A DNA stretch of 64,000 bases from Pseudomonas aeruginosa PAO1 (GTDB lineage: Bacteria > Pseudomonadota > Gammaproteobacteria > Pseudomonadales > Pseudomonadaceae): NCBI RefSeq assembly GCF_000006765.1, contig NC_002516.2; one strand, written 5' to 3'. The notes below the pieces were generated by a model. That model saw only the letters and a list, made by a program, of their open reading frames with translations. It was not told the DNA's origin and made no database searches. A program made the translations under genes and the position numbers. Below, in pieces: positions 1 to 64,000 of this stretch. Each line of letters starts with the position of its first letter. The first letter of the stretch is position 1.

Positions 1-1
1 G

Positions 2-709
2 GTCTGGCTGGAGTGCGGCGGCAAGAGTCCGAACCTGGTGTTCGCCGATTGCCGCGATCTTGACCTGGCGGCGGAAAAGGCCGCCTTCGGCATTTTCTTC
101 AACCAGGGCGAGGTCTGTTCGGCGAACTCGCGCTTGCTGGTGGAGCGTTCGATCCACGACGAGTTCGTCGAGCGCCTGCTGGCCAAGGCCCGCGACTGGC
201 AGCCGGGCGATCCGCTGGACCCGGCCAGCCGCGCCGGCGCCATCGTCGACCGCCGGCAGACCGCCGGGATTCTCGCCGCCATCGAGCGGGCGCAAGGCGA
301 GGGCGCGACCCTGCTCGGCGGTGGCCGCCAGTTGACGATCAACGGTTCGGACAACTTCATCGAACCGACCCTGTTCGGCGACGTACGCCCGGACATGCAG
401 CTGGCCCGCGAGGAAATCTTCGGTCCGGTGCTGGCGATCAGCGCCTTCGACTCCGAGGACGAGGCCATACGCCTGGCCAACGACAGCCGCTACGGCCTCG
501 CCGCCTCGCTGTGGAGCGACGACCTGCACCGTGCACACCGGGTGGCGCGGCGCTTGAATGCCGGAACGGTGTCGGTGAATACCGTGGACGCGCTGGACGT
601 CGCGGTGCCTTTCGGCGGCGGCAAGCAGTCCGGCTTCGGTCGCGACCTGTCGCTGCATTCCTTCGACAAGTACACCCAGTTGAAGACGACCTGGTTCCAG
701 TTGCGCTGA
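2..709 (+). CDS. hinD: Aldehyde dehydrogenase, 5' end outside window (PA0219-like, histamine/amine catabolism)
   Basis: Open frame from the window edge reads VWLECGGKSPN...NQGEVCSA (catalytic Cys)...EEIFGPV...PFGGGKQSGFG, all ALDH motifs; hin name comes from recalled synteny. Confidence 0.85.
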   Translation, partial: VWLECGGKSPNLVFADCRDLDLAAEKAAFGIFFNQGEVCSANSRLLVERSIHDEFVERLLAKARDWQPGDPLDPASRAGAIVDRRQTAGILAAIERAQGEGATLLGGGRQLTINGSDNFIEPTLFGDVRPDMQLAREEIFGPVLAISAFDSEDEAIRLANDSRYGLAASLWSDDLHRAHRVARRLNAGTVSVNTVDALDVAVPFGGGKQSGFGRDLSLHSFDKYTQLKTTWFQLR

Positions 710-766
710 AGACGCGACGGACGCGACACGACTCGATGCCGATAACGACAACAAGAGGACGATCGA

Positions 767-2200
767 ATGAACGACACGCCGAACGTGCGTGAGCCGGCCC
801 TGCGCCGCGTGCTCGGGCTGGGACCGCTGCTGGCGGTGGCCATCGGCCTGGTGGTTTCCCAGGGCGTGATGGTACTGATGCTGCAAGGCGCCGGGACGGC
901 CGGCCTCGGCTTCATCGTGCCGCTGGGAGTGGCCTACCTGCTGGCGCTGAGCTACGCCTTTTCCTTTTCCGAGCTGGCCCTGATGATTCCCCGCGCCGGT
1001 AGCCTGAGCAGCTACACCGAGGTGGCCATCGGGCATTTCCCGGCGATCCTGGCGACCTTTTCCGGCTACGTGGTGGTGGCGATGTTCGCCCTCTCGGCGG
1101 AACTGCTGCTGCTCGACCTGATCATCGGCAAGGTCTACCCCGGCGCGCTGCCGCCGATGCTGGTGGCCTACGGCGTGCTCGGCCTGTTCACCCTGCTCAA
1201 CCTGCTCGGCATCGACATCTTCGCGCGCCTGCAGAGCGCGCTGGCGCTGCTGATGATGATCGTCCTGCTGGTGCTCGGCCTGGGTGCGGTGAGCAGCGAC
1301 CACGCTTCCGCGCAGACCGCCCTGGCGAGCGGCTGGAACCCGCTCGGGGTAAGCGCCCTGGCGCTCACCGCGATGGCCGTGTGGGGCTTCGTCGGCGCCG
1401 AGTTCGTCTGCCCGCTGGTGGAGGAGACGCGGCGTCCGGAGCGCAACATCCCGCGTTCGATGATCCTCGGCCTGAGCATCATCTTCCTGACCATCGCCCT
1501 CTACTGCTTCGGTGCGCTGCTGTGCATCCCGCAGGCGGAACTGGCCGGCGACCCGCTGCCACACTTCCTCTTCGCCAACCGCGTGTTCGGCGAGTACGGC
1601 CAGCTGTTCCTGGTGATCGCCGCGATCACCGCCACCTGCAGCACCCTCAACTCGTCGCTGGCGGCGATCCCGCGGATGCTCTACGGGATGGCGCAGAACG
1701 GCCAGGCCTTCCCGCAATTCAAGCAGCTCAGCCGGCGGGCGCGCACGCCCTGGGTGGCGGTGCTGTTCGTCGCCGCGATCACCGGCCTGCCGATCCTGAT
1801 CCTCGGCCAGGACCCGGACTCGATCAACCTGCTGCTGCTCGCCGCCGCGCTGGCCTGGCTGCTGGCCTACATCATCGCCCACGTCGACGTGCTGGCCCTG
1901 CGCCGTCGCTATCCGCACATCGCCCGTCCGTTCCGCACGCCGTTCTACCCGCTGCCGCAACTGTTCGGCATCGCCGGGATGATCTACGCGGTGGTCCACG
2001 TCTCGCCGACCCCGGAAATGACCGGACGGATCTTCGCCAGCGCCGGCGTGGTGCTCGGCGTGGTCTCGCTGGTGGCGGTGGTGTGGATCAAGGGCGTGAT
2101 GCGCAAGCCCCTCTTCGTACCCGAACCGCTCGAGACGGCCGGTGAGACTGCCCAGGGCAAGTCCGTCGCCCTCGATCCCCTGCAATCCCCTTCGGCCTGA
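767..2200 (+). CDS. hinA: APC-family amino acid/amine permease (PA0220-like)
   Basis: 477 aa, about 12 hydrophobic segments, GFVGAEF and RMLYGMA APC motifs, GAGGA RBS. Confidence 0.85.
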   Translation: MNDTPNVREPALRRVLGLGPLLAVAIGLVVSQGVMVLMLQGAGTAGLGFIVPLGVAYLLALSYAFSFSELALMIPRAGSLSSYTEVAIGHFPAILATFSGYVVVAMFALSAELLLLDLIIGKVYPGALPPMLVAYGVLGLFTLLNLLGIDIFARLQSALALLMMIVLLVLGLGAVSSDHASAQTALASGWNPLGVSALALTAMAVWGFVGAEFVCPLVEETRRPERNIPRSMILGLSIIFLTIALYCFGALLCIPQAELAGDPLPHFLFANRVFGEYGQLFLVIAAITATCSTLNSSLAAIPRMLYGMAQNGQAFPQFKQLSRRARTPWVAVLFVAAITGLPILILGQDPDSINLLLLAAALAWLLAYIIAHVDVLALRRRYPHIARPFRTPFYPLPQLFGIAGMIYAVVHVSPTPEMTGRIFASAGVVLGVVSLVAVVWIKGVMRKPLFVPEPLETAGETAQGKSVALDPLQSPSA

Positions 2201-2230
2201 CGCGCCAAGGGAACAAGGAGAACACAGACG

Positions 2231-3613
2231 ATGACCGCTCAGCTCAACCCGCAGCGCGACACCCGCGACTACCAGCAACTGGACGCCGCGCACCACATCC
2301 ACGCCTTCCTCGACCAGAAGGCGCTGAACCGCGAAGGCCCGCGGGTGATGGTCCGCGGCGATGGCCTGCAGCTCTGGGACAACGACGGCAAGCGCTACCT
2401 GGACGGCATGTCCGGCCTCTGGTGCACCAACCTCGGCTACGGCCGCCAGGACCTCGCCGCCGCCGCCAGCCGCCAGCTGGAACAACTGCCGTACTACAAC
2501 ATGTTCTTCCACACCACCCACCCGGCGGTGGTGGAGCTTTCCGAGATGCTCTTCAGCCTGCTGCCGGACCACTACAGCCACGCGATCTACACCAACTCCG
2601 GCTCCGAGGCCAACGAGGTGCTGATCCGTACCGTGCGGCGCTACTGGCAGATCCTCGGCAAGCCGCAGAAGAAGATCATGATCGGCCGCTGGAACGGCTA
2701 CCACGGCTCGACCCTGGGCAGCACCGCGCTCGGCGGGATGAAGTTCATGCACGAGATGGGCGGCATGCTGCCGGACTTCGCCCACATCGACGAACCCTAC
2801 TGGTACGCCAACGGCGGCGAGCTGAGCCCGGCCGAGTTCGGTCGCCGCGCGGCGCTGCAACTGGAGGAGAAGATCCTCGAACTGGGCGCGGAGAACGTCG
2901 CCGCCTTCGTCGCCGAGCCCTTCCAGGGCGCCGGCGGCATGATCTTCCCGCCGCAAAGCTATTGGCCGGAGATCCAGCGCATCTGCCGGCAGTACGACGT
3001 GCTGCTGTGCGCCGACGAAGTGATCGGCGGCTTCGGCCGCACCGGCGAATGGTTCGCCCACGAACACTTCGGCTTCCAGCCGGACACCCTGTCCATCGCC
3101 AAGGGCCTGACGTCCGGCTACATCCCCATGGGCGGCCTGGTACTCGGCAAGCGCATCGCCGAGGTGCTGGTGGAGCAGGGCGGGGTGTTCGCCCACGGCC
3201 TGACCTATTCCGGCCACCCGGTGGCGGCGGCGGTGGCCATCGCCAACCTCAAGGCGCTGCGCGACGAGGGCGTGGTCACGCGGGTCAGGGAGGAGACCGG
3301 CCCCTACCTGCAACGCTGCCTGCGCGAGGTCTTCGGCGACCATCCGCTGGTCGGCGAGGTCCAGGGCGCCGGCTTCGTCGCCGCGCTGCAGTTCGCCGAG
3401 GACAAGGTGACCCGCAAGCGCTTCGCCAACGAGAACGATCTGGCCTGGCGCTGCCGCACCATCGGCTTCGAGGAGGGCGTGATCATCCGCTCCACCCTCG
3501 GCCGCATGATCATGGCCCCGGCGCTGGTGGCCGGGCGTGCCGAGATCGACGAACTGATCGACAAGACCCGTATCGCGGTGGATCGCACCGCGCGCGAGAT
3601 CGGCGTGCTCTGA
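2231..3613 (+). CDS. hinC: Class III PLP aminotransferase (amine:pyruvate type, PA0221-like)
   Basis: YLDGMSGLW, SGSEANE, YHGST, DEVIGGFGRTG, SIAKG (PLP Lys) motifs. Confidence 0.88.
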   Translation: MTAQLNPQRDTRDYQQLDAAHHIHAFLDQKALNREGPRVMVRGDGLQLWDNDGKRYLDGMSGLWCTNLGYGRQDLAAAASRQLEQLPYYNMFFHTTHPAVVELSEMLFSLLPDHYSHAIYTNSGSEANEVLIRTVRRYWQILGKPQKKIMIGRWNGYHGSTLGSTALGGMKFMHEMGGMLPDFAHIDEPYWYANGGELSPAEFGRRAALQLEEKILELGAENVAAFVAEPFQGAGGMIFPPQSYWPEIQRICRQYDVLLCADEVIGGFGRTGEWFAHEHFGFQPDTLSIAKGLTSGYIPMGGLVLGKRIAEVLVEQGGVFAHGLTYSGHPVAAAVAIANLKALRDEGVVTRVREETGPYLQRCLREVFGDHPLVGEVQGAGFVAALQFAEDKVTRKRFANENDLAWRCRTIGFEEGVIIRSTLGRMIMAPALVAGRAEIDELIDKTRIAVDRTAREIGVL

Positions 3614-3776
3614 CGCGCCCCGGCGGCCCGGCCTCGGCCGGGTCGCCTGCGACACGGAGCGTCCCCCCATAACGACGATGCGGCGCCTGGCGACCGCGCG
3701 CGGAACCGTTTCGGCCTCTGGTCGGCAACTGCCTCAGCAACATCACAACAATGCCAATCGGCTGTGGGAGTGTTCC

Positions 3777-4835
3777 ATGTTCAAGTCCTTGCACCAGTAC
3801 GCACACGTGTTTTCCCGGTTGTCCCTGTTCGGCCTGGCGTTCGCCGCGGCGGCCCAGGCGCAGAGCCAGAGCCTGACTGTGATCTCCTTCGGCGGCGCGA
3901 CCAAGGCCGCCCAGGAACAGGCCTATTTCAAACCCTTCGAGCGAAGCGGCGGCGGGCAGGTGGTCGCCGGCGAATACAACGGCGAAATGGCCAAGGTGAA
4001 GGCCATGGTCGACGTCGGCAAGGTCAGCTGGGACGTGGTCGAGGTGGAGAGCCCCGAACTGCTCCGCGGCTGCGACGAGGGGCTGTTCGAACGCCTCGAC
4101 CCGGCGCGTTTCGGCGACCCCGCGCAGTTCGTCCCCGGCACTTTCAGCGAGTGCGGGGTGGCCACCTACGTCTGGTCGATGGTGATGGCCTACGACTCGA
4201 CGAAGCTGGCCAGGGCGCCGCAGTCCTGGGCGGATTTCTGGAACGTCCGCGAGTTCCCCGGCAAGCGTGGCCTGCGCAAGGGCGCCAAGTACACCCTGGA
4301 AGTGGCGTTGCTGGCCGACGGGGTGAAGGCGGAGGACCTCTACAAGGTACTTGCCACCCCGGAGGGGGTCAGCCGCGCCTTCGCCAAGCTCGACCAGCTC
4401 AAGCCGAACATCCAGTGGTGGGAGGCCGGCGCCCAGCCGCCGCAATGGCTGGCGGCCGGCGACGTGGTGATGAGCGCGGCCTACAACGGGCGCATCGCCG
4501 CTGCGCAGAAGGAGGGGGTGAAACTGGCCATCGTCTGGCCCGGCAGTCTCTACGATCCGGAGTACTGGGCGGTGGTGAAGGGCACGCCGAACAAGGCGCT
4601 GGCGGAGAAATTCATCGCCTTCGCCAGCCAGCCGCAGACGCAGAAGGTGTTCTCCGAGCAGATCCCCTACGGGCCGGTACACAAGGGCACCCTGGCGTTG
4701 CTGCCGAAGACGGTGCAGGAGGCGCTGCCGACCGCGCCGGCCAACCTCGAAGGCGCGCGGGCGGTGGATGCCGAGTTTTGGGTGGACCACGGCGAGGAGC
4801 TGGAACAGCGTTTCAATGCCTGGGCGGCGCGCTGA
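3777..4835 (+). CDS. Periplasmic solute-binding protein, PotD/GABA-binding family (PA0222-like)
   Basis: ATG after GGGAG; signal peptide ending AAAAQA; SFGG, WDVVEVE, AYNGR motifs. Confidence 0.85.
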   Translation: MFKSLHQYAHVFSRLSLFGLAFAAAAQAQSQSLTVISFGGATKAAQEQAYFKPFERSGGGQVVAGEYNGEMAKVKAMVDVGKVSWDVVEVESPELLRGCDEGLFERLDPARFGDPAQFVPGTFSECGVATYVWSMVMAYDSTKLARAPQSWADFWNVREFPGKRGLRKGAKYTLEVALLADGVKAEDLYKVLATPEGVSRAFAKLDQLKPNIQWWEAGAQPPQWLAAGDVVMSAAYNGRIAAAQKEGVKLAIVWPGSLYDPEYWAVVKGTPNKALAEKFIAFASQPQTQKVFSEQIPYGPVHKGTLALLPKTVQEALPTAPANLEGARAVDAEFWVDHGEELEQRFNAWAAR

Positions 4836-4852
4836 GCGCGCTGCGCGTCGGC

Positions 4853-4890
4853 AAAAAAAACGACGGGCCCCAAGTCGTCCGGGCCCGTCG
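4853..4890 (-). terminator. Rho-independent terminator between convergent genes
   Basis: CGACGGGCCC/GGGCCCGTCG 10-bp stem preceded by A8 (U-tract on minus strand). Confidence 0.8.
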
Positions 4891-4912
4891 GGTCAAAGCG
4901 CTGACGGGGTGA

Positions 4913-5794
4913 TCAGCGCAGCTCTTCCAACAACCCCTGCAGATACCGACAGCCCTCGGTATCCAGCGCCTGCACCGGAAGGCGCGGCGCCCCCACCTCC
5001 AGGCCGGAGAGGCCCAGGCCGGCCTTGATGGTGGTCGGCAGGCCCCGGCGGAGGATGAAGTCGAGCAGCGGCAACTGCCGGTAGAACAGCGCGCGGGCCT
5101 TCTCCAGGTCGCCGTCGAGCACCGCCTGGTAGAGCTGGCCGTTGAGCGTCGGGATCAGGTTCGGCGCGGCGCTGCACCAGCCTTTCGCGCCGGCCACGAA
5201 GGCCTCCAGCGCCAGCGGGTTGCAGCCGTTGTAGAAGGGCACCCGGCCTTCGCCGAGCAGGCGCAGCTTGTGCATGCGCTGGATGTCGCCGGTGCTCTCC
5301 TTGACCATGGTCACGTTGTCCACTTCGCGGACGATGCGCAGGATCAGTTCCACCGACATGTCGATGCCGCTGGTGCCCGGGTTGTTGTAGAGCATCACCG
5401 GCACGCCGATGGCTTCGCCCACCGCGCGGTAGTGCTGGAACACTTCCGCCTCGTTGAGCTTCCAGTAGGAGATCGGCAGGACCATCACCGCCTCGGCGCC
5501 GAGGGATTCGGCGAACTGCGCGCGGCGCACGGTCTTGGCGGTGGTCAGGTCGGAGACGCTGACGATGGTCGGCACGCGATGGGCGACGGTCTTCAGGGTG
5601 AAGTCGACCACCTCGTCCCATTCCGGGTCGCTCAGGTAGGCGCCTTCGCCGGTGCTGCCGAGCGGGGCGATGGCGTGCACGCCGCCGTCGATCAGGCGCT
5701 CGATGGAGCGGCCGAGGGCCGGCAGGTCGAGACCTCCGTCGGCGGCGAAGGGGGTGATGGTGTAGCCGATGATGCCGTGGATGGATGCGGACAT
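4913..5794 (-). CDS. DapA/NAL-family (class I) aldolase (PA0223-like)
   Basis: Start MSASIHGII; GSTGE, YNNP and KES (Schiff-base Lys) motifs; 293 aa. Confidence 0.88.
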   Translation of the reverse strand: MSASIHGIIGYTITPFAADGGLDLPALGRSIERLIDGGVHAIAPLGSTGEGAYLSDPEWDEVVDFTLKTVAHRVPTIVSVSDLTTAKTVRRAQFAESLGAEAVMVLPISYWKLNEAEVFQHYRAVGEAIGVPVMLYNNPGTSGIDMSVELILRIVREVDNVTMVKESTGDIQRMHKLRLLGEGRVPFYNGCNPLALEAFVAGAKGWCSAAPNLIPTLNGQLYQAVLDGDLEKARALFYRQLPLLDFILRRGLPTTIKAGLGLSGLEVGAPRLPVQALDTEGCRYLQGLLEELR

Positions 5795-5853
5795 TGGATG
5801 TACCCGTGACATTGAGTGGGAAATGCCAGGACGGACCTGGTGGGAAAGGTCGT

Positions 5854-6636
5854 TCAGCTCAGGCAGTCGCTGTTGCGCGGCAGGCAGCGCCGGGCGTAGT
5901 AGTTGAATGCGGCGCCGTGGCGCTTCGGGGTGGAGATCCAGTCGTGGGCCTCGCGCGCCAGGGCCGGCGGGATCGGCTTGATCTCCCCGGCGGCCATCGC
6001 CAGCAACTGCATCTTCGCCGCGCGCTCGAGCAGCACCGCGATCACGCAGGCCTCCTCGATGCTTGCACCGGTGGCCAGCAGGCCGTGATGGGAGAGCAGG
6101 ATGGCGCGCTTGTCGCCGAGGGCGGCGGAGATGATCTCGCCTTCCTCGTTGCCTACCGGCACGCCCGGCCAGTCCTTGAGGAAGGCGCAGTCGTCGTATA
6201 GCGGGCAAAGGTCCATGTGCGAGACCTGCAGCGGTACTTCCAGGGTCGACAGCGCGGCGATGTGCAGCGGGTGGGTGTGGATGATGCAGTTGACGTCCGG
6301 GCGGGCGCGATAGACCCAGCTGTGGAAGCGATTGGCCGGATTCGCCATGCCGTGCCCGTGGAGGACGTTGAGGTCTTCGTCGACCAGCAGCAGGTTGCCG
6401 GCGCTGATCTCGTCGAAGCCCAGGCCCAGTTGCTGGGTGTAGTAGGTCCCCGCCTCCGGGCCGCGCGAGGTGATCTGCCCGGCGAGCCCGGAGTCGTGGC
6501 CGGCCTCGAAGAGAATCCGGCAGGTCAGGGCCAGCTTTTGCCGGTCAGTCCACGTATTATCGCCGAGGCTGCTTTTCATCTGCTTCAGCGCGTGCTGGAT
6601 CAGTTGATCCTTGGGTAATTCCAGTGTCGTAGCCAT
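5854..6636 (-). CDS. Class II aldolase/adducin family protein (PA0224-like)
   Basis: Start MATTLELP after AGGA; FHSWVY, IIHTH, LLSHHGL metal-binding His motifs. Confidence 0.88.
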   Translation of the reverse strand: MATTLELPKDQLIQHALKQMKSSLGDNTWTDRQKLALTCRILFEAGHDSGLAGQITSRGPEAGTYYTQQLGLGFDEISAGNLLLVDEDLNVLHGHGMANPANRFHSWVYRARPDVNCIIHTHPLHIAALSTLEVPLQVSHMDLCPLYDDCAFLKDWPGVPVGNEEGEIISAALGDKRAILLSHHGLLATGASIEEACVIAVLLERAAKMQLLAMAAGEIKPIPPALAREAHDWISTPKRHGAAFNYYARRCLPRNSDCLS

Positions 6637-6709
6637 GCGAGGTTCCTTTGACGGAGCGAGTCGGGGGAAACGCCAGGCAGTTGCGCGCCACGCAACGACC
6701 CGGCTGTAA

Positions 6710-6745
6710 ATGACACGGATCAAGTTATATGACACAAAGTGTCAT
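6710..6745. promoter_or_regulatory. Palindromic operator ATGACAC-AAA-GTGTCAT plus an upstream ATGACAC half-site
   Basis: Perfect 17-bp palindrome at 6729-6745, half-site at 6710-6716, in the divergent gap between the aldolase operon and the XRE regulator. Confidence 0.65.
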
Positions 6746-6790
6746 TAGCAAGAGAAAAGTTTCATCGCCATCGGGAGAAGGCTGTCCTCA

Positions 6791-7330
6791 ATGTCCATGC
6801 GCTTGAAATTGCTGAGAAAAAAACTCGGGGTCACGCTGGAGACCCTGGCCGAGAAGACCGGCCTGACCAAGAGCTACCTGTCCAAGGTCGAGCGCGGGCT
6901 GAACACGCCGTCCATTGCCGCCGCGCTGAAGCTGGCGAAGGCGTTGAACGTGCAGGTGGAGGAGCTGTTCTCCGAGGAAAGCGACGGTGTCGACGGCTAC
7001 AGCATCGTTCGTCGCGACCAGCGCAAGTCGCTGTCCAGCGGCGACGACGGCCCGGCCTACGCCTCCCTCGCGCAGCAGATCGGCGCCCGCGCGCTGTTGC
7101 CGTTCATCGTCCACCCCCCGCGCGATTTCAGTCACTCGACGTTCAAGGAGCACCTCGGCGAAGAGTTCATCTTCGTCCATGAGGGCCAGGTCGAGGTCGA
7201 CTTCATGAACCAGCGGATCATCCTCGAGCGCGGCGACGCCCTGCATTTCAACGCACAGAAGCCGCACCGCATCCGCTCCCTGGGGGAGACCCAGGCGGAA
7301 TTGCTGGTGGTGATCCACAGCGACGAATGA
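6791..7330 (+). CDS. XRE HTH + cupin transcriptional regulator (PA0225-like)
   Basis: N-terminal LETLAEKTGLTKSYLSKVERG HTH; C-terminal HLGEEFIFVHEG cupin. Confidence 0.9.
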   Translation: MSMRLKLLRKKLGVTLETLAEKTGLTKSYLSKVERGLNTPSIAAALKLAKALNVQVEELFSEESDGVDGYSIVRRDQRKSLSSGDDGPAYASLAQQIGARALLPFIVHPPRDFSHSTFKEHLGEEFIFVHEGQVEVDFMNQRIILERGDALHFNAQKPHRIRSLGETQAELLVVIHSDE

Positions 7331-7369
7331 GGCGGCGGCTTCGGTCGATCGGATGCTTGCTAACGTTAT

Positions 7370-7403
7370 GTTCGATTATCGAACTGTTAATCGATTATCG
7401 GAT
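7370..7403 (+). promoter_or_regulatory. Tandem PcaR/PobR(IclR)-type operator upstream of pcaI
   Basis: GTTCGATTATCGAAC-4 nt-AATCGATTATCGGAT; first site a perfect palindrome resembling the PcaR box GTTCGATAATCGCAC. Confidence 0.75.
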
Positions 7404-7480
7404 TGTGAGCCCTCGGACCCCGGCGTAAGGTTCTCGTCACGTGCCGTCCAGGCAGCGCACAACAAGACGAGACCCGACCG

Positions 7481-8332
7481 ATGGCTGAAATCCTCTCCCT
7501 GCGCGAAGCGGTGCGACGCTTCGTCCACGATGGCGACAGCGTCGCCCTCGAAGGCTTCACTCACCTGATCCCGACGGCCGCCGGCCACGAGCTGATCCGC
7601 CAGGGCAGGAAAGACCTGACGCTGATCCGCATGACTCCCGACCTGGTCTACGACCTGCTGATCGGTGCAGGCTGCGCGAAGAAGCTGGTGTTCTCCTGGG
7701 GCGGCAACCCCGGCGTCGGTTCGCTGCACCGCCTGCGCGACGCGGTGGAGAAGGGCTGGCCGCAACCGCTGGAGATCGAGGAACACAGCCACGCCGACCT
7801 CGCCAACGCCTATGTCGCCGGCGCCTCCGGGCTGCCCTTCGCAGTGCTGCGCGCCTACGCCGGCTCCGACCTGCCGAAGGTCAACCCGCTGATCCGCAGC
7901 GTCACCTGCCCGTTCACCGGCGAAGTGCTGGCGGCGGTGCCCTCGGTGCGTCCGGACGTCAGCGTGATCCACGCGCAGAAGGCCGACCGCAAGGGCAACG
8001 TGCTGCTCTGGGGCATCCTCGGCGTGCAGAAGGAAGCGGCCCTGGCGGCGAAGCGCTGCATCGTCACCGTCGAGGAGATCGTCGACGAACTGGACGCCCC
8101 GATGAACGCCTGCGTCCTGCCGAGCTGGGCGCTCAGCGCCGTGTGCCTGGTGCCCGGCGGCGCGCATCCGTCCTATGCCCACGGCTACTACGAGCGCGAC
8201 AACCGCTTCTACCAGGACTGGGACCCGATCGCCCGCGACCGCGAAAGCTTCACCGCGTGGATCGACGAATACATCCGGGGGACCGAGGATTTCGGGGCCT
8301 TCCAGGCCAAGCTCGCGGAGGGCAAGCGATGA
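7481..8332 (+). CDS. pcaI: 3-oxoadipate CoA-transferase subunit A
   Basis: [17 protein letters not shown] motifs; first gene of pca operon. Confidence 0.9.
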
Positions 8333-9107
8333 GCAGCTACAGCACCAACGAGATGATGACCGTGGCCGCCGCCCGCCGCCTGCACAACGGCGCGGTGTGC
8401 TTCGTCGGCATCGGCCTGCCGTCGAAGGCCGCCAACCTGGCGCGCCTGACTTCCTCGCCGGACGTCGTGCTGATCTACGAGTCCGGGCCGATCGGCGCCA
8501 AGCCCAGCGTCCTGCCGCTGTCCATCGGCGACGGCGAGTTGGCCGAGACCGCCGATACCGTGGTCCCCACCGGCGAGATCTTCCGCTACTGGCTGCAGGG
8601 CGGACGGATCGACGTCGGCTTCCTCGGCGCGGCCCAGGTCGACCGCTTCGGCAACATCAACACCACCGTGATCGGCGACTACCGCCAGCCCAAGGTGCGC
8701 CTGCCGGGAGCCGGCGGCGCGCCGGAAATCGCCGGCAGCGCCAAGGAAGTACTGATCATCCTCAAGCAGTCGCACCGCACCTTCGTCGACAAGCTGGCCT
8801 TCGTCACCTCGGTCGGCCATGGCGAGGGCGGCGACTCGCGCCAGCGCCTGGGCCTGCCGGGCAAGGGGCCGGTGGCGATCATCACCGACCTGTGCATCAT
8901 GGAGCCGGAAGCCGGCAGCAACGAGTTCGTGGTCACTTCGCTGCATCCGGGCGTGACCCGCGAGCAGGTGGTCGAGGCCACCGGCTGGGCGATCCGCTTC
9001 GCCGAGCGGGTCGCCGAGACGCCCGCGCCGAGCGAGGTCGAACTCGCCGCGCTGCGCGACCTCGAGGCGCGCACCGCGGCCGCCCATGGACAGAAGGGGA
9101 GCGACGA

Positions 9108-9111
<4 letters not shown>
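8329..9111 (+). CDS. pcaJ: 3-oxoadipate CoA-transferase subunit B
   Basis: ATGA overlap with pcaI; IYESG (catalytic Glu), LPGAGGAPE. Confidence 0.9.
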
Positions 9112-10313
<1,202 letters not shown>

Positions 10314-10462
10314 CTGGCACAACCGGGTCGCCCGCCCGGTATCAAGAGCGCGCGTCGCGCGGCGCTGCCCATGTTTCGGCGGCGGCGCGGCGCGTGTGCA
10401 GCGGAACAGGACGCTCCGTCGCACGGTCAGGATGAAACGGACCCTGTCGAGAGAACAACAGC

Positions 10463-11761
10463 ATGACTGCCCCTGTTCACCAGTACAGCAACGAAGAACG
10501 CCGCAAGCGCATCTTCGCCATCGTCGGCGCCTCCTCCGGCAACCTCGTGGAATGGTTCGACTTCTACGTCTACGCCTTCTGCGCGATCTACTTCGCACCG
10601 GCCTTCTTCCCCTCCGACAACCCCACGGTGCAGTTGCTGAACACCGCCGGGGTCTTCGCCGCCGGCTTCCTCATGCGCCCCATCGGCGGCTGGATGTTCG
10701 GCCGCATCGCCGACAAGCACGGGCGCAAGACCGCCATGCTGATCTCGGTGGTGATGATGTGCGCCGGCTCCCTGGCGATCGCCTGCATGCCCACCTACGC
10801 CAGCATCGGCACCCTGGCGCCGGCGCTGCTGTTGCTGGCGCGGATGTTCCAGGGCCTGTCGGTGGGCGGCGAGTACGGCACCAGCGCGACCTACATGAGC
10901 GAGGTGGCGCTCAAGGGCCAGCGCGGCTTCTTCGCCTCGTTCCAGTACGTCACCCTGATCGGCGGACAGTTGCTGGCGGTGCTGGTGGTGGTGATCCTGC
11001 AGCAGTTGCTGAGCGAAGACGAACTGCGCGCCTGGGGCTGGCGGATTCCCTTCGTGATCGGCGCGATCACCGCGGTGATCGCCCTCTGGCTGCGGCGCTC
11101 GCTGAACGAGACCGCTTCGAAGTCGACCCTGGAGCGCAAGGAATCCGGCACCTTCGCCGAGCTGTTCAAGCACAAGCGGGCCTTCTTCACCGTGCTCGGC
11201 TTCACCGCCGGCGGCTCGCTGATCTTCTACACCTTCACCACCTACATGCAGAAGTACCTGGTCAACACCGCCGGGATGAGCGCCAAGACCGCCAGCGCGG
11301 TGATGACCTTCGCCCTGCTGGCGTACATGCTGATGCAACCGCTGTTCGGCATGCTTTCCGATCGCATCGGGCGCAAGACCTCGATGCTCTGGTTCGGCAC
11401 CCTGGGCACGCTCTGCACCCTGCCGATCCTGCTCGCGCTGAAGACCGTGAGCAGTCCCTACATGGCCTTCTTCCTGATCATCCTGGCGCTGGCCATCGTC
11501 AGCCTGTACACCTCCATCAGCGGCCTGATCAAGGCCGAGATGTTCCCGCCGGAGGTGCGCGCCCTCGGCGTCGGAGTGTCCTACGCGGTGGGCAACGCGA
11601 TCTTCGGCGGCTCGGCCGAGTACGTCGCCCTGGGGCTGAAGTCGGTAGGGATGGAGAACGTCTTCTACTGGTATGTTTCAGCCATGTGCCTGCTGGCGCT
11701 GCTGGTCTGCGTGAGCCTGCCGGACCTGCGCAAGGTCAGCTACCTGAACGACGAGCCCTGA
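10463..11761 (+). CDS. pcaT: MFS dicarboxylate/beta-ketoadipate transporter
   Basis: MHS family: [20 protein letters not shown]; within pca operon. Confidence 0.88.
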
Positions 11762-11783
11762 CGGGCCGGGAAAAGGAAAACCG

Positions 11784-13163
11784 ATGAGCGACGTACCCGC
11801 CAACCAGTTGTTCGATGCCTATTTCATGGCGGCGCCGATGCGCGCGGTGTTCTCCGACCGCGGCCGCCTGCAAGGCATGCTCGACTTCGAGGCCGCCCTG
11901 GCCCGCGCCGAGGCGCGCACCGGGGTGGTTCCCGCGACGGCGGTGGCGCCGATCGAGGCGGCCTGCCGCGCCGAACTGTACGACCCGCTGGCGCTGGCCG
12001 AGGCGGTCGCCACTGCCGGCAACTCGGCGATCCCGCTGGTCAAGGCGCTGGGCCGCCAGGTGGCGGCTGGCGACGCCGAGGCCGAGCGCTACGTGCATCT
12101 CGGCGCCACCAGCCAGGACGCCATGGACAGCGGCCTGGTGCTGCAACTGCGCCGTGCGCTGGCCTTGCTCGAGCAGGATCTGCAACGTCTTGCCGAGGTC
12201 CTGGCGGACCAGGCCGAACGGCATGCCGACACGCCGCTGGCCGGGCGCACCTGGTTGCAGCACGCCACCCCGGTGACCCTGGGCATGAAGCTCGCCGGCC
12301 TGCTCGGTGCCTTGACCCGGCACCGCCAGCGCCTGCGCGAGTTGCGCCCGCGCCTGCTGGTGCTGCAATTCGGCGGCGCCTCGGGGACGCTCGCCGCGCT
12401 CGGCGAACAGGCCCTGCCGGTGGCCGCGGCGCTGGCCGAGGAGCTGGGCCTGGCTTTGCCCGAACAACCCTGGCACACCCAGCGCGACCGCCTGGTGGAA
12501 TTCGCCAGCGTGCTCGGCCTGGTGGCCGGTAGCCTCGGCAAGTTCGGTCGCGATGTCAGCCTGCTGATGCAGACCGAGGCCGGCGAGGTCTTCGAGCCGG
12601 CCGGCGCCGGGCGCGGCGGTTCCTCGACCATGCCGCACAAGCGCAACCCGGTGAGCAGCGCGGTGCTGATCGCCGCCGCCACCCGTGCGCCGGGGCTGGT
12701 CTCGACCCTGTTCGCGGCGATGCCGCAGGAACACGAGCGCAGCCTCGGTCTCTGGCACGCCGAGTGGGAAACCCTGCCGGAACTCTGTTGCCTGGTTGCC
12801 GGCGCGCTGCAACAGGCGATCGGCCTGCTCGAAGGCCTGGAGGTGGACGCCCAGCGGATGCGCCGCAACCTTGGCCTGACCCACGGCCTGGTGCTCGCCG
12901 AGGCGGTGAGCATCGCCCTGGCCCGCCGTATCGGCCGCGAAGCCGCGCACCATCTGGTGGAACAGTGCTGCCGCCGCGCCGTCGAGCAGCGCCGCGAGTT
13001 GCGCGCGGTGCTCGGCGAAGAGGCGCGGGTGAGCGCCGAGTTGTCCGGCGACGAACTGGACCGCCTGCTCGATCCCGCCCATTACCTCGGCCAGGCCCGC
13101 GCCTGGGTCGAGCGCGCGCTCGCCGAACACCATGCCCTGGGCTTCGAACCCCATCCCGCCTGA
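11784..13163 (+). CDS. pcaB: 3-carboxy-cis,cis-muconate cycloisomerase
   Basis: Fumarase/lyase superfamily GSSTMPHKRNP; HLGATSQD. Confidence 0.93.
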   Translation: MSDVPANQLFDAYFMAAPMRAVFSDRGRLQGMLDFEAALARAEARTGVVPATAVAPIEAACRAELYDPLALAEAVATAGNSAIPLVKALGRQVAAGDAEAERYVHLGATSQDAMDSGLVLQLRRALALLEQDLQRLAEVLADQAERHADTPLAGRTWLQHATPVTLGMKLAGLLGALTRHRQRLRELRPRLLVLQFGGASGTLAALGEQALPVAAALAEELGLALPEQPWHTQRDRLVEFASVLGLVAGSLGKFGRDVSLLMQTEAGEVFEPAGAGRGGSSTMPHKRNPVSSAVLIAAATRAPGLVSTLFAAMPQEHERSLGLWHAEWETLPELCCLVAGALQQAIGLLEGLEVDAQRMRRNLGLTHGLVLAEAVSIALARRIGREAAHHLVEQCCRRAVEQRRELRAVLGEEARVSAELSGDELDRLLDPAHYLGQARAWVERALAEHHALGFEPHPA

Positions 13164-13178
13164 CTGGAGATCCCCTTC

Positions 13179-13970
13179 GTGCCAACCGTACGCCTCGCCG
13201 ACGGCGACCTGAACTACTCCCTGGAAGGACCGGCCGGCGCGCCGGTCCTGCTGTTGTCAAACTCGCTGGGCACCGACCTGGGCATGTGGGACACGCAGAT
13301 CCCCGCACTCACCGCCCATTTCCGCGTGCTGCGCTACGACACCCGCGGCCACGGCGCCTCGCTGGTCACCCCCGGACCGTACGCCATCGGCCAGCTCGGC
13401 GCCGACGTGCTTGCCCTGCTCGATGCCCTCGAGCTGCCGCGCGTGCATTTCTGCGGGCTGTCCATGGGCGGCCTGATCGGCCAGTGGCTGGGCATCCACG
13501 CCGGCGAGCGGCTCGGCCGGCTGGTGCTGTGCAACACCGCGGCGAAGATTGCCAGCGACGAGGTCTGGAACACCCGCATCGATACCGTCCTGAAAGGCGG
13601 CGAGCAGGCCATGCGTGACCTGCGCGACGCCTCGGTGGCGCGCTGGTTCACCGCGGGCTTCGCCGAGCGCGAACCGGCGCAGGTCGAGCGCATCGTCGCG
13701 ATGCTCGCGGCCACCTCGCCGCAGGGCTACGCGGCCAACTGCGCTGCGGTACGCGACGCCGATTTCCGCGAGCAGCTCGGGCTGGTCCAGGCGCCGACGC
13801 TGATCGTCGCCGGCAGCCACGATGCCGTGACCACTCCGGACAACGCCCGCTTCATGCAGGCGCGCATCGCCGACGCGCAGTTGGTCGAGTTCGCCGCCGC
13901 GCACCTGTCCAACGTCGAAGCGGGCGACGCCTTCAGCCGCCGCCTGGTCGATTTCCTGCTGTCCGCCTGA
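13179..13970 (+). CDS. pcaD: 3-oxoadipate enol-lactonase
   Basis: GTG start after GGAG; NSLGTD, GLSMGG alpha/beta hydrolase motifs. Confidence 0.92.
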   Translation: MPTVRLADGDLNYSLEGPAGAPVLLLSNSLGTDLGMWDTQIPALTAHFRVLRYDTRGHGASLVTPGPYAIGQLGADVLALLDALELPRVHFCGLSMGGLIGQWLGIHAGERLGRLVLCNTAAKIASDEVWNTRIDTVLKGGEQAMRDLRDASVARWFTAGFAEREPAQVERIVAMLAATSPQGYAANCAAVRDADFREQLGLVQAPTLIVAGSHDAVTTPDNARFMQARIADAQLVEFAAAHLSNVEAGDAFSRRLVDFLLSA

Positions 13971-13980
13971 GGAGCCGCCG

Positions 13981-14382
13981 ATGGACGAGAAACAACGCTA
14001 CGAAGCCGGCATGCAAGTGCGCCGCGCGGTGCTCGGCGCCGCCCATGTCGAGCGCAGCCTGGCCAACCTGACGCCGTTCAACGAAGAGTTCCAGGAGATG
14101 ATCACCCGCCACGCCTGGGGCGACATCTGGACCCGTCCGGGGCTGCCGCGACACACCCGCAGCCTGGTCACCATCGCCATGCTGATCGGCATGAACCGCA
14201 ACGAGGAACTCAAGCTGCATCTGCGCGCGGCGAAGAACAACGGGGTGAGCCGCGACGAGATCAAGGAAGTGATCATGCAGAGCGCCATCTACTGCGGTAT
14301 TCCCGCGGCCAACGCGACCTTCCACCTGGCCGAATCGGTGTGGGACGAGCTTGGCGTGGAGTCGCAGCAGGCGTCCCGGTAG
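13981..14382 (+). CDS. pcaC: 4-carboxymuconolactone decarboxylase
   Basis: WGDIWTRPGL, AIYCGIPAAN CMD motifs. Confidence 0.93.
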   Translation: MDEKQRYEAGMQVRRAVLGAAHVERSLANLTPFNEEFQEMITRHAWGDIWTRPGLPRHTRSLVTIAMLIGMNRNEELKLHLRAAKNNGVSRDEIKEVIMQSAIYCGIPAANATFHLAESVWDELGVESQQASR

Positions 14383-14401
14383 GTCGCCGGCGGCGCTAGC
14401 G

Positions 14402-14470
14402 GTAGGGCGAATGGCGTCGCAGGCGTTATCCGCCGATACCCCGAGGGCCAACGGCGGTTATCCGTCCTGC
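14402..14470. repeat. REP doublet (GTAG family), degenerate
   Basis: GTAGGGCGAATGGCG...GCGTTATCCGCCGATAC... matches the unit of the 16.5-kb array. Confidence 0.7.
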
Positions 14471-14556
14471 GCGTGGGCCGGCGAGGCGGCGCTTCCCCTT
14501 GCCATTCGCCGGCGTTTCCCGGAAGGTCGACAGCTCCGTCATCCCTTCGGTCCGCC

Positions 14557-15498
14557 ATGAGCCGCAAGCTGCATATCCACGCGCCCGCGATCCACTACTT
14601 CGACATGGTTCGCCGCTGCCATTCGATCCGCGAAGCCGCGCGGCGCCTGAACGTCGCCTCGTCGGCGGTGAACCGGCAGATCCTCAAGCTGGAGGACGAG
14701 ATCGGCGCGCCGCTGTTCGACCGCCTGCCCGGCGGCCTGCGCCTGACCGGAGCCGGGGAGATCTTCGCGCGCCACGTCACCGTGGTCCTGCAGGACATGG
14801 AGCGCGTGCGTTCCGAACTGGACGCGCTGCAAGGCCTGCGCACCGGCCATGTGGAGATCGCCACCATCGAAGCGGTGACCAGCGACCTGCTGCCCTGCGT
14901 GCTCAAGGCGATGCGCGAGCGCTACCCGGACATCACCGTCGGCGTCACCCTGCTCGGTTCCCAGGCGATACCCGAGGCGGTGAGCAGTGGCGCGGTCGAC
15001 CTCGGCCTGGCCTTCGCCCTGCCGCGCAGCGCCGACCTGCAACAGGTCAGCGTCGGCCATTTCCGCCTCGGTGCCATCGTCTCCCCGCAGCACCCGTTGG
15101 CGCGACACCAGGCCATCGCCTTCGCCGATTGCGTCGAACATGGCCTGATCATGGCCAAGAGCGAGCTGTCCATCCATCACCTGCTGGCGCCGCTCCAGCG
15201 CCGTTTGCGCGAACCGCGCCGGGCGGTGCTGGAGAGCAGCTCCCTGGAGCTGTCGCGACAACTGGCGCGGCGCGGGCTCGGCGTCGCCTTCCAGACCCGC
15301 CTGGGGATCGAGGCCGACATCGCCCAGGGCGAGCTGCGTTTCCTGCCGCTGAAAGACAATGGCGGCATCCACAGCGACCTCGGCCTCTACGTGCGCACCG
15401 GCCGTTACCTGCCGGTGGCGGTGGACGCCCTGGCCCGGCAGATCGCCGAGGAAGTGCGCCTGCGCGAGCGCGAGGAAGCGCGCCTGAACGAGGCCTGA
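14557..15498 (+). CDS. LysR-family regulator (PA0233-like)
   Basis: SIREAARRLNVASSAVNRQILKLE HTH. Confidence 0.9.
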   Translation: MSRKLHIHAPAIHYFDMVRRCHSIREAARRLNVASSAVNRQILKLEDEIGAPLFDRLPGGLRLTGAGEIFARHVTVVLQDMERVRSELDALQGLRTGHVEIATIEAVTSDLLPCVLKAMRERYPDITVGVTLLGSQAIPEAVSSGAVDLGLAFALPRSADLQQVSVGHFRLGAIVSPQHPLARHQAIAFADCVEHGLIMAKSELSIHHLLAPLQRRLREPRRAVLESSSLELSRQLARRGLGVAFQTRLGIEADIAQGELRFLPLKDNGGIHSDLGLYVRTGRYLPVAVDALARQIAEEVRLREREEARLNEA

Positions 15499-15688
15499 GC
15501 GGCGCTCGCGCCGATGCCAGACGGCTTGCCCGAGCTTGCCCGTCCGCTGATGCCGTTTCGGCATCGGCATGTTCGATATTCTGTTCTTTGGTCAGCGCGG
15601 CGAAGTGCCGATACTGCCCCGCGACCCCGGCGCGAAACCGGGGGCTGAGTCGCCACAAGAACAACAAGCAACCAGCAGGACACACAGC

Positions 15689-16522
15689 ATGAAGAAGATG
15701 ATGCAGGGCGCCGCCGCCCTGATCGCGCTCGTCGGCGCCGGGGAGAGCATGGCGCTGGAATGGATGAGCAACAGCGTCGGTTTCCGTTACGGCCAGCAAT
15801 TCACCAACCCGAACAACCCGGACAAGTTCGCCAAGCGCATCTACAGCTTCACCCACGCCGACGGCTATCGCTACGGCAGCAATTTCTTCAATCTCGATGT
15901 GTTCCTTTCCGACAACCGCGACCCGCGCAAGGGCACCGACCATGGTGGCAGCGAAGTCTATGCGGTCTACCGCCACCAGCTCTACGCTTCGCGGGTGTTC
16001 GACCGGCCGCTGGGCACCGGCCTGGTCAAGGACTACGCCTTCACCCTGGGCTTCGACGCCAGCCGCAACAACAACCTGGCTTCGGCCAAGAAGCGCGCCC
16101 TGGTGTTCGGCCCGACCCTCAAGTTCAACGGTCCCGGCGTGCTCGACCTGAGCCTGCTCTACTACCGCGAGAAGAACCACTTCGGCGTGCCCGGCGCGCG
16201 CCATCCCGACCACACCTTCGACACCACCTACATGCTTAACCTGACCTGGATGCGGCCGTTCAAGGTCGGCAACCATGCGGCGAAGTTCCAGGGCTTCGTC
16301 AACTACGTGGGAGATAAGGGCGAGGACTACAACGACAAGCACACCGCGGCGGAAACCCTGGTCCGCACCGCCCTGATGGTCGCCGCCCTGCCAGGCGACA
16401 AGCGCCAGCCGAACCTGTGGCTCGGCGTCGGCTACGAGTATTGGCACAACAAGTTCGGCGTCGACGGTGGCACCGGCAGCCGCACCTCGACGCCGACGTT
16501 GAATATGGAATTCACCTTCTGA
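15689..16522 (+). CDS. Outer-membrane beta-barrel, Tsx-like channel (PA0234-like)
   Basis: AGGA RBS, signal peptide, alternating amphipathic strands, C-terminal Phe (NMEFTF). Confidence 0.7.
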   Translation: MKKMMQGAAALIALVGAGESMALEWMSNSVGFRYGQQFTNPNNPDKFAKRIYSFTHADGYRYGSNFFNLDVFLSDNRDPRKGTDHGGSEVYAVYRHQLYASRVFDRPLGTGLVKDYAFTLGFDASRNNNLASAKKRALVFGPTLKFNGPGVLDLSLLYYREKNHFGVPGARHPDHTFDTTYMLNLTWMRPFKVGNHAAKFQGFVNYVGDKGEDYNDKHTAAETLVRTALMVAALPGDKRQPNLWLGVGYEYWHNKFGVDGGTGSRTSTPTLNMEFTF

Positions 16523-16536
16523 AGCGAAGCGCCGTC

Positions 16537-16955
16537 GCCCTACGCGATGCCGCCAACCCTGGGGTGGGGCGGATAACGCCACCGGCGTTATCCGCCGATA
16601 CACCGAAGCCCGGCGGCGGATAACCGCGAGCGGTTATGCGCCCTACGCGATGCCGACCCCTGGGGTAGGGCGAATAACGCCACCGGCGTTATCCGCCGAT
16701 ACACCGAAGCCCGGCGGCGGATAACCGCAAGCGGTTATGCGCCCTACGCGATGCCGACCCCTGGGGTAGGGCGAATAACGCCATCGGCGTTATCCGCCGA
16801 TACACCGAAGCCCGGCGGCGGATAACCGCGAGCGGTTATACGCCCTACGCGATGCCGACCCCTGGAGTAGGGCGAATAACGCCACCGGCGTTATCCGCCG
16901 ATACACCGAAGCCCGACGGCGGATAACCGCAAGCGGTTATGCGTCCTACGCGATG
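16537..16955. repeat. Tandem REP/BIME array: four about 101-bp units, each with two inverted GTAG-type REP palindromes
   Basis: Units start at 16537, 16640, 16741, 16842 (partial at 16943); GTAGGGCGAATAACGCC-ACC-GGCGTTATCCGCC and inverted GGCGGATAACCGC-GAG-CGGTTATGCGCCCTAC. Confidence 0.92.
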
Positions 16956-16963
16956 GGGCAGTT

Positions 16964-18310
16964 TCACCCCGCATCCGCGTGACTGACCAACCCCTTCAGC
17001 AGCACCGCGGCGGTGGCCAGTGCAGCCGGCAGCACCAGGGCGGTCAGCACCTGTTCGAAGTTCCAGCCCAGGCCCAGCAGGGTGGCGCCGATCCAGGCGC
17101 CGAGGATGGCGCCGAAGCGGCCGATACCGAGCATCCAGGAGACCCCCGTGGCACGCCCCTGGGTCGGATAGAAGCGTGCCGCCAGCGACGGCATCGCCGA
17201 CTGCGCGCCGTTGATGCACATGCCGGCCAGCAGCACCAGGGTCGCCAGCAGGGTGACCTGGCCGAGGCTCTGGCCGACGCACCAGGCGAACACCCCCGCC
17301 AGCAGGTAGAACAGGCCGATCACCTTGTGCGGGTTGAAGCGATCCATCGCCCAGCCCACCGCTACGGCGCTGAGCACCCCGCCGAACTGGAACAGCGCGC
17401 CGATGAACGCCGCCTGCTCCAGGCTCGCGCCGCTATCGCGCATCAGGGTCGGCAGCCAGCTGGTGAGCAGGTAGACGATCACCAGGCCCATGAAGTAGGT
17501 CAGCCAGAGCAGCAGGGTGCCGGCGCTGTAGGTACCGGAAAAGATCACCGCGAACACGTTGCGGGCCTGCACCGTCTGCTGCTCGGGGACGTGGAAACTC
17601 CGTGCCAGCGCCACCTGCGCCGGGGCGATGGGGGCCAGCACCTGGCGTACCCGCTCGCTGCCGCGGTTGCGCACCACCAGGTAGCGCGCCGATTCCGGCA
17701 GGCGGAACAGCAGGACTACCGCCAGGACCAGCGGTAGCAGGCCGCCGAGCAGCAGCAGGCTGTGCCAGCCGAACAGCGGGATCAGCTTCGCCGAGACGAA
17801 TCCGCCGCAGGCCATGCCCAGGTTGAAGCCACAGAACATGCTGGTCACCAGCAGCGACTTGAGGCGCTCGGGGGTGTATTCGGAAAGCAGGGTGGTGGCG
17901 TTGGGCATCGCCGCGCCGAGGCCGAGGCCGGTGAGGAAGCGCAGCGCCAGCAGTTGCTCGACGTTGGTGCTGTAGGCCGAGGCCAGGCTGAACAGGCCGA
18001 AGAGGAAGACCGCCGCGACCAATACCAGCTTGCGTCCGTAGCGGTCGGCCAGCGGTCCGGAGCCGAGGGCGCCGAAGACCATGCCGATCAGCGCGGCGCT
18101 CATCACCGGCCCGAGGCTGGCGCGGTCGATGCCCCAGTCCTGGGTCAGCGCCGGAGCGATGAAGCCCATCGCGGCGGTGTCGAGGCCATCGAGGAAGACG
18201 ATCAGGAAGCACAGCAGGACGATCCGCCATTGGTACGGCGAAAGCGGCTGGGCATTGATGAAGGCTTGCACGTCGAGTCGTTCGACGGCGGGCAGGCTGG
18301 GGCTGTTCAT
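16964..18310 (-). CDS. pcaK: 4-hydroxybenzoate/protocatechuate transporter (AAHS MFS)
   Basis: DGLDTAAMG, GPLADRYGRK, SEYTP, GIGRFG motifs. Confidence 0.92.
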   Translation of the reverse strand: MNSPSLPAVERLDVQAFINAQPLSPYQWRIVLLCFLIVFLDGLDTAAMGFIAPALTQDWGIDRASLGPVMSAALIGMVFGALGSGPLADRYGRKLVLVAAVFLFGLFSLASAYSTNVEQLLALRFLTGLGLGAAMPNATTLLSEYTPERLKSLLVTSMFCGFNLGMACGGFVSAKLIPLFGWHSLLLLGGLLPLVLAVVLLFRLPESARYLVVRNRGSERVRQVLAPIAPAQVALARSFHVPEQQTVQARNVFAVIFSGTYSAGTLLLWLTYFMGLVIVYLLTSWLPTLMRDSGASLEQAAFIGALFQFGGVLSAVAVGWAMDRFNPHKVIGLFYLLAGVFAWCVGQSLGQVTLLATLVLLAGMCINGAQSAMPSLAARFYPTQGRATGVSWMLGIGRFGAILGAWIGATLLGLGWNFEQVLTALVLPAALATAAVLLKGLVSHADAG

Positions 18311-18488
18311 GGGACGGGTTCCGCGGCGAGAGTGAGGGCGTGGGACGAGGGTCGGACGCGTGGCTCAGGTGCAGGCGGCGGAAGGCAAGGCGTGCTGCGG
18401 CATGTCGGGATTCCCCTGTTGTTTTTGTAGCGGAGGCGCTCGGCCTGCCGGGGTGCAGACACATTACGGAGGGCCATGGGGAGTGGCA

Positions 18489-18522
18489 ATCCGATAATCG
18501 TTTATCGGTTCGCTGATCGAAC
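18489..18522 (-). promoter_or_regulatory. Tandem PcaR-type operator upstream of pcaK
   Basis: Minus strand GTTCGATCAGCGAAC-4 nt-AAACGATTATCGGAT, same layout as at pcaI. Confidence 0.72.
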
Positions 18523-18615
18523 GAAACCCTGTGAAATCTCGACCTTCGCCAGGCTGTGAAAATCCGGAACCAGATTCTAGAATCCTGCCTTTCCTCGACT
18601 CAGGAACGCCCCTCC

Positions 18616-19395
18616 ATGGCCGGTAGCCTCATCGAACGCGCCCTCGGCTTGCTCGAACTCCTCGCCAGCGATGCCCGTGGCCTGCCCCTGCAACAACTGG
18701 CGGACCGCCTGGATATCCCCAAGAGCGCCGCGCACCGCATGCTCGCCGAGCTGATCCGGCTCGGCTACGTGCGCCAGGACGACGACACCAGCCGCTACCG
18801 CCTCAGCACCCGCCTGGCCGCGCTGGGCTTCCGCTTCCTCGCTTCCAGCGGGGTGGTCGACCTGGTCCAGCCGGTGCTCGACGGGCTCGCCCGGGAGACC
18901 GGCGAACTGGTGCGCCTGGGGGTGATCGAAGGCGATCGCCAGACCTGGATCGCCAAGTCCCAGGGCGCCACCTCCGGGCTACGCTACGACCCCGACATGG
19001 GGCGCGAGGCGCCGCTGTTCTACACCGCATCCGGGCACGCCTGGCTGGCCAGCCTGAGCGACAAGGCGGCGCTGGCGCTGGTGGAGCGCCAGGGCGTAGG
19101 GGCGGCGCGGGACTTCGGTCCCAACGCGCCGCGCTCCAGGAGCGAGCTGCTGCGCTACCTGAAGCGCGCCCGCGAGCACGGCTATGCCTGGCAGATCGAA
19201 TGCTCGGCGCCGGGCATGGCGGCGATGGCCGCACTGGTGCGCCACCCCGAGGACGGACGGGCTCTCGGCGTGCTCAGCGTGGCCGGGCCGAGCGCACGCT
19301 TCGGCGAGGCGCGCATGCACGAACTGGCGCCCCTGCTCCTGGCCGCGGCGCAGGACCTGTCCCACGCCAGCCAGGCGTCCGAGCTGTTCCGCTGA
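18616..19395 (+). CDS. IclR-family regulator (PA0236-like)
   Basis: IERALGLLE, PKSAAHRML HTH; TASGHAWL IclR effector domain. Confidence 0.9.
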   Translation: MAGSLIERALGLLELLASDARGLPLQQLADRLDIPKSAAHRMLAELIRLGYVRQDDDTSRYRLSTRLAALGFRFLASSGVVDLVQPVLDGLARETGELVRLGVIEGDRQTWIAKSQGATSGLRYDPDMGREAPLFYTASGHAWLASLSDKAALALVERQGVGAARDFGPNAPRSRSELLRYLKRAREHGYAWQIECSAPGMAAMAALVRHPEDGRALGVLSVAGPSARFGEARMHELAPLLLAAAQDLSHASQASELFR

Positions 19396-19433
19396 GCCAT
19401 CCGGCCCGGCCCCAGTCCTTTCCCGACATCAGC

Positions 19434-19448
19434 GTTCGAATAGCGAAC
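19434..19448. promoter_or_regulatory. Single PcaR-type box
   Basis: GTTCGAATAGCGAAC about 190 bp upstream of the Gfo/Idh/MocA operon. Confidence 0.5.
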
Positions 19449-19637
19449 GCTTTCTTGCCTGTCACGAGCCCGCATGCGGCGGGCCTTTCCGCACTTCCAT
19501 GGATGCCCCGGCGGTAGTGCCGTCTCGAAGCGCTCTTGCGCGGGGCCAGCCACTCGTTCAAATAATCTCCCTCGCTAAATCTGGAACGACGTTCTGGAAT
19601 CTTGAAGCGAACAAGAAAACAACGATTGGGGACCGCC

Positions 19638-20681
19638 TTGGACGCACCGCTTCGCATCGCCCTCATCGGCGCCGGCAATATGGGCCGCCAGCATTACCAC
19701 CGCTTGCAGCGAATCGCCGGCGCGCGCCTGTGTGCGGTGGCCGATCCCCAGGGCCAGGCGTTCGCCGCGGACACCGGCGTGCCCTGGTTCGGCGATCATC
19801 GGAGGTTGCTGGAAGAAGCCCGGCCGCAAGCGGCGATCGTCGCCAATCCGAACAACCTGCATGTCGCCACCGCCCTCGACTGCCTCGCCGCCGGGGTGCC
19901 GCTGCTGCTGGAAAAACCGGTCGGCGTGCAGCTCGACGAAGTGAGCGAGCTGGTGGCCGTCGCCCGGCGATCTGGCGTTCCGCTGCTGGTCGGTCACCAT
20001 CGTCGGCACAATCCGCTGGTCGTGCGGGCGCGCCAATTGATCGCCGAGGGCGCGCTCGGTCGGTTGCTGTCGGTCACCGCGCTCTGGCAGTTGAAGAAGC
20101 CCGACAGTTATTTCGAGGTGGCCTGGCGTCGCGAGCCCGGCGCGGGAATGTTGCTGACCAACCTGATCCATGACCTCGACCTGCTCCGCCACCTGTGCGG
20201 GGAAGTGCGGGAGGTGCAGGCGCTGGCCGGCAACGCTATCCGTGGCCTGCCCAACGAAGACAACATCGCGCTGCTCCTGCGCTTCGCCAATGGCGCCCTG
20301 GGCAGCCTGACCGGTTGCGACGCTGCGGCGGCGCCCTGGAGCTGGGAGCTGGCAGCCGGGGAGAACCCGGTCTATCCGCGCCAGGCCGAGCAACCCTGCT
20401 ACCTGCTGGCCGGCACCGAGGGTGCCCTGAGCCTTCCCCAGCTCCGCCGCTGGCGCTACGCCGAGGCCCGGCAGGGCTGGCACGACCCGCTGGCGGCCAG
20501 CGAGGAGGCCGTGGCGACAGGCGATCCCCTGCAACGCCAGCTAGAGCACTTCGTCCGGGTCGCGCGGGGCGAGGAAGCGCCATTGATGGATGCCACCGAC
20601 GCCGCTCGCACCCTGGCGCTGGTCGAGGCGGTTCGCGAGGCCGCGCGCAGTGGCCGGGCCTGCGCGCCGGCCAGTTTCTGA
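19638..20681 (+). CDS. Gfo/Idh/MocA NAD(P)-dependent oxidoreductase (PA0237-like)
   Basis: TTG start after GGGGA; IGAGNMG, LEKP, GHHRRH, IHDLD. Confidence 0.85.
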   Translation: MDAPLRIALIGAGNMGRQHYHRLQRIAGARLCAVADPQGQAFAADTGVPWFGDHRRLLEEARPQAAIVANPNNLHVATALDCLAAGVPLLLEKPVGVQLDEVSELVAVARRSGVPLLVGHHRRHNPLVVRARQLIAEGALGRLLSVTALWQLKKPDSYFEVAWRREPGAGMLLTNLIHDLDLLRHLCGEVREVQALAGNAIRGLPNEDNIALLLRFANGALGSLTGCDAAAAPWSWELAAGENPVYPRQAEQPCYLLAGTEGALSLPQLRRWRYAEARQGWHDPLAASEEAVATGDPLQRQLEHFVRVARGEEAPLMDATDAARTLALVEAVREAARSGRACAPASF

Positions 20682-20703
20682 ACCGCTGACGATGAGGTAG
20701 TGC

Positions 20704-21519
20704 ATGGAATCTAGGATTCTTTCCCTGGCGGCGCTCACCGTGCTCGAGCTGTCGCCCCCGGACATGGTCGAGGCTGCCGCCCGCGCCGGCTACAGTCATG
20801 TCGGCCTGCGCCTGGTGCCGGCCACCGTGGAAGAGCACCACTATCCGCTGCTGGCCGATGCCGGCCTGCGCCGGCGGACCCTGGCGCGGCTGCGCGACAG
20901 CGGAGTGCGCACGCTGGACGTGGAGATCCTGCGCCTGCGTCCGGACACCCGCGTCGGCGAGTTCGCCGCGGTGCTGGAGGTCGGCGCCGAGTTCGGCGCG
21001 CGCTATGTGCTGGTGGCCGGCAACGATGACGACGAACGACGCAGCGCGGACAATTTCGCCGCGTTGTGCGACCTGGCGCGGCCGCTCGGCCTCGACCCGC
21101 ACCTGGAGTTCATGCCCTGGACCGGGATCCGCGACCTGCGGCAGGCCGCGCGGGTGGTCGAGGCGGCGGCGCGGGATAACGCCGGCCTGTTGCTGGACGC
21201 CTTCCATTTCGACCGCTCGGCCAGCAGCCTGGAAGACCTGCGGGCGATCCCGCCTGCGCGCCTGGGCTACGCGCAACTCTGCGATGTCGTCGGGCCGCGT
21301 CCGACGTCGATGGACGAAATCCTTCGCCAGGCCCGCGAGGAACGGCGCTTCCCTGGCGATGGCGGGCTCGATCTGCTGGCGCTGCTGCGCGCCTTGCCGG
21401 AGAACCTGCCGCTGAGCCTGGAGGTGCCCGCGCTGGATCTGCTCGCGCGCGGCGTGGATGGCGCGGAGCGGGCGCGGCTGGCGATCGAGCGGACCCGGGC
21501 GCTGCTCGCCCGCCTGTAG
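20704..21519 (+). CDS. Sugar-phosphate isomerase/epimerase (AP-endonuclease-2 TIM barrel) (PA0238-like)
   Basis: LEFMPW, LDAFHF, QLCD, LEVP metal-ligand pattern. Confidence 0.82.
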   Translation: MESRILSLAALTVLELSPPDMVEAAARAGYSHVGLRLVPATVEEHHYPLLADAGLRRRTLARLRDSGVRTLDVEILRLRPDTRVGEFAAVLEVGAEFGARYVLVAGNDDDERRSADNFAALCDLARPLGLDPHLEFMPWTGIRDLRQAARVVEAAARDNAGLLLDAFHFDRSASSLEDLRAIPPARLGYAQLCDVVGPRPTSMDEILRQAREERRFPGDGGLDLLALLRALPENLPLSLEVPALDLLARGVDGAERARLAIERTRALLARL

Positions 21520-21668
21520 CGCCACCGCGCAGGCAGGTTGCCCGTTTGCATAATGGAACGGGGTTCTATAGTTTCCAAACGTTGAAGCCGATCGTTTCTT
21601 TCCTCGATGGCGGGTACCGTCAGAATAAATAGCCTGCTATCGATTTGCCCTGGTGCCCGGACCCTCCG

Positions 21669-22547
21669 ATGAACGCATCCACCTCCCCGCTGCCCGCCAG
21701 CGACCAGACCCTGCGCGGCATCCTGCTGATCTGTGCCGCGGTGTTCCTGTTCGCCAGCCACGACGGGTTGTCCAAGTTCCTTTCCGGTTTCTACCCGATC
21801 GTCATGGTGGTCTGGGCCCGCTACCTGGTGCACACCCTGTTGATGGTCGCCGTGTTCGTGCCGCGCAACGGCCTCGCGGTGATCCGCAGCCGCCGTCCGC
21901 TCATGCAGTTGGCGCGGGCGCTGTGCCTGATCGGCACCAGCCTGTTCTTCACCACCGGCCTGCGCTACCTGCCCTTGGCCGAGGCGACCGCGGTGAACTT
22001 CCTGGCACCGCTGCTGGTGACCGCGTTATCCGTGCCGCTGCTGAAGGAGAAGGTCAGCCTCGGCCAATGGCTGGCGGTGCTCACCGGCTTCATCGGCGTG
22101 CTCTTCATCGTGCGTCCCGGTGGCGCGCTGTTCACCCCGGCGGCGTTGTTCCCGCTCGGCTCGGCGCTGTGCTTCGGGCTCTACCAACTGCTCACGCGGA
22201 TGCTCGCCAACAGCGACAGCCCGACCACCAGCAACTTCCTTGCCGGCATCTTCAACACGCTCATCATGAGCCTGCTGGTGCCGTTCTTCTGGCAGACTCC
22301 AAGTCTTCTCCACGGCCTGATGATGATCGCCCTGGGCGGTTGCGGCATGGGCGGCCACCTGCTGCTGACCCAGGCCTTCCGCCATGCGCCGCCGGCGACC
22401 CTGGCGCCGTTCAGCTATGGCCAGATCATCTTCGCCGGCCTGCTCGGCCTGCTGGTGTTCGGCCACGTGCCGGATGCCTGGGCGCTGCTCGGCATCCTCG
22501 TCATCTGCGCCAGCGGCCTGGTGGTCGCCTGGCGCCGTGGCCGCTGA
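21669..22547 (+). CDS. DMT/EamA transporter (PA0239-like)
   Basis: 10 TM segments, two EamA repeats (PLAEATAVNF, LAPFSY). Confidence 0.85.
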   Translation: MNASTSPLPASDQTLRGILLICAAVFLFASHDGLSKFLSGFYPIVMVVWARYLVHTLLMVAVFVPRNGLAVIRSRRPLMQLARALCLIGTSLFFTTGLRYLPLAEATAVNFLAPLLVTALSVPLLKEKVSLGQWLAVLTGFIGVLFIVRPGGALFTPAALFPLGSALCFGLYQLLTRMLANSDSPTTSNFLAGIFNTLIMSLLVPFFWQTPSLLHGLMMIALGGCGMGGHLLLTQAFRHAPPATLAPFSYGQIIFAGLLGLLVFGHVPDAWALLGILVICASGLVVAWRRGR

Positions 22548-22572
22548 ACGCAACGGGGTCGGCGCGTAGGCT

Positions 22573-23838
22573 TCACAACAGGCTCAGCGGATAGCTGACG
22601 ATCAGCCGGTTCTCGTCGAAGCGGGTATTGCTGCCCCAGTCGCGGCGCTGGCTGGAGTTGCGCCAGCGGACGTTGAGACGCTTGAAGGCGCCGCTCTGCA
22701 GCGTGTAGCCCAGCTCGCTCTCGCGTCCCCATTCGCTGCCGTCGTCGGTGACTCCGGCCAGGCGCACATGGTCGCCATGCAGGTAGCGGGTCATGAAGGT
22801 CAGGCCGGGTAGGCCGAGGCCAACGAAGTCGAAGTCGTAGCGCAGTTGCCAGGAGCGCTCGCCGGGATTGTCGTAGCTGGCGTTGTAGCTGTCGTTGGCC
22901 AGGGTTCCGCCGCTGGTGCCGTTGACCCGCATCCAGCCGTCGTCGCCACTGACCTTCTGCAGGCCGAGATAGAGGGTATGCAGCCCGTAGCGCGCGGAGA
23001 ACAGCGCGGAAACGGTGCGGTTATCGAGCTTGCCGGCGCGCGCGCTGCCAGCGTCGCGGCCACGGAATCCGCCGAGGTTGGCGCCCAGCAGCCAGTCGCC
23101 GAGCGGCTGGCTGTGTTGCAGTTGCAGGTACTGTTGGCGGTAGATGTCCTTCAGCTCGGCGTTCCACAGGCCGAGCAGGCTGCGTTCGCCATTGAAGCGA
23201 TATTCGCCGCCGGCGAAATCGAAGCGGTCGGAAGTGGCGGCTGGCCGGCCGAACAGCGACATGTCCTGCATGCTTGCGTCGTTGCGCGGGCTGTTGCCGC
23301 GGAACTGGCCGGCGTAGAGGGTCAGGCCGGCGATCTCGTTGGCGCTGAGCTGGCCGCCGCGGAAGGTCTGCGGCAGCGAGCGGCCATCGTCGGAGCGGAG
23401 GATCGGCAGCACCGGCATCCATTCGCCGATCTTCAGTTCGCTGTTCGAGACGCGCAGCTTGCCGGCCACCGCCAGGCGTCCGAAGTCGTCGGCCGGGCGG
23501 CCGTCGTCGTGGATCGGCAGCAGTTGGGTGCCGGCCGTTCCCTTGCCGCCATCCAGCTTCAGGCTGTAGAGACCAAGGACATCGAGGCCGAAGCCGACGC
23601 TGCCCTGGGTGAAGCCGGAGCGGGCGTCGAGGATGAAGCTCTGCGTCCACTCCTCGGCCTTGCCCTGGCTGGCATCGCCGACGAAGTTGCGGTGCAGGTG
23701 GAAATTGCGCGCGGTGAGGCTGGCCTTGGCGTCTTCGAGGAAACCTTGCCCGGCGTGGACGTGCCCGGCATGGACTGGCAGGCCGGCGCCCAGGCAGAGG
23801 GAAGCGCAGAGCGCGCGGACGTGGCTCGGGTGCGACAT
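22573..23838 (-). CDS. opdF: OprD/Occ-family porin (PA0240-like)
   Basis: Signal peptide, ARNFHLHRNF, SGFTQG, RSLPQTFRG, DENRLIVSYPLSLL OprD signatures. Confidence 0.85.
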   Translation of the reverse strand: MSHPSHVRALCASLCLGAGLPVHAGHVHAGQGFLEDAKASLTARNFHLHRNFVGDASQGKAEEWTQSFILDARSGFTQGSVGFGLDVLGLYSLKLDGGKGTAGTQLLPIHDDGRPADDFGRLAVAGKLRVSNSELKIGEWMPVLPILRSDDGRSLPQTFRGGQLSANEIAGLTLYAGQFRGNSPRNDASMQDMSLFGRPAATSDRFDFAGGEYRFNGERSLLGLWNAELKDIYRQQYLQLQHSQPLGDWLLGANLGGFRGRDAGSARAGKLDNRTVSALFSARYGLHTLYLGLQKVSGDDGWMRVNGTSGGTLANDSYNASYDNPGERSWQLRYDFDFVGLGLPGLTFMTRYLHGDHVRLAGVTDDGSEWGRESELGYTLQSGAFKRLNVRWRNSSQRRDWGSNTRFDENRLIVSYPLSLL

Positions 23839-23903
23839 GGGTGTGTCCCTTCGTTCTTGTTCTCTAGGCAGGGAGGTGCCCGGCGAGCGCCGGGCGCTTG
23901 GAC

Positions 23904-25229
23904 TCAGGCTTCGATCCGGCGCGGAGCCATGAAGTACAGCCAGGTCAGGGCGATGAAGTACATCGCCGGGATCATGGTGAAGAGCACCGCGTAGTTGTTG
24001 TTCGTCGCGGTCAGTACGCCGCCGACGATCTGGGTCATGAACATCCCGCCCAGCGCCGCGCACATGCCGCCGAAGCCGAACACCGTGCTCATCAGGTGCT
24101 TGGGCGTGTAGTCCATCACCAGGCTCCAGATGTTCGCCGTCCACGCCTGGTGCGCGCCGACCGCCAGGGCGATGGCCAGCACGGCGATCCACAGGCCGCT
24201 GGCGTTGGCGGCGAACACCACGCCGACGATGGTGCAGGCGAACAGCAGCATCGATAGCAGGCGCGCGCGGATCGCCGGCATGCCGCGGCCGATCAGCCAG
24301 GACGAAAGGATGCCGCCGCCGACGCTGCCGAAGTCGGCGGTCAACCAGATCAGGATCAGCGGGATGCCCATCTGCGTCACGCTGATGCCCAGGCCGTACT
24401 GCTGGTTGAGGAACGGCGGCAGCCAGTAGAGGTAGAACCAGAACACCGGCGCGGTGATCGAGTAGGCCAGGGCGAAGGCCCAGGTGCCGCGGCGGCGGAG
24501 AATCTGCGAGAAGGGCACGCGGGTGGCGGGCGGCTCCTCCTGCTGCTGGATGTATTCCAGCTCGCTCTGCTTCACCCGCGGATGCTCCTCGGGGTTGTAG
24601 TAGTTGCGCCACCAGAACACCAGCCAGACCAGGCCCAGCGCCGACATGCAGAGGAACGCCGCCTGCCAGCCCCAGACGCCGAGGATCAGCGGCAACAGGG
24701 CCGGGGTGACCATCGCGCCGACATTGGTGCCGGCGTTGAAGATGCCGGTGGCCACCGCCCGTTCCCCGGCGGGGAACCACAGGCGGGTGGTCTTCACGCA
24801 GGCCGGGTAGTTGGCCGCCTCGGTCAGGCCGAGGATGAAGCGACAGACCATGAAGCCCGCCGCCGAGGTCGCCAGGCCGTGGGCGCCGGTGGCCAGGCTC
24901 CAGAGCAACACGGCGAGGAAGAACGCGCGCTTGACCCCGACCTTGTCGATGAAGCGGCCCTGGAGGATGAAGCCGATGGCGTAGCCGACCTGGAACCAGA
25001 AGTTGATGTTGGCGTAGTCCATTGCCGTCCAGCTCATCTTCTCGGCAAGGATCGGCTGCATCACGCCGAGGGCGGCGCGATCGATGTAGTTCAGGGTGGT
25101 GGCGAAGAACACCAGGGCGAGCATGCCCCAGCGCGTCCGGCCGACGGCGAAGGCGTTGCGGATCCTGCCGCCGCGGGATTCCCGCGGGGCGTCGGCGGCG
25201 AGCAGTCGAGAGCTGGAAGAGTGGATCAT
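23904..25229 (-). CDS. MFS anion:cation symporter (ExuT-like) (PA0241-like)
   Basis: LNYIDRAALG, EAANYP, WFPAGERA motifs. Confidence 0.87.
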   Translation of the reverse strand: MIHSSSSRLLAADAPRESRGGRIRNAFAVGRTRWGMLALVFFATTLNYIDRAALGVMQPILAEKMSWTAMDYANINFWFQVGYAIGFILQGRFIDKVGVKRAFFLAVLLWSLATGAHGLATSAAGFMVCRFILGLTEAANYPACVKTTRLWFPAGERAVATGIFNAGTNVGAMVTPALLPLILGVWGWQAAFLCMSALGLVWLVFWWRNYYNPEEHPRVKQSELEYIQQQEEPPATRVPFSQILRRRGTWAFALAYSITAPVFWFYLYWLPPFLNQQYGLGISVTQMGIPLILIWLTADFGSVGGGILSSWLIGRGMPAIRARLLSMLLFACTIVGVVFAANASGLWIAVLAIALAVGAHQAWTANIWSLVMDYTPKHLMSTVFGFGGMCAALGGMFMTQIVGGVLTATNNNYAVLFTMIPAMYFIALTWLYFMAPRRIEA

Positions 25230-25544
25230 TGACGGGGCCATCCTTTCGGCGGCCGGTGCCTGGGCGCCCGGCCTGGATTTGTCGTTCTGGGTTGCACGCG
25301 GGCGGGCCAGGGGCCGCGCCGGTGTCAGCGGGCCAGGGGCGGTCGGGCCGGACGAGCGGCCAGCGGACGGGATGGAGGGCGGACGGAGAGGTCGGCGATG
25401 GACATGAGCGGGTACCCGATTCTTGAAATTGTTATGTCGCGTGGGTTGCGCAGGTGCCCGGAAAGAAGCGCGGAGCGCTTCCGGCAGATCGGGACGGCCT
25501 GCACGGGTGGCAGCGATGGTGCGCGATTGGTCGAAAAAGCGTCA

Positions 25545-25578
25545 ATTCGATAATCGTGCTTCCGTTCGATATTCGAAC
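25545..25578. promoter_or_regulatory. Tandem PcaR-type operator between MFS and quiC1
   Basis: ATTCGATAATCGTGC-4 nt-GTTCGATATTCGAAC. Confidence 0.68.
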
Positions 25579-25583
25579 GGAAT

Positions 25584-25604
25584 ACTAACCAGTTCGTACA
25601 TTTT
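25584..25604. promoter_or_regulatory. Candidate TetR operator (copy 1)
   Basis: Minus strand AAAATGTACGAACTGGTTAGT; near-identical copy at 29816-29836. Confidence 0.55.
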
Positions 25605-25774
25605 GCGTTGCCCGGCAGTTGGCGCAAACCAATAATCGGCTTGCCGGGCGAGCGGTCTCAGCGACCCGAAGTGGCTTCCCGGCGCATCCCGCGCGGGCTA
25701 TCCGCGCCTCCGCCGTTCCGCCGCCGGCCCTCGCGCGGCGCCAGGCGCCGTAGGGCGCATTGAGGAGTCGAAGC

Positions 25775-27679
25775 ATGCAGCGTTCGATCGCCACCGTATC
25801 CCTGAGCGGCACCCTGCCGGAAAAGCTCGAGGCCATCGCCGCCGCCGGTTTCGACGGGGTGGAAATCTTCGAGAACGACCTGCTTCATTACGACGGCAGC
25901 CCGCGCGACGTACGCCGGCTGTGTGCCGACCTGGGCCTGGAGATCCTGCTGTTCCAGCCGTTCCGCGACTTCGAGGGCTGCCGCCGGGAACGCCTGGGGC
26001 GAAATCTGGAGCGCGCCGAACGCAAGTTCGACCTGATGCAGGAACTCGGCACCGACCTGGTGCTGGTGTGCAGCAACGTCGCTGCCGATGCCCTCGGCGA
26101 ACCGGCGCTGCTGGCCGATGACCTCCGGCAGCTGGCCGAGCGCGCCGCCGTCCGCGGCCTGCGCATCGGCTACGAGGCGCTGGCCTGGGGGCGCCAGGTG
26201 AACACCTGGGAGCAGGCCTGGGACCTGGTGCGGCGGGCCGACCAGGCGAACCTCGGGCTGATCCTCGACAGCTTCCACACCCTCTCGCTGGACGGCGATC
26301 CCCGCGGCATCGCCGATCTTCCGGGGGAAAAGATCTTCTTCGTGCAGATGGCCGACGCGCCCTTGCTGGCAATGGACGTGCTGGAATGGAGCCGGCACTT
26401 CCGCTGCTTCCCGGGTCAGGGCGGCTTCGACCTGGCAGGCTTCCTCGCGCCGGTCGTCGCGTCCGGCTATCGCGGTCCGCTGTCGCTGGAGGTCTTCAAC
26501 GACGGCTTCCGCGCCGCGCCGACCCGCGCCAACGCCGTCGACGGCCTGCGCTCGCTGCTCTACCTCGAGGAGAAGACCCGCGAGCACCTGCAACGCCAGA
26601 CGCCGCACGTGGCGGTGGACGAGCTGTTCGCGCCGCCGCCGGCGAGCCTCTGCGACGGCATCGAGTTCCTCGAGTTCGCCGTCGACGAGACGCTCGGCGC
26701 GCGCCTTGGCCAGTGGTTGCAGCGACTGGGCTTCGCCAGGGCCGGCGAGCACCGTTCGAAGAATGTCAGCCTGTTGCGCCAGGGCGACATCAACCTGGTA
26801 CTGAACGCCGAGCCCTATTCCTTCGCCCACGGTTTCTTCGAGGCCCACGGACCGTCCTTGTGCGCCACCGCGCTGTGCGTGCGTGACGCCGGCCAGGCGC
26901 TGGAGCGCGCTCGTGCGTACGGAGGCCAGCCGTACCGCGGACTGCTCGGCCCCAACGAGCGGGAAATCCCGGCGGTGCGCGCCCTCGACGGCAGCCTGCT
27001 GTATCTGGTCGAGCGGCACACCGAGGGCCGCAGCATCTACGACAGCGACTTCGTGACGAACGACGCCGACACCTCCGGCCTCGGCCTGCGGCGCGTCGAC
27101 CACGTGGCCCTGGCGCTGCCCGCCGAAGGCCTGGACAGCTGGGTGCTGTTCTACAAGAGCCTGTTCGACTTCGGCGCCGATGACGAGGTGGTGCTGCCCG
27201 ACCCCTATGGCCTGGTCACCAGTCGCGCCGTGCGTAGCCCCTGCGGCAGCGTGCGCCTGCCGCTGAACATTTCCGAGGACCGCAACACCGCCATCGCCCG
27301 TTCGCTGTCCAGCTATCGCGGTTCCGGCGTGCACCACATCGCCTTCGATTGCGCCGACATCTTCGCCGCCGTGGCCCAGGCCAAGGAGGCCGGGGTCGCA
27401 CTGCTGGAAATCCCGCTGAACTATTACGACGACCTCGCCGCGCGCTTCGACTTCGACGACGAGTTCCTCAGCGAACTGGCCTACTACAACGTCCTCTACG
27501 ACCGCGACGCCCAGGGCGGCGAGCTGTTCCATGTGTTCACCGAGCCGTTCGAGGAGCGCTTCTTCTTCGAGATCCTCCAGCGCCGCCACGGCTACGCCGG
27601 CTACGGCGCGGCCAACGTGCCGGTGCGCCTGGCGGCGATGGCGCAAGCGCGGCGGGGTGTGCGCCGGGTCAAGCTGTGA
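25775..27679 (+). CDS. quiC1: 3-dehydroshikimate dehydratase, TIM barrel fused to HPPD-like domain
   Basis: GAGGAG RBS; SIATVSLSG, YEALAWG, HFRCFPGQG; C-terminal VDHVAL/HHIAF HPPD-like half. Confidence 0.9.
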   Translation: MQRSIATVSLSGTLPEKLEAIAAAGFDGVEIFENDLLHYDGSPRDVRRLCADLGLEILLFQPFRDFEGCRRERLGRNLERAERKFDLMQELGTDLVLVCSNVAADALGEPALLADDLRQLAERAAVRGLRIGYEALAWGRQVNTWEQAWDLVRRADQANLGLILDSFHTLSLDGDPRGIADLPGEKIFFVQMADAPLLAMDVLEWSRHFRCFPGQGGFDLAGFLAPVVASGYRGPLSLEVFNDGFRAAPTRANAVDGLRSLLYLEEKTREHLQRQTPHVAVDELFAPPPASLCDGIEFLEFAVDETLGARLGQWLQRLGFARAGEHRSKNVSLLRQGDINLVLNAEPYSFAHGFFEAHGPSLCATALCVRDAGQALERARAYGGQPYRGLLGPNEREIPAVRALDGSLLYLVERHTEGRSIYDSDFVTNDADTSGLGLRRVDHVALALPAEGLDSWVLFYKSLFDFGADDEVVLPDPYGLVTSRAVRSPCGSVRLPLNISEDRNTAIARSLSSYRGSGVHHIAFDCADIFAAVAQAKEAGVALLEIPLNYYDDLAARFDFDDEFLSELAYYNVLYDRDAQGGELFHVFTEPFEERFFFEILQRRHGYAGYGAANVPVRLAAMAQARRGVRRVKL

Positions 27680-27771
27680 GAATTGTCGGGGCTCCGGCAG
27701 GTGCTCTTCCTACAGCCGGGCGGGCCCCGCATAATCGGCCGCAATTCCCGCCGGCCACGAGTGAGTCACCG

Positions 27772-28440
27772 ATGTCCAAGCCTGATCCCGCCGTCGTGGA
27801 GGAATCCGCTCCGCGCGGCAAGGGACGCAAGAACAATCCCGAGAAGACCCGCCAGGACATCCTCCGCGCCGCCATCGACGAGTTCGTCGCCCAGGGCCTC
27901 TCGGGTGCGCGGGTGGACGCCATCGCCGAGCGCACGCATACCTCGAAGCGGATGATCTATTACTACTTCGGCAGCAAGGAGCAGCTCTACCAGGCCGTGC
28001 TGGAGAAGCTCTACAGCGACATCCGCGGTATCGAGGGCACCCTGCGGCTGGGCGCGCTGCCGCCGGCCAAGGCGATGGAGAAGCTGGTGGAGTTCAGCTT
28101 CGACTACCACGACCGGCACGTGGATTTCGTGCGCATCATCAGCATCGAGAACATCCACAAGGGCGAGCACATCGCCAGCAGCGAACTGGTGCAGAGCGTC
28201 AACAGCTCGATCGTCCAGAGCATCGCCGAGATTCTCCGCCGCGGCGAAGCGGAAGGGGTGTTCCGCGCCGGGCTGGAGGCGCTCGACGTGCACATGCTGA
28301 TCAGTTCGTTCTGCTTCTACCGGGTGTCCAATCGCTACACCGTGTCGCGGATCTTTCGCACCGACCTGCACGACGCCGAGGTTCGCCAGCGGCACCGGCG
28401 GATGATTGGCGAGGCGGTATTGCGCTACATCCGTGCCTGA
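27772..28440 (+). CDS. TetR-family regulator (PA0243-like)
   Basis: GARVDAIAE...MIYYYFGSKEQLY HTH. Confidence 0.9.
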   Translation: MSKPDPAVVEESAPRGKGRKNNPEKTRQDILRAAIDEFVAQGLSGARVDAIAERTHTSKRMIYYYFGSKEQLYQAVLEKLYSDIRGIEGTLRLGALPPAKAMEKLVEFSFDYHDRHVDFVRIISIENIHKGEHIASSELVQSVNSSIVQSIAEILRRGEAEGVFRAGLEALDVHMLISSFCFYRVSNRYTVSRIFRTDLHDAEVRQRHRRMIGEAVLRYIRA

Positions 28441-28479
28441 CTCCGGTCCCCTCTCCCCTTGGTGGGAGAGGGGCGCCAC

Positions 28480-29334
28480 TCAGTCGCCCAGGCTGGCGAA
28501 GTGCGCCTGCATGCGCGCGGCGTCGGCCGTCACCCCGCTGAACAGTTCGAATGCCTTCACCGCCTGGAACACCGCCATGGTGCCGCCGTCCAGTGTGCGG
28601 CAGCCGAGGGCGCGGGCCTGGCGCAGCAGCTCGGTTTCCAGCGGAAAGTAGATCACCTCGGCGACCCACAGGTCGGCGCGCAACAGTTCCGCCGGCACCG
28701 GCATGCCGGGTAGCTTGGCCATGCCCACCGGGGTGGTGTTGACCAATCCCTGGGCGTCGCCCAGGGCGCCGGCCAGGTCGCTGCCGGCGAGCGCTCGTGG
28801 CGCGCCGAAGTGCTGGTTGAGGTTGTCCGCGAGGGCCTGGGCCCGCGCCGGGTCGACGTCGAACAGGACCAGCCGCTCGACGCCCTCGGCGAGCAGCGCA
28901 TGGGCCACTGCCGCGCCGGCGCCGCCCGCGCCCATCTGCACCACGCGCTGGCGCGGCGCGTCGGCCAGGCCGCGCCGAAAGCCCTCGGCGAAGCCCAGGC
29001 AGTCGGTGTTGTGGCCGATGCGCCGGCCATCGCGCAGCACCACGGTGTTCACCGCGCCGATGCCGCGTGCCTCGGCGGAGAGGTCGTCGAGCAGGGGGAT
29101 GATCGCCTGCTTGCAGGGGAAGGTGACGTTCAGCCCGGTGAAGCCGAGGTCGCTGGCGGCGGCGAGCAGGAACTCCAGGTCGTCCGCCGACTTGCCCAGC
29201 GGGTCGAGATCGATCAGCCGGTACAGATAGCGGATGCCCTGGGCGTCGCCCTCGCGCTCGTGCAGGGCAGGGGTCCGCGACGCCTGGATGCCGGCACCGA
29301 TCAGGCCGGCGAGAACCGATCGCGGCGCGCTCAT
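28480..29334 (-). CDS. Shikimate/quinate dehydrogenase (AroE/YdiB family) (PA0244-like)
   Basis: [27 protein letters not shown]; ATGA overlap with aroQ2. Confidence 0.9.
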
Positions 29335-29777
29335 GCGGCCGCCTCGAAACGCTCGGCGAAATGTTCCAGGGCCAGGCGGTAGCCGAGGCTGCCGAATCCG
29401 CAGATCACTCCCAGCGCCACCGGCGAGACGTAGGAGTGGTGGCGGAACGCTTCGCGCTGGTGGACGTTGGACAGGTGCACTTCGACCACCGGCAGTTCCA
29501 CCGCGGCCAGGGCGTCGCGCAGCGCCACCGAGGTGTGGGTCCAGGCGGCGGGGTTGATGACGATGCCGGCGACCCGGCCGCGGGCCTGGTGGATCCAGTC
29601 GAGCAGTTGGCCTTCCTGGTTGGTCTGGCGGAAGTCCACGGCGAAGCCGCGCGTCTCGGCGAAGGCCGCGCATTCGTCGGCGATTTCGCCCAGGGTCCGC
29701 CGGCCGTAGGTCTGTGGCTCGCGGGTGCCGAGCAGATTCAGGTTGGGGCCGTTCAGGACCAGTACCGTGCGCGTCAT
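29331..29777 (-). CDS. aroQ2: Type II 3-dehydroquinate dehydratase
   Basis: [34 protein letters not shown]. Confidence 0.93.
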
Positions 29778-29815
29778 GGCGCAGCCTCCACAGCAATGAT
29801 GTCATCGATGCCGGG

Positions 29816-29836
29816 AAAATGTACCGAACGGTTACT
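29816..29836. promoter_or_regulatory. Candidate TetR operator (copy 2)
   Basis: AAAATGTACCGAACGGTTACT, about 40 bp upstream of aroQ2. Confidence 0.55.
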
Positions 29837-29873
29837 TTTGTAAACCGGACGCCGTCGCCGACGGGACGAAAGC

Positions 29874-29888
29874 GTTCGATTATCGGCG
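29874..29888. promoter_or_regulatory. Single PcaR-type box upstream of aroQ2
   Basis: GTTCGATTATCGGCG. Confidence 0.45.
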
Positions 29889-29893
29889 TCCGC

Positions 29894-31399
29894 TCACTCG
29901 CCTGCCGTCGGTTGCGTCGCGCCGCGGCCGCGCAGGGTCATGTCGGGCAGTGCCGAGGCCACCGCCAGGCCGAGCAGCGCCACCGCCGCGTTGACCAGGA
30001 AGAGCACCTTGAAGGCATCCGCGAGGACATGCTGGAGGATCACCCGGGCCGGCCCGCTGGCGGCGTCCAGGCTGCTCAGCAGGGCGCTCTCGGAAAAGCC
30101 CTGGTCGAGCCCGCCGCCGATCCGCAGGTGCTTGAGCAGGGCCAGCAGGATCGCCGACATCAGCGCCACCCCGACTGCCCCGCCGAGGGAGCGGAACAAC
30201 GTCGCGTTGCTGGTGGCGACGCCGATGTGGCGTTGCTCCACGGCGTTCTGCGCGGCCACCAGGCTGGTCGGGAACTGGGTACCGATGGCGATCCCGGTGA
30301 GCAGCATGCACAGCCCGGACAGCCAGTGGTCGCCGACCGGGACCAGGGCCAGGCCGGCGATGCCGCAGGGCAACAGGACGGCGCCGAGCAGGATCAGCGG
30401 CTTGTAGCGTCCCAGGCTGGCGGTCAGCCGCCCGCAGCAGTACGCGCCCAGCGGCAGGCCCATGACCAGCGGCAGCAGATGCAGCGCGGCGCTGTCGGCG
30501 CCGGCGCCGGTAACGCTCTGGTAGCGCAGCGGTACCAGCACGGTCAGCGAGATGGCCTGGAAGCTGGCGAAGAACGCAACCAGCCAACTGAGGGTGGCGG
30601 CGCGGACGGCGAACAGTTGCATCGGCACCAGCGGTTCGCGGAAGCGCCGCTCCTGGGCGACGAACAGCAGCAGGGCGAGCGCCGCCAGGGCGAACAGGCC
30701 GAGCAGCGCAGGGTCGCTCCAGGCTGCGCCCTGGCCGATCTGGGTGATGGCCAGGAGCAGCGCGGTGAGGCCCACCACCATCAGCACGATGCCCAGGTAG
30801 TCGATCACCGGTTGCCGGCGCGGCACCGGCAGGCCGACCAGGGTTCGCCGCGAGATGGCCAGCGCGAGAAGGCCGATCGGCAGGTTGATCCAGAATACCC
30901 AGTGCCACGACAGGTACTCGGTGAGCAGGCCCCCGAGCACCGGGCCGGCGACGCTGGCGATGGCGTACATGCTGCTGAAGTAACCCTGGTAGCGGCCGCG
31001 CTCGCGCGGCGGGACGATGTCGCCGATGATCGCCTGGCTCACCGCCATCAGCCCGCCCGCGCCGATCCCCTGCAGCACTCGCGCCAGCACAAGTTGGCCC
31101 ATGCTCTGCGCGAGCCCGCAAAGCAGCGAGGCGGCGGTGAACACGACGATGGCGAAGAGCATCAGACGGCGGCGGCCGTAGAGGTCGCCGAGCTTGCCGT
31201 AGATCGGCATCGATACGGTCATCGCCACCATGTAGGCCGAGATCACCCAGGCCAGCAGGTCGAGGTCGGCGTAGTCGGCCGAGATCGCCGGCAGGGAGAC
31301 GGCGACGATGGTCTGGTCGAGGGCGCTGAGGAAGATCGACAGCATCAGGCCGGCGAGGACGGTACGGACGGCGGGCGGGTTCTGGGCGAGATCGGACAA
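29894..31399 (-). CDS. DHA2 (14-TM) MFS efflux transporter (PA0246-like)
   Basis: Probable TTG start after AGGTG; ALDQTIV, GKLGDLYGRR, WVFWINLPIG. Confidence 0.82.
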   Translation of the reverse strand: MSDLAQNPPAVRTVLAGLMLSIFLSALDQTIVAVSLPAISADYADLDLLAWVISAYMVAMTVSMPIYGKLGDLYGRRRLMLFAIVVFTAASLLCGLAQSMGQLVLARVLQGIGAGGLMAVSQAIIGDIVPPRERGRYQGYFSSMYAIASVAGPVLGGLLTEYLSWHWVFWINLPIGLLALAISRRTLVGLPVPRRQPVIDYLGIVLMVVGLTALLLAITQIGQGAAWSDPALLGLFALAALALLLFVAQERRFREPLVPMQLFAVRAATLSWLVAFFASFQAISLTVLVPLRYQSVTGAGADSAALHLLPLVMGLPLGAYCCGRLTASLGRYKPLILLGAVLLPCGIAGLALVPVGDHWLSGLCMLLTGIAIGTQFPTSLVAAQNAVEQRHIGVATSNATLFRSLGGAVGVALMSAILLALLKHLRIGGGLDQGFSESALLSSLDAASGPARVILQHVLADAFKVLFLVNAAVALLGLAVASALPDMTLRGRGATQPTAGE

Positions 31400-31573
31400 G
31401 ACGGCACCTGGGGCGGACGGAACGCGAAGGCAGCGGGCATCATACTGCGCCTGGGGTAGGACAGGTGCCGCGGAGAATCGATCCGTGGGCCGTCTTTCGT
31501 CGATATTCGCCTGCGCCAACGTTGCGTCCCGCCTTGGGAAAGGTGCCCCGGCGTTGCGCCGGGGTGGCGCGGC

Positions 31574-32854
<1,281 letters not shown>

Positions 32855-32935
32855 CTATAGAAGGCAAATTGCCGATCTATTTCTGGACGTTTATAAACTC
32901 TGTTCGGCAATCGGCCATTTCGCTCGGAGGGCTCG

Positions 32936-33802
32936 ATGACGGATTCCACCCGCGACGTCCCGGTGTTCAAGCTCTACGGCGCGCCCCTCGAATGGCCGAC
33001 CCCGGACCTGCTGCACTGCGAGTCGATCCCCGCCCGCAGTCGCCTGCACGATTGGGAGATCAAGCCGCACCGGCACGCCGATCTCGCTCAGTTGCTCTAC
33101 GTGCGCAAGGGCTGGGCGCAGCTCCAGGTCGAGGGCGAGCCGACTCGCGTCGAGCAGCCCTCCATCCAGTTCGTACCGCCGTTGTGCATCCATGGCTTCC
33201 AGTTCTCCGAGCGCATCGACGGCTACGTACTGACGCTCGCCGCACCGTTGCTGGCCCGCTTGCAGGCGCACCTCGGCGCGCAGCGCCAGGCGCTGGAGGC
33301 GCCGGGGTTGTACCCGGTGGGCGCGGACCGGCGCTATATCGACACGCTGTTCGACGCCATAGACGGCGAGTACGCCGGCGCTGCGCCGGCGCGCGAGCTG
33401 TTGTTGCAGTCGCTGATCGGCGTGCTGGCGGTGTGGCTGGGGCGGCAGGTGATGGTCCGGCGGGCGGAGGCCCGGCCGGGTCGCGGTCAGGAATACCTAT
33501 CGGCCTTTTCGCAACTGGTCGAGCGGCATTTCCGCGAGCACCTGGGAATCGACGAGTACGCGCGTCGCCTGGGCATCTCCCCGGCACACCTGAACGGCGT
33601 GGCGCGCCGCCTCAGCGGGCAGACCGCACTGGGCATCGTGCACCAGCGCCTGCTGCTGGAGGCCAAGCGCGACCTGGTCTACACGGCGATGACGGTGAAC
33701 GAGATCGCCGACCGCCTCGGCTTCAGCGAGCCGGCCTACTTCACCCGTTTCTTCAAGCGCCTGAGCGGCGTCTCGCCGAGCGTTTTCCGTAAGGGCGACT
33801 AG
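32936..33802 (+). CDS. pobR: AraC-family regulator of pobA
   Basis: VPVFKLYG, cupin PHRH, C-terminal double HTH; divergent from pobA. Confidence 0.88.
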   Translation: MTDSTRDVPVFKLYGAPLEWPTPDLLHCESIPARSRLHDWEIKPHRHADLAQLLYVRKGWAQLQVEGEPTRVEQPSIQFVPPLCIHGFQFSERIDGYVLTLAAPLLARLQAHLGAQRQALEAPGLYPVGADRRYIDTLFDAIDGEYAGAAPARELLLQSLIGVLAVWLGRQVMVRRAEARPGRGQEYLSAFSQLVERHFREHLGIDEYARRLGISPAHLNGVARRLSGQTALGIVHQRLLLEAKRDLVYTAMTVNEIADRLGFSEPAYFTRFFKRLSGVSPSVFRKGD

Positions 33803-34245
33803 TGTTCGCGGCGCAACTGGACGATCTCCAGCGCGCGCCCCTCGTCGTCGCGCGGGCGTCGGCCGCTCTCGACGAAGCCGCAGCGCGCGTAGAACCCCAG
33901 CGCCTCGCGGTTGGCGGCGTAGACCTCGACCTCCAGCGCGCCCTTCAGGGTTGCCGCGTGCTCCACCAGTTGCCGGCCGATCCCGCGCCCGTGGGCCGTC
34001 GGGGCGACGAACAGGCCGCCGATGAAGGCATCGAGCAGGCCGATGAAGCCCAGCGGCGTATCGCCGTCCAGCGCCAGCCAGGTTTCCGAGGCATCCAGAT
34101 AATGATCGCGAACCAGTGCCTTCTGCTTCTGCAACTCGGCTTCGCCGAGGAAACCGTGGCCGACGCGCGAGGCCTCCAGCCAGATGGCGAGGGTGGCATC
34201 GCGGTCGGCGGGAATGTAGCGGCGGATCTTCGGCGGAGAGGACAT
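33799..34245 (-). CDS. GNAT acetyltransferase (PA0249-like)
   Basis: LFVAPTAHGRGIG acetyl-CoA motif, N..ALGFY. Confidence 0.85.
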   Translation of the reverse strand: MSSPPKIRRYIPADRDATLAIWLEASRVGHGFLGEAELQKQKALVRDHYLDASETWLALDGDTPLGFIGLLDAFIGGLFVAPTAHGRGIGRQLVEHAATLKGALEVEVYAANREALGFYARCGFVESGRRPRDDEGRALEIVQLRREH

Positions 34246-34322
34246 GGCGGCGGCTCGCAACGGCAACAGCCGCGGATTATCGCGTGAGCCGGCGGGAAAA
34301 GGGCAGGGCCGGCACGCCCGCT

Positions 34323-34757
34323 TCAGTCGCCGCGGATGTACTGTTCCAGTTGCTGGATCAGCTCGGCCTGCTCGGCGATCGCCGCCTTGACCAGGTCGCC
34401 GATGGACAGCAGGCCGAGCAACTGGCCGTCTTCCACGACCGGCAGGTGGCGCAGGTGGCGATCGGTCATCAGGTTCATGCAGGTGTCGACGCTCTGCTTC
34501 GAGTCCACGCTGACCACCGGCGCGCTCATGATCGCGCTGATCGGCGTACCGATGGACGAACGGCCCTTGAGGACCATCTTGCGCGCATAGTCGCGCTCGC
34601 TGACCACCCCGACCACCTCGCCATGGTTCACCACCAGCAGCGCGCCGATGTTCTTTTCCGCCATCAGGCGCAGGGCGTCGAGCACCATCTCGTCCGCTCC
34701 GATGGTGTACACCTGCTGGTTCTGCTTGGCGTTCAACAGTTGTGCCACGGTTTTCAT
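34323..34757 (-). CDS. Stand-alone CBS-pair protein (PA0250-like)
   Basis: IGALLV, SERDY, RHLPV, SIGDLVK. Confidence 0.9.
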   Translation of the reverse strand: MKTVAQLLNAKQNQQVYTIGADEMVLDALRLMAEKNIGALLVVNHGEVVGVVSERDYARKMVLKGRSSIGTPISAIMSAPVVSVDSKQSVDTCMNLMTDRHLRHLPVVEDGQLLGLLSIGDLVKAAIAEQAELIQQLEQYIRGD

Positions 34758-34911
34758 ACGCGCCCCTCCGGAGCCGTTCTCACGTCCAGCAAGAATCGTA
34801 GACGGCGAGCGGATCGGCAAGCGGGGAAAACGGCATCGAACCGATTGAAAAACGTCATCATCGCTTTCCCGACGAAGGTAGGGCCCGCGCTATTAGTCTT
34901 TCCCTGCGGGG

Positions 34912-35553
34912 CTAGTGCAGCACCCGTGCGAGCCCTTCCGGCGACTGGCCGGTGACGTAGCAATAGCGGTGCCGGTCGAGGCTGAGCGGGTGGCCGGCGT
35001 CGGTCAGCAGCCTGGCGATGCCCTCGAGGTGTTCCTTGACGTTCACCTGGTATTCCTGCTCGGTCAACGGCACGACCCACAGCAGGTCGACCGGATGCGC
35101 CGACAGGGCGAAGCCGTCGAACAGGGAGGCATCCTCCTCCAGCGGCGCCGGGAGGAGAAGGAAGTGCCGCAGCAGGCTCTGCTCGTAGAGCGGGAAGCCG
35201 AACGCCACCGCATGTCCATGTCCCAGGGCGAGGCGCTCGTGGAATGGCAGGCCGGCGAGCCATTGCAGGTGGCGCAGGTCATCGCCGCCCAGTTCGTCGA
35301 GATAGCAGATCAGCTCGGCGGACCAGCGCGCCTTGCCCATGTAGGGCGCGAAATGCATCGGTGCCTGGCTCATCCCGGCGGTGATCACCACATGGTGCGG
35401 CCGCCGGGTGCTTTCCAGGCGATAAGCGAAGACCGCCATTTCCGGCGCCGCTACGCAGTGTCTCCAGAAGTCCCGGCAATCCAGGGTCATGGCGGGCGCA
35501 CAACCGAAATGGGCGTCGTATTTCTCGCGCAGCCGGGCGATGTAGTCGTTCAT
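34912..35553 (-). CDS. Suppressor-of-fused (SUFU)-like protein (PA0251-like)
   Basis: AGAGGA RBS; ITAGMS, ELIC, GHGHAV, LLWVVPLTEQEY SUFU-like motifs. Confidence 0.7.
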   Translation of the reverse strand: MNDYIARLREKYDAHFGCAPAMTLDCRDFWRHCVAAPEMAVFAYRLESTRRPHHVVITAGMSQAPMHFAPYMGKARWSAELICYLDELGGDDLRHLQWLAGLPFHERLALGHGHAVAFGFPLYEQSLLRHFLLLPAPLEEDASLFDGFALSAHPVDLLWVVPLTEQEYQVNVKEHLEGIARLLTDAGHPLSLDRHRYCYVTGQSPEGLARVLH

Positions 35554-35782
35554 CTTCGGTCCTCTGGACTTAGCGGGTGGGGCCGGACATGGGGCGCCGG
35601 GGGCGCGGCCGTTTCCATGCGAGGGCAGACCAGTGATGGCTGATCCTGGTTGCCGTTGGGTGACCAATGGAATGCGAACGGCGACTGCCGAGAAATCGGC
35701 TCGTTCCGAGAGAGGCGAGAGGCTTTCCTTCTTGGTGCGTAGGAAAGCGCTGAGGGCAGCTGAGGGTATCTGTCGGGAACGG

Positions 35783-35805
35783 AAAAAAGCCCGTCGGGAA
35801 CGGGC
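35783..35805 (-). terminator. Probable terminator
   Basis: A6 + GCCCGT/ACGGGC stem just past the small lipoprotein gene. Confidence 0.5.
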
Positions 35806-35817
35806 GAAGAGGGAAGC

Positions 35818-36072
35818 TTACCAGGGCAGCGGGAAGTGGCCTTCCGCGCGCAGGTAGTCAGGATCGGGGGTGAACGGGTCGATCTTCTGCCGCTCGCTGC
35901 AACCCTGGCGTTCGCAGTCCCGCAGGCGCTGCAACGGCGAGCGGTCGTCGCGCTGGATGCGGATGCCTGTGACAGGCGCGCCTTCGGAAAGGCTGTAGCT
36001 GCGGCCGCTCTCGCAACCGGGCAGAGTCAGGCAAAGGCAGAGGAGCAGGGTGGTGTGCGGGTGTCGTGGCAT
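35818..36072 (-). CDS. Small putative lipoprotein, 84 aa (PA0252-like)
   Basis: MPRHPHTTLLLCLCLTLPG-C signal ending in a lipobox-like Cys. Confidence 0.55.
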   Translation of the reverse strand: MPRHPHTTLLLCLCLTLPGCESGRSYSLSEGAPVTGIRIQRDDRSPLQRLRDCERQGCSERQKIDPFTPDPDYLRAEGHFPLPW

Positions 36073-36196
36073 TGCAGGTCGAATGGGCTTGCGAAGGCCG
36101 CCCATGCTATCAATCGGCCAGCAAATAGGGGGCCGGATGGACAGTCCATGACCGGGATGAGAGTTGCTTCGCAAACCCGGAGATGCCCTCGAAAGG

Positions 36197-36661
36197 CTAT
36201 TGCCTCACGCGGGAAAGCCCGTCGAAGGCCCGCAGCAACTTGCCCAGGACGAGGGTCAGCGCCTCTTCTTCCGGGCCGGAGCCGAGACCCGCCAGCAGCC
36301 TTTCGTCGAGCCCTGCGACCTGTGCCAGGGCCTGCTCGAACACCGCCTGTGCCGCGGGGCTGCGGCGCACCAGCACGGCGCGCCCGTCGTCCGGATCCGG
36401 CAGGCGGCTGACCCAGCCGCGCCGCACCAGCCGTTCGATGGTCCGGCCCAGCGCAGTGCGGTCGGTCTGTGAGTGCTCGATGAGCACGCTCATCGGCACG
36501 TCACCGTCGAAGGCGTGGATGATCCGCAACGCACGCCATTCATGCAGCCCCAGTTCGAGAGGGGCAAGCAGGGCGGTGAGTTGCCGTTCGCGCTGGCGGA
36601 CGATCTCCGTCATCAGGTACAGCGGGCCTTGGGGCAGCCCCAGTGCGTTCGTCTCGGTCAT
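36197..36661 (-). CDS. hudR: MarR-family regulator
   Basis: EWRALR, LVRRGWVSR..DPDDGRAV MarR motifs; adjacent to hudA. Confidence 0.82.
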   Translation of the reverse strand: MTETNALGLPQGPLYLMTEIVRQRERQLTALLAPLELGLHEWRALRIIHAFDGDVPMSVLIEHSQTDRTALGRTIERLVRRGWVSRLPDPDDGRAVLVRRSPAAQAVFEQALAQVAGLDERLLAGLGSGPEEEALTLVLGKLLRAFDGLSRVRQ

Positions 36662-36713
36662 TGGCCCGGTCACCTTCCTCGATCCTCTTTCGCCAGGGCG
36701 GGGATTGTAGCGC

Positions 36714-38204
36714 TCAGGCGTCGCCGAATCCGTAGTCGCTCCAGCGTTCTTCGACTCGCCTGCGCAGCGCCGTCGGATAGGCGTGGCGGAACGACGCCGT
36801 AGCGGCACGCATTTGCCCGGCGAACTGTTCCGGGTACAGGCAGTTGATCACCAGCCGACCGCCGCTGCCTCGTGCCTTGTCCTCGGCATCGAGGTAGGGA
36901 ACCATCGGGAAGTCACGGATCTGCGGGAAGGCGAAATGGTCGTGCAGCGGATGCGCGCGGGTCGCCAGCGCCCATACCACCTGGTCGATCTCGGTGACGT
37001 CGATGTCGTTGCCGACCAGGATCAGCTTCGGCACCAGGTGTCCGGCATGCGAGCCGAAGACGGTCTCGGCGACCCGTGCGGCGAAGGCCGCGGCGTCGGT
37101 GCCCAGGGCCGCCAGGCGTTGCACGTCGATCGACAGCACGGCCCAGCAGGTCGCCGCCTCGTAGGAGCACCAGACCATGTCCACCGGCAGTCCGGCGTTC
37201 TGCGCCACGTCCAGCAGTTGCGCGGAAATCATGGTGCCCCAGATGGTGTGGTTTTCCTCCGGTGGCGTGCCGGCGACGCAGATCGGCAGGATCGGCTGGT
37301 CGCGGAAGCTCAGCGCATGGACGTGGAACAGCGGCTGCGGCTTGCCGATGGGGAAGGAATAGCCGTGGTATTCGCCCATCGGGCCTTCCAGCGCGGTTTC
37401 GTCGAGGCTGATCTCGCCCTCCAGGACGATCTCGGTATTGGCCGGAACCCACAGGCCGTTGGTCTGCGTGCGCACCACCTCCACCGGCTCGCCGACCAGG
37501 GCGCCTACGTAGCCGGCTTCGCTGACCCCCTCCGGCAACGGCATGCCGGCCGCCGCGAGTGCCGCCGGCGGTGCGCCGAGGGCCATCGCCCAGGGCGTCG
37601 GCTTGCCCAGGCGGCGCCATTGCTCGCGGATGATGCCGATGTGCTGGGTGGGAATGGTCGGACCCGCCAGGGTGTTGCGGTCCACCAGCATCAGCCGGCC
37701 CACCGACCAACTGTCCCAACTGCCGTCCGGCGTCTGTACCACGTGGAAACCGTAGGTGCCGAAATAGCGCCCGCCGTCCTGCTCATGGAGCAAGGGAACC
37801 GGGAAGCGGGTCAGGTCCACCTGCTCGCCGAGCCAGACGTTTTCCTGCACCGGCCCGCGCTCCAGCCGGCGCGGCGCGATCGGTTCCGCGCGCATCGCGG
37901 CGCGCAGCATGGCCACGATGTCCCGCGGCCCGCTGTGTTCCGGCAGGCCGAAATGCAGCGCCAGGCGCGAATGGGCGCGGGCCCTGTCGGCGCGCAGGCC
38001 GGCCGGCGCGCCCAGTACCCGCGCGCCGGGCAGGCTGTCGCGGATGTTGTGGAACAGCGGGGCGGGTGCGCGGCGTTCGTAGACCCGGCGGGTGATGGCG
38101 CCGATCTCCAGGTTGGCGTCGACCTCGGTGTGCACGTCCACCAGGTCACCCTGGCGACGCAGGTGGTCGACGAAGTGGCGGAAATCCAGGGCGCTGCGGT
38201 TCAT
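36714..38204 (-). CDS. hudA: UbiD-family prFMN-dependent decarboxylase (pyrrole-2-carboxylate decarboxylase HudA/PA0254)
   Basis: DLTRFPVP, DGGRY, WSVGR, EGPMGEYHGY UbiD motifs; Fdc1-like branch. Confidence 0.88.
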   Translation of the reverse strand: MNRSALDFRHFVDHLRRQGDLVDVHTEVDANLEIGAITRRVYERRAPAPLFHNIRDSLPGARVLGAPAGLRADRARAHSRLALHFGLPEHSGPRDIVAMLRAAMRAEPIAPRRLERGPVQENVWLGEQVDLTRFPVPLLHEQDGGRYFGTYGFHVVQTPDGSWDSWSVGRLMLVDRNTLAGPTIPTQHIGIIREQWRRLGKPTPWAMALGAPPAALAAAGMPLPEGVSEAGYVGALVGEPVEVVRTQTNGLWVPANTEIVLEGEISLDETALEGPMGEYHGYSFPIGKPQPLFHVHALSFRDQPILPICVAGTPPEENHTIWGTMISAQLLDVAQNAGLPVDMVWCSYEAATCWAVLSIDVQRLAALGTDAAAFAARVAETVFGSHAGHLVPKLILVGNDIDVTEIDQVVWALATRAHPLHDHFAFPQIRDFPMVPYLDAEDKARGSGGRLVINCLYPEQFAGQMRAATASFRHAYPTALRRRVEERWSDYGFGDA

Positions 38205-38337
38205 CGGCTCGCCACTCCATATAGGTGCGTGTGCACGCATCCTATTGAGGGGTTCCAGGCGAGGTCAAGAAGTGCTGCGCTCCGTTCCGGGGATTCGTCG
38301 GGCCGTCGTGGCACGCGGCAAACCCCGCAGTGGCCGC

Positions 38338-39024
38338 TCAACGCACCATATAGTCCATCTGCCATGGCCGCGGAATCACCAGTGCCAGCAACGCGAGAAG
38401 AGCCGCCAGCGCTGCGCTCGCCGCCATCGCCGCGAGGCCCAGTTGCTGTTCCAGTAGGGCGCCGAGCACCGCGCCGACGCACATGCCGCTCCAGGGCACC
38501 AGTTGCACCCGCCAGCCGTTGCGCCGCTCGCCCAGCAGCCAGCGGCCGAGGCCGCGGCCGAAGCGGGAGAGGGCGCCGGTGACGTAGGTCAGGCCGATGG
38601 GCAGGCCGTTGACCTGCTCGACCACGGCGTTGAGCATGCCCATGGCGAGGATCGCGGCGACCAGCGCCGGCACGTTCCAGTCGAATGGCCAGACCGCCGA
38701 CAACGCCAGCAGCATCGCGCAGCAGACCAGGATCGGCGCCGCCCGGCGCCCGCTGAAGCGCGCCAGTATCACTCCCAGCGCGTTGCCGACGACGAAACTG
38801 GCCAGGGCGACGCTCAGCCGCACCAGCCCGCCGAAGTCGCCCTCGCCCAGCGATACCGCCAGGCGCGTGGTGTTGCCGCTCATGAAGGAAACGAAGTCGC
38901 CGGTGGCGAGGAAACCGATGGCGTCGGTCATGCCTGCCAGTACCGACAGCCCGGCCACCAGGCCGAGCCCGACACGCCCGCGCGTCCGCCGCAAACGAAG
39001 GCGCCGCGCGCTGCTACCCACCAT
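38338..39024 (-). CDS. YoaK/DUF1275 membrane protein (PA0255-like)
   Basis: LAGMTDAIGF, SFMSGNTT, AMGMLN, TYVTG. Confidence 0.85.
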   Translation of the reverse strand: MVGSSARRLRLRRTRGRVGLGLVAGLSVLAGMTDAIGFLATGDFVSFMSGNTTRLAVSLGEGDFGGLVRLSVALASFVVGNALGVILARFSGRRAAPILVCCAMLLALSAVWPFDWNVPALVAAILAMGMLNAVVEQVNGLPIGLTYVTGALSRFGRGLGRWLLGERRNGWRVQLVPWSGMCVGAVLGALLEQQLGLAAMAASAALAALLALLALVIPRPWQMDYMVR

Positions 39025-39187
39025 GCTGTCTGGAAGCATCCGGAGAAACCACCCGCAGGAAGAGAAGGTCCGCCCCAGTGCGGACTCCCGATCTTAAGGC
39101 TCTCCCCAGGGAAAAGGCCAGGGGCGAGGCGGAGCGTCTGGGGCCGAAGATCCTGGGCAATCGGCAATGACAGTGCGGGGCGGGGCC

Positions 39188-40120
39188 TCAGATATCGAAT
39201 ACCGGTACCTGGTTTCCACCCAGTACCTCGATCTTGTCGGTCCGGTAGACCACCATCGCCTTGCTGCAGGTCACCGTGGAACGACCCTCTTTGCTGGCAT
39301 TGAGATACACCGTGCCCTTGCCGGCGTAGACCGCTCTCGCGTTGGCGGCGATGCGCAGCTCGAGGGCCGCCGCTTCTCCGTCCTCGTCCCCGGCGAAGTC
39401 GCACCCGTAGAGGGCGATGGCCAGTTCCTTGCCGAACAGTTCGAGAAGGGTCGCACCAAAGGCCTGGGGCTCGACGAACTGCTTGCCCTGGACACGCCGG
39501 GCCATGACGTCCGCGGTGCTATCGCCGTGGGGGTTGCCCAGCCAGAGTTGGCCAGCCGTGCCGTGGGTGGCGATGAGGATCGTATCGATGAAGTATTGTT
39601 CGCCGCTCTCCGCGGCAACCTTGCCTAGATCCCGAACCAACTGGGCGTAGTTGGTATCGGCCTTGATCGCGAAGGCCGGCTTGTAGAGCTTGTTCCGCGC
39701 ATAGGCGACGACCGCCTCCGCGAAGGCGCTGCCGGAGTCGCCTCTCCGGATCTCCTGCTGGAAGTCGTGGTAGATGACCAGGACCGCCCCTTTCCTGACC
39801 GGGCCGCTGAGCCCTCCCTTGACGATGTCGAGGGCGAAACGGAAATTGGCGCTGAGCACCTGGGACGCATGGGTAGGAAAGGTATCCGTATCGGTCAGCA
39901 GTTCTACTTCGGTACCGACCAGCACCTCCTTTCGTTCGTCGCCCTCCGCCCAGGGCGTGTCGTCCACATCCGTTCCGTAGATCCTTGCGTCCAGGTCGAC
40001 CTCGACGAGCGTACTCACTGTGAAGGGCACCAGAAGCTCTTCCGGGCCGAGTCGATTCTTGACCACGGCGCCCTTGCCTTGCTTGGCGATTTTCGTGACT
40101 ACGCCATGCCATGAGCGCAT
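39188..40120 (-). CDS. Hypothetical 310-aa protein with DUF4347/clan CD-like His-Gly...Gly-Cys motifs (PA0256-like)
   Basis: AGGAG RBS; ILIATHGTAGQLWLG (H186) and AIALYGCDFAG (C240). Confidence 0.7.
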   Translation of the reverse strand: MRSWHGVVTKIAKQGKGAVVKNRLGPEELLVPFTVSTLVEVDLDARIYGTDVDDTPWAEGDERKEVLVGTEVELLTDTDTFPTHASQVLSANFRFALDIVKGGLSGPVRKGAVLVIYHDFQQEIRRGDSGSAFAEAVVAYARNKLYKPAFAIKADTNYAQLVRDLGKVAAESGEQYFIDTILIATHGTAGQLWLGNPHGDSTADVMARRVQGKQFVEPQAFGATLLELFGKELAIALYGCDFAGDEDGEAAALELRIAANARAVYAGKGTVYLNASKEGRSTVTCSKAMVVYRTDKIEVLGGNQVPVFDI

Positions 40121-40383
40121 CCTGTTGCTCCTGTGGGAGTCCTGGTAGGAACGGCATCCGAGCATGCAGAACTATAGACGTGAAACGGCCAGCCCCGAGG
40201 AACTATCCGCCGATCGACCCTCCATCTGGCCCCGGCCTTGGGTGCCATTCCCGGCCGGACAGGATCGGTTGCTCTGGTCTCTGCGGCGAGGGACAGGCGC
40301 TGCTCGGCGGAGCGGGTGGCGGTGAGGCAGGTCTTGTCTAGTCCTGAAATAGGTTTACACCTGCTCAGGTAGGCCGATAGGCC

Positions 40384-41175
40384 TCAAAACGCCCGATGCA
40401 CCGCATCGGGCGTTTTGTTTTTCAGGGCCATGTGAGGCCGCTCTGTGTTGTAGATCTGCACGGCTTCAGCAACCATCTTCCTTGCCTGCTCCAGATTTTC
40501 AGGGCTACTCAGCAGCAGCTCTGTTTTGAGGATCCCGTAGATGCGCTCAGCTAGCGCGTTCTGGTAGCAGTCATATCCGTCAGTCATCGAGCACTGGACG
40601 CCATGCCGTGCATGCAGTGACTGATACAGCGCCGAGAAATATTGAATACCGCGATCCGAGTGGTGGACCAGTGACTGGCGACGCTGCCGTTTGCGTAAGG
40701 CCTGCCTAAAGGCTTGTGCAACTGACTTGGCATGCAGGCTTTCATGCACATGGTGGCCAACAATTTTTCTGGAATACGCATCCGTTACCAGGCTTAGGTA
40801 CAGCGGGCCGCTACTGGCTGGCAGGTAAGTAATGTCCGCCGCCCAAACGTGCTCCGGTCCTGACGGGACAACCTGGTTCGGGCCTGACTTGAGTAGGTTC
40901 GGATGGCGGTAGAAGCGGTGAAAGCTTTGTGTTGTCTTGTGATACGCCCGCTTGGGCAACACCAGCAAACGGCGCTCTCCCAGGACCTGAAATAGTCGGT
41001 CTCGGCCAATTTGGAGCCGCCTATCAGGCTGGCAATGCAGCAGATAGTGCAGCTTTCGTGTGCCTAGTCGTGGCTGACGTATCCGGATTTGTTGAACAAA
41101 TTCGACAACCCGATCTGCCTGGCGTGCTTTGCTATCAGCAGCTCGATTGCGCTTGTAGTAAGCCTGTCGGCTCAT
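40384..41175 (-). CDS. IS3-family transposase OrfB (rve integrase core)
   Basis: WAADITY, DAYSRKIVG, HHSDRGIQY, NALAER..GILKTE. Confidence 0.88.
   Translation of the reverse strand: MSRQAYYKRNRAADSKARQADRVVEFVQQIRIRQPRLGTRKLHYLLHCQPDRRLQIGRDRLFQVLGERRLLVLPKRAYHKTTQSFHRFYRHPNLLKSGPNQVVPSGPEHVWAADITYLPASSGPLYLSLVTDAYSRKIVGHHVHESLHAKSVAQAFRQALRKRQRRQSLVHHSDRGIQYFSALYQSLHARHGVQCSMTDGYDCYQNALAERIYGILKTELLLSSPENLEQARKMVAEAVQIYNTERPHMALKNKTPDAVHRAF
40385..40422. terminator. 15-bp perfect hairpin with T-tract inside the 3' end of IS orfB
   Basis: CAAAACGCCCGATGC-ACC-GCATCGGGCGTTTTG followed by TTTTT. Confidence 0.65.
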
Positions 41176-41204
41176 GCCAAGAAACTGACAAGCCCTGGCA
41201 ATGC

Positions 41205-41521
41205 TCAGTCCTGCGACTTGACCTTGCGAGAGGACTTGCCGGATCGCTTTTTTACGACCGATACACCGTAATCATTTTTCAGGACATCGACGACGGTCTC
41301 GAAGAACTGATCCTTCTGGCTCATCAACTCAAGCTGCTGCTCAAGCTCTTTGATCCGCTGCTCTGGAGTGAGCGTTTTGGGGTCAGACATCGCGCAACTC
41401 CTCTCGGCCCGAATCGACGCTCCAATCCTGCCGACCATGCTTGCGCAACCATACCAGAACCGTCGACCGGCCCTGGATGCCATACCGCACCTGGGCCTGC
41501 TTGTAGGTCACCTTTCCTTGT
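41205..41521 (-). pseudogene. IS3 orfA fragment (5'-truncated, frameshifted)
   Basis: VTYKQAQVRYGIQGRSTVLVWLRKHGRQDWS in one frame, GASIRAERSCAMSDPKTLTPEQRIKELE in another. Confidence 0.8.
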
Positions 41522-41561
41522 CATCTGACGAAAACTCCATCTGGCGCGGGACACCATCGAC

Positions 41562-43154
41562 CTATAAATCGTCCTGCCAGTCGGTGCTGGGTTTGAGGCT
41601 GCTCAGGAACTCTTCCAGGGCATAGTCTTCGCCGGGCGGCAACCGGGTCGTGAGCCGACTGGCGGGCGCCACCGGGTCGGCCGATGGCGGCGGACCGTCG
41701 CCGCTGGCGGTCTGCGGCAGCAGGTCGACGCCGAACGGGTCGTGAACGGGCTTCTTCCCCGGCGTCGGCGAGCTGATGCCGATCAGGGTCGCCTGGTCCT
41801 TGCGCCGCAACGGCATCACCATGCTGCTGTCGCCGTTGAGGTAGCTGGCCATGGTCGCCAGGGTGATGCCAACGAAGGGCGAGGCCGCGCCGGTGTCGCC
41901 CAGGCGCTGGGTCAGGTCGTAGCTTTCCCGCGAGTCCAGCAAGTCCAGCGAACTCTGCGCGGCGCCCAGCGCCGGGGTGAGTTCGGCCAGCGGCGTGGCG
42001 TTCAAACCGCCGTCGTAGAACAGCCGGGCGGGCGCCGGCCTGAGCCCGGCACTGGCCGTCTTCCAGGCAGCGGCCAGTTGTGCGGTGAGAGCTTCGCGCT
42101 TGAGCCGTTCGCCGGTATCCGGGTGGGTCAGCGGCACACTCACCGGCCGATGCAGCCTGGCCAGCACCGGCAACGCATCCCACTGCTCCAGAGCCCGCTC
42201 GGTCCAGGGCTGGGGAATGAACGGCGTGGGGCGGAACTCCACCGGCGGCTTGCGCCAGCCCCAGCCACGGAACTCGGGGTCGATCCGGTTTTCGTTGACC
42301 TTGGTGTAGGGGGCGAACTGGCGTAGCCAGTCGACCCGCTCGGGGCGGCCGACGATCAGGGCGACCATTGCATCCGTAAGCGTTCCAGGTATCCGAGGGC
42401 CTGACACAGCGCCTAGTGACTTCAATGTTACATCTCTACTGGAAAGCGCCCCCGCCATACTGATGCCTTCATTCGCATACACCAACACTGCTGGCAAGTC
42501 AGGGTTGCGTTCGAATAAACTGAACAACGCCTCCAGTACTCCTTCAGGCGTATCGTTACAGATAATGCCATCCTGCAAATTGGCAATCCGATGCCAATGC
42601 AGTCCAGCCGGAACACGGAGATCATTGACTTTTACTGACAGGCTTTCCCGCGTCTCCTCCGGAGTGAAGCGTAGGTTAGGAGTGCTCGGATCCCAACCAC
42701 GCACCACCGTCACCGTCGGTATCGGCCATTTCTCCAGGAAGTTTTTCAGCCCTAGTTCCAAGGCGTCCGCTTGGCGCTTTTCATACGCCATATCCTTGTC
42801 ATCCGCAGACGTCGGATACTTCTTCGGGTCCATCGGCAGGATGCTGCCGACATGCAACGCCTCGGCCTGTGCGGCATTCTGCTCCTGCAAGGCCTTCCAC
42901 ACTTGCCCCTGGCGAAACACATCCAGGCTCATGCCTATGCTGAGCACGTCCAGGGTTTCCAGGCGCGGCGAAGTTGTCGGTGGGTGATAAGCATCAGCGG
43001 ACATGGTGGCCTCCTTGGCCGGGGCGTAGGCGGTAACGGACGTGGCCGGACTGGCAAAGCAGCGCATCGAGGATAGCGGCGACTCGGCCGCCTGCCCCAC
43101 AGGGCAGTTCAAAAGGACGCCAACGAGAGAGAAAGCTGAGAGCATCAAGCGCAT
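41562..43154 (-). CDS. tla3: DUF2875 T6SS lipase-effector partner (Tla3/PA0259); alternative start at 43004
   Basis: Follows tle3 with TAATG overlap; DLTQRLGDTGAASPFVGI DUF2875-type motif; internal AAGGAGG-ATG gives a 480-aa form. Confidence 0.8.
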   Translation of the reverse strand: MRLMLSAFSLVGVLLNCPVGQAAESPLSSMRCFASPATSVTAYAPAKEATMSADAYHPPTTSPRLETLDVLSIGMSLDVFRQGQVWKALQEQNAAQAEALHVGSILPMDPKKYPTSADDKDMAYEKRQADALELGLKNFLEKWPIPTVTVVRGWDPSTPNLRFTPEETRESLSVKVNDLRVPAGLHWHRIANLQDGIICNDTPEGVLEALFSLFERNPDLPAVLVYANEGISMAGALSSRDVTLKSLGAVSGPRIPGTLTDAMVALIVGRPERVDWLRQFAPYTKVNENRIDPEFRGWGWRKPPVEFRPTPFIPQPWTERALEQWDALPVLARLHRPVSVPLTHPDTGERLKREALTAQLAAAWKTASAGLRPAPARLFYDGGLNATPLAELTPALGAAQSSLDLLDSRESYDLTQRLGDTGAASPFVGITLATMASYLNGDSSMVMPLRRKDQATLIGISSPTPGKKPVHDPFGVDLLPQTASGDGPPPSADPVAPASRLTTRLPPGEDYALEEFLSSLKPSTDWQDDL

Positions 43155-45304
43155 TAGATTGTCCCCCCAAAGCGCACCGCCTGCTCGTGGTAACGATCTA
43201 GGATGGTTTGTGTCCCGACTAGGGAAGGCAGTCTATTTCCTACTACCACAGGGAACTCGCCACTCTTGCGGTAAGCTACGGTGGCGTCTATTAACTGGCT
43301 GTTTTTAGACTCTTCCGCACGGTACAAAGCACGCACCTCTTCATCCGGCAGATCAACAGACGCATCACCTTGACTAAATATTCCTTTGTCCGAAGCCTTC
43401 CAATCCAACCGCCAATCCGCCACCCGACACAGATACTGATAGAAAACCACATCATCCACGCTGTCCCCGGCCCCGATGGCCAGGTCATAGGCCAGTACCC
43501 GCCGGTTATGCTCCGGGTTGTTGGGTATGGCCGAGTGGAACGACAAGGGCTCCAGATGGCCCTCCGCCGTCTGCAGGCGCAGCCGGGCCTCGTAGGGAGT
43601 TTCCGCGCGGGTGACCAGAACCATGCCGGTGCCCAGTTCACGAGCGGAAAACACATGGGTCTGCTGGGCCAATTCCTTGCCTTCGTTCAACGCCCTCTCC
43701 ACGCTGCGCGCGTCGCGCCCGTAGCGGTACGCCAGCGCGGCGTCCACCTGTTGCGCGACGGCGTGCCCGCTGTCCTTTTCCTTCCAGCCGCCGTTGCTTA
43801 CGCCGATGGCGGCGTCGATCGGATCGAGGGTATCGCGCACCTGATAGACGCCGCTGGCGGAGTTCTCTCCCGGCGCCGTGACGGCTCCGTCGAAATCGAA
43901 TCGCGCTTCCGTCGGCAACGGCAGACGCGGCGCAGTCAGCAGCACGCTGTCGCCCTGGTCGAAGTTCGCCCGGCCGAATCTGTCCTTGCCGCCCAGCCCG
44001 GTGTCTTCCCAGGTCTTCTCGCCGGCCAGCAGAAGAGGATAGACATGGGGAGGGGCGTGCCCGCCGATCTTTTCCTTCTCGCCATTGCGCTTGCGTACGG
44101 TGAAGATGCGCTGGTGAAAACCCTGCGGCAGCCCGGTCCTTCCCGGGAGCCCCTTGACCTGCTCAGCAATGCCGCGCCAGCCGATACCCTGGACGTTGGC
44201 AAGTCCCACCGTCTGGTCCTGGGGCGTGAAATACAGGTAGACACTGCCGCGATTGTCGCGCTCATCGAAGCTGAGCCGTTCCCCGTCGATGGTCGTCTGG
44301 CAGCCCTGGCCACCCACCCAGCCGGGGCCGCCTATCGCGCCGTAGCCTTGGCAGTTGCGCAACGCGACGCTGCTCAGCGCGGGGACCGGATGGCGTCGGC
44401 CGCAGATGAACTCGAGGATACCTTTGAGCGTGGCCAGCCGCGCCTCTCTGGTCTGCTGGCTGCTCCAGCCCTGGAGCTTCTCGTTGAGGGGTTCGAACAG
44501 GCCGTAGGGTGAGTTGAGCATGATCACCCCGTCCGCCGGCGCCACGCCGTCATCCTTGAGGAAGGCATGTGCCAGCAGGGTCAACAGGGTGCCCTGGCTG
44601 TGCCCGACGACATTGATGGTGTCGTCCGGGTAACGCTTGCGGATGATCTTGATCAACATGGCCAGGCGCATGGCCGCAAGGACCATGTACTTGCGCCCTG
44701 CCGCCGAAAACAGCGGATGGGTCATGGTGCCGCCGAACCAGTCCAGCGAGATGAAACCGAACAGCTTGCCGTTGAAACCCTGGCCCCACATGTCCGGCAG
44801 GTTGGTGGTGGCATTGACGAACTGCCCGCCTTCCTTGGTGCCGGACTTGTCCAGCCGGTTGCCGTTGCGGTCCAGCCATTCGCCGTGGGCCGCGGTCTTG
44901 TTGATGTATTGCTCTTCCTCGCGGAAGCCCCAGTAGAAAGGTACGACTACGCTGCGTACGGCGGCCCCGCCGGCGCCACTGGCGAACTTGCGCCGGTAGT
45001 AGACGACGTCGGGGTTCTCTGCCTTGCCTTCGTCGTCCGCCGGCAGGCTGTAGCCCGCCGGCGTCAGGTAGCCGGGATTGGCCTGCCCGCCGGGCAAGGT
45101 CGGCGGCATGTCCAGGCGTTCATTGAGCCCCTGGCAGAGCCCTCGCTCGATCCGTTCGTAGCAACCCGCGAGATCGTTGACGCCATGCACCACGATGGTC
45201 ACGCAAGGCTTGGGCGGAGGCGGCACCAGGTGCACGTCGCCGCCCTTGGGCAAGGTGATGGACTGGGCAGAGACGATCGTCCTCGACCGAACCCTATCGT
45301 TCAT
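43154..45304 (-). CDS. tle3: T6SS phospholipase effector Tle3 (alpha/beta hydrolase + DUF3274)
   Basis: VHGVND, GHSQG nucleophile motif (44591-44605), D..VGL, LSFHSAIP. Confidence 0.88.
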   Translation of the reverse strand: MNDRVRSRTIVSAQSITLPKGGDVHLVPPPPKPCVTIVVHGVNDLAGCYERIERGLCQGLNERLDMPPTLPGGQANPGYLTPAGYSLPADDEGKAENPDVVYYRRKFASGAGGAAVRSVVVPFYWGFREEEQYINKTAAHGEWLDRNGNRLDKSGTKEGGQFVNATTNLPDMWGQGFNGKLFGFISLDWFGGTMTHPLFSAAGRKYMVLAAMRLAMLIKIIRKRYPDDTINVVGHSQGTLLTLLAHAFLKDDGVAPADGVIMLNSPYGLFEPLNEKLQGWSSQQTREARLATLKGILEFICGRRHPVPALSSVALRNCQGYGAIGGPGWVGGQGCQTTIDGERLSFDERDNRGSVYLYFTPQDQTVGLANVQGIGWRGIAEQVKGLPGRTGLPQGFHQRIFTVRKRNGEKEKIGGHAPPHVYPLLLAGEKTWEDTGLGGKDRFGRANFDQGDSVLLTAPRLPLPTEARFDFDGAVTAPGENSASGVYQVRDTLDPIDAAIGVSNGGWKEKDSGHAVAQQVDAALAYRYGRDARSVERALNEGKELAQQTHVFSARELGTGMVLVTRAETPYEARLRLQTAEGHLEPLSFHSAIPNNPEHNRRVLAYDLAIGAGDSVDDVVFYQYLCRVADWRLDWKASDKGIFSQGDASVDLPDEEVRALYRAEESKNSQLIDATVAYRKSGEFPVVVGNRLPSLVGTQTILDRYHEQAVRFGGTI

Positions 45305-45798
45305 GGCTTCTCTCCTTGCCGCTCCTCGGCGTTGCGTCGTGCCAGGCAGGTCGCTTCGTCGAGCAGCATCCAGTTGCCAGGTTCGCCGGCCAGGCAGAAT
45401 TCGACGGCAATGCTGGAAACCGTTTGCCGGTGCCGACGGCTACGCTCGTTGAAATGAATGAATGCGTTGTAGCTCCCATCTGGCTGCAAGCGCTCCGGCC
45501 GGCGCAGGAGCACGCTGGAGCCGGGATAGTCGCCGAAGACCTCGATCTCCCCGGCACGCCACCCGGGCGGGAGCTCGATCCGCCACAGCGTTTCCTGGCA
45601 ATGGCTGCCGACCCGCCGACATACCGAAACACGGGTGATCTCGACGTCGTTGGTTTCCGCCAGCAAGGGGCGTAGATCCAGTGTCACGCGCCCGGAGCCG
45701 GCGTGCACCGGGATCTGCGGTGGCAGTTTGGAAACGGCCAGGGCCTGGGCGCTTCCCAGGCCGAACAGGCAGGCAATGAGCAAGGTCTTGCATTTCAT
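45301..45798 (-). CDS. tli3: Periplasmic immunity protein (PA0261; reported as Tli3/VgrG2b immunity)
   Basis: Signal peptide MKCKTLLIACLFGLGSAQALA; between vgrG2b and tle3, ATGA overlap with tle3. Confidence 0.75.
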   Translation of the reverse strand: MKCKTLLIACLFGLGSAQALAVSKLPPQIPVHAGSGRVTLDLRPLLAETNDVEITRVSVCRRVGSHCQETLWRIELPPGWRAGEIEVFGDYPGSSVLLRRPERLQPDGSYNAFIHFNERSRRHRQTVSSIAVEFCLAGEPGNWMLLDEATCLARRNAEERQGEKP

Positions 45799-45801
45799 TG
45801 G

Positions 45802-48800
45802 TCAGTATCCCGTTGGGAAGTTTTTCAGTACGCCAGCGAACCTGCTGTTCGCAGAGGCTTCCCCGAACTCGTTCTTCTCGAGGAAATAATCTCGAACGAT
45901 GTCTCCCTGCTGTTCGATGTTGTAGTCCTTCAACGTCTTTCCCGGCTCCAACCGGTAGGCGTACTGGTCGCCTAGGAGAAACTGCCTGGCTTGCTGGTAG
46001 GCCCCCACCAGAAGGACGTTGACGCCATGCTGGTGCTGCCAGACATGGGTCATTTCGTGAATGAACAGACCCTGGCGCTGCAGGCTCTCCAGGCTCCAGT
46101 CCGCCACGCCGCGCAACTCCTCGCCGAAGTAGATGTGGCCGTTCGGCGCCATCACGTAGTCCTTGCCCTGCCAGGGGACATAGTCCTCGTCGCGCAGGCG
46201 GACCGTGGAATAGTCGATGGAATCGCCGAATACGCCTTTCGCCAGGCTGATTTCCCCTTCGCTGAGAGCACGTCCGGCCTCGGCGTCGGGGCCACCCAGG
46301 AGCTTGCCGACTGCAACCGCCGCGCCAACCGCCGCTGCTATCCCGGCAACTGCGGAGGCGGGCGATTTCGTGTGTTTCATATCGACCTTGGCGATGTTCA
46401 TCGCATCCTTCTGCAGCAGCTGGGTAGCGCCTTCGGCGTCGGTGACGCCCTCGATGACCTCGCCGTTGGCCATGGTGATGGTATAGGGCACGTTGGGCAT
46501 GGCCGTTTGCCCGTCCAGTTGCTTGAGGACGAACCGCCGCTGCGTCTCGCCCACCTCGAACTGCGGCAGCTCGGCTTCCAGGCTGGCCGCGCCGACATGA
46601 CTGTGCTTCGCCGCCTTGACCACGAAGTTGCCGGGCATGCCCAGCTCGATGTTGCCGCCCTTGAGGGTCAGGTAGGCGCCGCCGCACATCAGGGTGATGT
46701 GCTCCTTCGCGGTGACCAGCACGTGCTGCTGGCTGGCGCTGACCTCCACGCTCTGCTTGGCCTCCAGGCGGATGTCGTTCTTCTGCGCCTGCAGCAGCAT
46801 CGGCCCCTGGTGGGTGATCTGGCGCAGCTCGCCGCCCTGGGCGAACAGGCCGATGTCGCTGCCGGCGTTGATCACCACCTTCTGCCCGGCGGTCACCTGC
46901 TGGTTCTGCCGGGCCACGCTGTCGACGTGCTCGCCGGCGGCCAGGGTCAGGCTCGCCGGCGTCGCCGCGGCGATCCCTGCCGGACCGCTCAAGGCGATCG
47001 CCGGCTTGCCCCCGTTGCTCTTGCCGGACTCGTCGTTGGCGCCGTGGCCGAGGTCGCGCACGGCTTCCTGGAGGGTTTGCTGCGGCGCCGCGTCGTGCCC
47101 CACGCCCTGGTGCTCCCCGGCGTAGTCGCCCAGCTCGCGGGCCAGCTCCAGCGCGGCCTCCAGCACCTGCACCACGACGCCTCGGTCGAGATGGCCGGCG
47201 CCGGCCCTGAGCTGCTCCTCGGTGCTCAGCAGCAGCCCCTTGGCCGCACGCACCGCGCCATGTTCGTCGGTGCGCAGTTCGAAGCCCTCGCCGCGCGGCT
47301 TGCCGCCTTCGGGCCGAGGATGGGTCAGGTAGCCCAGGTGCAGCGCGCTGGCACCGTGGTCGCTCATCAGCGCCGCACTGATCTGCGCCGTGGTGTCGTC
47401 GATGCGCAGCTCGTTGGCCCGACTGCCCTTGTACTCCTTGCTCTTGATGGTGCTGAGGATCTTGTGGTCGGGCAGCGCGTAGGGCGGTCGGTTGGTCGCC
47501 CGGTAGGTGCGCCCGGTGACGATCGGCTGGTCGCAGTCGCCGTCCAGGTAATCGACGATCACCTCCTGGCCAATCCGCGGGATCGCCATGTGCCCCCAGT
47601 CGGCACCTGCCCAGTTCTGCGCGACCCGTATCCAGCAGGTACTGAACTCATCGTGACGTCCCTCGCGATCCCAGGGGAACTGGACCTTCACCCGTCCCCA
47701 CTCGTCGCAATGGATCTCTTCCCCTGCCGGGCCGACTACCGTCGCGATCTGCGGACCATCGATACGCGGCCGAGGCAGCGGTGCGGGACGCCATTCGACG
47801 TCCTCGGGTACCAGTTCGGCGCGCAGGTCGTAGCTCACCCCCAGAGGGGCGTCGGCGGACTCTTCCTCCTGGCCGGCATACTGGGTGCCGCGATGGACCA
47901 CCCGCACCGGCCGCCACCAGGCGTTGAAGTCGGCACGCGGATGACCTTCCAGGGCAAAGGCGTGGCCCGGGATCAGCCGCGGGTCGTCGCCGCTGACCGA
48001 TGCCACCCGCGCATCGCGCCGGTGCCCTCTGAGGCGGCTTTCGGTGAAAGGCCGGCCGGCGCCGCTCCGCTTGTAGCGACCGGGGTAGTCGTAGCGCTCG
48101 TAGGACGAGCCCTGATGCTCGAGCGCCTCGCCAGCGAGATGATGCTCCTGGTCGTAGGTCGGGCGCTTGAAGCTGTAGTCCCGCTGGGTCTGTCGAGCCG
48201 TACGAACATTTTCGCTGTAGCGGAAAGAATGAAGCACCGGCTGCGGGTTGTCGCCCTCCGGCTGGGCGCTGAACAGTACCGGGCCGCCGGCGATACGCTC
48301 CTGGACGTAGAGCCGGTCGCTGCAGACCAGGGTGTGGCGGTGTTCGTCGAAGCGGAAGTAGTAGACCAGGCCTTCCTCGAAAGCCAGCCGGTCGTGCAGG
48401 TAGTGATCGCTGTCGCCGGCCTGCACGCAGTATTCGCGCGGCAGGTGCTCATGGTAGATGCGCTGTTCGTAGTCGAGCACCCGGTGTTCCTTGAGCAGCG
48501 CCTGGAGAATCTCCGGAACACTCTTCTCCTGGAAGATCCGCCAGTTGCAGCACAGCTCCAGGCGCGCCAACTGCGGTTCCAGCAGCAGTTCGTAGCGGGT
48601 CCGGCGAAAACCCGAGCTGCCCTGGGTGAAGTGGCTGACGATGCCATGGACGTAGCGGGCCGGACGGCCGTCCTGCCAGAGGGTGAAGGTGCCCGGCTGG
48701 TCGAGTACCTGCTTGAAATCGATGGCGTTCTTGTCGCTGGCCAGCTTCAGGTTCAGGCGGAAAGGCTCGCAGAGCGCTTCTTCCAGTTCGAACTCGACGA

Positions 48801-48861
48801 CATCGAACGCGAGTTTCCCTTCGCCGACGACGAAGGTGAATTTCAGGTCCCTTTGACGCAT
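45802..48861 (-). CDS. vgrG2b: Evolved VgrG spike with C-terminal zinc metallopeptidase
   Basis: MRQRDLKF start; VgrG core (DEWGRVKVQFPWDR, AIPRIGQEV), DUF2345-like and TTR-like segments, HEMTH at 46045-46059; 1019 aa. Confidence 0.93.
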   Translation of the reverse strand: MRQRDLKFTFVVGEGKLAFDVVEFELEEALCEPFRLNLKLASDKNAIDFKQVLDQPGTFTLWQDGRPARYVHGIVSHFTQGSSGFRRTRYELLLEPQLARLELCCNWRIFQEKSVPEILQALLKEHRVLDYEQRIYHEHLPREYCVQAGDSDHYLHDRLAFEEGLVYYFRFDEHRHTLVCSDRLYVQERIAGGPVLFSAQPEGDNPQPVLHSFRYSENVRTARQTQRDYSFKRPTYDQEHHLAGEALEHQGSSYERYDYPGRYKRSGAGRPFTESRLRGHRRDARVASVSGDDPRLIPGHAFALEGHPRADFNAWWRPVRVVHRGTQYAGQEEESADAPLGVSYDLRAELVPEDVEWRPAPLPRPRIDGPQIATVVGPAGEEIHCDEWGRVKVQFPWDREGRHDEFSTCWIRVAQNWAGADWGHMAIPRIGQEVIVDYLDGDCDQPIVTGRTYRATNRPPYALPDHKILSTIKSKEYKGSRANELRIDDTTAQISAALMSDHGASALHLGYLTHPRPEGGKPRGEGFELRTDEHGAVRAAKGLLLSTEEQLRAGAGHLDRGVVVQVLEAALELARELGDYAGEHQGVGHDAAPQQTLQEAVRDLGHGANDESGKSNGGKPAIALSGPAGIAAATPASLTLAAGEHVDSVARQNQQVTAGQKVVINAGSDIGLFAQGGELRQITHQGPMLLQAQKNDIRLEAKQSVEVSASQQHVLVTAKEHITLMCGGAYLTLKGGNIELGMPGNFVVKAAKHSHVGAASLEAELPQFEVGETQRRFVLKQLDGQTAMPNVPYTITMANGEVIEGVTDAEGATQLLQKDAMNIAKVDMKHTKSPASAVAGIAAAVGAAVAVGKLLGGPDAEAGRALSEGEISLAKGVFGDSIDYSTVRLRDEDYVPWQGKDYVMAPNGHIYFGEELRGVADWSLESLQRQGLFIHEMTHVWQHQHGVNVLLVGAYQQARQFLLGDQYAYRLEPGKTLKDYNIEQQGDIVRDYFLEKNEFGEASANSRFAGVLKNFPTGY

Positions 48862-49042
48862 GGATCGTTCCTTGTTCCTGGCGGGCGGTTCCTCCCCCAT
48901 CCGTTGGAGAAGCGAGCCCCACGTTACTCTTGCTCAGCCGCTGCCGAAAGTCTTGGCTCGGTGTCTATTTCGCGAAGTAGCGGACATTTTCGGCTCGACG
49001 GAGAACCGGCCGCACAGGTGTACGACCGGTGTGCCTGTCAAC

Positions 49043-49561
49043 TCACCCTGCCACCGGCGAGCGCCAGTCGTCGGAGCCGGAGGTGCCGGAGACTTCGTGG
49101 GTCCAGGTGATCTTGCGGTAGGTGAAGTGCACGTCTTCCAGGTGGGTGAAGTGGGCGTTGCCCGGGTCCTGGCAGTTGTGCATGTAGTCCTTGATGTCGA
49201 CGATGATCGCGTCTTCCAGGACGGTGGTGTAGTAGTGCTCCTGGGTGCCGGCGGCGGAGGTGCGGTACCACTGGATCTCGACCTTGGTCAGGCGCTCGCC
49301 GGAGGTCAGGGCGGCCAGCAGCAGCGGCGAGGCCTTGTCGAAGACCTTGGTGATGACCACCGGCTTGTGCACGCGCTGGCCGGTCGGCTGGCCGGACTGC
49401 GGGTCGCGCGGGATGATCACTTCGTGGTTGAAGCCCTGGACCATCACCTGGTCCTCGTGGCCTTCCTGATAGGTGTTGCCGACCGAGTCCTCGGTGAAGG
49501 CGCCGGCGGTGATCAGGCCCTGCTTGGTGCCGGTGATGGACATATAGGCGGGGGTTGCCAT
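49043..49561 (-). CDS. hcpC: Hcp tube protein (Hcp2 family)
   Basis: MATPAYMSITGTKQGLITAG, KVFDKASPLL, TYRKITWTH; 172 aa. Confidence 0.93.
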   Translation of the reverse strand: MATPAYMSITGTKQGLITAGAFTEDSVGNTYQEGHEDQVMVQGFNHEVIIPRDPQSGQPTGQRVHKPVVITKVFDKASPLLLAALTSGERLTKVEIQWYRTSAAGTQEHYYTTVLEDAIIVDIKDYMHNCQDPGNAHFTHLEDVHFTYRKITWTHEVSGTSGSDDWRSPVAG

Positions 49562-49619
49562 GGATACGTTCCTTGTCGTTGAAAGTGCCCAGGCGATATG
49601 CCGGGGTCACCGGTGCTAG

Positions 49620-49759
49620 ACAAGAACTGTGCCACTGGTCTTGAAACTCTTTTCCATCAAGGCGTTATTGGGGGAAACCAAAAATTCGCTGGCGATTCTC
49701 ATGGGAAGAACACTGAAAATTGCGCAACTTTTTGCGCACCGCTTGCAAAAAGTTGCGCA
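49620..49759 (-). promoter_or_regulatory. Candidate sigma54 promoter, IHF site and palindromic enhancer for hcpC-vgrG2b
   Basis: TGGCACAGTTCTTGT (49634-49620), ATCAAGGCGTTA (49656-49667), perfect 15-bp inverted repeat 49721-49735/49745-49759. Confidence 0.6.
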
Positions 49760-50040
49760 CTCTCTCGGAGCCCTTTGGGTATTTGTTCCCTAGCGTTCTA
49801 TCCACAACGTTATCAACCAAAAAGTTGCACAATGGCTTTTGGATTGTGAGGCTGAATGGTTGGAGTATTTTCTGCCTCTGCCCCTATCCAAACAACGCTT
49901 CAGCACGCGTAGTCTGATTGTCCAAACGTTCACCAAGCCCAGCCGGTACAAGCTCACCTTTCCACCGTATGCGTGACCTCTCCCTCAGCCGGTATTCCCC
50001 CAATGGGGGCGAACCGCCGTTCAAATGCGGGTGGCCGGCT

Positions 50041-50508
50041 TGAAGTCGGATAGTCCGACCTCAAAACCGGCAAATCGCCGGTTTTGGATCTCCTGCATTG
50101 CAGGCAAAGGCTCGCTGCGTTCAAGCGCAAATACGGGAATATCCCGCATTTGAAAACCCGGCTTCAAAAGTACGCAAAACGTCCTTTTGACTGCGGACGA
50201 AATTCGTCGTCAGTCGGTGTTTTGTGCGTCCGAATTTCGGACGCACAAAATCCCCCAGATTCGGGGTATTACGAGAGTCTCGTAAAACTCTCACTCCAGC
50301 CACCGGCTGAAGCCGCCACTACAAAATATTCGTAGTGAACATGCCCTGATTTTTCAGGAGATGATCGCGCGACCGTGGCCGCAATTTTGTGGAGACGGCG
50401 ACCCCGCTGAGTTACGGCCTCGGGCATTAACGTTGGAGCAACGTTGGCTAACGGTGGACTAACGTTGATCGCGTTACCGGGAAGGGGCGCATTTCAAGTG
50501 CGCCCCTT
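50041..50508. repeat. Cluster of short-centre palindromes and phased direct repeats
   Basis: At least 9 palindromes (e.g. perfect 31-mer at 50220-50250) and 4 AACGTTGG-type repeats at 50429-50468. Confidence 0.75.
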
Positions 50509-50700
50509 GGCGCGACCAGCGATGGCTCCGAACTGAGCCATGGGCTAACGCGGCGCTATCTCACAACCGCCAATGGGGGAAGTGAGGAAAATCCCACCTT
50601 GCCTGACCAATCGCCAGGGGATCGAACTTACCGGGAGCGACGCAGACCACCCGGTTGCCCTGCTGGAACTGACGACAGACATTTGAGCTGGCCGGCATAA

Positions 50701-50740
50701 AAAAGCCCCGCCTGAGCGATTCAGGACGGGGCTTTCCTTT
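50701..50740. terminator. Bidirectional terminator-like hairpin downstream of the tRNA
   Basis: AAAAGCCCCGCCTGA-GCGAT-TCAGGACGGGGCTTTCCTTT. Confidence 0.7.
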
Positions 50741-50815
50741 AGGCTTACTGCACCCACCATGCACCCATGAGAGGTGGCTTGTGGCTAATGACTTTTGGTA
50801 AGTGCTTGATTTGTA

Positions 50816-50892
50816 TGGCGCATCCGGCGGGATTCGAACCCACGACCCCTGCCTTCGGAGGGCAGTACTCTATCCAGCTGAGCTACGGATGC
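50816..50892 (-). tRNA. tRNA-Arg, anticodon CCG
   Basis: 77 nt GCATCCGTAGCTCAGCTGGATAGAGTACTGCCCTCCGAAGGCAGGGGTCGTGGGTTCGAATCCCGCCGGATGCGCCA; D loop, CT-CCG-AA loop, TTCGAAT, CCA end. Confidence 0.97.
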
Positions 50893-51521
50893 AGCGCCGC
50901 GGCTCGCGCGGCAGGCCGCAATCATACGCATCTCGTCGGCGGGAGTCCATTCCATGTGCGTACGTTCGTGATTTCGAACGAAAATGACCGTCCGTCGAGG
51001 ATGTGCTCAGAAAAGCAGCAGAATTTTCCGACTTTCGTTGATTTTATCGAACGGGGTATTGCCCTTTGTCAGTGGTGGCCCTAGGATTCGTTTGAGATTT
51101 CAAACGCCCCCAAAGCCACAACAACAGGAGACCGGGGAATTGGCATCAGTTCAGCCGGCCGCGTGCCCCTGGAATGACCTCTTTCTGACCTGCCCGTCGC
51201 TCGTCCGGCCTTTCGCGTTGCCGGGCCGCCGTGGTGCCGGCGTGGCGTTTCGTCCGCAATCCCTTTCCCGCACGAGTCTTTCGTATCCTCCCCGACGCCT
51301 GTCGGCGGTCGCGTTCGTCCGCGTCCGCCCGTTGCGCACGGTGGCCGGCCGGTAACGGCGACGCCGCTGGCACAGGGCGCAGGAAATGGAACACCGGGGC
51401 GCTGGCCCTTTCGAATAACCAGCAGGCAACACTTTCCGGTTACAACCGAACCAGACAACCAGGCACGCGGGGTAGTCGAGGTAGACCCGCTGCTCACGGC
51501 ATTCCTCGAAGGAGACAGGTC

Positions 51522-52973
51522 ATGCAACTCAAAGATGCCAAGCTGTTCCGTCAACAAGCCTACGTCGATGGCGCCTGGGTGGATGCCGACAACGGCCAGA
51601 CCATCAAGGTGAACAACCCGGCCACCGGCGAGATCATCGGCAGCGTGCCGAAGATGGGCGCCGCCGAGACCCGCCGCGCCATCGAGGCTGCCGACAAGGC
51701 CCTGCCGGCCTGGCGTGCGCTGACCGCCAAGGAGCGCGCCAACAAGCTGCGCCGCTGGTTCGACCTGATGATCGAGAACCAGGACGACCTGGCCCGCCTG
51801 ATGACCATCGAGCAGGGCAAGCCGCTGGCCGAGGCCAAGGGCGAGATCGCCTACGCCGCCTCCTTCCTCGAATGGTTCGGCGAAGAAGCCAAGCGCATCT
51901 ACGGCGACACCATTCCCGGCCACCAGCCGGACAAGCGCATCATCGTGATCAAGCAGCCGATCGGCGTGACCGCGGCCATCACGCCGTGGAACTTCCCCTC
52001 GGCGATGATCACCCGCAAGGCCGGCCCGGCCCTGGCCGCCGGCTGCACCATGGTGCTCAAGCCTGCTTCGCAGACCCCGTATTCCGCCCTGGCCCTGGCC
52101 GAACTGGCAGAGCGCGCCGGCATTCCGAAGGGCGTGTTCAGCGTGGTCACCGGTAGCGCCGGCGAAGTCGGCGGCGAGCTGACCAGCAACCCGATCGTGC
52201 GCAAGCTGACCTTCACCGGTTCCACCGAAATCGGCCGCCAACTGATGGCCGAGTGCGCCCAGGACATCAAGAAGGTGTCCCTGGAGCTGGGCGGCAACGC
52301 GCCGTTCATCGTGTTCGACGACGCCGACCTGGACGCCGCCGTCGAGGGCGCGCTGATTTCCAAGTACCGCAATAACGGCCAGACCTGCGTCTGCGCCAAC
52401 CGCCTGTACGTGCAGGACGGCGTGTACGACGCCTTCGTCGACAAGCTGAAGGCCGCCGTGGCCAAGCTGAACATCGGCAACGGCCTGGAAGCCGGCGTGA
52501 CCACCGGTCCGCTGATCGACGCCAAGGCCGTGGCCAAGGTCGAGGAACACATCGCCGACGCGGTCTCCAAGGGCGCCAAGGTGGTTTCCGGCGGCAAGCC
52601 GCACGCCCTCGGCGGCACCTTCTTCGAGCCGACCATCCTGGTCGACGTGCCGAAGAACGCCCTGGTGTCCAAGGACGAGACCTTCGGCCCGCTGGCGCCG
52701 GTGTTCCGCTTCAAGGACGAGGCCGAGGTCATCGCCATGTCCAACGACACCGAGTTCGGCCTGGCGTCCTACTTCTACGCCCGCGACCTGGCCCGCGTGT
52801 TCCGCGTCGCCGAGCAACTGGAGTACGGCATGGTCGGCATCAACACCGGCCTGATCTCCAACGAAGTGGCGCCGTTCGGCGGCATCAAGGCCTCGGGCCT
52901 GGGCCGCGAAGGTTCCAAGTACGGGATCGAGGACTACCTCGAGATCAAGTACCTCTGCCTGGGCGGTATCTGA
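51522..52973 (+). CDS. davD: Glutarate/succinate-semialdehyde dehydrogenase (DavD/GabD)
   Basis: GAAGGAG RBS; PWNFP, FTGSTEIG, LELGGNA, GQTCVC, ETFGP; 483 aa. Confidence 0.93.
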   Translation: MQLKDAKLFRQQAYVDGAWVDADNGQTIKVNNPATGEIIGSVPKMGAAETRRAIEAADKALPAWRALTAKERANKLRRWFDLMIENQDDLARLMTIEQGKPLAEAKGEIAYAASFLEWFGEEAKRIYGDTIPGHQPDKRIIVIKQPIGVTAAITPWNFPSAMITRKAGPALAAGCTMVLKPASQTPYSALALAELAERAGIPKGVFSVVTGSAGEVGGELTSNPIVRKLTFTGSTEIGRQLMAECAQDIKKVSLELGGNAPFIVFDDADLDAAVEGALISKYRNNGQTCVCANRLYVQDGVYDAFVDKLKAAVAKLNIGNGLEAGVTTGPLIDAKAVAKVEEHIADAVSKGAKVVSGGKPHALGGTFFEPTILVDVPKNALVSKDETFGPLAPVFRFKDEAEVIAMSNDTEFGLASYFYARDLARVFRVAEQLEYGMVGINTGLISNEVAPFGGIKASGLGREGSKYGIEDYLEIKYLCLGGI

Positions 52974-53217
52974 GCCCGGCGAGGAACGCATCCGGAGGGG
53001 CCGGACGGCAGGCAAGAGCTGCGCCGTCCGGTGTCGACGTTGCCGGTGGTGGCACCGGACGAACCGGGAGACGCGGTCGCCGATCGCGAAGCGGCTCCGA
53101 GCCCTGGCGGGCCTGCAAGTCCCGAGGCAGTCGATCATCGCATGCTGCCTTGGGGAGCTTCCTTCCCGCCTTCATCCTTTGACCCGGCCGACCCGATGAG
53201 CGGCCACTGAGGAAGCC

Positions 53218-54498
53218 ATGAGCAAGACCAACGAATCCCTGCTGAAGCGTCGCCAGGCCGCGGTACCCCGCGGCGTGGGCCAGATCCACCCGGTCGTCGC
53301 CGAGCGCGCCGAGAACTCCACCGTCTGGGACGTGGAAGGCCGCGAGTACATCGACTTCGCCGGCGGCATCGCCGTGCTGAACACCGGCCACCTGCATCCG
53401 AAGGTGATCGCCGCGGTCCAAGAGCAACTGGGCAAGCTGTCCCACACCTGCTTCCAGGTGCTGGCCTACGAACCCTACATCGAGCTGGCCGAGGAAATCG
53501 CCAAGCGCGTGCCGGGCGACTTCCCGAAGAAGACCCTGCTGGTCACCTCCGGCTCCGAAGCCGTGGAGAACGCCGTCAAGATCGCCCGCGCCGCCACCGG
53601 CCGCGCTGGCGTGATCGCCTTCACCGGCGCGTACCACGGCCGCACCATGATGACCCTGGGCCTGACCGGCAAGGTGGTCCCGTACTCCGCCGGCATGGGC
53701 CTGATGCCGGGCGGCATCTTCCGCGCCCTGGCGCCCTGCGAGCTGCACGGCGTGAGCGAGGACGACTCCATCGCCAGCATCGAGCGCATCTTCAAGAACG
53801 ATGCCCAGCCCCAGGACATCGCCGCGATCATCATCGAGCCGGTGCAGGGCGAGGGTGGCTTCTACGTCAACTCCAAGTCCTTCATGCAGCGCCTGCGCGC
53901 CCTGTGCGACCAGCACGGCATCCTGCTGATCGCCGACGAAGTGCAGACCGGCGCCGGCCGTACCGGCACCTTCTTCGCTACCGAGCAACTGGGCATCGTT
54001 CCTGACCTGACCACCTTCGCCAAGTCGGTCGGCGGCGGCTTCCCGATCTCCGGCGTGGCCGGCAAGGCCGAGATCATGGACGCCATCGCGCCCGGCGGCC
54101 TGGGCGGCACCTATGCCGGCAGCCCGATCGCCTGCGCCGCGGCACTGGCCGTGCTGAAGGTGTTCGAGGAAGAGAAGCTGTTGGAACGTTCGCAAGCCGT
54201 CGGCGAGCGCCTCAAGGCCGGCCTGCGCGAGATCCAGGCCAAGCACAAGGTGATCGGCGACGTTCGTGGCCTGGGTTCGATGGTGGCCATCGAGCTGTTC
54301 GAGGGCGGCGATACCCACAAGCCGGCCGCCGAGCTGGTCAGCAAGATCGTCGTCCGTGCGCGCGAGAAGGGCCTGATCCTGCTCTCCTGCGGCACCTACT
54401 ACAACGTCATCCGCTTCCTCATGCCCGTCACCATCCCCGACGCGCAACTGGAGAAGGGCCTGGCCATCCTGGCCGAGTGCTTCGACGAACTCGCTTAA
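53218..54498 (+). CDS. davT: 5-aminovalerate/4-aminobutyrate aminotransferase (DavT/GabT)
   Basis: DFAGGIAVLN, SGSEAVENAVK, DEVQTG, FAKSV; 426 aa. Confidence 0.93.
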   Translation: MSKTNESLLKRRQAAVPRGVGQIHPVVAERAENSTVWDVEGREYIDFAGGIAVLNTGHLHPKVIAAVQEQLGKLSHTCFQVLAYEPYIELAEEIAKRVPGDFPKKTLLVTSGSEAVENAVKIARAATGRAGVIAFTGAYHGRTMMTLGLTGKVVPYSAGMGLMPGGIFRALAPCELHGVSEDDSIASIERIFKNDAQPQDIAAIIIEPVQGEGGFYVNSKSFMQRLRALCDQHGILLIADEVQTGAGRTGTFFATEQLGIVPDLTTFAKSVGGGFPISGVAGKAEIMDAIAPGGLGGTYAGSPIACAAALAVLKVFEEEKLLERSQAVGERLKAGLREIQAKHKVIGDVRGLGSMVAIELFEGGDTHKPAAELVSKIVVRAREKGLILLSCGTYYNVIRFLMPVTIPDAQLEKGLAILAECFDELA

Positions 54499-54524
54499 GC
54501 TTCACCGGCAAAGCGATACCCCCG

Positions 54525-54555
54525 AGGCCCGCGCGTCCGCGCGGGCCTTTCTTTC
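54525..54555 (+). terminator. Rho-independent terminator of davDT
   Basis: AGGCCCGCGC-GTCC-GCGCGGGCCT followed by TTCTTT. Confidence 0.8.
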
Positions 54556-54823
54556 AGAGGCTTCACGGAAACGGAAGCCTCTTTTTTCTGCCAGGGTTTT
54601 CCGCGAAACGCCCGACGAACGGTTTTCGCCTGTTACCCTTGGGCGCCTGGCGCATACGAATCCTCCCGCATTCCTCCGGTCGTTCCGTTCGTGGCGATTA
54701 GGACAGGTCCTAGAGGCGCACCGTGTTCGTCCGTCATACCCTTGTGTGCCCGCGGGCCGTGTCGTGCCCGCCTGTCATGCCTGGTGCGTCCCGCTCGGTT
54801 CGCCAGGTTCGAAGAGGAACGCC

Positions 54824-56023
54824 ATGAGTGCCGCGAAAAAGGCCCCCGTCATCCTGATTGCCGACCCGGACCCCTGGAGTCGCGACTTGCTTGGCCAACT
54901 GGTCCTCGGCGTGCGTTGCGATGCCCGGCTGGTCCTCTGCGGCGATGGCGGAGAAGCGCTGGCGCATTGCCGACGCCGGCGCTTCGCGTTGATCCTGGCC
55001 GAGCTGAACCTGCCGCAGGTGGATGGCTTCGAGCTGCTGCGCGAAGCGCGCCTGCGCCGCTCGGTCGCCGAGCAGCCGTTCATCCTGATCAGCGACCGCG
55101 CCGACCAGGCCAGCGTGCGCGCCGCCGTGGCACTGGCGCCGACCGCCTACCTGGTGAAGCCGTTCCAGGCCGAGAACCTGATGCAACGCCTGCGAGGGTT
55201 GTTGCTGAAGGGCGACGAAGTGGTCGCCTGTCCGCTGCCGGAGCGGGACGCGGGCGAGAACCTGGAGGCTTTCCTCGAACGCGCGCGCGACTCCGCGGAG
55301 GGGGCGCCGTTGCTGGCCGACGTGCGTGCCGCCAGCGATCGTTGCCTGAGCGCCGAGGAGCATCCGCTGCGCGTGCTGGAGGCTGAGTTCGGCCGCGATC
55401 CGCAGATCACCGCTGGCCTGATCGCCGCCGCCAACAGCGCCGCCCGGCACGTCGGTCCGGCCTGCCAGACCCTGGGCCAGGCCCTGCGGCGGCTGGGACT
55501 CGGGCACAGCCTGAACCTGGTGCTCGGTTTCAGTCTGCAGCGGGCCATCCAGCTCGGCGAGCCGCTGCTGGCCGAGCGCGCCATGCACTTCTGGGATCTT
55601 TCGCAACGTTGCGCGGACATCGCCTGGGAACTGGCCGACGCCCTCGGCGCGGACGTCGAGCGCTGCTATACCGCAGGGCTGCTGCATCGCCTGGGCGACC
55701 TGGCGCTGCTGCGGACATTGCAGGATTGGTGCGATGGCGGCGGCGCGCTGGACGAGGCGCGCCTCGACGAGCTGCTGGGGCGTTTCGGCGCCAGCTTCGG
55801 CTCGGCCCTGCGGGCGCGTTGGCGGCTGCCGCTGGAGCTGCGCCGGCTGATCGCTGCGGCGTACCAGTTCGGTGGCGTGCTTTCCCGCGAAGAGCTGATC
55901 CTCAGCCTGGCGACCCAGGCCGCCAGCCTGCCCGAGGACGACGCGGAGCAACTGGCCGAGAGCAAGGCTGCCCGCATGCTCGGGCTGGACGGCGAACGAC
56001 TGGCGAAACTGCTGCAGCCCTGA
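54824..56023 (+). CDS. Receiver-domain + HDOD protein (PA0267-like)
   Basis: LIADPD...ILAELNLP...YLVKPF receiver; DPQITAGLIAAANS, YTAGLLHRLG HDOD. Confidence 0.85.
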   Translation: MSAAKKAPVILIADPDPWSRDLLGQLVLGVRCDARLVLCGDGGEALAHCRRRRFALILAELNLPQVDGFELLREARLRRSVAEQPFILISDRADQASVRAAVALAPTAYLVKPFQAENLMQRLRGLLLKGDEVVACPLPERDAGENLEAFLERARDSAEGAPLLADVRAASDRCLSAEEHPLRVLEAEFGRDPQITAGLIAAANSAARHVGPACQTLGQALRRLGLGHSLNLVLGFSLQRAIQLGEPLLAERAMHFWDLSQRCADIAWELADALGADVERCYTAGLLHRLGDLALLRTLQDWCDGGGALDEARLDELLGRFGASFGSALRARWRLPLELRRLIAAAYQFGGVLSREELILSLATQAASLPEDDAEQLAESKAARMLGLDGERLAKLLQP

Positions 56024-56048
56024 GCCGTCCTCGCCGGGCCTTTGTCCC

Positions 56049-56146
56049 ATAGGGCGGATAACGCGGCGCGTCATGCGCCGCTGGGCATGGGCGCGGTTGC
56101 AATCGAGCCTCTTGCCGGGGAGATCGGCTCCTACGCACGCCGCCGA
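56049..56146. repeat. Degenerate REP doublet
   Basis: ATAGGGCGGATAACGC...ATGCGCC and ...GGCTCCTAC between convergent genes. Confidence 0.45.
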
Positions 56147-56176
56147 GTTGCCGGCCGTGGATGGGCGGGAGCGAGC

Positions 56177-57598
56177 CTAGCGCCGCAGCTCGGCGCGCAA
56201 CAGGTCCAGCGCCGGGTCGATGTCGTCCCGTTCGATGCAGCCGAAGCCGAAGAGGAAGCCGGCCTGTGCCGGGGTTTCCGCGTAGAAGGGCGGCAGGGTG
56301 CCGACCTCCAGGCCTTGCTGGCGCAAATGACGGGCGATGCGCAGCACATCCAGCGGTTCGCGACAGCGCGCCGCGAGGTGGATCCCGGCCACCGCCGGCA
56401 GCGCTTCGAGCCAGGGGCTCAGGTCGCCGTGCAGGCGTTCCAGCAGGCGTCCGCGACGCTGGGCGTATTCGCGTTGCAGGCGGCGCGTATGGCGGGCGAA
56501 GTCGCCGCGCTGGATGAACAGCGCGAGGGCGCGTTGCTGCAAGGTCTCGCTGTGCCGGTCGACCAGCTTGCGCGCCGCCAGCACCGCTTCGCGCAGGCTT
56601 GCCGGCGGCAGCAGGTAGCCGAGGCGCAGCTCGGGGAAGAGGGTCTTGGAAAAGGTCCCGAGGTAGGCCACCTGGCCGTTCCGGTCGAGGCTGCGCAGCG
56701 ACTCCAGCGAACGCCCATCGAAGCGGTACTCGCTGTCGTAGTCGTCCTCGATGATCAGCGCCCGGTGGCGCTGCGCCCAGTCCAGCAACTGCAGGCGCCG
56801 CTCCAGGCTCATCGGCATGCCCAGCGGGAACTGGTGCGACGGGGTGACGTAGACCAGCTTGGCGTTGTCCGGCAGCAGGTCGACGCGCAGCCCCTCGGCG
56901 TCCACCGGCACTCCGCGCACCTCGGCGCCGGTGGCCAGCAGGCTGGCGCGGGCCGGCGGATAACCGGGTTCCTCGACCACCGCCAGGTCGCCGGGGTCGA
57001 GCATCACCCGGGCCAGCAGGTCGAGTCCCTGCTGGGCGCCCTGGGTGACCATCAGGGCGTTCCAGTCGCACTGCACGGCGCGGTTGATCGCCAGGTAGCG
57101 GGAGATCGCCAGGCGCAGCTCGGGGTCGCCTTCGGTTTCCTTGTAGAACGCCGGCGAGCGCTGTTGCAGGCGTAGCGCCTGGAGCACGCAGGTACGCCAG
57201 GTATCGAAGGGAAAGCGGCGCTTGTCGGTCGTGCCGCCGGCGAAGCTGTAGCGGAGCGGTGCTCGCTGGTCCATCAGACCGGACTGCGGTTCGATGCGTG
57301 CCCAGCGCGCGGCCGGCCGCAACGGACCGTCGGCGCGCTGCGGCGGCGCTTCCCCGGCGGGCCCGCGGGCGACGAAGGTGCCGCTGCCGACCCGGCCTTC
57401 GAGGAAGCCCTCGCTGGCGAGGCGCTCGTAGGCTTCGCTGACGGTCTTGCGCGACACTTCCAGGCGTTCGGCGAGGTAGCGCGTGGCTGGCAGGCGATCG
57501 CCGGTGGCCAGGCGACCATGGAGGATCGCGTCGCGCAGCTGGCGATAGAGCTGGCCGACCAGGTCGTGGCGGCCGTCGAGGATCAGTTGCAGTTCCAT
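56177..57598 (-). CDS. MocR/GabR-family regulator (GntR HTH + PLP aminotransferase fold) (PA0268-like)
   Basis: RLPATRYLA..LEVSRKTV, IIEDDYDSEY, GTFSK (PLP Lys). Confidence 0.92.
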   Translation of the reverse strand: MELQLILDGRHDLVGQLYRQLRDAILHGRLATGDRLPATRYLAERLEVSRKTVSEAYERLASEGFLEGRVGSGTFVARGPAGEAPPQRADGPLRPAARWARIEPQSGLMDQRAPLRYSFAGGTTDKRRFPFDTWRTCVLQALRLQQRSPAFYKETEGDPELRLAISRYLAINRAVQCDWNALMVTQGAQQGLDLLARVMLDPGDLAVVEEPGYPPARASLLATGAEVRGVPVDAEGLRVDLLPDNAKLVYVTPSHQFPLGMPMSLERRLQLLDWAQRHRALIIEDDYDSEYRFDGRSLESLRSLDRNGQVAYLGTFSKTLFPELRLGYLLPPASLREAVLAARKLVDRHSETLQQRALALFIQRGDFARHTRRLQREYAQRRGRLLERLHGDLSPWLEALPAVAGIHLAARCREPLDVLRIARHLRQQGLEVGTLPPFYAETPAQAGFLFGFGCIERDDIDPALDLLRAELRR

Positions 57599-57603
57599 GG
57601 CGA

Positions 57604-57650
57604 AATTGGCTACCTGGTATTTCTGGTAATTGGCTCTTCGTGGAAGCCAA
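57604..57650. promoter_or_regulatory. Candidate MocR operator (direct + inverted TTGGCT repeats)
   Basis: AATTGGCT at 57604 and 57628, inverted AGCCAA at 57645, CTGGTA twice between. Confidence 0.5.
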
Positions 57651-57724
57651 AGGCAGGCTTAGTGTTACCCCATGCCGCGCCGCTTTCCACTCTCGCGGCT
57701 GCCAATCAGCCAAGGAGATTCGCC

Positions 57725-58162
57725 ATGACCACCCGCCTCGAATGGGCCAAAGCCTCCCCCGACGCCTATGCCGCCATGCTCGGCCTGGAAAAGGCCCTGG
57801 CCAAGGCCGGCCTGGAGCGCCCGTTGATCGAACTGGTCTACCTGCGCACTTCGCAGATCAACGGTTGCGCCTACTGCGTGAACATGCATGCCAACGACGC
57901 GCGCAAGGCCGGCGAGACCGAGCAGCGTCTGCAAGCGCTCTGCGTCTGGCAGGAAACCCCCTACTTCACCCCACGCGAGCGCGCTGCCCTGGCCTGGACC
58001 GAGCAACTCGCCCGCCTCAGCCAGGGGGCGTTGCCGCACGGCCTGCTCGACGAACTGCGCGAGCACTTCGACGACAAGGAGATCGCCGAACTGACCCTGG
58101 CGGTCTCGGCCATCAACGCCTGGAACCGCTTCGGCGTCGGCATGGGCATGCAACCGGAATGA
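57725..58162 (+). CDS. AhpD/CMD-family protein (PA0269-like)
   Basis: AGGAG RBS; SQINGCAYCVNMH CxxC, FTPRERAAL, INAWNR. Confidence 0.9.
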   Translation: MTTRLEWAKASPDAYAAMLGLEKALAKAGLERPLIELVYLRTSQINGCAYCVNMHANDARKAGETEQRLQALCVWQETPYFTPRERAALAWTEQLARLSQGALPHGLLDELREHFDDKEIAELTLAVSAINAWNRFGVGMGMQPE

Positions 58163-58173
58163 GGTGGACGGCG

Positions 58174-58581
58174 ATGAAGGCCAATCGATCGATCGCCTGC
58201 CTGCTGCTCGCCGCGCTGCCGACGCTGGCCAGCGCCCATGTTGCGGAGAAGGTGGAAACCCTGCACGACCAGGCCCTGGCCGAGATTCCCGGCCATCGTG
58301 GGTTGATGCTGACGGTGTCGTTCAAGCCCGGCCAGGTCTCCGCGCCCCATGTGCATCCCGGCTCGGTGTTCGTCTACGTGCTCGAAGGCACCGTGCAGAC
58401 GCAACTGGAAGGCGGCTCGGTGGAGACCTACACGGTGGGCCAGAGCTGGTACGAGCCGGCGAACGTGCCGCACCTGCTGGCACGCAATCCCGATCCGATG
58501 AAGCCGGCCAAGTTGCTGGTCTGGGAGTTGCTCAAGGAGGGCGACCCGATCCTCAAGCCACTGGAACGCGGCGCCCACTGA
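58174..58581 (+). CDS. Secreted/periplasmic cupin (PA0270-like)
   Basis: Signal peptide ending ASA; PHVHPG..FVYVLEG...EPANVPH. Confidence 0.82.
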   Translation: MKANRSIACLLLAALPTLASAHVAEKVETLHDQALAEIPGHRGLMLTVSFKPGQVSAPHVHPGSVFVYVLEGTVQTQLEGGSVETYTVGQSWYEPANVPHLLARNPDPMKPAKLLVWELLKEGDPILKPLERGAH

Positions 58582-58614
58582 GGCGTTGCTCGTTCGCCCG
58601 GAGGAGCGTCCGTC

Positions 58615-58899
58615 ATGAGCGCCAGCCAGGTAATCCGTATTCGCGCGCGCAATGGTCAGTCGGAACGGCTTGGCCTGCGCCTGCAACAACTGGTCGAACC
58701 GGGGCTGGAGGCGCCGGGTTGCCTGGAGTACCAGGTGCGCAGGGACGCCCTCGAGCCGGATCTCTGGCTGGTGTGCAGCCAGTGGCGGGAAGCGCAGCAG
58801 ATGTTCGACTACCTGGCCGGCGGCATCCAGCAGGTATTCGCCGAAGTGCTCTGGCGCTCCCTGGCGGCGAGCCTCGAAGTGCAGGATGACGCAGGCTAG
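58615..58899 (+). CDS. ABM (antibiotic biosynthesis monooxygenase)-like protein (PA0271-like)
   Basis: GGAG RBS; EAPGCLEYQV ferredoxin-like ABM motif. Confidence 0.7.
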   Translation: MSASQVIRIRARNGQSERLGLRLQQLVEPGLEAPGCLEYQVRRDALEPDLWLVCSQWREAQQMFDYLAGGIQQVFAEVLWRSLAASLEVQDDAG

Positions 58900-59828
58900 A
58901 GCAAACCCAGCTCGGCGCAGACGATCAGTACCTGCTCGCGCAGCCAGAGGTTCGCCGGGTCCTGCTCGGCGGCGCGGCTCCATGACAGGTGCAGGGCGAA
59001 CGGCGGCAGCCCGGGCGGTGCGAGGCAGGCGTGATGGCGGCCATCGTCGAGCAGTGCATGGATACGCCGTGGCAGCATCAGCACGAAGTCGCTGCCCGAC
59101 AGCAGTTGCAGGGCGGCGACGTAGCTGTTGGCGCGCGCGGCGACCTCGCGGCTGCGGCCCTGGCGTCGCAGCCACGTGTCCACCAGGTTGGCGTTGCTGG
59201 CGTCGAGCGGGGTCGGGAAGACGAAGCGGCGCCTGCAGAACTCGTCCAGTTCCAGGCGCTCGTGGCGCGGCTGGGCACGATCCTGTACGCAGAGCAGCTC
59301 GTCGCTGAACAGGGCGAGCGCCTGTAGCTCCGGTGCCGGTCGGTGGTACTCGGGACCGAAGTCGAAGACCAGGTCGACCTGGCCGTCGAGCAATGCTTCG
59401 GTGGGCAGTTCGGGACCCAGGCGGCGGATGTCCAGGCCGATCCTCGGGCCGTTGGCGGCGAGCCGTCGCAGGAGTGCCGGAAGGATCAGCAGCTCGACGT
59501 ATTCCGGCGCGCAGAGGGTAAAGGTCCGCGGCTCGCCACGCGGGTCGAAGCTGCCCTGGGCGGCGTGACAGGCGTTGATGCGGGCGAGCATTTCCTCCAC
59601 GTGGGGCAGCATGGCGCGACTCTTGTGGGTCGGCTGCATGCCGCCGCGGGTGGCGATGAACAGCTCGTCGTCGAAGGCCTGGCGCAGCTTCTTCAGGCAG
59701 TAGCTGACCGTCGACGGACTGAGGTTCAGGTGTTCGGCGACCTCGACGAGGTTCTGTCGTTGGTGGACCTGGAGGAAGACCAGCAGGTCCTGCATGTCGA
59801 CCTTGCGCAGGCCGTTGGCGATCAGCAT
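58896..59828 (-). CDS. LysR-family regulator (PA0272-like)
   Basis: AEHLNLSPSTVSYCLKKLRQAFDDELF, GMQPT; NodD/LeuO-like. Confidence 0.9.
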   Translation of the reverse strand: MLIANGLRKVDMQDLLVFLQVHQRQNLVEVAEHLNLSPSTVSYCLKKLRQAFDDELFIATRGGMQPTHKSRAMLPHVEEMLARINACHAAQGSFDPRGEPRTFTLCAPEYVELLILPALLRRLAANGPRIGLDIRRLGPELPTEALLDGQVDLVFDFGPEYHRPAPELQALALFSDELLCVQDRAQPRHERLELDEFCRRRFVFPTPLDASNANLVDTWLRRQGRSREVAARANSYVAALQLLSGSDFVLMLPRRIHALLDDGRHHACLAPPGLPPFALHLSWSRAAEQDPANLWLREQVLIVCAELGLL

Positions 59829-59877
59829 CGGGGCGTCCTGACGGCGTCGGGAGCGCCATCAGAACCCGTCCCTTTCC

Positions 59878-61092
59878 TCAGCGCAAGCTTTCGGCGCCGA
59901 CACCTCGCGCCTGCCGCTCGGCGAACAGTGCCGCATAGCGCCGCGGGTCGAAGCGCAGGCCCAGTCCCAGCAGCAGCGCCGCCACCGTGGCCAGCCCGAG
60001 CCAGGCGCCGGTGAAGCTGCCGAGGCTGTCGCGCAGCAGCCCGGCGATCCATGGCGAGACCCCGGCGATCAGGTAGCCGGCGCCTTGTACCAGGGCAGCC
60101 AGTTGACCGGCGCGTTGCGGCGCGTCGAAGTGGTCGAGGCAGACGATCAAGCCCATGGGGAACAGCCCGCCGATGCCCAGTCCCAGACACAGCGCCCAGA
60201 GCAGCGGCAGGCTGGCCGGCGCCCAGGCGAGGCCGAGGAAGCCGGCCAGCATCAGCGCCGTTAGCCCGACCAGCACCGGGCGGCGATCCCGCGAGCGGCT
60301 GGCCAGGGCCGGCGCGAGCAACCCGGAGAGCACCTCCATGGCCGTCAGGAAACCGAGCAGCAGCCCGGATTCCTGGGCGCTCCAGCCCTGCTCCAGGTAA
60401 TAGGGCGCGAGCCAGGCCAGCACGCAGGTGTAGCAGGCCGTGCCGAGGCCGAAGAACAGGACCAGCAGCCAGGTCCGCGGATAGCGCAGGAGGCTCCTGC
60501 CCGGCTGCGCGTCGGGCAGGCGCAGGCGGGTGCCGGGTTGCAGCCACCAGGCCAGCAGCGCGAGCGCGGCGAGCGCCGCCCAGGCACCGAGGCCGAGCCG
60601 CCAGCCGGCGTGCTCCGCCAGGGTCGGCGCGGCGCTGGCGGACAGCGCCGCGCCAGCCATGATGGCGGTGACGTAGAGCCCCATGCAGAGCGGCGTGCGC
60701 GCGCCGAAACGGGCCTTGATCAGGGCCGGCATCAGCGCCTGGATCAGGGCGATGCCGAGACCGGCGAGCATGGCGCTGCCGAGCAGGTCGGGCAGGCCTC
60801 GGCTGCCCAGGCGCAGGGCGCTGGCGGCGCCGATCAGCAGCAGGGCGAGGGCCACCGAACGCCACTCGCCGACGCGGCGGGCGATGCCCAGGCCGAAGAA
60901 CATGCCGAGGCCGAGGGTCAGCATCGGCAGGGCGGTCAGCAGCGAGACGTCGCCGAAGCTGAGCGCGATCTCGCCGCGCATGGCGTTCAGCAGTGGGCCG
61001 ACGGCGGCCATGGAGAGCCGCAGGTTGAGGCCGACCAGGACGATGGCGGCCATCAGCCAGAGGGTGCGGCCGGGTGGGTTGGCAGTGGGCAT
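59878..61092 (-). CDS. CynX/NimT-like MFS transporter (PA0273-like)
   Basis: GLNLRLSMAAVGP, QGAGYLIAG. Confidence 0.85.
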   Translation of the reverse strand: MPTANPPGRTLWLMAAIVLVGLNLRLSMAAVGPLLNAMRGEIALSFGDVSLLTALPMLTLGLGMFFGLGIARRVGEWRSVALALLLIGAASALRLGSRGLPDLLGSAMLAGLGIALIQALMPALIKARFGARTPLCMGLYVTAIMAGAALSASAAPTLAEHAGWRLGLGAWAALAALALLAWWLQPGTRLRLPDAQPGRSLLRYPRTWLLVLFFGLGTACYTCVLAWLAPYYLEQGWSAQESGLLLGFLTAMEVLSGLLAPALASRSRDRRPVLVGLTALMLAGFLGLAWAPASLPLLWALCLGLGIGGLFPMGLIVCLDHFDAPQRAGQLAALVQGAGYLIAGVSPWIAGLLRDSLGSFTGAWLGLATVAALLLGLGLRFDPRRYAALFAERQARGVGAESLR

Positions 61093-61254
61093 GGCGATCT
61101 CCTTTCGGGAGCACCATTGCGCCTGCGCCAGGGCGTGGCGGCAAATCAAAATCCGCAGGGCGGATTCGAAAAAATGCGCTGGCCAGGGAGTCGGGGCGGA
61201 CGCTGGCGCAACGTTGCGAGTCGCGAGGTTATCCGCCCCGTGCGGCGCGTGGCC

Positions 61255-62025
61255 TCACTCCGCACTCAAGCGCATCAGGCTTTCGCTCAGGGCACGCGCG
61301 TGGCGGTCGACGATGATCGGCGCCCAGGGCCTGCCGGAAGCGCTGACCAGCGCGCTGCTCTTGCTGTTCAGGTCGCGCAGGGCCTGGCTCAGGTACTCCC
61401 AGCGGTTTTCCAGTTTCTTCAGTCCCGCCGGGTTGGCGCTTTGCGCCACCAGCAGGGCGATGCGCCGGTCGATCAGCGGGACCAGCACGCTCTCGTCCTG
61501 GCCGAGATAGTCCCGGGGCTGCTCGCGGGCAGTCTCCAGCCCGCCCAGGTAGGCGCGCGCCAGGTATTGCAGGGACAGGTACTCGACCCGCACCGGCAAC
61601 TGCCAGAGCGGCAGGGGCTGGCCTGGCGGGGGCGGCGGCACCTGGCGTTCCACCAGGTTGAGGAAGTCACGCAGGGCGCGGCTCAGTTGCTGCGGGTAGC
61701 GCCAGGGCAGGTCCTCTTCGCGGGGGCCGTAGGCCGCGCCTTCACGGATGCGCGCCACCAGCGTCTTTTCGCCTTGCCGCAGGAGCACCCCCTCGGGGGC
61801 GGCGGCGAGCGCCCGATCGAGGCTGGCGAGGTCCTTCTCCAGTTGCGCCGCGTGCTGTTCCTGGAAACCCTCGCCGCGCAGCAACAACAGGCTGCCCACC
61901 GCGCGACAGGCCTGGACCTGCAGTTGTTGCAGGGCGCGTTGCTGGTCGTCGAGGGCAGCGCGCGCCGGCAGCGCCAGCAGCAGGCAGTAAAGACAGAGGA
62001 CAGCGGGAAGCGCGGGACGGAGCAT
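61255..62025 (-). CDS. Hypothetical secreted all-helical protein (PA0274-like)
   Basis: Signal peptide ending ARA; 256 aa; typical codon usage. Confidence 0.7.
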   Translation of the reverse strand: MLRPALPAVLCLYCLLLALPARAALDDQQRALQQLQVQACRAVGSLLLLRGEGFQEQHAAQLEKDLASLDRALAAAPEGVLLRQGEKTLVARIREGAAYGPREEDLPWRYPQQLSRALRDFLNLVERQVPPPPPGQPLPLWQLPVRVEYLSLQYLARAYLGGLETAREQPRDYLGQDESVLVPLIDRRIALLVAQSANPAGLKKLENRWEYLSQALRDLNSKSSALVSASGRPWAPIIVDRHARALSESLMRLSAE

Positions 62026-62133
62026 GGGGAGATCCTGTTGTTGTCGTTATGGATATCCGCACCGAGGGCAGGTGCCCTGCACACGGTAGCCGGCCATGGC
62101 GCGCCTGCAAGCGTTCGAAAGTGTGATTCGCGC

Positions 62134-62820
62134 TCAGCCGTGGGTGGCCGCGCGCAGGCCGGCGAGGTCGAGAATCTCGATGCCGCCGTAGCTGAGCTGG
62201 AGGATGCCCTGGGCTTCGAGGTCCTTGAGGATCTGGTTGGTGGTCTGCCGCGACAGCGACAGCATCAATGCCAACTGCTCCTGCGGCAGGTGCAGGACCT
62301 GCCGGCTGCGGCTGTTGTCGTAGCCCTCGGCGAGCATCAGCAGGCGCCGCGCCAGGCGTTGTGCGGCCGGCAGCAGGGCCATCTCTTCCAGGGCGATGAA
62401 TGCCAGGCGCAGCTTGTGGCTCATCAGCAGGGCCACGTCGCGCCAGTAGTGCGGCTCGCGGCGAAGCAGTTCGAGCAGCGCCGCCTGCGGTACCTGGAGT
62501 AGCTGGGTGTGGCCTTCGGCGTAGGCATCGTGGGTGCGCGCCTGGCCGTCGAACAGGGCGATCTCGCCGAACCAGTGCGGCGCTTCCACCAGGATCAGCA
62601 GCGCCTCCTTGCCGTTCTCGCTGACCGCGCTGATACGGATCGCGCCCTCGACCACGCAGTACAGTCCGCAGGGCGCGTCGCCGCGGGCGAACAGGCGCTG
62701 GCCCGGCGGCAACTGGCGCGGTTGGGCGAGTGCCAGCAGGTGCGTCTGCAAGGCCTCCGGCAAACCCTGGAACCAGCGGCCGGCCTGGAGTTGCGAACGG
62801 TAGTCGGTACGCTCGTTCAT
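62134..62820 (-). CDS. Crp/Fnr-family regulator (PA0275-like)
   Basis: cNMP domain (GEIALFDGQART) plus LSRQTTNQIL HTH. Confidence 0.9.
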   Translation of the reverse strand: MNERTDYRSQLQAGRWFQGLPEALQTHLLALAQPRQLPPGQRLFARGDAPCGLYCVVEGAIRISAVSENGKEALLILVEAPHWFGEIALFDGQARTHDAYAEGHTQLLQVPQAALLELLRREPHYWRDVALLMSHKLRLAFIALEEMALLPAAQRLARRLLMLAEGYDNSRSRQVLHLPQEQLALMLSLSRQTTNQILKDLEAQGILQLSYGGIEILDLAGLRAATHG

Positions 62821-62895
62821 GTTTGTCGTCTAGCTGACAGAGTGGAAAACCGGGGCGGCGCGATGATGCGAGAACCCTGGCGTGAGACCACAACA

Positions 62896-63411
62896 ATGAA
62901 AACCCTAGTCGATCACCTTGCGCAATACGCCGCCTACCACCGCGACCGGCGCAACATCTTCAGCCATTTCATCGGCATTCCGATGATCGTCCTCTCCATC
63001 GCCGTGTTGCTGGCGCGGCCGGCGCTGGGGTTCGGCCTGTCTCCGGCGCTGCTGCTGGCGCTCGCCGCGGCGCTGTTCTACCTGCGCCTGGACCTGCGCT
63101 TCGGCGTGGCCATGACGGCGCTGCTGGCGCTGACGGTGTGGGGCGCTGCGCAATTGGCGGCGGGGACTACCGCGGCCTGGCTGGGCTGGGGCGTCGGCCT
63201 GTTCGTGGTCGGCTGGATCATCCAGTTCGTCGGTCATTACTACGAAGGGCGCAAGCCGGCCTTCGTCGACGATCTCAGCGGGTTGATCGTCGGTCCGCTC
63301 TTCGTGCTGGCGGAACTGGCCTTTCTGCTGGGGCTGCGCGGCGACGTGCAGCGCGAGGTCGAGGAGCGCGCCGGCCCGACCTGCATTCGCGAGCACAAGC
63401 GGGCGGCGTGA
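62896..63411 (+). CDS. Mpo1/DUF962-like membrane protein (PA0276-like)
   Basis: YAAYHR, HFIGIP, QFVGHYYEGRKPAF motifs. Confidence 0.85.
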   Translation: MKTLVDHLAQYAAYHRDRRNIFSHFIGIPMIVLSIAVLLARPALGFGLSPALLLALAAALFYLRLDLRFGVAMTALLALTVWGAAQLAAGTTAAWLGWGVGLFVVGWIIQFVGHYYEGRKPAFVDDLSGLIVGPLFVLAELAFLLGLRGDVQREVEERAGPTCIREHKRAA

Positions 63412-63414
63412 GGC

Positions 63415-63438
63415 GGTCTCCCGCGAGCGCGGGAGACC
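63415..63438. terminator. GC hairpin between convergent genes
   Basis: GGTCTCCCGC-GAGC-GCGGGAGACC. Confidence 0.55.
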
Positions 63439-63450
63439 GGGGTGGGAGCG

Positions 63451-64000
63451 TTACTTGCGATCCGCAGCGATGCGCTGGCGGATGTGATCGGCGCGGGCCT
63501 GGGAGCCCGGGTGCGAATCGAACATGCTGCTGTCGCCGCCGCCCAGCTTGGCCAGCTTCTCGAAGGCGGTGACCAGGCCCTGGGTGTTCACTCCGCGCTT
63601 CTTCAGTAGCTCGTAGGAGAAATCGTCGGCGTCGGATTCCTGGGACTGGGAGAACTGCGCGTTGACCAGCGATTCGGTGAGTTCGCCCAGCTGGGAGCCG
63701 GACAGGGCGGCCAGCGCGCCGCTCTTCGAGGCGCCGGCGGCGCCGCGCACCGCGGCGGCCGCGTAGGCGGTCTGGGCGGCCTTGCGGGTGTGGCCGAGGG
63801 CGACGTGGCCCATCTCGTGGCCGAGTACGCCTTCGATCTCGTTGTCGCTCATCAGCTCCATCAGCCCGCTGTAGACGCGGATGCAGCCGTTGGCCATGGC
63901 CCAGGCGTTGACCTCCTCGGTGAGGTAGACCTTGTAGTTCACCGGCACGCCGTCGATCTGGTCGCCCAGGGCCTTGGCGATCTTGTCCAGGCGCTGGCCG
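63451..64000 (-). CDS. M48 (LoiP/YfgC-like) zinc metallopeptidase, 5' end outside window (PA0277-like)
   Basis: VNAWA, HEMGH, ESDAD, SHP motifs; frame open to the window edge. Confidence 0.85.
   Translation of the reverse strand, partial: GQRLDKIAKALGDQIDGVPVNYKVYLTEEVNAWAMANGCIRVYSGLMELMSDNEIEGVLGHEMGHVALGHTRKAAQTAYAAAAVRGAAGASKSGALAALSGSQLGELTESLVNAQFSQSQESDADDFSYELLKKRGVNTQGLVTAFEKLAKLGGGDSSMFDSHPGSQARADHIRQRIAADRK

What the first reader, a model, noticed from the sequence alone, without database searches (positions are those of the whole stretch)
41562..43154. tla3 carries two well-supported starts: a signal-peptide isoform and a cytoplasmic isoform
Seen: the upstream ATG (43154) shares one base with the tle3 stop (TAATG, typical of translational coupling) and encodes MRLMLSAFSLVGVLLNCPVGQA|AES, a Sec-like signal. 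The in-frame ATG at 43004 (Met51) has its own perfect SD (AAGGAGG, 5-nt spacer) and gives a 480-aa protein with no signal. Known (recalled): this DUF2875 gene has been described both as a cytoplasmic Tle3-VgrG2b adaptor and as a Tle3 immunity candidate. Inference: one gene may yield both a periplasmic immunity form (530 aa) and a cytoplasmic adaptor form, which would reconcile the two roles.
Basis: partly seen in the sequence, partly recalled or inferred. Interest (0 to 1): 0.78.

Follow-up and report, generated by a model that had tools for sequence, protein, structure and literature searches.

The report
Two conserved starts in tla3
The Pseudomonas aeruginosa gene tla3 has two start sites, one adding an export signal and one not. 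Both are conserved by selection across many bacteria, although published experiments on this same strain detected only the non-exported protein.

Summary
ATG1 (43154) shares one base with the tle3 stop (TAATG) and opens a Sec-type signal peptide. ATG4 (43004) follows AAGGAGG plus 5 nt. It is not new: Berni et al. 2019 (PMC6560169) analysed these ATGs in PAO1, which this window matches. They saw only a cytoplasmic product that depended on ATG4. The ATG1 form was exported in E. coli but did not protect against Tle3.

My comparison adds a complication. In 45 Tla3-like copies from four genera:
- The 47-69-codon extension is always open.
- It always encodes a signal-like N-terminus plus one post-signal Cys.
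- In most copies that directly follow tle3, its start overlaps the tle3 stop.

The extension is under purifying selection (omega 0.35, p=1e-20), including among P. aeruginosa alleles (dN/dS 0.20-0.33). The Met51 codon is ATG or GTG in 45/45. Synonymous codon choice favours Shine-Dalgarno sequences before both starts.

Most likely this is a real dual-start gene: an exported form of unknown role plus the known cytoplasmic adaptor. The specific "periplasmic Tle3 immunity" reading is contradicted by published tests. The closest precedent is E. cloacae Tli (Jensen 2023).

The parts
43154..45304 (-). tle3 (PA0260-type T6SS phospholipase effector). Its stop TAA is at 43156-43154.
   Evidence: ORF list. 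Pfam Tle3 (3e-103) and Tle3_C (1.6e-62).
43162..43168 (-). SD-like GGGGGGA for ATG1. It is formed by the Gly-Gly codons (GGG GGG) near the tle3 C-terminus.
   Evidence: Duplex energy -9.3 kcal/mol. At this site in orthologues the Gly codons are GGR in 30/41 cases, against 28% in tle3 bodies (p=3e-9).
43152..43154 (-). ATG1, the upstream start. It overlaps the tle3 stop by one base (TAATG).
   Evidence: In Pseudomonas copies that follow tle3, the overlap T[AG]ATG (TAGTG in L020) is seen in 18; in Achromobacter and Dyella copies the overlap is ATGA.
43089..43154 (-). Codons 1-22: Sec-type signal peptide MRLMLSAFSLVGVLLNCPVGQA.
   Evidence: Omega 0.50, and omega=1 is rejected at p=6e-5. A hydrophobic N-terminus is present in all 45 related copies. 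SignalP 4.1 positivity and export in E. coli are reported in PMC6560169.
43005..43088 (-). Codons 23-50: N-terminal segment of the putative exported form (AESPLSSMRCFASPATSVTAYAPAKEAT). It includes Cys32 (43061-43059).
   Evidence: Omega 0.31, and omega=1 is rejected at p=2e-12. Cys32 is present in 82/84 homologues. Exactly one post-signal Cys is found in 44/45 copies.
43008..43020 (-). GGCC-AAGGA-GGCC: the internal SD AAGGAGG (43016-43010), set in a possible 4-bp hairpin with GGA in the loop.
   Evidence: Duplex energy -11.4 kcal/mol, the best site in the gene. Synonymous bias upstream of the internal start: AAG 33/35, GAG 14/17, AGR 7/7. The hairpin appears in the MFE fold. Its resemblance to an RsmA site is inference only.
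43002..43004 (-). ATG4 (Met51), the internal start. It is the annotated PA0259 start and the experimentally used one.
   Evidence: ATG in 43/45 and GTG in 2/45 related copies. Experimental use in PAO1: PMC6560169. The PDB 8YZ3 construct begins here.
41562..43004 (-). The 480-aa cytoplasmic Tla3 adaptor ORF (stop included). Tla3_N covers 42429-42959 and Tla3_C covers 41769-42164. The Cys199 codon is at 42560-42558.
   Evidence: Pfam. 96% identical to the PDB 8YZ3 Tla3 crystal structure. Cys199 is the only Cys in the body in all 45 copies.
45301..45798 (-). PA0261-type gene (Tli3 of Berni 2019; the VgrG2b C-terminal domain immunity protein of Wood 2019). It carries a signal peptide, and its stop overlaps the tle3 start (ATGA).
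   Evidence: Literature.
45802..48900 (-). vgrG2b-type evolved VgrG, the first gene of the tightly packed vgrG2b-tli3-tle3-tla3 operon.
   Evidence: Pfam Phage_GPD, Phage_base_V, T6SS_Vgr and DUF2345.

Best explanation
tla3 (PA0259) is a dual-start gene.

- **Internal start (shown, published).** Initiation at ATG4 (43004) behind AAGGAGG gives the 480-aa cytoplasmic protein that hands Tle3 to the VgrG2b spike.
- **Upstream start (inferred here from comparative evidence).** ATG1 (43154) has its own SD, built from the Gly-Gly codons at the tle3 3' end, and overlaps the tle3 stop. Terminating ribosomes can therefore re-initiate there. This would give a 530-aa precursor whose 22-residue Sec signal is cleaved. 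The result would be a periplasmic form carrying 28 extra N-terminal residues with a conserved Cys, which may pair with Cys199.
- **Scope.** This two-start layout is a property of the whole Tla3-like branch of DUF2875 and is maintained by selection, including within P. aeruginosa.
- **Open points.** The role of the exported form is unknown. It might bind Tle3 or act as auxiliary or orphan immunity, but this is inference. In PAO1 its level under laboratory conditions is below detection. Expression may be conditional, and the internal SD may be the point where the balance is set.
For: **Openness of the extension.**
- The in-frame extension is open in 45/45 copies from Pseudomonas, Achromobacter, Dyella and Paraburkholderia.
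- There are 0 stops in 2478 extension codons, against 120 and 57 in the other two frames.
- There are 17 different extension lengths, all in frame.

**Selection on the extension.**
- A codon model on 19 orthologues that directly follow tle3 gives omega 0.35 for the extension. Omega=1 is rejected at p=1e-20.
- Third-position divergence is 0.46 in the extension and 0.47 in the core. The constraint is therefore on the protein, not on the RNA or DNA.
- Among four P. aeruginosa-group alleles, the extension has dN/dS 0.20-0.33, with p between 2e-4 and 0.016.

**Stop-start overlap.** The overlap with tle3 is conserved (T[AG]ATG or ATGA). GGR codon bias supports the ATG1 SD (p=3e-9).

**Internal start.**
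- The codon is ATG in 43 and GTG in 2 of 45 copies.
- The SD ranks in the top 5% of own-gene positions in 26/45 copies.
- Synonymous bias: AAG p=3e-6, AGR p=2e-7, GAG p=0.005.
- Met4 and Met30 are not conserved, whereas Met1 and Met51 are.

**Cysteines.** There is one Cys in the body and one post-signal Cys in 44/45 copies. Both are lost together in P0104 and P0118. Position 199 is not Cys in distant DUF2875 proteins.

**Published experiments.** The ATG1 form is exported in E. coli, and the ATG4 form is the cytoplasmic adaptor in PAO1.

**Precedent.** E. cloacae Tli has periplasmic and cytosolic roles, with the cytosolic form attributed to alternative initiation codons.
Against: - In PAO1, which this window matches, chromosomal Tla3-V5 was 'totally absent' from the periplasm. 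No product was seen when ATG4 was changed to ATA, although ATG1 was intact (PMC6560169).
- The exported form did not protect E. coli from periplasmic Tle3, and a tla3 deletion prey was not sensitised.
- The selection measured is a long-term average and could predate a recent loss of use.
- The sequences are related, so the binomial p-values overstate independence.
- The AlphaFold model gives low confidence (pLDDT <55) for residues 15-54 and provides no coordinates. The proposed disulfide is therefore untested.
- The co-loss of the two Cys is a single evolutionary event. There are also exceptions: L033 and P0169.
Confidence: 0.55

Rival explanations
1. There is a single product. In P. aeruginosa only ATG4 is used. 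The 150 nt between the tle3 stop and ATG4 are an untranslated leader that keeps the look of an ancestral signal peptide, either as a relic or through allele exchange with lineages where it is still used.
For: Direct experiments on this sequence support this reading: cytoplasmic-only localisation, complete dependence on ATG4, no immunity phenotype. The crystal structure 8YZ3 was solved from the Met51 form. Distant cytoplasmic DUF2875 proteins start at the Met51-equivalent position.
Against: - Among P. aeruginosa alleles, the extension has dN/dS 0.20-0.33 with dS up to 0.8.
- None of the four alleles, nor the other P. aeruginosa-named variants seen (P0003, P0007, P0091), disrupts the extension.
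- Indels preserve the frame.
- The SD for ATG1 is kept by synonymous GGR codons.
- The stop-start overlap is conserved.
- An untranslated leader would not keep a hydrophobic core, an AxA-type cleavage site and a Cys.
Confidence: 0.3
2. This is the reader's specific version: the exported 530-aa form is the (or a) Tle3 immunity protein and the 480-aa form is the adaptor, which would reconcile the two published roles.
For: - The evidence for an exported form is as given in the best explanation.
- Tla3 binds Tle3.
- Relatives carry tandem arrays of 2-3 diverged copies downstream of one tle3 (L001, L002, L007, L008, L009, L025, L032). This pattern is typical of immunity genes.
- The gene was originally labelled Tli3.
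- The E. cloacae Tli precedent applies.
Against: - The exported ATG1 form gave no protection against periplasmic Tle3 in E. coli, whereas PA0261 did.
- A tla3 deletion prey was not killed.
- Tla3 binds the C-terminal DUF3274 domain of Tle3, not the lipase domain.
- PA0261 is still present in the tla3 deletion prey, so redundancy was not excluded. That is an untested gap, not positive evidence.
Confidence: 0.15
3. This is a chance or annotation artefact: in a 67% G+C genome, open upstream extensions with hydrophobic stretches arise by chance.
For: The window is 67% G+C, and long spurious ORFs are common on both strands.
Against: The same architecture occurs in 45/45 copies across four genera with omega well below 1. 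The other two frames are full of stops.
Confidence: 0.01

Closest known systems
Tla3 (PA0259) of P. aeruginosa PAO1: DUF2875 adaptor of Tle3 (Berni et al. 2019, PMC6560169; PDB 8YZ3)
   Same: It is the same gene. The window matches PAO1 coordinates. Pfam finds Tla3_N plus Tla3_C. The same four in-frame ATGs were analysed in that paper.
   Different: The paper concludes that there is one start (ATG4) and one cytoplasmic product. It treats the upstream ATGs as a false lead. The family-wide conservation of the signal peptide, the post-signal Cys, the stop-start overlap and the two SDs was not examined there.
Tli of Enterobacter cloacae (Jensen et al. 2023, bioRxiv 10.1101/2023.03.28.534661; J Bacteriol 205:e00113-23)
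   Same: It is a partner protein of a T6SS phospholipase with two localisation-dependent roles. In the periplasm it is an immunity protein. In the cytosol it is needed for effector activation or export. [quoted passage not shown]
   Different: - It is an unrelated protein: an ankyrin-repeat lipoprotein, whereas Tla3 has a thiolase-like DUF2875 fold.
- Its alternative starts lie inside or just after the signal sequence (Met10, 16, 24). The Tla3 internal start lies 28 residues beyond the predicted cleavage site.
- In E. cloacae the periplasmic form is the well-documented one. In PAO1 the cytosolic form is the only one detected.
TplEi/Tli4 (PA1509), periplasmic immunity protein of Tle4
   Same: Berni et al. 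cite it as a homologue of PA0259. It is a periplasmic protein encoded next to a Tle effector.
   Different: I could not confirm homology. Single-sequence and profile searches of PDB sequences returned only 8YZ3 as a credible match. The top 50 Foldseek hits after 8YZ3 were all thiolase-fold enzymes, not Tli4.
Translationally coupled overlapping stop/start (TAATG, ATGA) in operons
   Same: The tle3 stop and ATG1 share one base. The PA0261 stop and the tle3 start overlap as ATGA.
   Different: Here the coupled start is followed 150 nt later by a second, stronger SD-driven start in the same frame.

Membership tests
Tla3 / DUF2875 (Pfam PF11394 + PF20995) | Both Pfam domains score above the gathering threshold. 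| tested here: met
   Tla3_N 215 bits (cut-off 24.7) and Tla3_C 198 bits (cut-off 24.8).
Tla3 / DUF2875 (Pfam PF11394 + PF20995) | Encoded immediately downstream of tle3 in a vgrG island. | tested here: met
   The gene order is vgrG, PA0261-like, tle3, tla3.
Tla3 / DUF2875 (Pfam PF11394 + PF20995) | Binds Tle3 and the VgrG2b TTR domain, and is required for Tle3 delivery. | not testable with these tools
   Published for PAO1.
Sec (type I) signal peptide | Positively charged n-region, a hydrophobic h-region of at least 7 residues, and small residues at -3 and -1. | tested here: met
   M-R, then LMLSAFSLVGVLL, then G-Q-A|A. The same pattern is seen in the orthologue alignments.
Sec (type I) signal peptide | Predicted by a trained predictor and shown to direct export. 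| not testable with these tools
   No SignalP was available here. PMC6560169 reports SignalP 4.1 positivity and a periplasmic ATG1 form in E. coli, but none in P. aeruginosa.
Lipoprotein signal (lipobox) | [LVI][ASTVI][GAS]C at the end of the h-region. | tested here: not met
   The window has L-L-N-C, and Asn at -1 does not fit. Cys17 is present in only 4/84 homologues.
Tle immunity proteins (Tli) | Periplasmic or periplasm-exposed in the producer. | tested here: inconclusive
   The conserved signal peptide argues for it. PAO1 fractionation argues against it.
Tle immunity proteins (Tli) | Neutralises the cognate Tle, and its loss sensitises cells to kin attack. | not testable with these tools
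   Published tests were negative for PA0259 and positive for PA0261.
Dual-localised Tle partner via alternative initiation (E. cloacae Tli type) | A signal sequence followed by an in-frame start with its own ribosome-binding site. | tested here: met
   ATG4 with AAGGAGG, -11.4 kcal/mol. The site is conserved and supported by synonymous bias.
Dual-localised Tle partner via alternative initiation (E. cloacae Tli type) | Both forms are present and functional in the native host. | not testable with these tools
   Only the short form has been detected in PAO1. The long form is supported only by selection tests.
Dual-localised Tle partner via alternative initiation (E. cloacae Tli type) | Homology to E. 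cloacae Tli (ankyrin repeats). | tested here: not met
   Pfam finds only the Tla3 domains, and the fold is thiolase-like. This is an analogue, not a relative.

The most novel reading that the evidence does not exclude
All Tla3-like DUF2875 proteins are obligatorily dual-localised. Coupled re-initiation at the tle3 stop yields a disulfide-bonded (Cys32-Cys199) periplasmic form that captures incoming Tle3 or otherwise guards the envelope. The internal SD, possibly gated by RsmA at the GGCC-AAGGA-GGCC hairpin, yields the cytoplasmic loader. One gene would then set the balance between arming and self-protection.
Probability: 0.15. Interest if true: 0.75.

Novelty: new member of a known kind. Interest (0 to 1): 0.55.

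Why it matters
Tla3 defines a T6SS adaptor family and is described in the literature as purely cytoplasmic, with a single start. If the exported form is real, three things follow.

- The family would join E. cloacae Tli as a second, unrelated case in which one gene next to a Tle lipase serves both sides of the inner membrane through alternative initiation.
- The competing names for PA0259 (Tli3 versus Tla3) would have a molecular explanation.
- Genome annotation of hundreds of homologues, now split between forms of about 480 and 530 aa, would need both products.

If the exported form is not made in P. aeruginosa, the strong purifying selection on an unused signal peptide would itself need explaining.

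Tried and rejected
- **AlphaFold2 of the 530-aa form (84-sequence alignment), to measure the Cys32-Cys199 distance.** Residues 15-54 have pLDDT below 55, and no coordinates are exposed to scripts. The disulfide could not be tested.
- **Cys199 as a relic thiolase nucleophile.** The fold is thiolase-like, and Cys199 sits at a strand-helix elbow. I rejected this as the sole reason for its conservation, because distant DUF2875 proteins have Y, F or H at that position.
- **Homology to Tli4/TplEi.** Neither sequence, profile nor top-50 fold searches recovered it.
- **An RNA structure explaining conservation of the 150 nt.** The region folds less well than shuffled controls (z=+1.77). Third positions vary as freely as in the core.
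- **A second tla3 copy in the window.** None was found.
- **Literature search for internal initiation in T6SS immunity proteins by phrase.** It found nothing useful. The E. cloacae case was found by title.
- **Heuristic start-site picking.** It failed or is doubtful for some non-adjacent copies (L004, L012, L022-24, L026, L031, L033, L037). These were left out of the codon-model set.

Full report
**What is in the sequence**

On the minus strand the ORF 41562..43154 encodes 530 aa. The tle3 stop TAA (43156-43154) and the first ATG (43154-43152) share one base. The N-terminus MRLMLSAFSLVGVLLNCPVGQA|AES has the three regions of a Sec signal. Met51 (ATG 43004-43002) follows AAGGAGG (43016-43010) and a 5-nt spacer. 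Two further in-frame ATGs, Met4 and Met30, lie between.

Pfam identifies the protein as Tla3 (Tla3_N plus Tla3_C). Its neighbours are Tle3, a small signal-peptide protein (PA0261-like) and an evolved VgrG, all tightly packed. Anti-SD duplex energies are -9.3 (ATG1), +0.7 (ATG2), -2.2 (ATG3) and -11.4 kcal/mol (ATG4). ATG4 is the best site in the whole gene.

**What was already known**

The window is collinear with PAO1. The published antisense gene olg1 (PAO1 291,556-292,512) falls exactly on an ATG at 43556 and a stop at 44512, an offset of 248,000. Berni et al. 2019 (PMC6560169) examined these four ATGs in PAO1 and reported the following.

- SignalP 4.1 predicts a signal from ATG1 and ATG2.
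- A construct from ATG1 is periplasmic in E. coli but does not protect against periplasmic Tle3.
- Chromosomal Tla3-V5 is cytoplasmic and absent from the periplasm.
- Changing each ATG to ATA shows that Tla3 is made only if ATG4 is intact.
- A tla3 deletion prey is not sensitised.
- PA0261 protects against both Tle3 and the VgrG2b C-terminal domain.

Wood et al. 2019 (PMC6899460) call PA0259 'Tli3' by prediction only, and they show that PA0261 neutralises the VgrG2b C-terminal domain. A crystal structure of Tla3 starting at Met51 exists (8YZ3).

**What the comparison with relatives adds**

Database homologues from many Pseudomonas species are annotated at about 526-535 aa and align over the whole extension. 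To avoid annotation bias I took DNA from one genome per species. This gave 42 loci and 45 complete Tla3-like copies in Pseudomonas, Achromobacter, Dyella and Paraburkholderia.

*The extension is coding sequence.*
- In every copy the frame is open for at least 47 codons upstream of the Met51 equivalent. It encodes a charged, then hydrophobic, then small-residue N-terminus.
- There are no stops in 2478 extension codons, against 120 and 57 in the other two frames.
- There are 17 different extension lengths, all in frame.
- In most copies that directly follow tle3, the start overlaps the tle3 stop: T[AG]ATG (TAGTG in L020) in 18 Pseudomonas copies and ATGA in most Achromobacter and Dyella copies.

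*It is under purifying selection.*

| Region (19 Pseudomonas orthologues, codon model) | omega |
|---|---|
| Signal peptide | 0.50 |
| Next 28 codons | 0.31 |
| Whole extension | 0.35 (omega=1 rejected, p=1e-20) |
| Core | 0.11 |
| C-terminal tail | 0.24 |

Third-position divergence in the extension (0.46) equals that of the core (0.47). The constraint therefore acts on the protein.

Among four distinct P. aeruginosa-group alleles, two from species genomes and the rest from metagenomes, the extension has dN/dS 0.20-0.33 with dS 0.14-0.81 (binomial p between 2e-4 and 0.016). It is intact in all of them. A decaying relic would not look like this.

**The internal start is also under selection**

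- The Met51-equivalent codon is ATG in 43 and GTG in 2 of 45 copies, although the flanking linker is poorly conserved.
- Its upstream SD has a median of -6.5 kcal/mol. The background is -2.1, and other in-frame ATGs average -2.4. It ranks in the top 5% of its own gene in 26/45 copies.
- Synonymous choice in the six codons before it is skewed towards SD-forming codons. Lys is AAG in 33/35 cases (59% elsewhere, p=3e-6). Glu is GAG in 14/17 (49% elsewhere, p=0.005). Arg is AGR in 7/7 (11% elsewhere, p=2e-7).
- The same kind of signal supports the ATG1 SD. The Gly-Gly pair near the Tle3 C-terminus uses GGR codons in 30/41 cases, against 28% in tle3 bodies (p=3e-9).
- Of the four ATGs in the window, only Met1 and Met51 are conserved.
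- In more distant DUF2875 proteins, the cytoplasmic-type members begin at the Met51-equivalent position. Others carry signal peptides, lipoboxes or two transmembrane helices.

**Cysteines**

Every one of the 45 copies has exactly one Cys in the body (Cys199). All but one have exactly one Cys after the signal peptide. In 84 homologues, 82 have both and 2 have neither. Distant family members have Y, F or H at position 199.

This fits a disulfide that only an exported long form could make. The evidence is limited, however. It rests on few independent events, it has exceptions (L033, P0169), and it could not be checked structurally.

**Interpretation**

The best reading is a real dual-start gene. 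The cytoplasmic adaptor from ATG4 is shown by published experiment. The exported form from ATG1 is inferred from selection and from export in E. coli, and I give the dual-start model as a whole about 0.55.

The main rival (0.3) is that P. aeruginosa now uses only ATG4. This has direct experimental support but leaves the within-species purifying selection and the maintained ATG1 SD unexplained.

One gap remains: redundancy with PA0261 was not excluded. In addition, relatives carry tandem arrays of 2-3 diverged copies, which is an immunity-like pattern. I give this claim 0.15.

**Comparison and novelty**

The concept, a Tle partner with periplasmic and cytosolic roles through alternative initiation, is known from E. 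cloacae Tli, which is an unrelated ankyrin lipoprotein.

What is new here is the evidence that the Tla3-like DUF2875 branch keeps both starts under selection. This conflicts with the published single-start conclusion. I classify the finding as a new member of a known kind, pending direct detection.

**Caveats**

- The sequences are phylogenetically related, so the binomial p-values are optimistic.
- The partitions are short and dS is partly saturated.
- Some start sites of copies that do not directly follow tle3 are guesses.
- No signal-peptide predictor was available.

Noticed in passing
window 43556..44512 (+), inside the ORF 43370..44512: An antisense ORF inside tle3 coincides exactly with the published overlapping gene olg1 (PAO1 291,556-292,512; PMC8850804). 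This fixes the window as PAO1 248,001-312,000, or a collinear strain.
   Followed up: partly
window 40384..41175 (-), with a small ORF at 41205..41483 (-): An IS-type integrase (rve, rve_2, rve_3) lies directly downstream of tla3. The window has a single tla3 copy. P. paraeruginosa L001 has three tandem copies, and several other species have two.
   Followed up: partly
L001 5592.. and 7223.. (tandem tla3 copies 2 and 3): The downstream tandem copies appear to start with a GTG that overlaps the preceding tla3 stop (TAGTG). They keep a signal-like N-terminus, the post-signal Cys and the AAGGAGG-ATG internal start.
   Followed up: partly
window 41562..43004 (-); AlphaFold model m94db9e7e6f63: After 8YZ3, the best structural matches of Tla3 are thiolase-fold enzymes (OleA, FabH, type III PKS, KS domains; E~1e-8). 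Tla3 therefore appears to be a thiolase-like fold without the usual catalytic context.
   Followed up: partly
window 43008..43020 (-): The internal SD sits in GGCC-AAGGA-GGCC, a short hairpin with GGA in the loop. This resembles RsmA/CsrA binding sites. Berni et al. saw more Tla3-V5 in an rsmA mutant.
   Followed up: no
L058 1501..2112 (metagenome contig OJKS01001135.1): An allele 98% identical to the window's tla3 ends at a stop after 204 codons. It may be a pseudogene or an assembly error.
   Followed up: no
L048-L050, L053 (allele D); P0001: One P. aeruginosa allele has L-L-S-C at the end of the hydrophobic core, a possible lipobox. The window has L-L-N-C. The exported form might therefore be a lipoprotein in some strains.
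   Followed up: no
P0102 (514 aa, P. aeruginosa, 'partial'): This protein combines VgrG domains with a Tla3_C domain. It may reflect the recombination between vgrG2b and the tle3-tli3 module that Wood et al. 2019 described in strain BL21.
   Followed up: no
cluster 1: The 90%-identity cluster holding the window's Tla3 (both the 480- and 530-aa forms) also contains 716-718-aa Tle3 proteins, and its representative is 718 aa. This is probably a clustering artefact.
   Followed up: no
P0151, P0152, P0157 and many others: A large distant branch of DUF2875 proteins carries an N-terminal region with two predicted transmembrane helices instead of a signal peptide.
   Followed up: no

Follow-up and report, generated by a model that had tools for sequence, protein, structure and literature searches.

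The non-coding interval between hcpC and tRNA-Arg(CCG) of Pseudomonas aeruginosa PAO1 is very probably, judging from sequence comparisons, an orphaned and partly deleted copy of a gene-free module that belongs to a family of tRNA-integrating elements of P. aeruginosa. It occupies positions 49986–50625 of the window, by which we mean the whole 64,000-nucleotide (64-kb) stretch analysed here. One idea of the original prediction, that of a relic of a phage-satellite or island control or replication region, is strongly supported: the interval is a truncated homologue of the module found in satellites resembling capsid-forming PICIs (cf-PICIs) and in islands with type VI secretion system (T6SS) cargo. 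The complete explanation, in which this origin is combined with operator-like sites in the live satellite, appears slightly better than even.

The module in intact satellites and type VI islands

Homologues with 72–99% identity are present in IMG/VR, metagenome, NCBI and Logan contigs, and the full-size module covers 1.0–1.4 kb without called genes. In intact 10.8-kb (~11 kb) elements it separates the capsid operon from an O-like replication gene with iterons. The left part of these elements comprises an integrase, a reverse-strand gene of 186–214 aa, an AlpA-like HTH gene and several small genes; the O-like replication gene with four palindromic iterons and then the hairpin module make up the middle; the right part consists of HK97 capsid, protease, portal, HNH, TerS, TerL, connector and head-closure genes, followed by a terminator and the tRNA. 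Genes of the intact satellite were typed by Pfam, the spacer being the 1.4-kb stretch without a called gene. Capsid, protease, portal, HNH, TerS and TerL genes are present in relatives L010, L035 and L047, and by its gene content the intact 10.8-kb element is a satellite of the capsid-forming PICI type. The module accounts for 1.4 kb (13%) of this satellite in many genomes, and its gene-free stretch has 9.2 palindromes per kb, whereas the element's coding parts have 0.5–1.5 per kb. We know of no gene-free, palindrome-dense spacer in cf-PICIs. L010 and L047 have the same gene set and order, the same size of ~11 kb and the same integration at tRNA genes as the described cf-PICIs (10.1101/2022.09.08.507074), a likeness drawn from the genes alone, whereas the window has only the non-coding module and none of the defining genes. 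A term search of that preprint (Alqurainy et al.) found no mention of non-coding or intergenic sequence.

Window positions 49986–50624 align to 3654–4490 of L010 and 3516–4352 of L047 with 80–97% identity per segment, and identity to the L010/L047 module is ~80% over 50064–50624. The copy spans the 49995–50510 stretch noted originally and reaches ~115 nt further right; blastn and the alignments place the left edge of homology at 49986. The copy and the right end of the island contain the following features.

49986–50625, plus strand: truncated copy of the hairpin module, from blastn and MAFFT comparison with L010/L047, U1, L012, L027, L036 and L042
50619–50625: deletion junction with microhomology GGATCGA, from comparison with U1, L027 and L036
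50621–50686, plus strand: remnant of an 83-aa island ORF (last 21 codons and stop)
50700–50740: intrinsic terminator hairpin, the tRNA-proximal end of the element
50816–50892, minus strand: tRNA-Arg(CCG), 3' end towards the island

At the junction, ~0.5 kb of the sequence in U1, L027 and L036 has been lost, including most of the ORF of 80–83 aa. The 83-aa ORF, for which the capsid block has been swapped in derived islands, belongs to no family in Pfam or PHROGs, and U1 has its only phage-side homologue. The intact satellite has the same terminator sequence, as do islands at other tRNA genes. Since the 3' end of tRNA-Arg(CCG) faces the island, this gene is taken as the integration site.

Across the family the module adjoins tRNA-Thr(CGT), tRNA-Arg(CCT) and tRNA-Arg(CCG), and in derived islands type VI cargo (VgrG, Rhs or PAAR genes) lies directly to its left. 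As the same module flanks such cargo at three tRNA genes, the vgrG2b–hcpC island looks like a decayed derivative. This suggests that the type VI secretion island descends from a satellite that has lost its integrase, replication and capsid genes. Type VI genes and the non-coding module are all that lies between an IS3-type transposase ORF (40384–41175) and the tRNA; no integrase, AlpA-type regulator or replication gene was found in this interval, and the window has no capsid, protease, portal, HNH, TerS or TerL genes. Because the window has neither the regulators nor the late genes of the element, its own copy of the module is most likely an inert relic. A concrete origin would be given to vgrG2b–hcpC at tRNA-Arg, a well-studied orphan type VI island, and likewise to its Rhs and PAAR sister islands at other tRNAs; all these islands have the signature non-coding module and the tRNA-proximal end of a capsid-forming satellite. 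This suggests that satellites are a chassis for the acquisition of type VI effectors, which are then fixed. Pattern scans of viral contigs, run with three conserved blocks, yielded no element beyond the same two, and a repeat-block pattern scan of genome contigs returned nothing.

Palindromes, motif families and symmetry

All palindromes of the original prediction are present, each no more than 3 nt (1–3 nt) from the position first given. Counting those with at least eight matched pairs, at most one mismatch and a loop of up to 6 nt, we found nine palindromes (eight distinct centres) in 49995–50510, versus 0.39 ± 0.64 (maximum 3) in 1000 dinucleotide-preserving shuffles; the run was repeated. 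With 8–9 strong short-centred palindromes against ~0.4 in shuffled sequence, the excess on which the prediction depended is borne out. Equal density elsewhere in the 64-kb window occurs only in an ordinary tandem REP array (16520–16960). The described lack of U-tails is also upheld, there being 4 terminator-like sites, all away from the main palindromes, versus 2.5 ± 1.5 in shuffles, and so is the lack of a convincing ORF: the four largest local ORFs (37–83 aa) have no Pfam or PHROGs match, and no conserved ORF was found in the hairpin stretch. From left to right, the module copy contains the following sites.

49997–50009: palindrome CCCCC-AAT-GGGGG, of the recurrent family CCnCC-AAT-GGn'GG
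50016–50035, minus strand: copy of motif CGCATTTsAA (CCCGCATTTGAA), with further copies at 50145 (plus) and 50488 (plus)
50040–50064: palindrome TTGAAGTCGGA-TAG-TCCGACCTCAA, 11-nt arms, one mismatch
50062–50086: perfect palindrome CAAAACCGGC-AAATC-GCCGGTTTTG, 10-nt arms
50092–50104: palindrome CCTGCA-T-TGCAGG, additional to those originally predicted; arms invariant across all variants
50110–50160: insertion in the window lineage only, from alignments; other lineages have 16 unrelated bases at the same place
50128–50152: palindrome CAAATACGGGA-ATA-TCCCGCATTTG, inside the 50110–50160 insertion, 11-nt arms, one mismatch
50164–50190: palindrome TCAAAAGTACG-CAAAA-CGTCCTTTTGA, 11-nt arms, one mismatch, kept in all variants
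50189–50215: palindrome GACTGCGGACGAA-A-TTCGTCGTCAGTC, of the CGAAATTCG family, 13-nt arms, two mismatches
50220–50250: perfect palindrome TTTTGTGCGTCCGAA-T-TTCGGACGCACAAAA, 15-nt arms, 1-nt centre
50247–50268: imperfect palindrome
50266–50288: palindrome containing perfect 8-nt arms at 50269–50285
50317–50337: palindrome; ACG..CGT versus ACA..TGT in relatives, a compensated pair
50340–50367 (CATGCCCTGATTTTTCAGGAGATGATCG) and 50379–50398 (CCGCAATTTTGTGGAGACGG), plus strand: tandem boxes matching the 'NF-E' segment of phage rha in sense orientation
50428–50470, plus strand: four direct repeats TAACGkTGG at 10–11-nt spacing
50482–50508: palindrome GGGGCGCATTTCAAGTGCGCCCC, 12 of 13 pairs matched, overlying weak rha-like coding remnants (GKGRISSAPLGATSDG)
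50520–50543: palindrome, additional to those originally predicted, overlying weak rha-like coding remnants

Several of these sites vary among relatives in ways that retain the pairing. The homologue of 50040–50064 in other variants is GCCGGAT-C-ATCCGGC, a compensated change, and L036 has the compensated variant GGGTCGCA..TGCGACCC at the 50482–50543 site. At the 49997–50009 site and at other module positions, relatives have CCACC..GGTGG or CCTCC..GGAGG. Copies of this CCnCC..GGn'GG family within one element differ at n and are mostly complementary (11 of 16 in a tally from the alignments), a pattern that is more in line with base pairing or a copying mechanism than with a single recognising protein. 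At the alignment position of 50220–50250 other lineages carry a different palindrome, and the U1 copy sits ~130 nt further right. Whole hairpins have been swapped.

Three motif families, namely CCnCCAATGGnGG, CGCATTTsAA and the phased TAACGkTGG repeats (x4), are confined to the module in the window, L010 and U1. All three copies of CGCATTTsAA in the 64 kb fall within 480 nt, and a pattern search of the 64-kb window with the 50224–50246 core found no further copy outside the module. The first four variants aligned have an identical TAACGkTGG block of ~42 nt, and those aligned later differ in it very little.

Across the alignment, 82% of stem cells are paired, versus 35–40% when partners are slid. 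Pairs changed on both sides number 12, versus 2–4 in slid controls and 7.0 ± 1.9 in shuffles (4 of 500 shuffles reach 12), an excess that is modest given the 6–7 lineages and a structure derived from the same sequences. Divergence within the hairpin part is 17% in stems and 27% in spacers. The fraction of intact pairs is close to that expected from neutral decay of perfect ancestral palindromes. Stem mismatches are evenly divided between G:T and A:C (74 vs 77 cells; 34 vs 32 columns), and this absence of strand bias disfavours an RNA made from one strand, since RNA should tolerate G:U and not A:C. We infer that the palindromes are symmetry elements of double-stranded DNA and not of RNA.

Probable remnants of rha and pieces common to temperate phages

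Part of the module, 50340–50580, appears to descend from a rha-type antirepressor gene, as it contains fragments resembling a decayed rha. Similarity to Rha (Pfam Phage_pRha) consists of short pieces that are collinear but change frame (E values 0.07–2.6 against a tiny database); in tblastn the pieces read HALNF.EMI and R.RNF.ET. The two rha boxes match the rha of phage vB_Pae_CF53a at 20 of 20 positions and that of vB_Pae_CF3a at 25 of 28 (window) to 28 of 29 (U1), and the block that holds them, 50340–50398, is nearly invariant among module variants. The stretch does appear to align in part (~50340–50580) as decayed rha-like coding sequence, which the original prediction had named as evidence against itself if joined to a loss of symmetry; the symmetry is kept across relatives.

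Several module pieces of 20–45 nt are 95–100% identical to temperate HK97-like Pseudomonas phages. The L010 version of 50040–50064 and its flanks is 95.6% identical to temperate phages over 45 nt, and 50062–50088 matches at 27 of 27 positions inside a Bro-N antirepressor-type gene of phages Alize and vB_Pae_CF53a. The genome of the latter phage alone has separate stretches of 45, 27 and 20 nt in common with the window or L010 copies, and 63 nt with the U1 copy, located in a moron-flanking intergenic region, near the att-proximal end, in the bro gene and in the rha gene. The 50220–50250 core is found in four ORF6N/ORF6C anti-repressor genes of IMG/VR contigs. Core TGCGGACGAAATTCGTC, similar to 50189–50215, occurs in the metagenomic phage contig L002. 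Two palindromes of this contig have the same outer half-sites, TTTGTGCG..CGCACAAA; one is located upstream of an ORF6N antirepressor operon, the other within the operon. All matches to phage genes are in sense orientation on the plus strand of the module; for three pieces, the phage counterpart is within a coding gene, an unusual place for an operator. When ORF6N and Bro-N proteins were used as tblastn queries, matches were found at the palindromes alone, with no extended homology, and Pfam and PHROGs searches of the ORFs of the U1 module found nothing.

Possible roles of the module and alternative explanations

In the live satellite, the palindromes could form a cluster of operator-like candidate protein-binding sites, a reading we put forward tentatively. 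They would lie within a control region between the replication and late (capsid) operons, beside divergently transcribed accessory genes, and some may have been copied from, or exchanged with, temperate phages of the helper type. The 'multi-operator array or decoy' of the original prediction has in its favour the DNA-level symmetry, the module-confined motif families and the palindromes common to phage antirepressor loci; most of the data would be explained just as well if the palindromes had arisen by mutation. Helper-responsive satellite control is known from P4, whose Psid and PLL respond to Ogr and Cox of P2, and antirepressor control loci from P22 (immI, with Mnt/Arc operators and sar) and P1 (c4-ant). 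The module resembles these systems in its position between replication and late genes, in its phased direct repeats, which are like Cox boxes, and in that its palindromes are common to phage bro, rha and ORF6N antirepressor loci beside Mnt/Arc-type regulators. It differs from them in that several of the common pieces are inside phage coding sequence. In a 10.8-kb satellite under tight size limits, 13% of the DNA is a gene-free stretch with ~10 times the local palindrome density that exchanges short pieces with temperate phages; if functional, this would be an undescribed kind of satellite control region.

A more specific version, in which the hairpin module is a helper-sensing device of the Pseudomonas capsid-forming satellite, seems unlikely. 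Here the module would be a fast-evolving cassette array of palindromic sites and 20–45-nt tags from bro, rha, ORF6N and moron-control regions of helpers. The satellite would bind or titrate helper regulators, either through DNA operators or through sense-strand decoys for antisense control, and would in this way set the timing of its late operon or trigger the helper. The vgrG2b–hcpC island and the other orphan type VI islands of P. aeruginosa would then be the domesticated remains of such satellites. The link between the relatives and helper phages is circumstantial, consisting of short sequences common to HK97-like, HNH-type temperate phages.

The strongest rival, possible if on the whole doubtful, is that the module is non-functional debris, that is, coding DNA (rha and its neighbours) that decayed while palindromes were made or re-perfected by fold-back or template-switch copying at quasi-palindromes, the stretch surviving as filler or because deletion has yet to remove it. 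Fold-back copying (quasi-palindrome mutagenesis) yields perfect arms with 1-nt centres, and template-switch mutagenesis predicts short-centred perfect arms, apparent compensation without selection, no strand bias and new palindromes. The mismatches indeed have no strand bias, lineage-specific 'new' palindromes exist, and different palindromes occupy one position. The rha-like fragments are collinear but frame-broken, and spurious ORFs across the module have a protein likeness (52–67%) far below the DNA likeness (82–94%). The hairpin part also evolves about as fast as unconstrained DNA: it is only 72% identical between two satellites otherwise 92–95% identical, roughly what DNA without constraint would give. 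The U1 variant is already much less palindromic, with few strong palindromes (4 versus ~0.8 in shuffles, whose maximum is 4). However, a packaged 10.8-kb satellite keeps these 1.4 kb in many genomes, and the module has survived three kinds of rearrangement and at three tRNA sites. Stems are better conserved than spacers, some blocks are nearly invariant, motif families recur and pieces are still 95–100% identical to phages. Template switching is a mutational process and not an element, and it leaves the retention of the module, its invariant blocks and its recurring motifs unexplained. If not functional, the module would be a clean natural example of the birth and maintenance of palindromes by template switching.

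The unannotated structured RNA of the original prediction is not supported, and we regard such an RNA as quite improbable. It would be a long untranslated spacer of a rep-to-capsid operon, or an sRNA or antisense RNA, with hairpins that form a Rho-loading block, stabilise or process the message, or pair with helper bro and rha transcripts or their antisense regulators. The module does sit between co-oriented genes in the satellite, its hairpins tile an untranslated region back to back and, having no U-tails, would not terminate transcription. The classical regulators of antirepressor genes are small antisense RNAs (P22 sar and P1 c4, for example), and here the phage-gene matches are all in sense. 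Against this stand the equal G:U-type and A:C-type mismatches, many centres of just 1 nt, which are poor RNA loops, and an unfavourable RNAalifold covariation term (+7.2 kcal/mol overall). Searched with Rfam 15 at permissive thresholds, the window region and the intact module gave no match but the tRNA, the best other hits scoring 11–27 bits versus cut-offs of 33–70, and a promoter scan found no sigma-70-like site in the module. No relevant literature was found on an sRNA at PA0263 or on satellites with type VI cargo.

A host function, either as a co-opted regulatory or insulating region upstream of hcpC–vgrG2b or as an ordinary chromosomal REP/BIME cluster, is very unlikely. Leftward type VI cargo always starts at the border of the module, which in L036 begins only ~100 nt from the start codon, and true REP arrays exist elsewhere in the window. 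Like REP/BIME sequences, its palindromes are short, GC-armed, clustered, extragenic and without U-tails. However, the module starts 425 nt upstream of hcpC in the window, with a separate 270-nt hcp-proximal segment in between that is common to other P. aeruginosa records, and in satellites the same module precedes capsid genes. A REP/BIME is one sequence family with tens to hundreds of copies per genome, whereas the module has about a dozen different palindromes confined to a mobile element, and the palindrome core and motif families searched by pattern have no copy outside it in the 64 kb.

Hardly tenable is a replication accessory, with hairpins in the satellite origin as single-strand initiation or primosome sites or as cruciforms beside the iterons: the hairpin part of the intact satellite does begin ~40 nt after the last Rep iteron, and lambda-type origins also have a palindrome beside their iterons, but in U1 the four Rep iterons are at the rep gene, with ~10 kb and cargo between them and the module. 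Module variants do not follow Rep and iteron variants (Rep is 98% identical between L010 and L009, the hairpin part 72%), and eight loci with 49–75% identical Rep, fetched through Rep, have no homologous hairpin region. The O-like initiator of the satellites and the four 17–19-bp palindromic iterons at the 3' end of its gene do resemble lambda-type origins; the iterons are separate from the module and absent from the window, whose palindromes all differ from one another, and in related islands these palindromes are not linked to the iterons.

Two further roles were considered for the module. An attP arm was rejected, as the hairpins are 350–1400 nt from the core and likeness to a phage att-proximal region is confined to the far right part, which the window has lost. 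A cos site is unlikely because HNH and TerS adjoin elsewhere in the element; the preprint 10.1101/2022.09.08.507074 gives no cos position. The TAACGkTGG repeats were at first read as Rep iterons, a reading dropped since the true iterons are all at the rep genes, namely GTGTTCAGAAAGTGAACAC x4 in L010 and GGTACAGAAACTGTACC x4 in U1; the four TAACGkTGG repeats are the same across elements with different Rep.

Palindromes between hcp and tRNA-Arg

The palindromic stretch lies in a 1254-nt gap between two genes:
49043-49561, minus strand, hcp gene
50816-50892, minus strand, tRNA-Arg(CCG)

All eleven palindromes of the original prediction were recovered, each no more than 1-3 nt from its predicted position, with perfect arms of 15 nt at 50220-50250 and of 10 nt at 50062-50086, and two more were found at 50092-50104 and 50520-50543. 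The predicted excess over shuffled sequence was confirmed as well: at a threshold of at least eight matched pairs, at most one mismatch and a loop of at most 6 nt, 49995-50510 contains nine palindromes at eight centres versus 0.39 ± 0.64 (maximum 3) in 1000 dinucleotide shuffles. G+C content is 55% in the palindromic stretch versus 67% window-wide. In the intact satellite described below, palindromes number 9.2 per kb across the gene-free stretch versus 0.5-1.5 per kb across the coding parts; their density is low in the variant carried by vB_Pae_U1 (U1, a 16-kb record filed as 'phage'). The only similarly dense region in the 64 kb, 16520-16960, is of another kind, a classical tandem REP array. 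It consists of about four tandem 120-nt units, each with REP-type palindromes (GGCGGATAACGC..GCGTTATCCGCC), and lies downstream of an ORF that ends at 16522.

Homology to the spacer of a capsid-forming satellite

U1 was found by a search of phage records. It encodes an integrase, a cox-like gene and an O-like rep, followed by Rhs and VgrG-type genes, and is in fact an island despite its label. Window 50062-50686 aligns with its final 1.2 kb at ~79%. Further copies of this module were recovered by pattern scans and by look-up via spurious ORFs. The informative ones are two IMG/VR contigs (L010, L009) and two complete genomes (L047, L048; for example, CP008863.1), in which a 10.8-kb element at tRNA-Thr(CGT) adjoins pilA. 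From left to right it carries:
integrase, 404 aa
reverse-strand gene, 186-214 aa
HTH_17 AlpA-like gene
four small genes
O-like replication initiator, 155 aa
1.4 kb without a called gene
HK97 capsid, S78 protease, portal, HNH, TerS, TerL, connector and head-closure genes
terminator, then tRNA, at the right end

Both the gene set and its order match those of capsid-forming PICIs (10.1101/2022.09.08.507074). Complete satellites of this kind are found in P. aeruginosa genomes at L047 1-10925 (NCBI NQZH01000007.1) and in L048 (CP008863.1), and 92 blocks of the assembly collection are indexed as containing the 93-aa connector. The palindromic stretch, at window 49986-50624, is homologous to the 1.4-kb gene-free spacer, and this identity is well supported. 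In other strains the tRNA-Thr(CGT) site is held by an Rhs-cargo island with the same ends (L027).

In a second group of elements, an 80-83-aa ORF takes the place of the capsid block and type VI cargo lies immediately left of the module. The copies are distributed as follows:
tRNA-Thr, Rhs-cargo islands: U1, L021, L024, L027-L034
PAAR toxin gene cargo: L036
tRNA-Arg(CCT), module copy: L031
tRNA-Arg(CCG), window-type copies, ~99% identical: L022, L023, L025, L026, L044-L046

The terminator and tRNA-proximal end are common to all element types. The ORF is conserved and lies in the cargo islands close to the tRNA (L001 15936-16187; L036 5603-5854), whereas the intact satellite lacks it. It has no Pfam family, its PHROG matches are marginal and to families of unknown function, and U1 carries the only phage homologue. 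In the window copy, a deletion at a GGATCGA microhomology (50619-50625) removed ~0.5 kb and with it the 83-aa ORF except for its last 21 codons (50621-50686). Integrase and rep are absent from the window. Neither an integrase remnant nor a tRNA 3'-end repeat was found there to mark the left boundary of the island; an IS3-family transposase ORF (263 aa) lies at 40384-41175, at the opposite end of the type VI gene block. From the shared architecture we infer that the vgrG2b-hcpC island, the presence of which varies among isolates (PMC9846239), is a decayed derivative of such a satellite.

Anatomy of the module and its links to phages

From left to right, the module comprises:
49986-50340, hairpin part
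50340-50398, two tandem boxes
variable segment between the boxes and the direct repeats
50428-50470, four direct repeats TAACGkTGG spaced by 10-11 nt, within a block nearly invariant among variants
further palindromes right of the repeats
~190 nt at the right end, in undeleted copies only, resembling the att-proximal region of temperate phages

The motif families CCnCCAATGGnGG, CGCATTTsAA and TAACGkTGG are confined to the module in the window, L010 and U1. The exact repeat-block pattern (27 specified bases) occurs in the window and six metagenome contigs and has no match in a one-genome-per-species collection; apparently the P. aeruginosa representative lacks the module or has the stretch masked. 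Rep iterons form a separate, well-defined set: in L010, GTGTTCAGAAAGTGAACAC occurs four times at the 3' end of rep, and in U1 GGTACAGAAACTGTACC occurs four times. The U1 iterons are ~10 kb away from the module, which is therefore not the origin.

The stretch matches no known RNA, terminator cluster or gene. The tRNA was the sole Rfam match in the window region at permissive thresholds, and the intact relatives gave none. Terminator-like and promoter-like sites show no excess over shuffles, and the four largest local ORFs (37-83 aa) have no Pfam or PHROGs match. Broken ORFs were searched piece by piece. Long spurious ORFs across the module in relatives are far less alike as proteins (52-67%) than as DNA (82-94%), indicating shifting frames.

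A group of temperate HK97-headed P. aeruginosa phages, including vB_Pae_CF53a, Pacha_bin_1 and prophage OQ658367, has several separate short pieces in common with the module:
45 nt, 95.6%, database E 2e-10: intergenic, between divergent accessory genes, ~1.4 kb from attR
27/27 nt: within a Bro-N gene adjoining a Mnt/Arc-type regulator
20/20 nt: within rha
63-190 nt, 86-89%: adjoining attR

Box 1 has a 28/29 match within rha of a second phage group (vB_Pae_CF3a), and all matches to phage genes are in sense orientation on the module plus strand. The right half of the window stretch (~50340-50580) looks like a decayed rha gene, because tblastn with Rha proteins yields weak matches, which are collinear although the frame shifts between them (GKRTQNVV, FGRAHD-HALNFAEMI, RARNFEETV and GKGRISSAPLGATSDG, in order). 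In the phages, rha occupies the same relative place as in the module, past the replication genes and ahead of the late genes. Upstream of rha in vB_Pae_CF3a, a near-perfect palindrome of ~96 nt with arms of ~45 nt (L038 1167-1262) lies within a 540-nt non-coding region between replication-side genes and rha.

Four unrelated metagenomic phages carry the core of the 31-nt perfect palindrome in an ORF6N/ORF6C antirepressor gene (in L002; L003 11643-11669; L004 451-477; L005 1811-1837). There it is read in frame as CASE[IF]RTH, and the opposite strand gives almost the same peptide. In L002, non-coding DNA upstream of the ORF6N antirepressor operon contains another palindrome that shares the outer half-sites; the two L002 palindromes are at 2003-2031 and 2719-2747. 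A rough count makes the ORF6N match only marginally significant for a database of this size, and the likeness may reflect common descent, a shared site or mere chance.

Symmetry and possible function of the palindromes

Symmetry was analyzed in seven aligned sequences from six lineages, with the stem structure derived from the same sequences. In this alignment, 82% of stem cells are paired versus 35-40% with partners slid by 1-3 columns, and 12 pairs are altered on both sides with pairing kept, versus 2-4 in the slid controls and 7.0 ± 1.9 in shuffles (12 was reached in 4 of 500). Compensated changes include:
CCCCC..GGGGG / CCACC..GGTGG / CCTCC..GGAGG
GTCGGA..TCCGAC / GCCGGA..TCCGGC
ACG..CGT / ACA..TGT
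GGGGCGCA..TGCGCCCC / GGGTCGCA..TGCGACCC

Hairpins are gained and lost as whole units between lineages, and a single alignment position holds three unrelated palindromes in different lineages. G:T and A:C mismatches in the stems are about equally frequent (74 versus 77), without strand bias. Within the hairpin part, divergence is 17% in stems versus 27% in spacers; between two satellites, this part is only 72% identical, whereas the flanking gene blocks are 92-95% identical. The data point to symmetry at the level of DNA and not in RNA from one strand.

The mechanism of the stretch, unlike its identity, is not well supported. In our preferred reading, a tentative one at about one in three, the palindromes would be clustered operator-like sites to which proteins bind. 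Such sites would belong to the control region of the satellite, between replication and late genes, and would have been partly exchanged with helper-type phages; the window copies would be orphaned. Nearly as likely, the stretch would be coding DNA in decay, with palindromes created and repaired by template switching. This would account for the modest covariation, the appearance of new palindromes, a divergence close to neutral and the absence of strand bias, but not for the invariant blocks, the recurring motifs or why a size-limited satellite has kept this 13% of its length. Roles at the RNA level, as an origin accessory or for the host upstream of hcpC are less likely than either.

The hcp-proximal upstream segment, 49562-49985, lies outside the satellite module. 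It contains an inverted repeat with perfect 15-nt arms (49721-49735 / 49745-49759) and repeats the motifs TTGCGCAC / AAAGTTGC(G/A)CA. Two P. aeruginosa records filed as plasmids match 49562-49831 at 97-98% identity, and the segment is probably an upstream region common to hcp paralogues.
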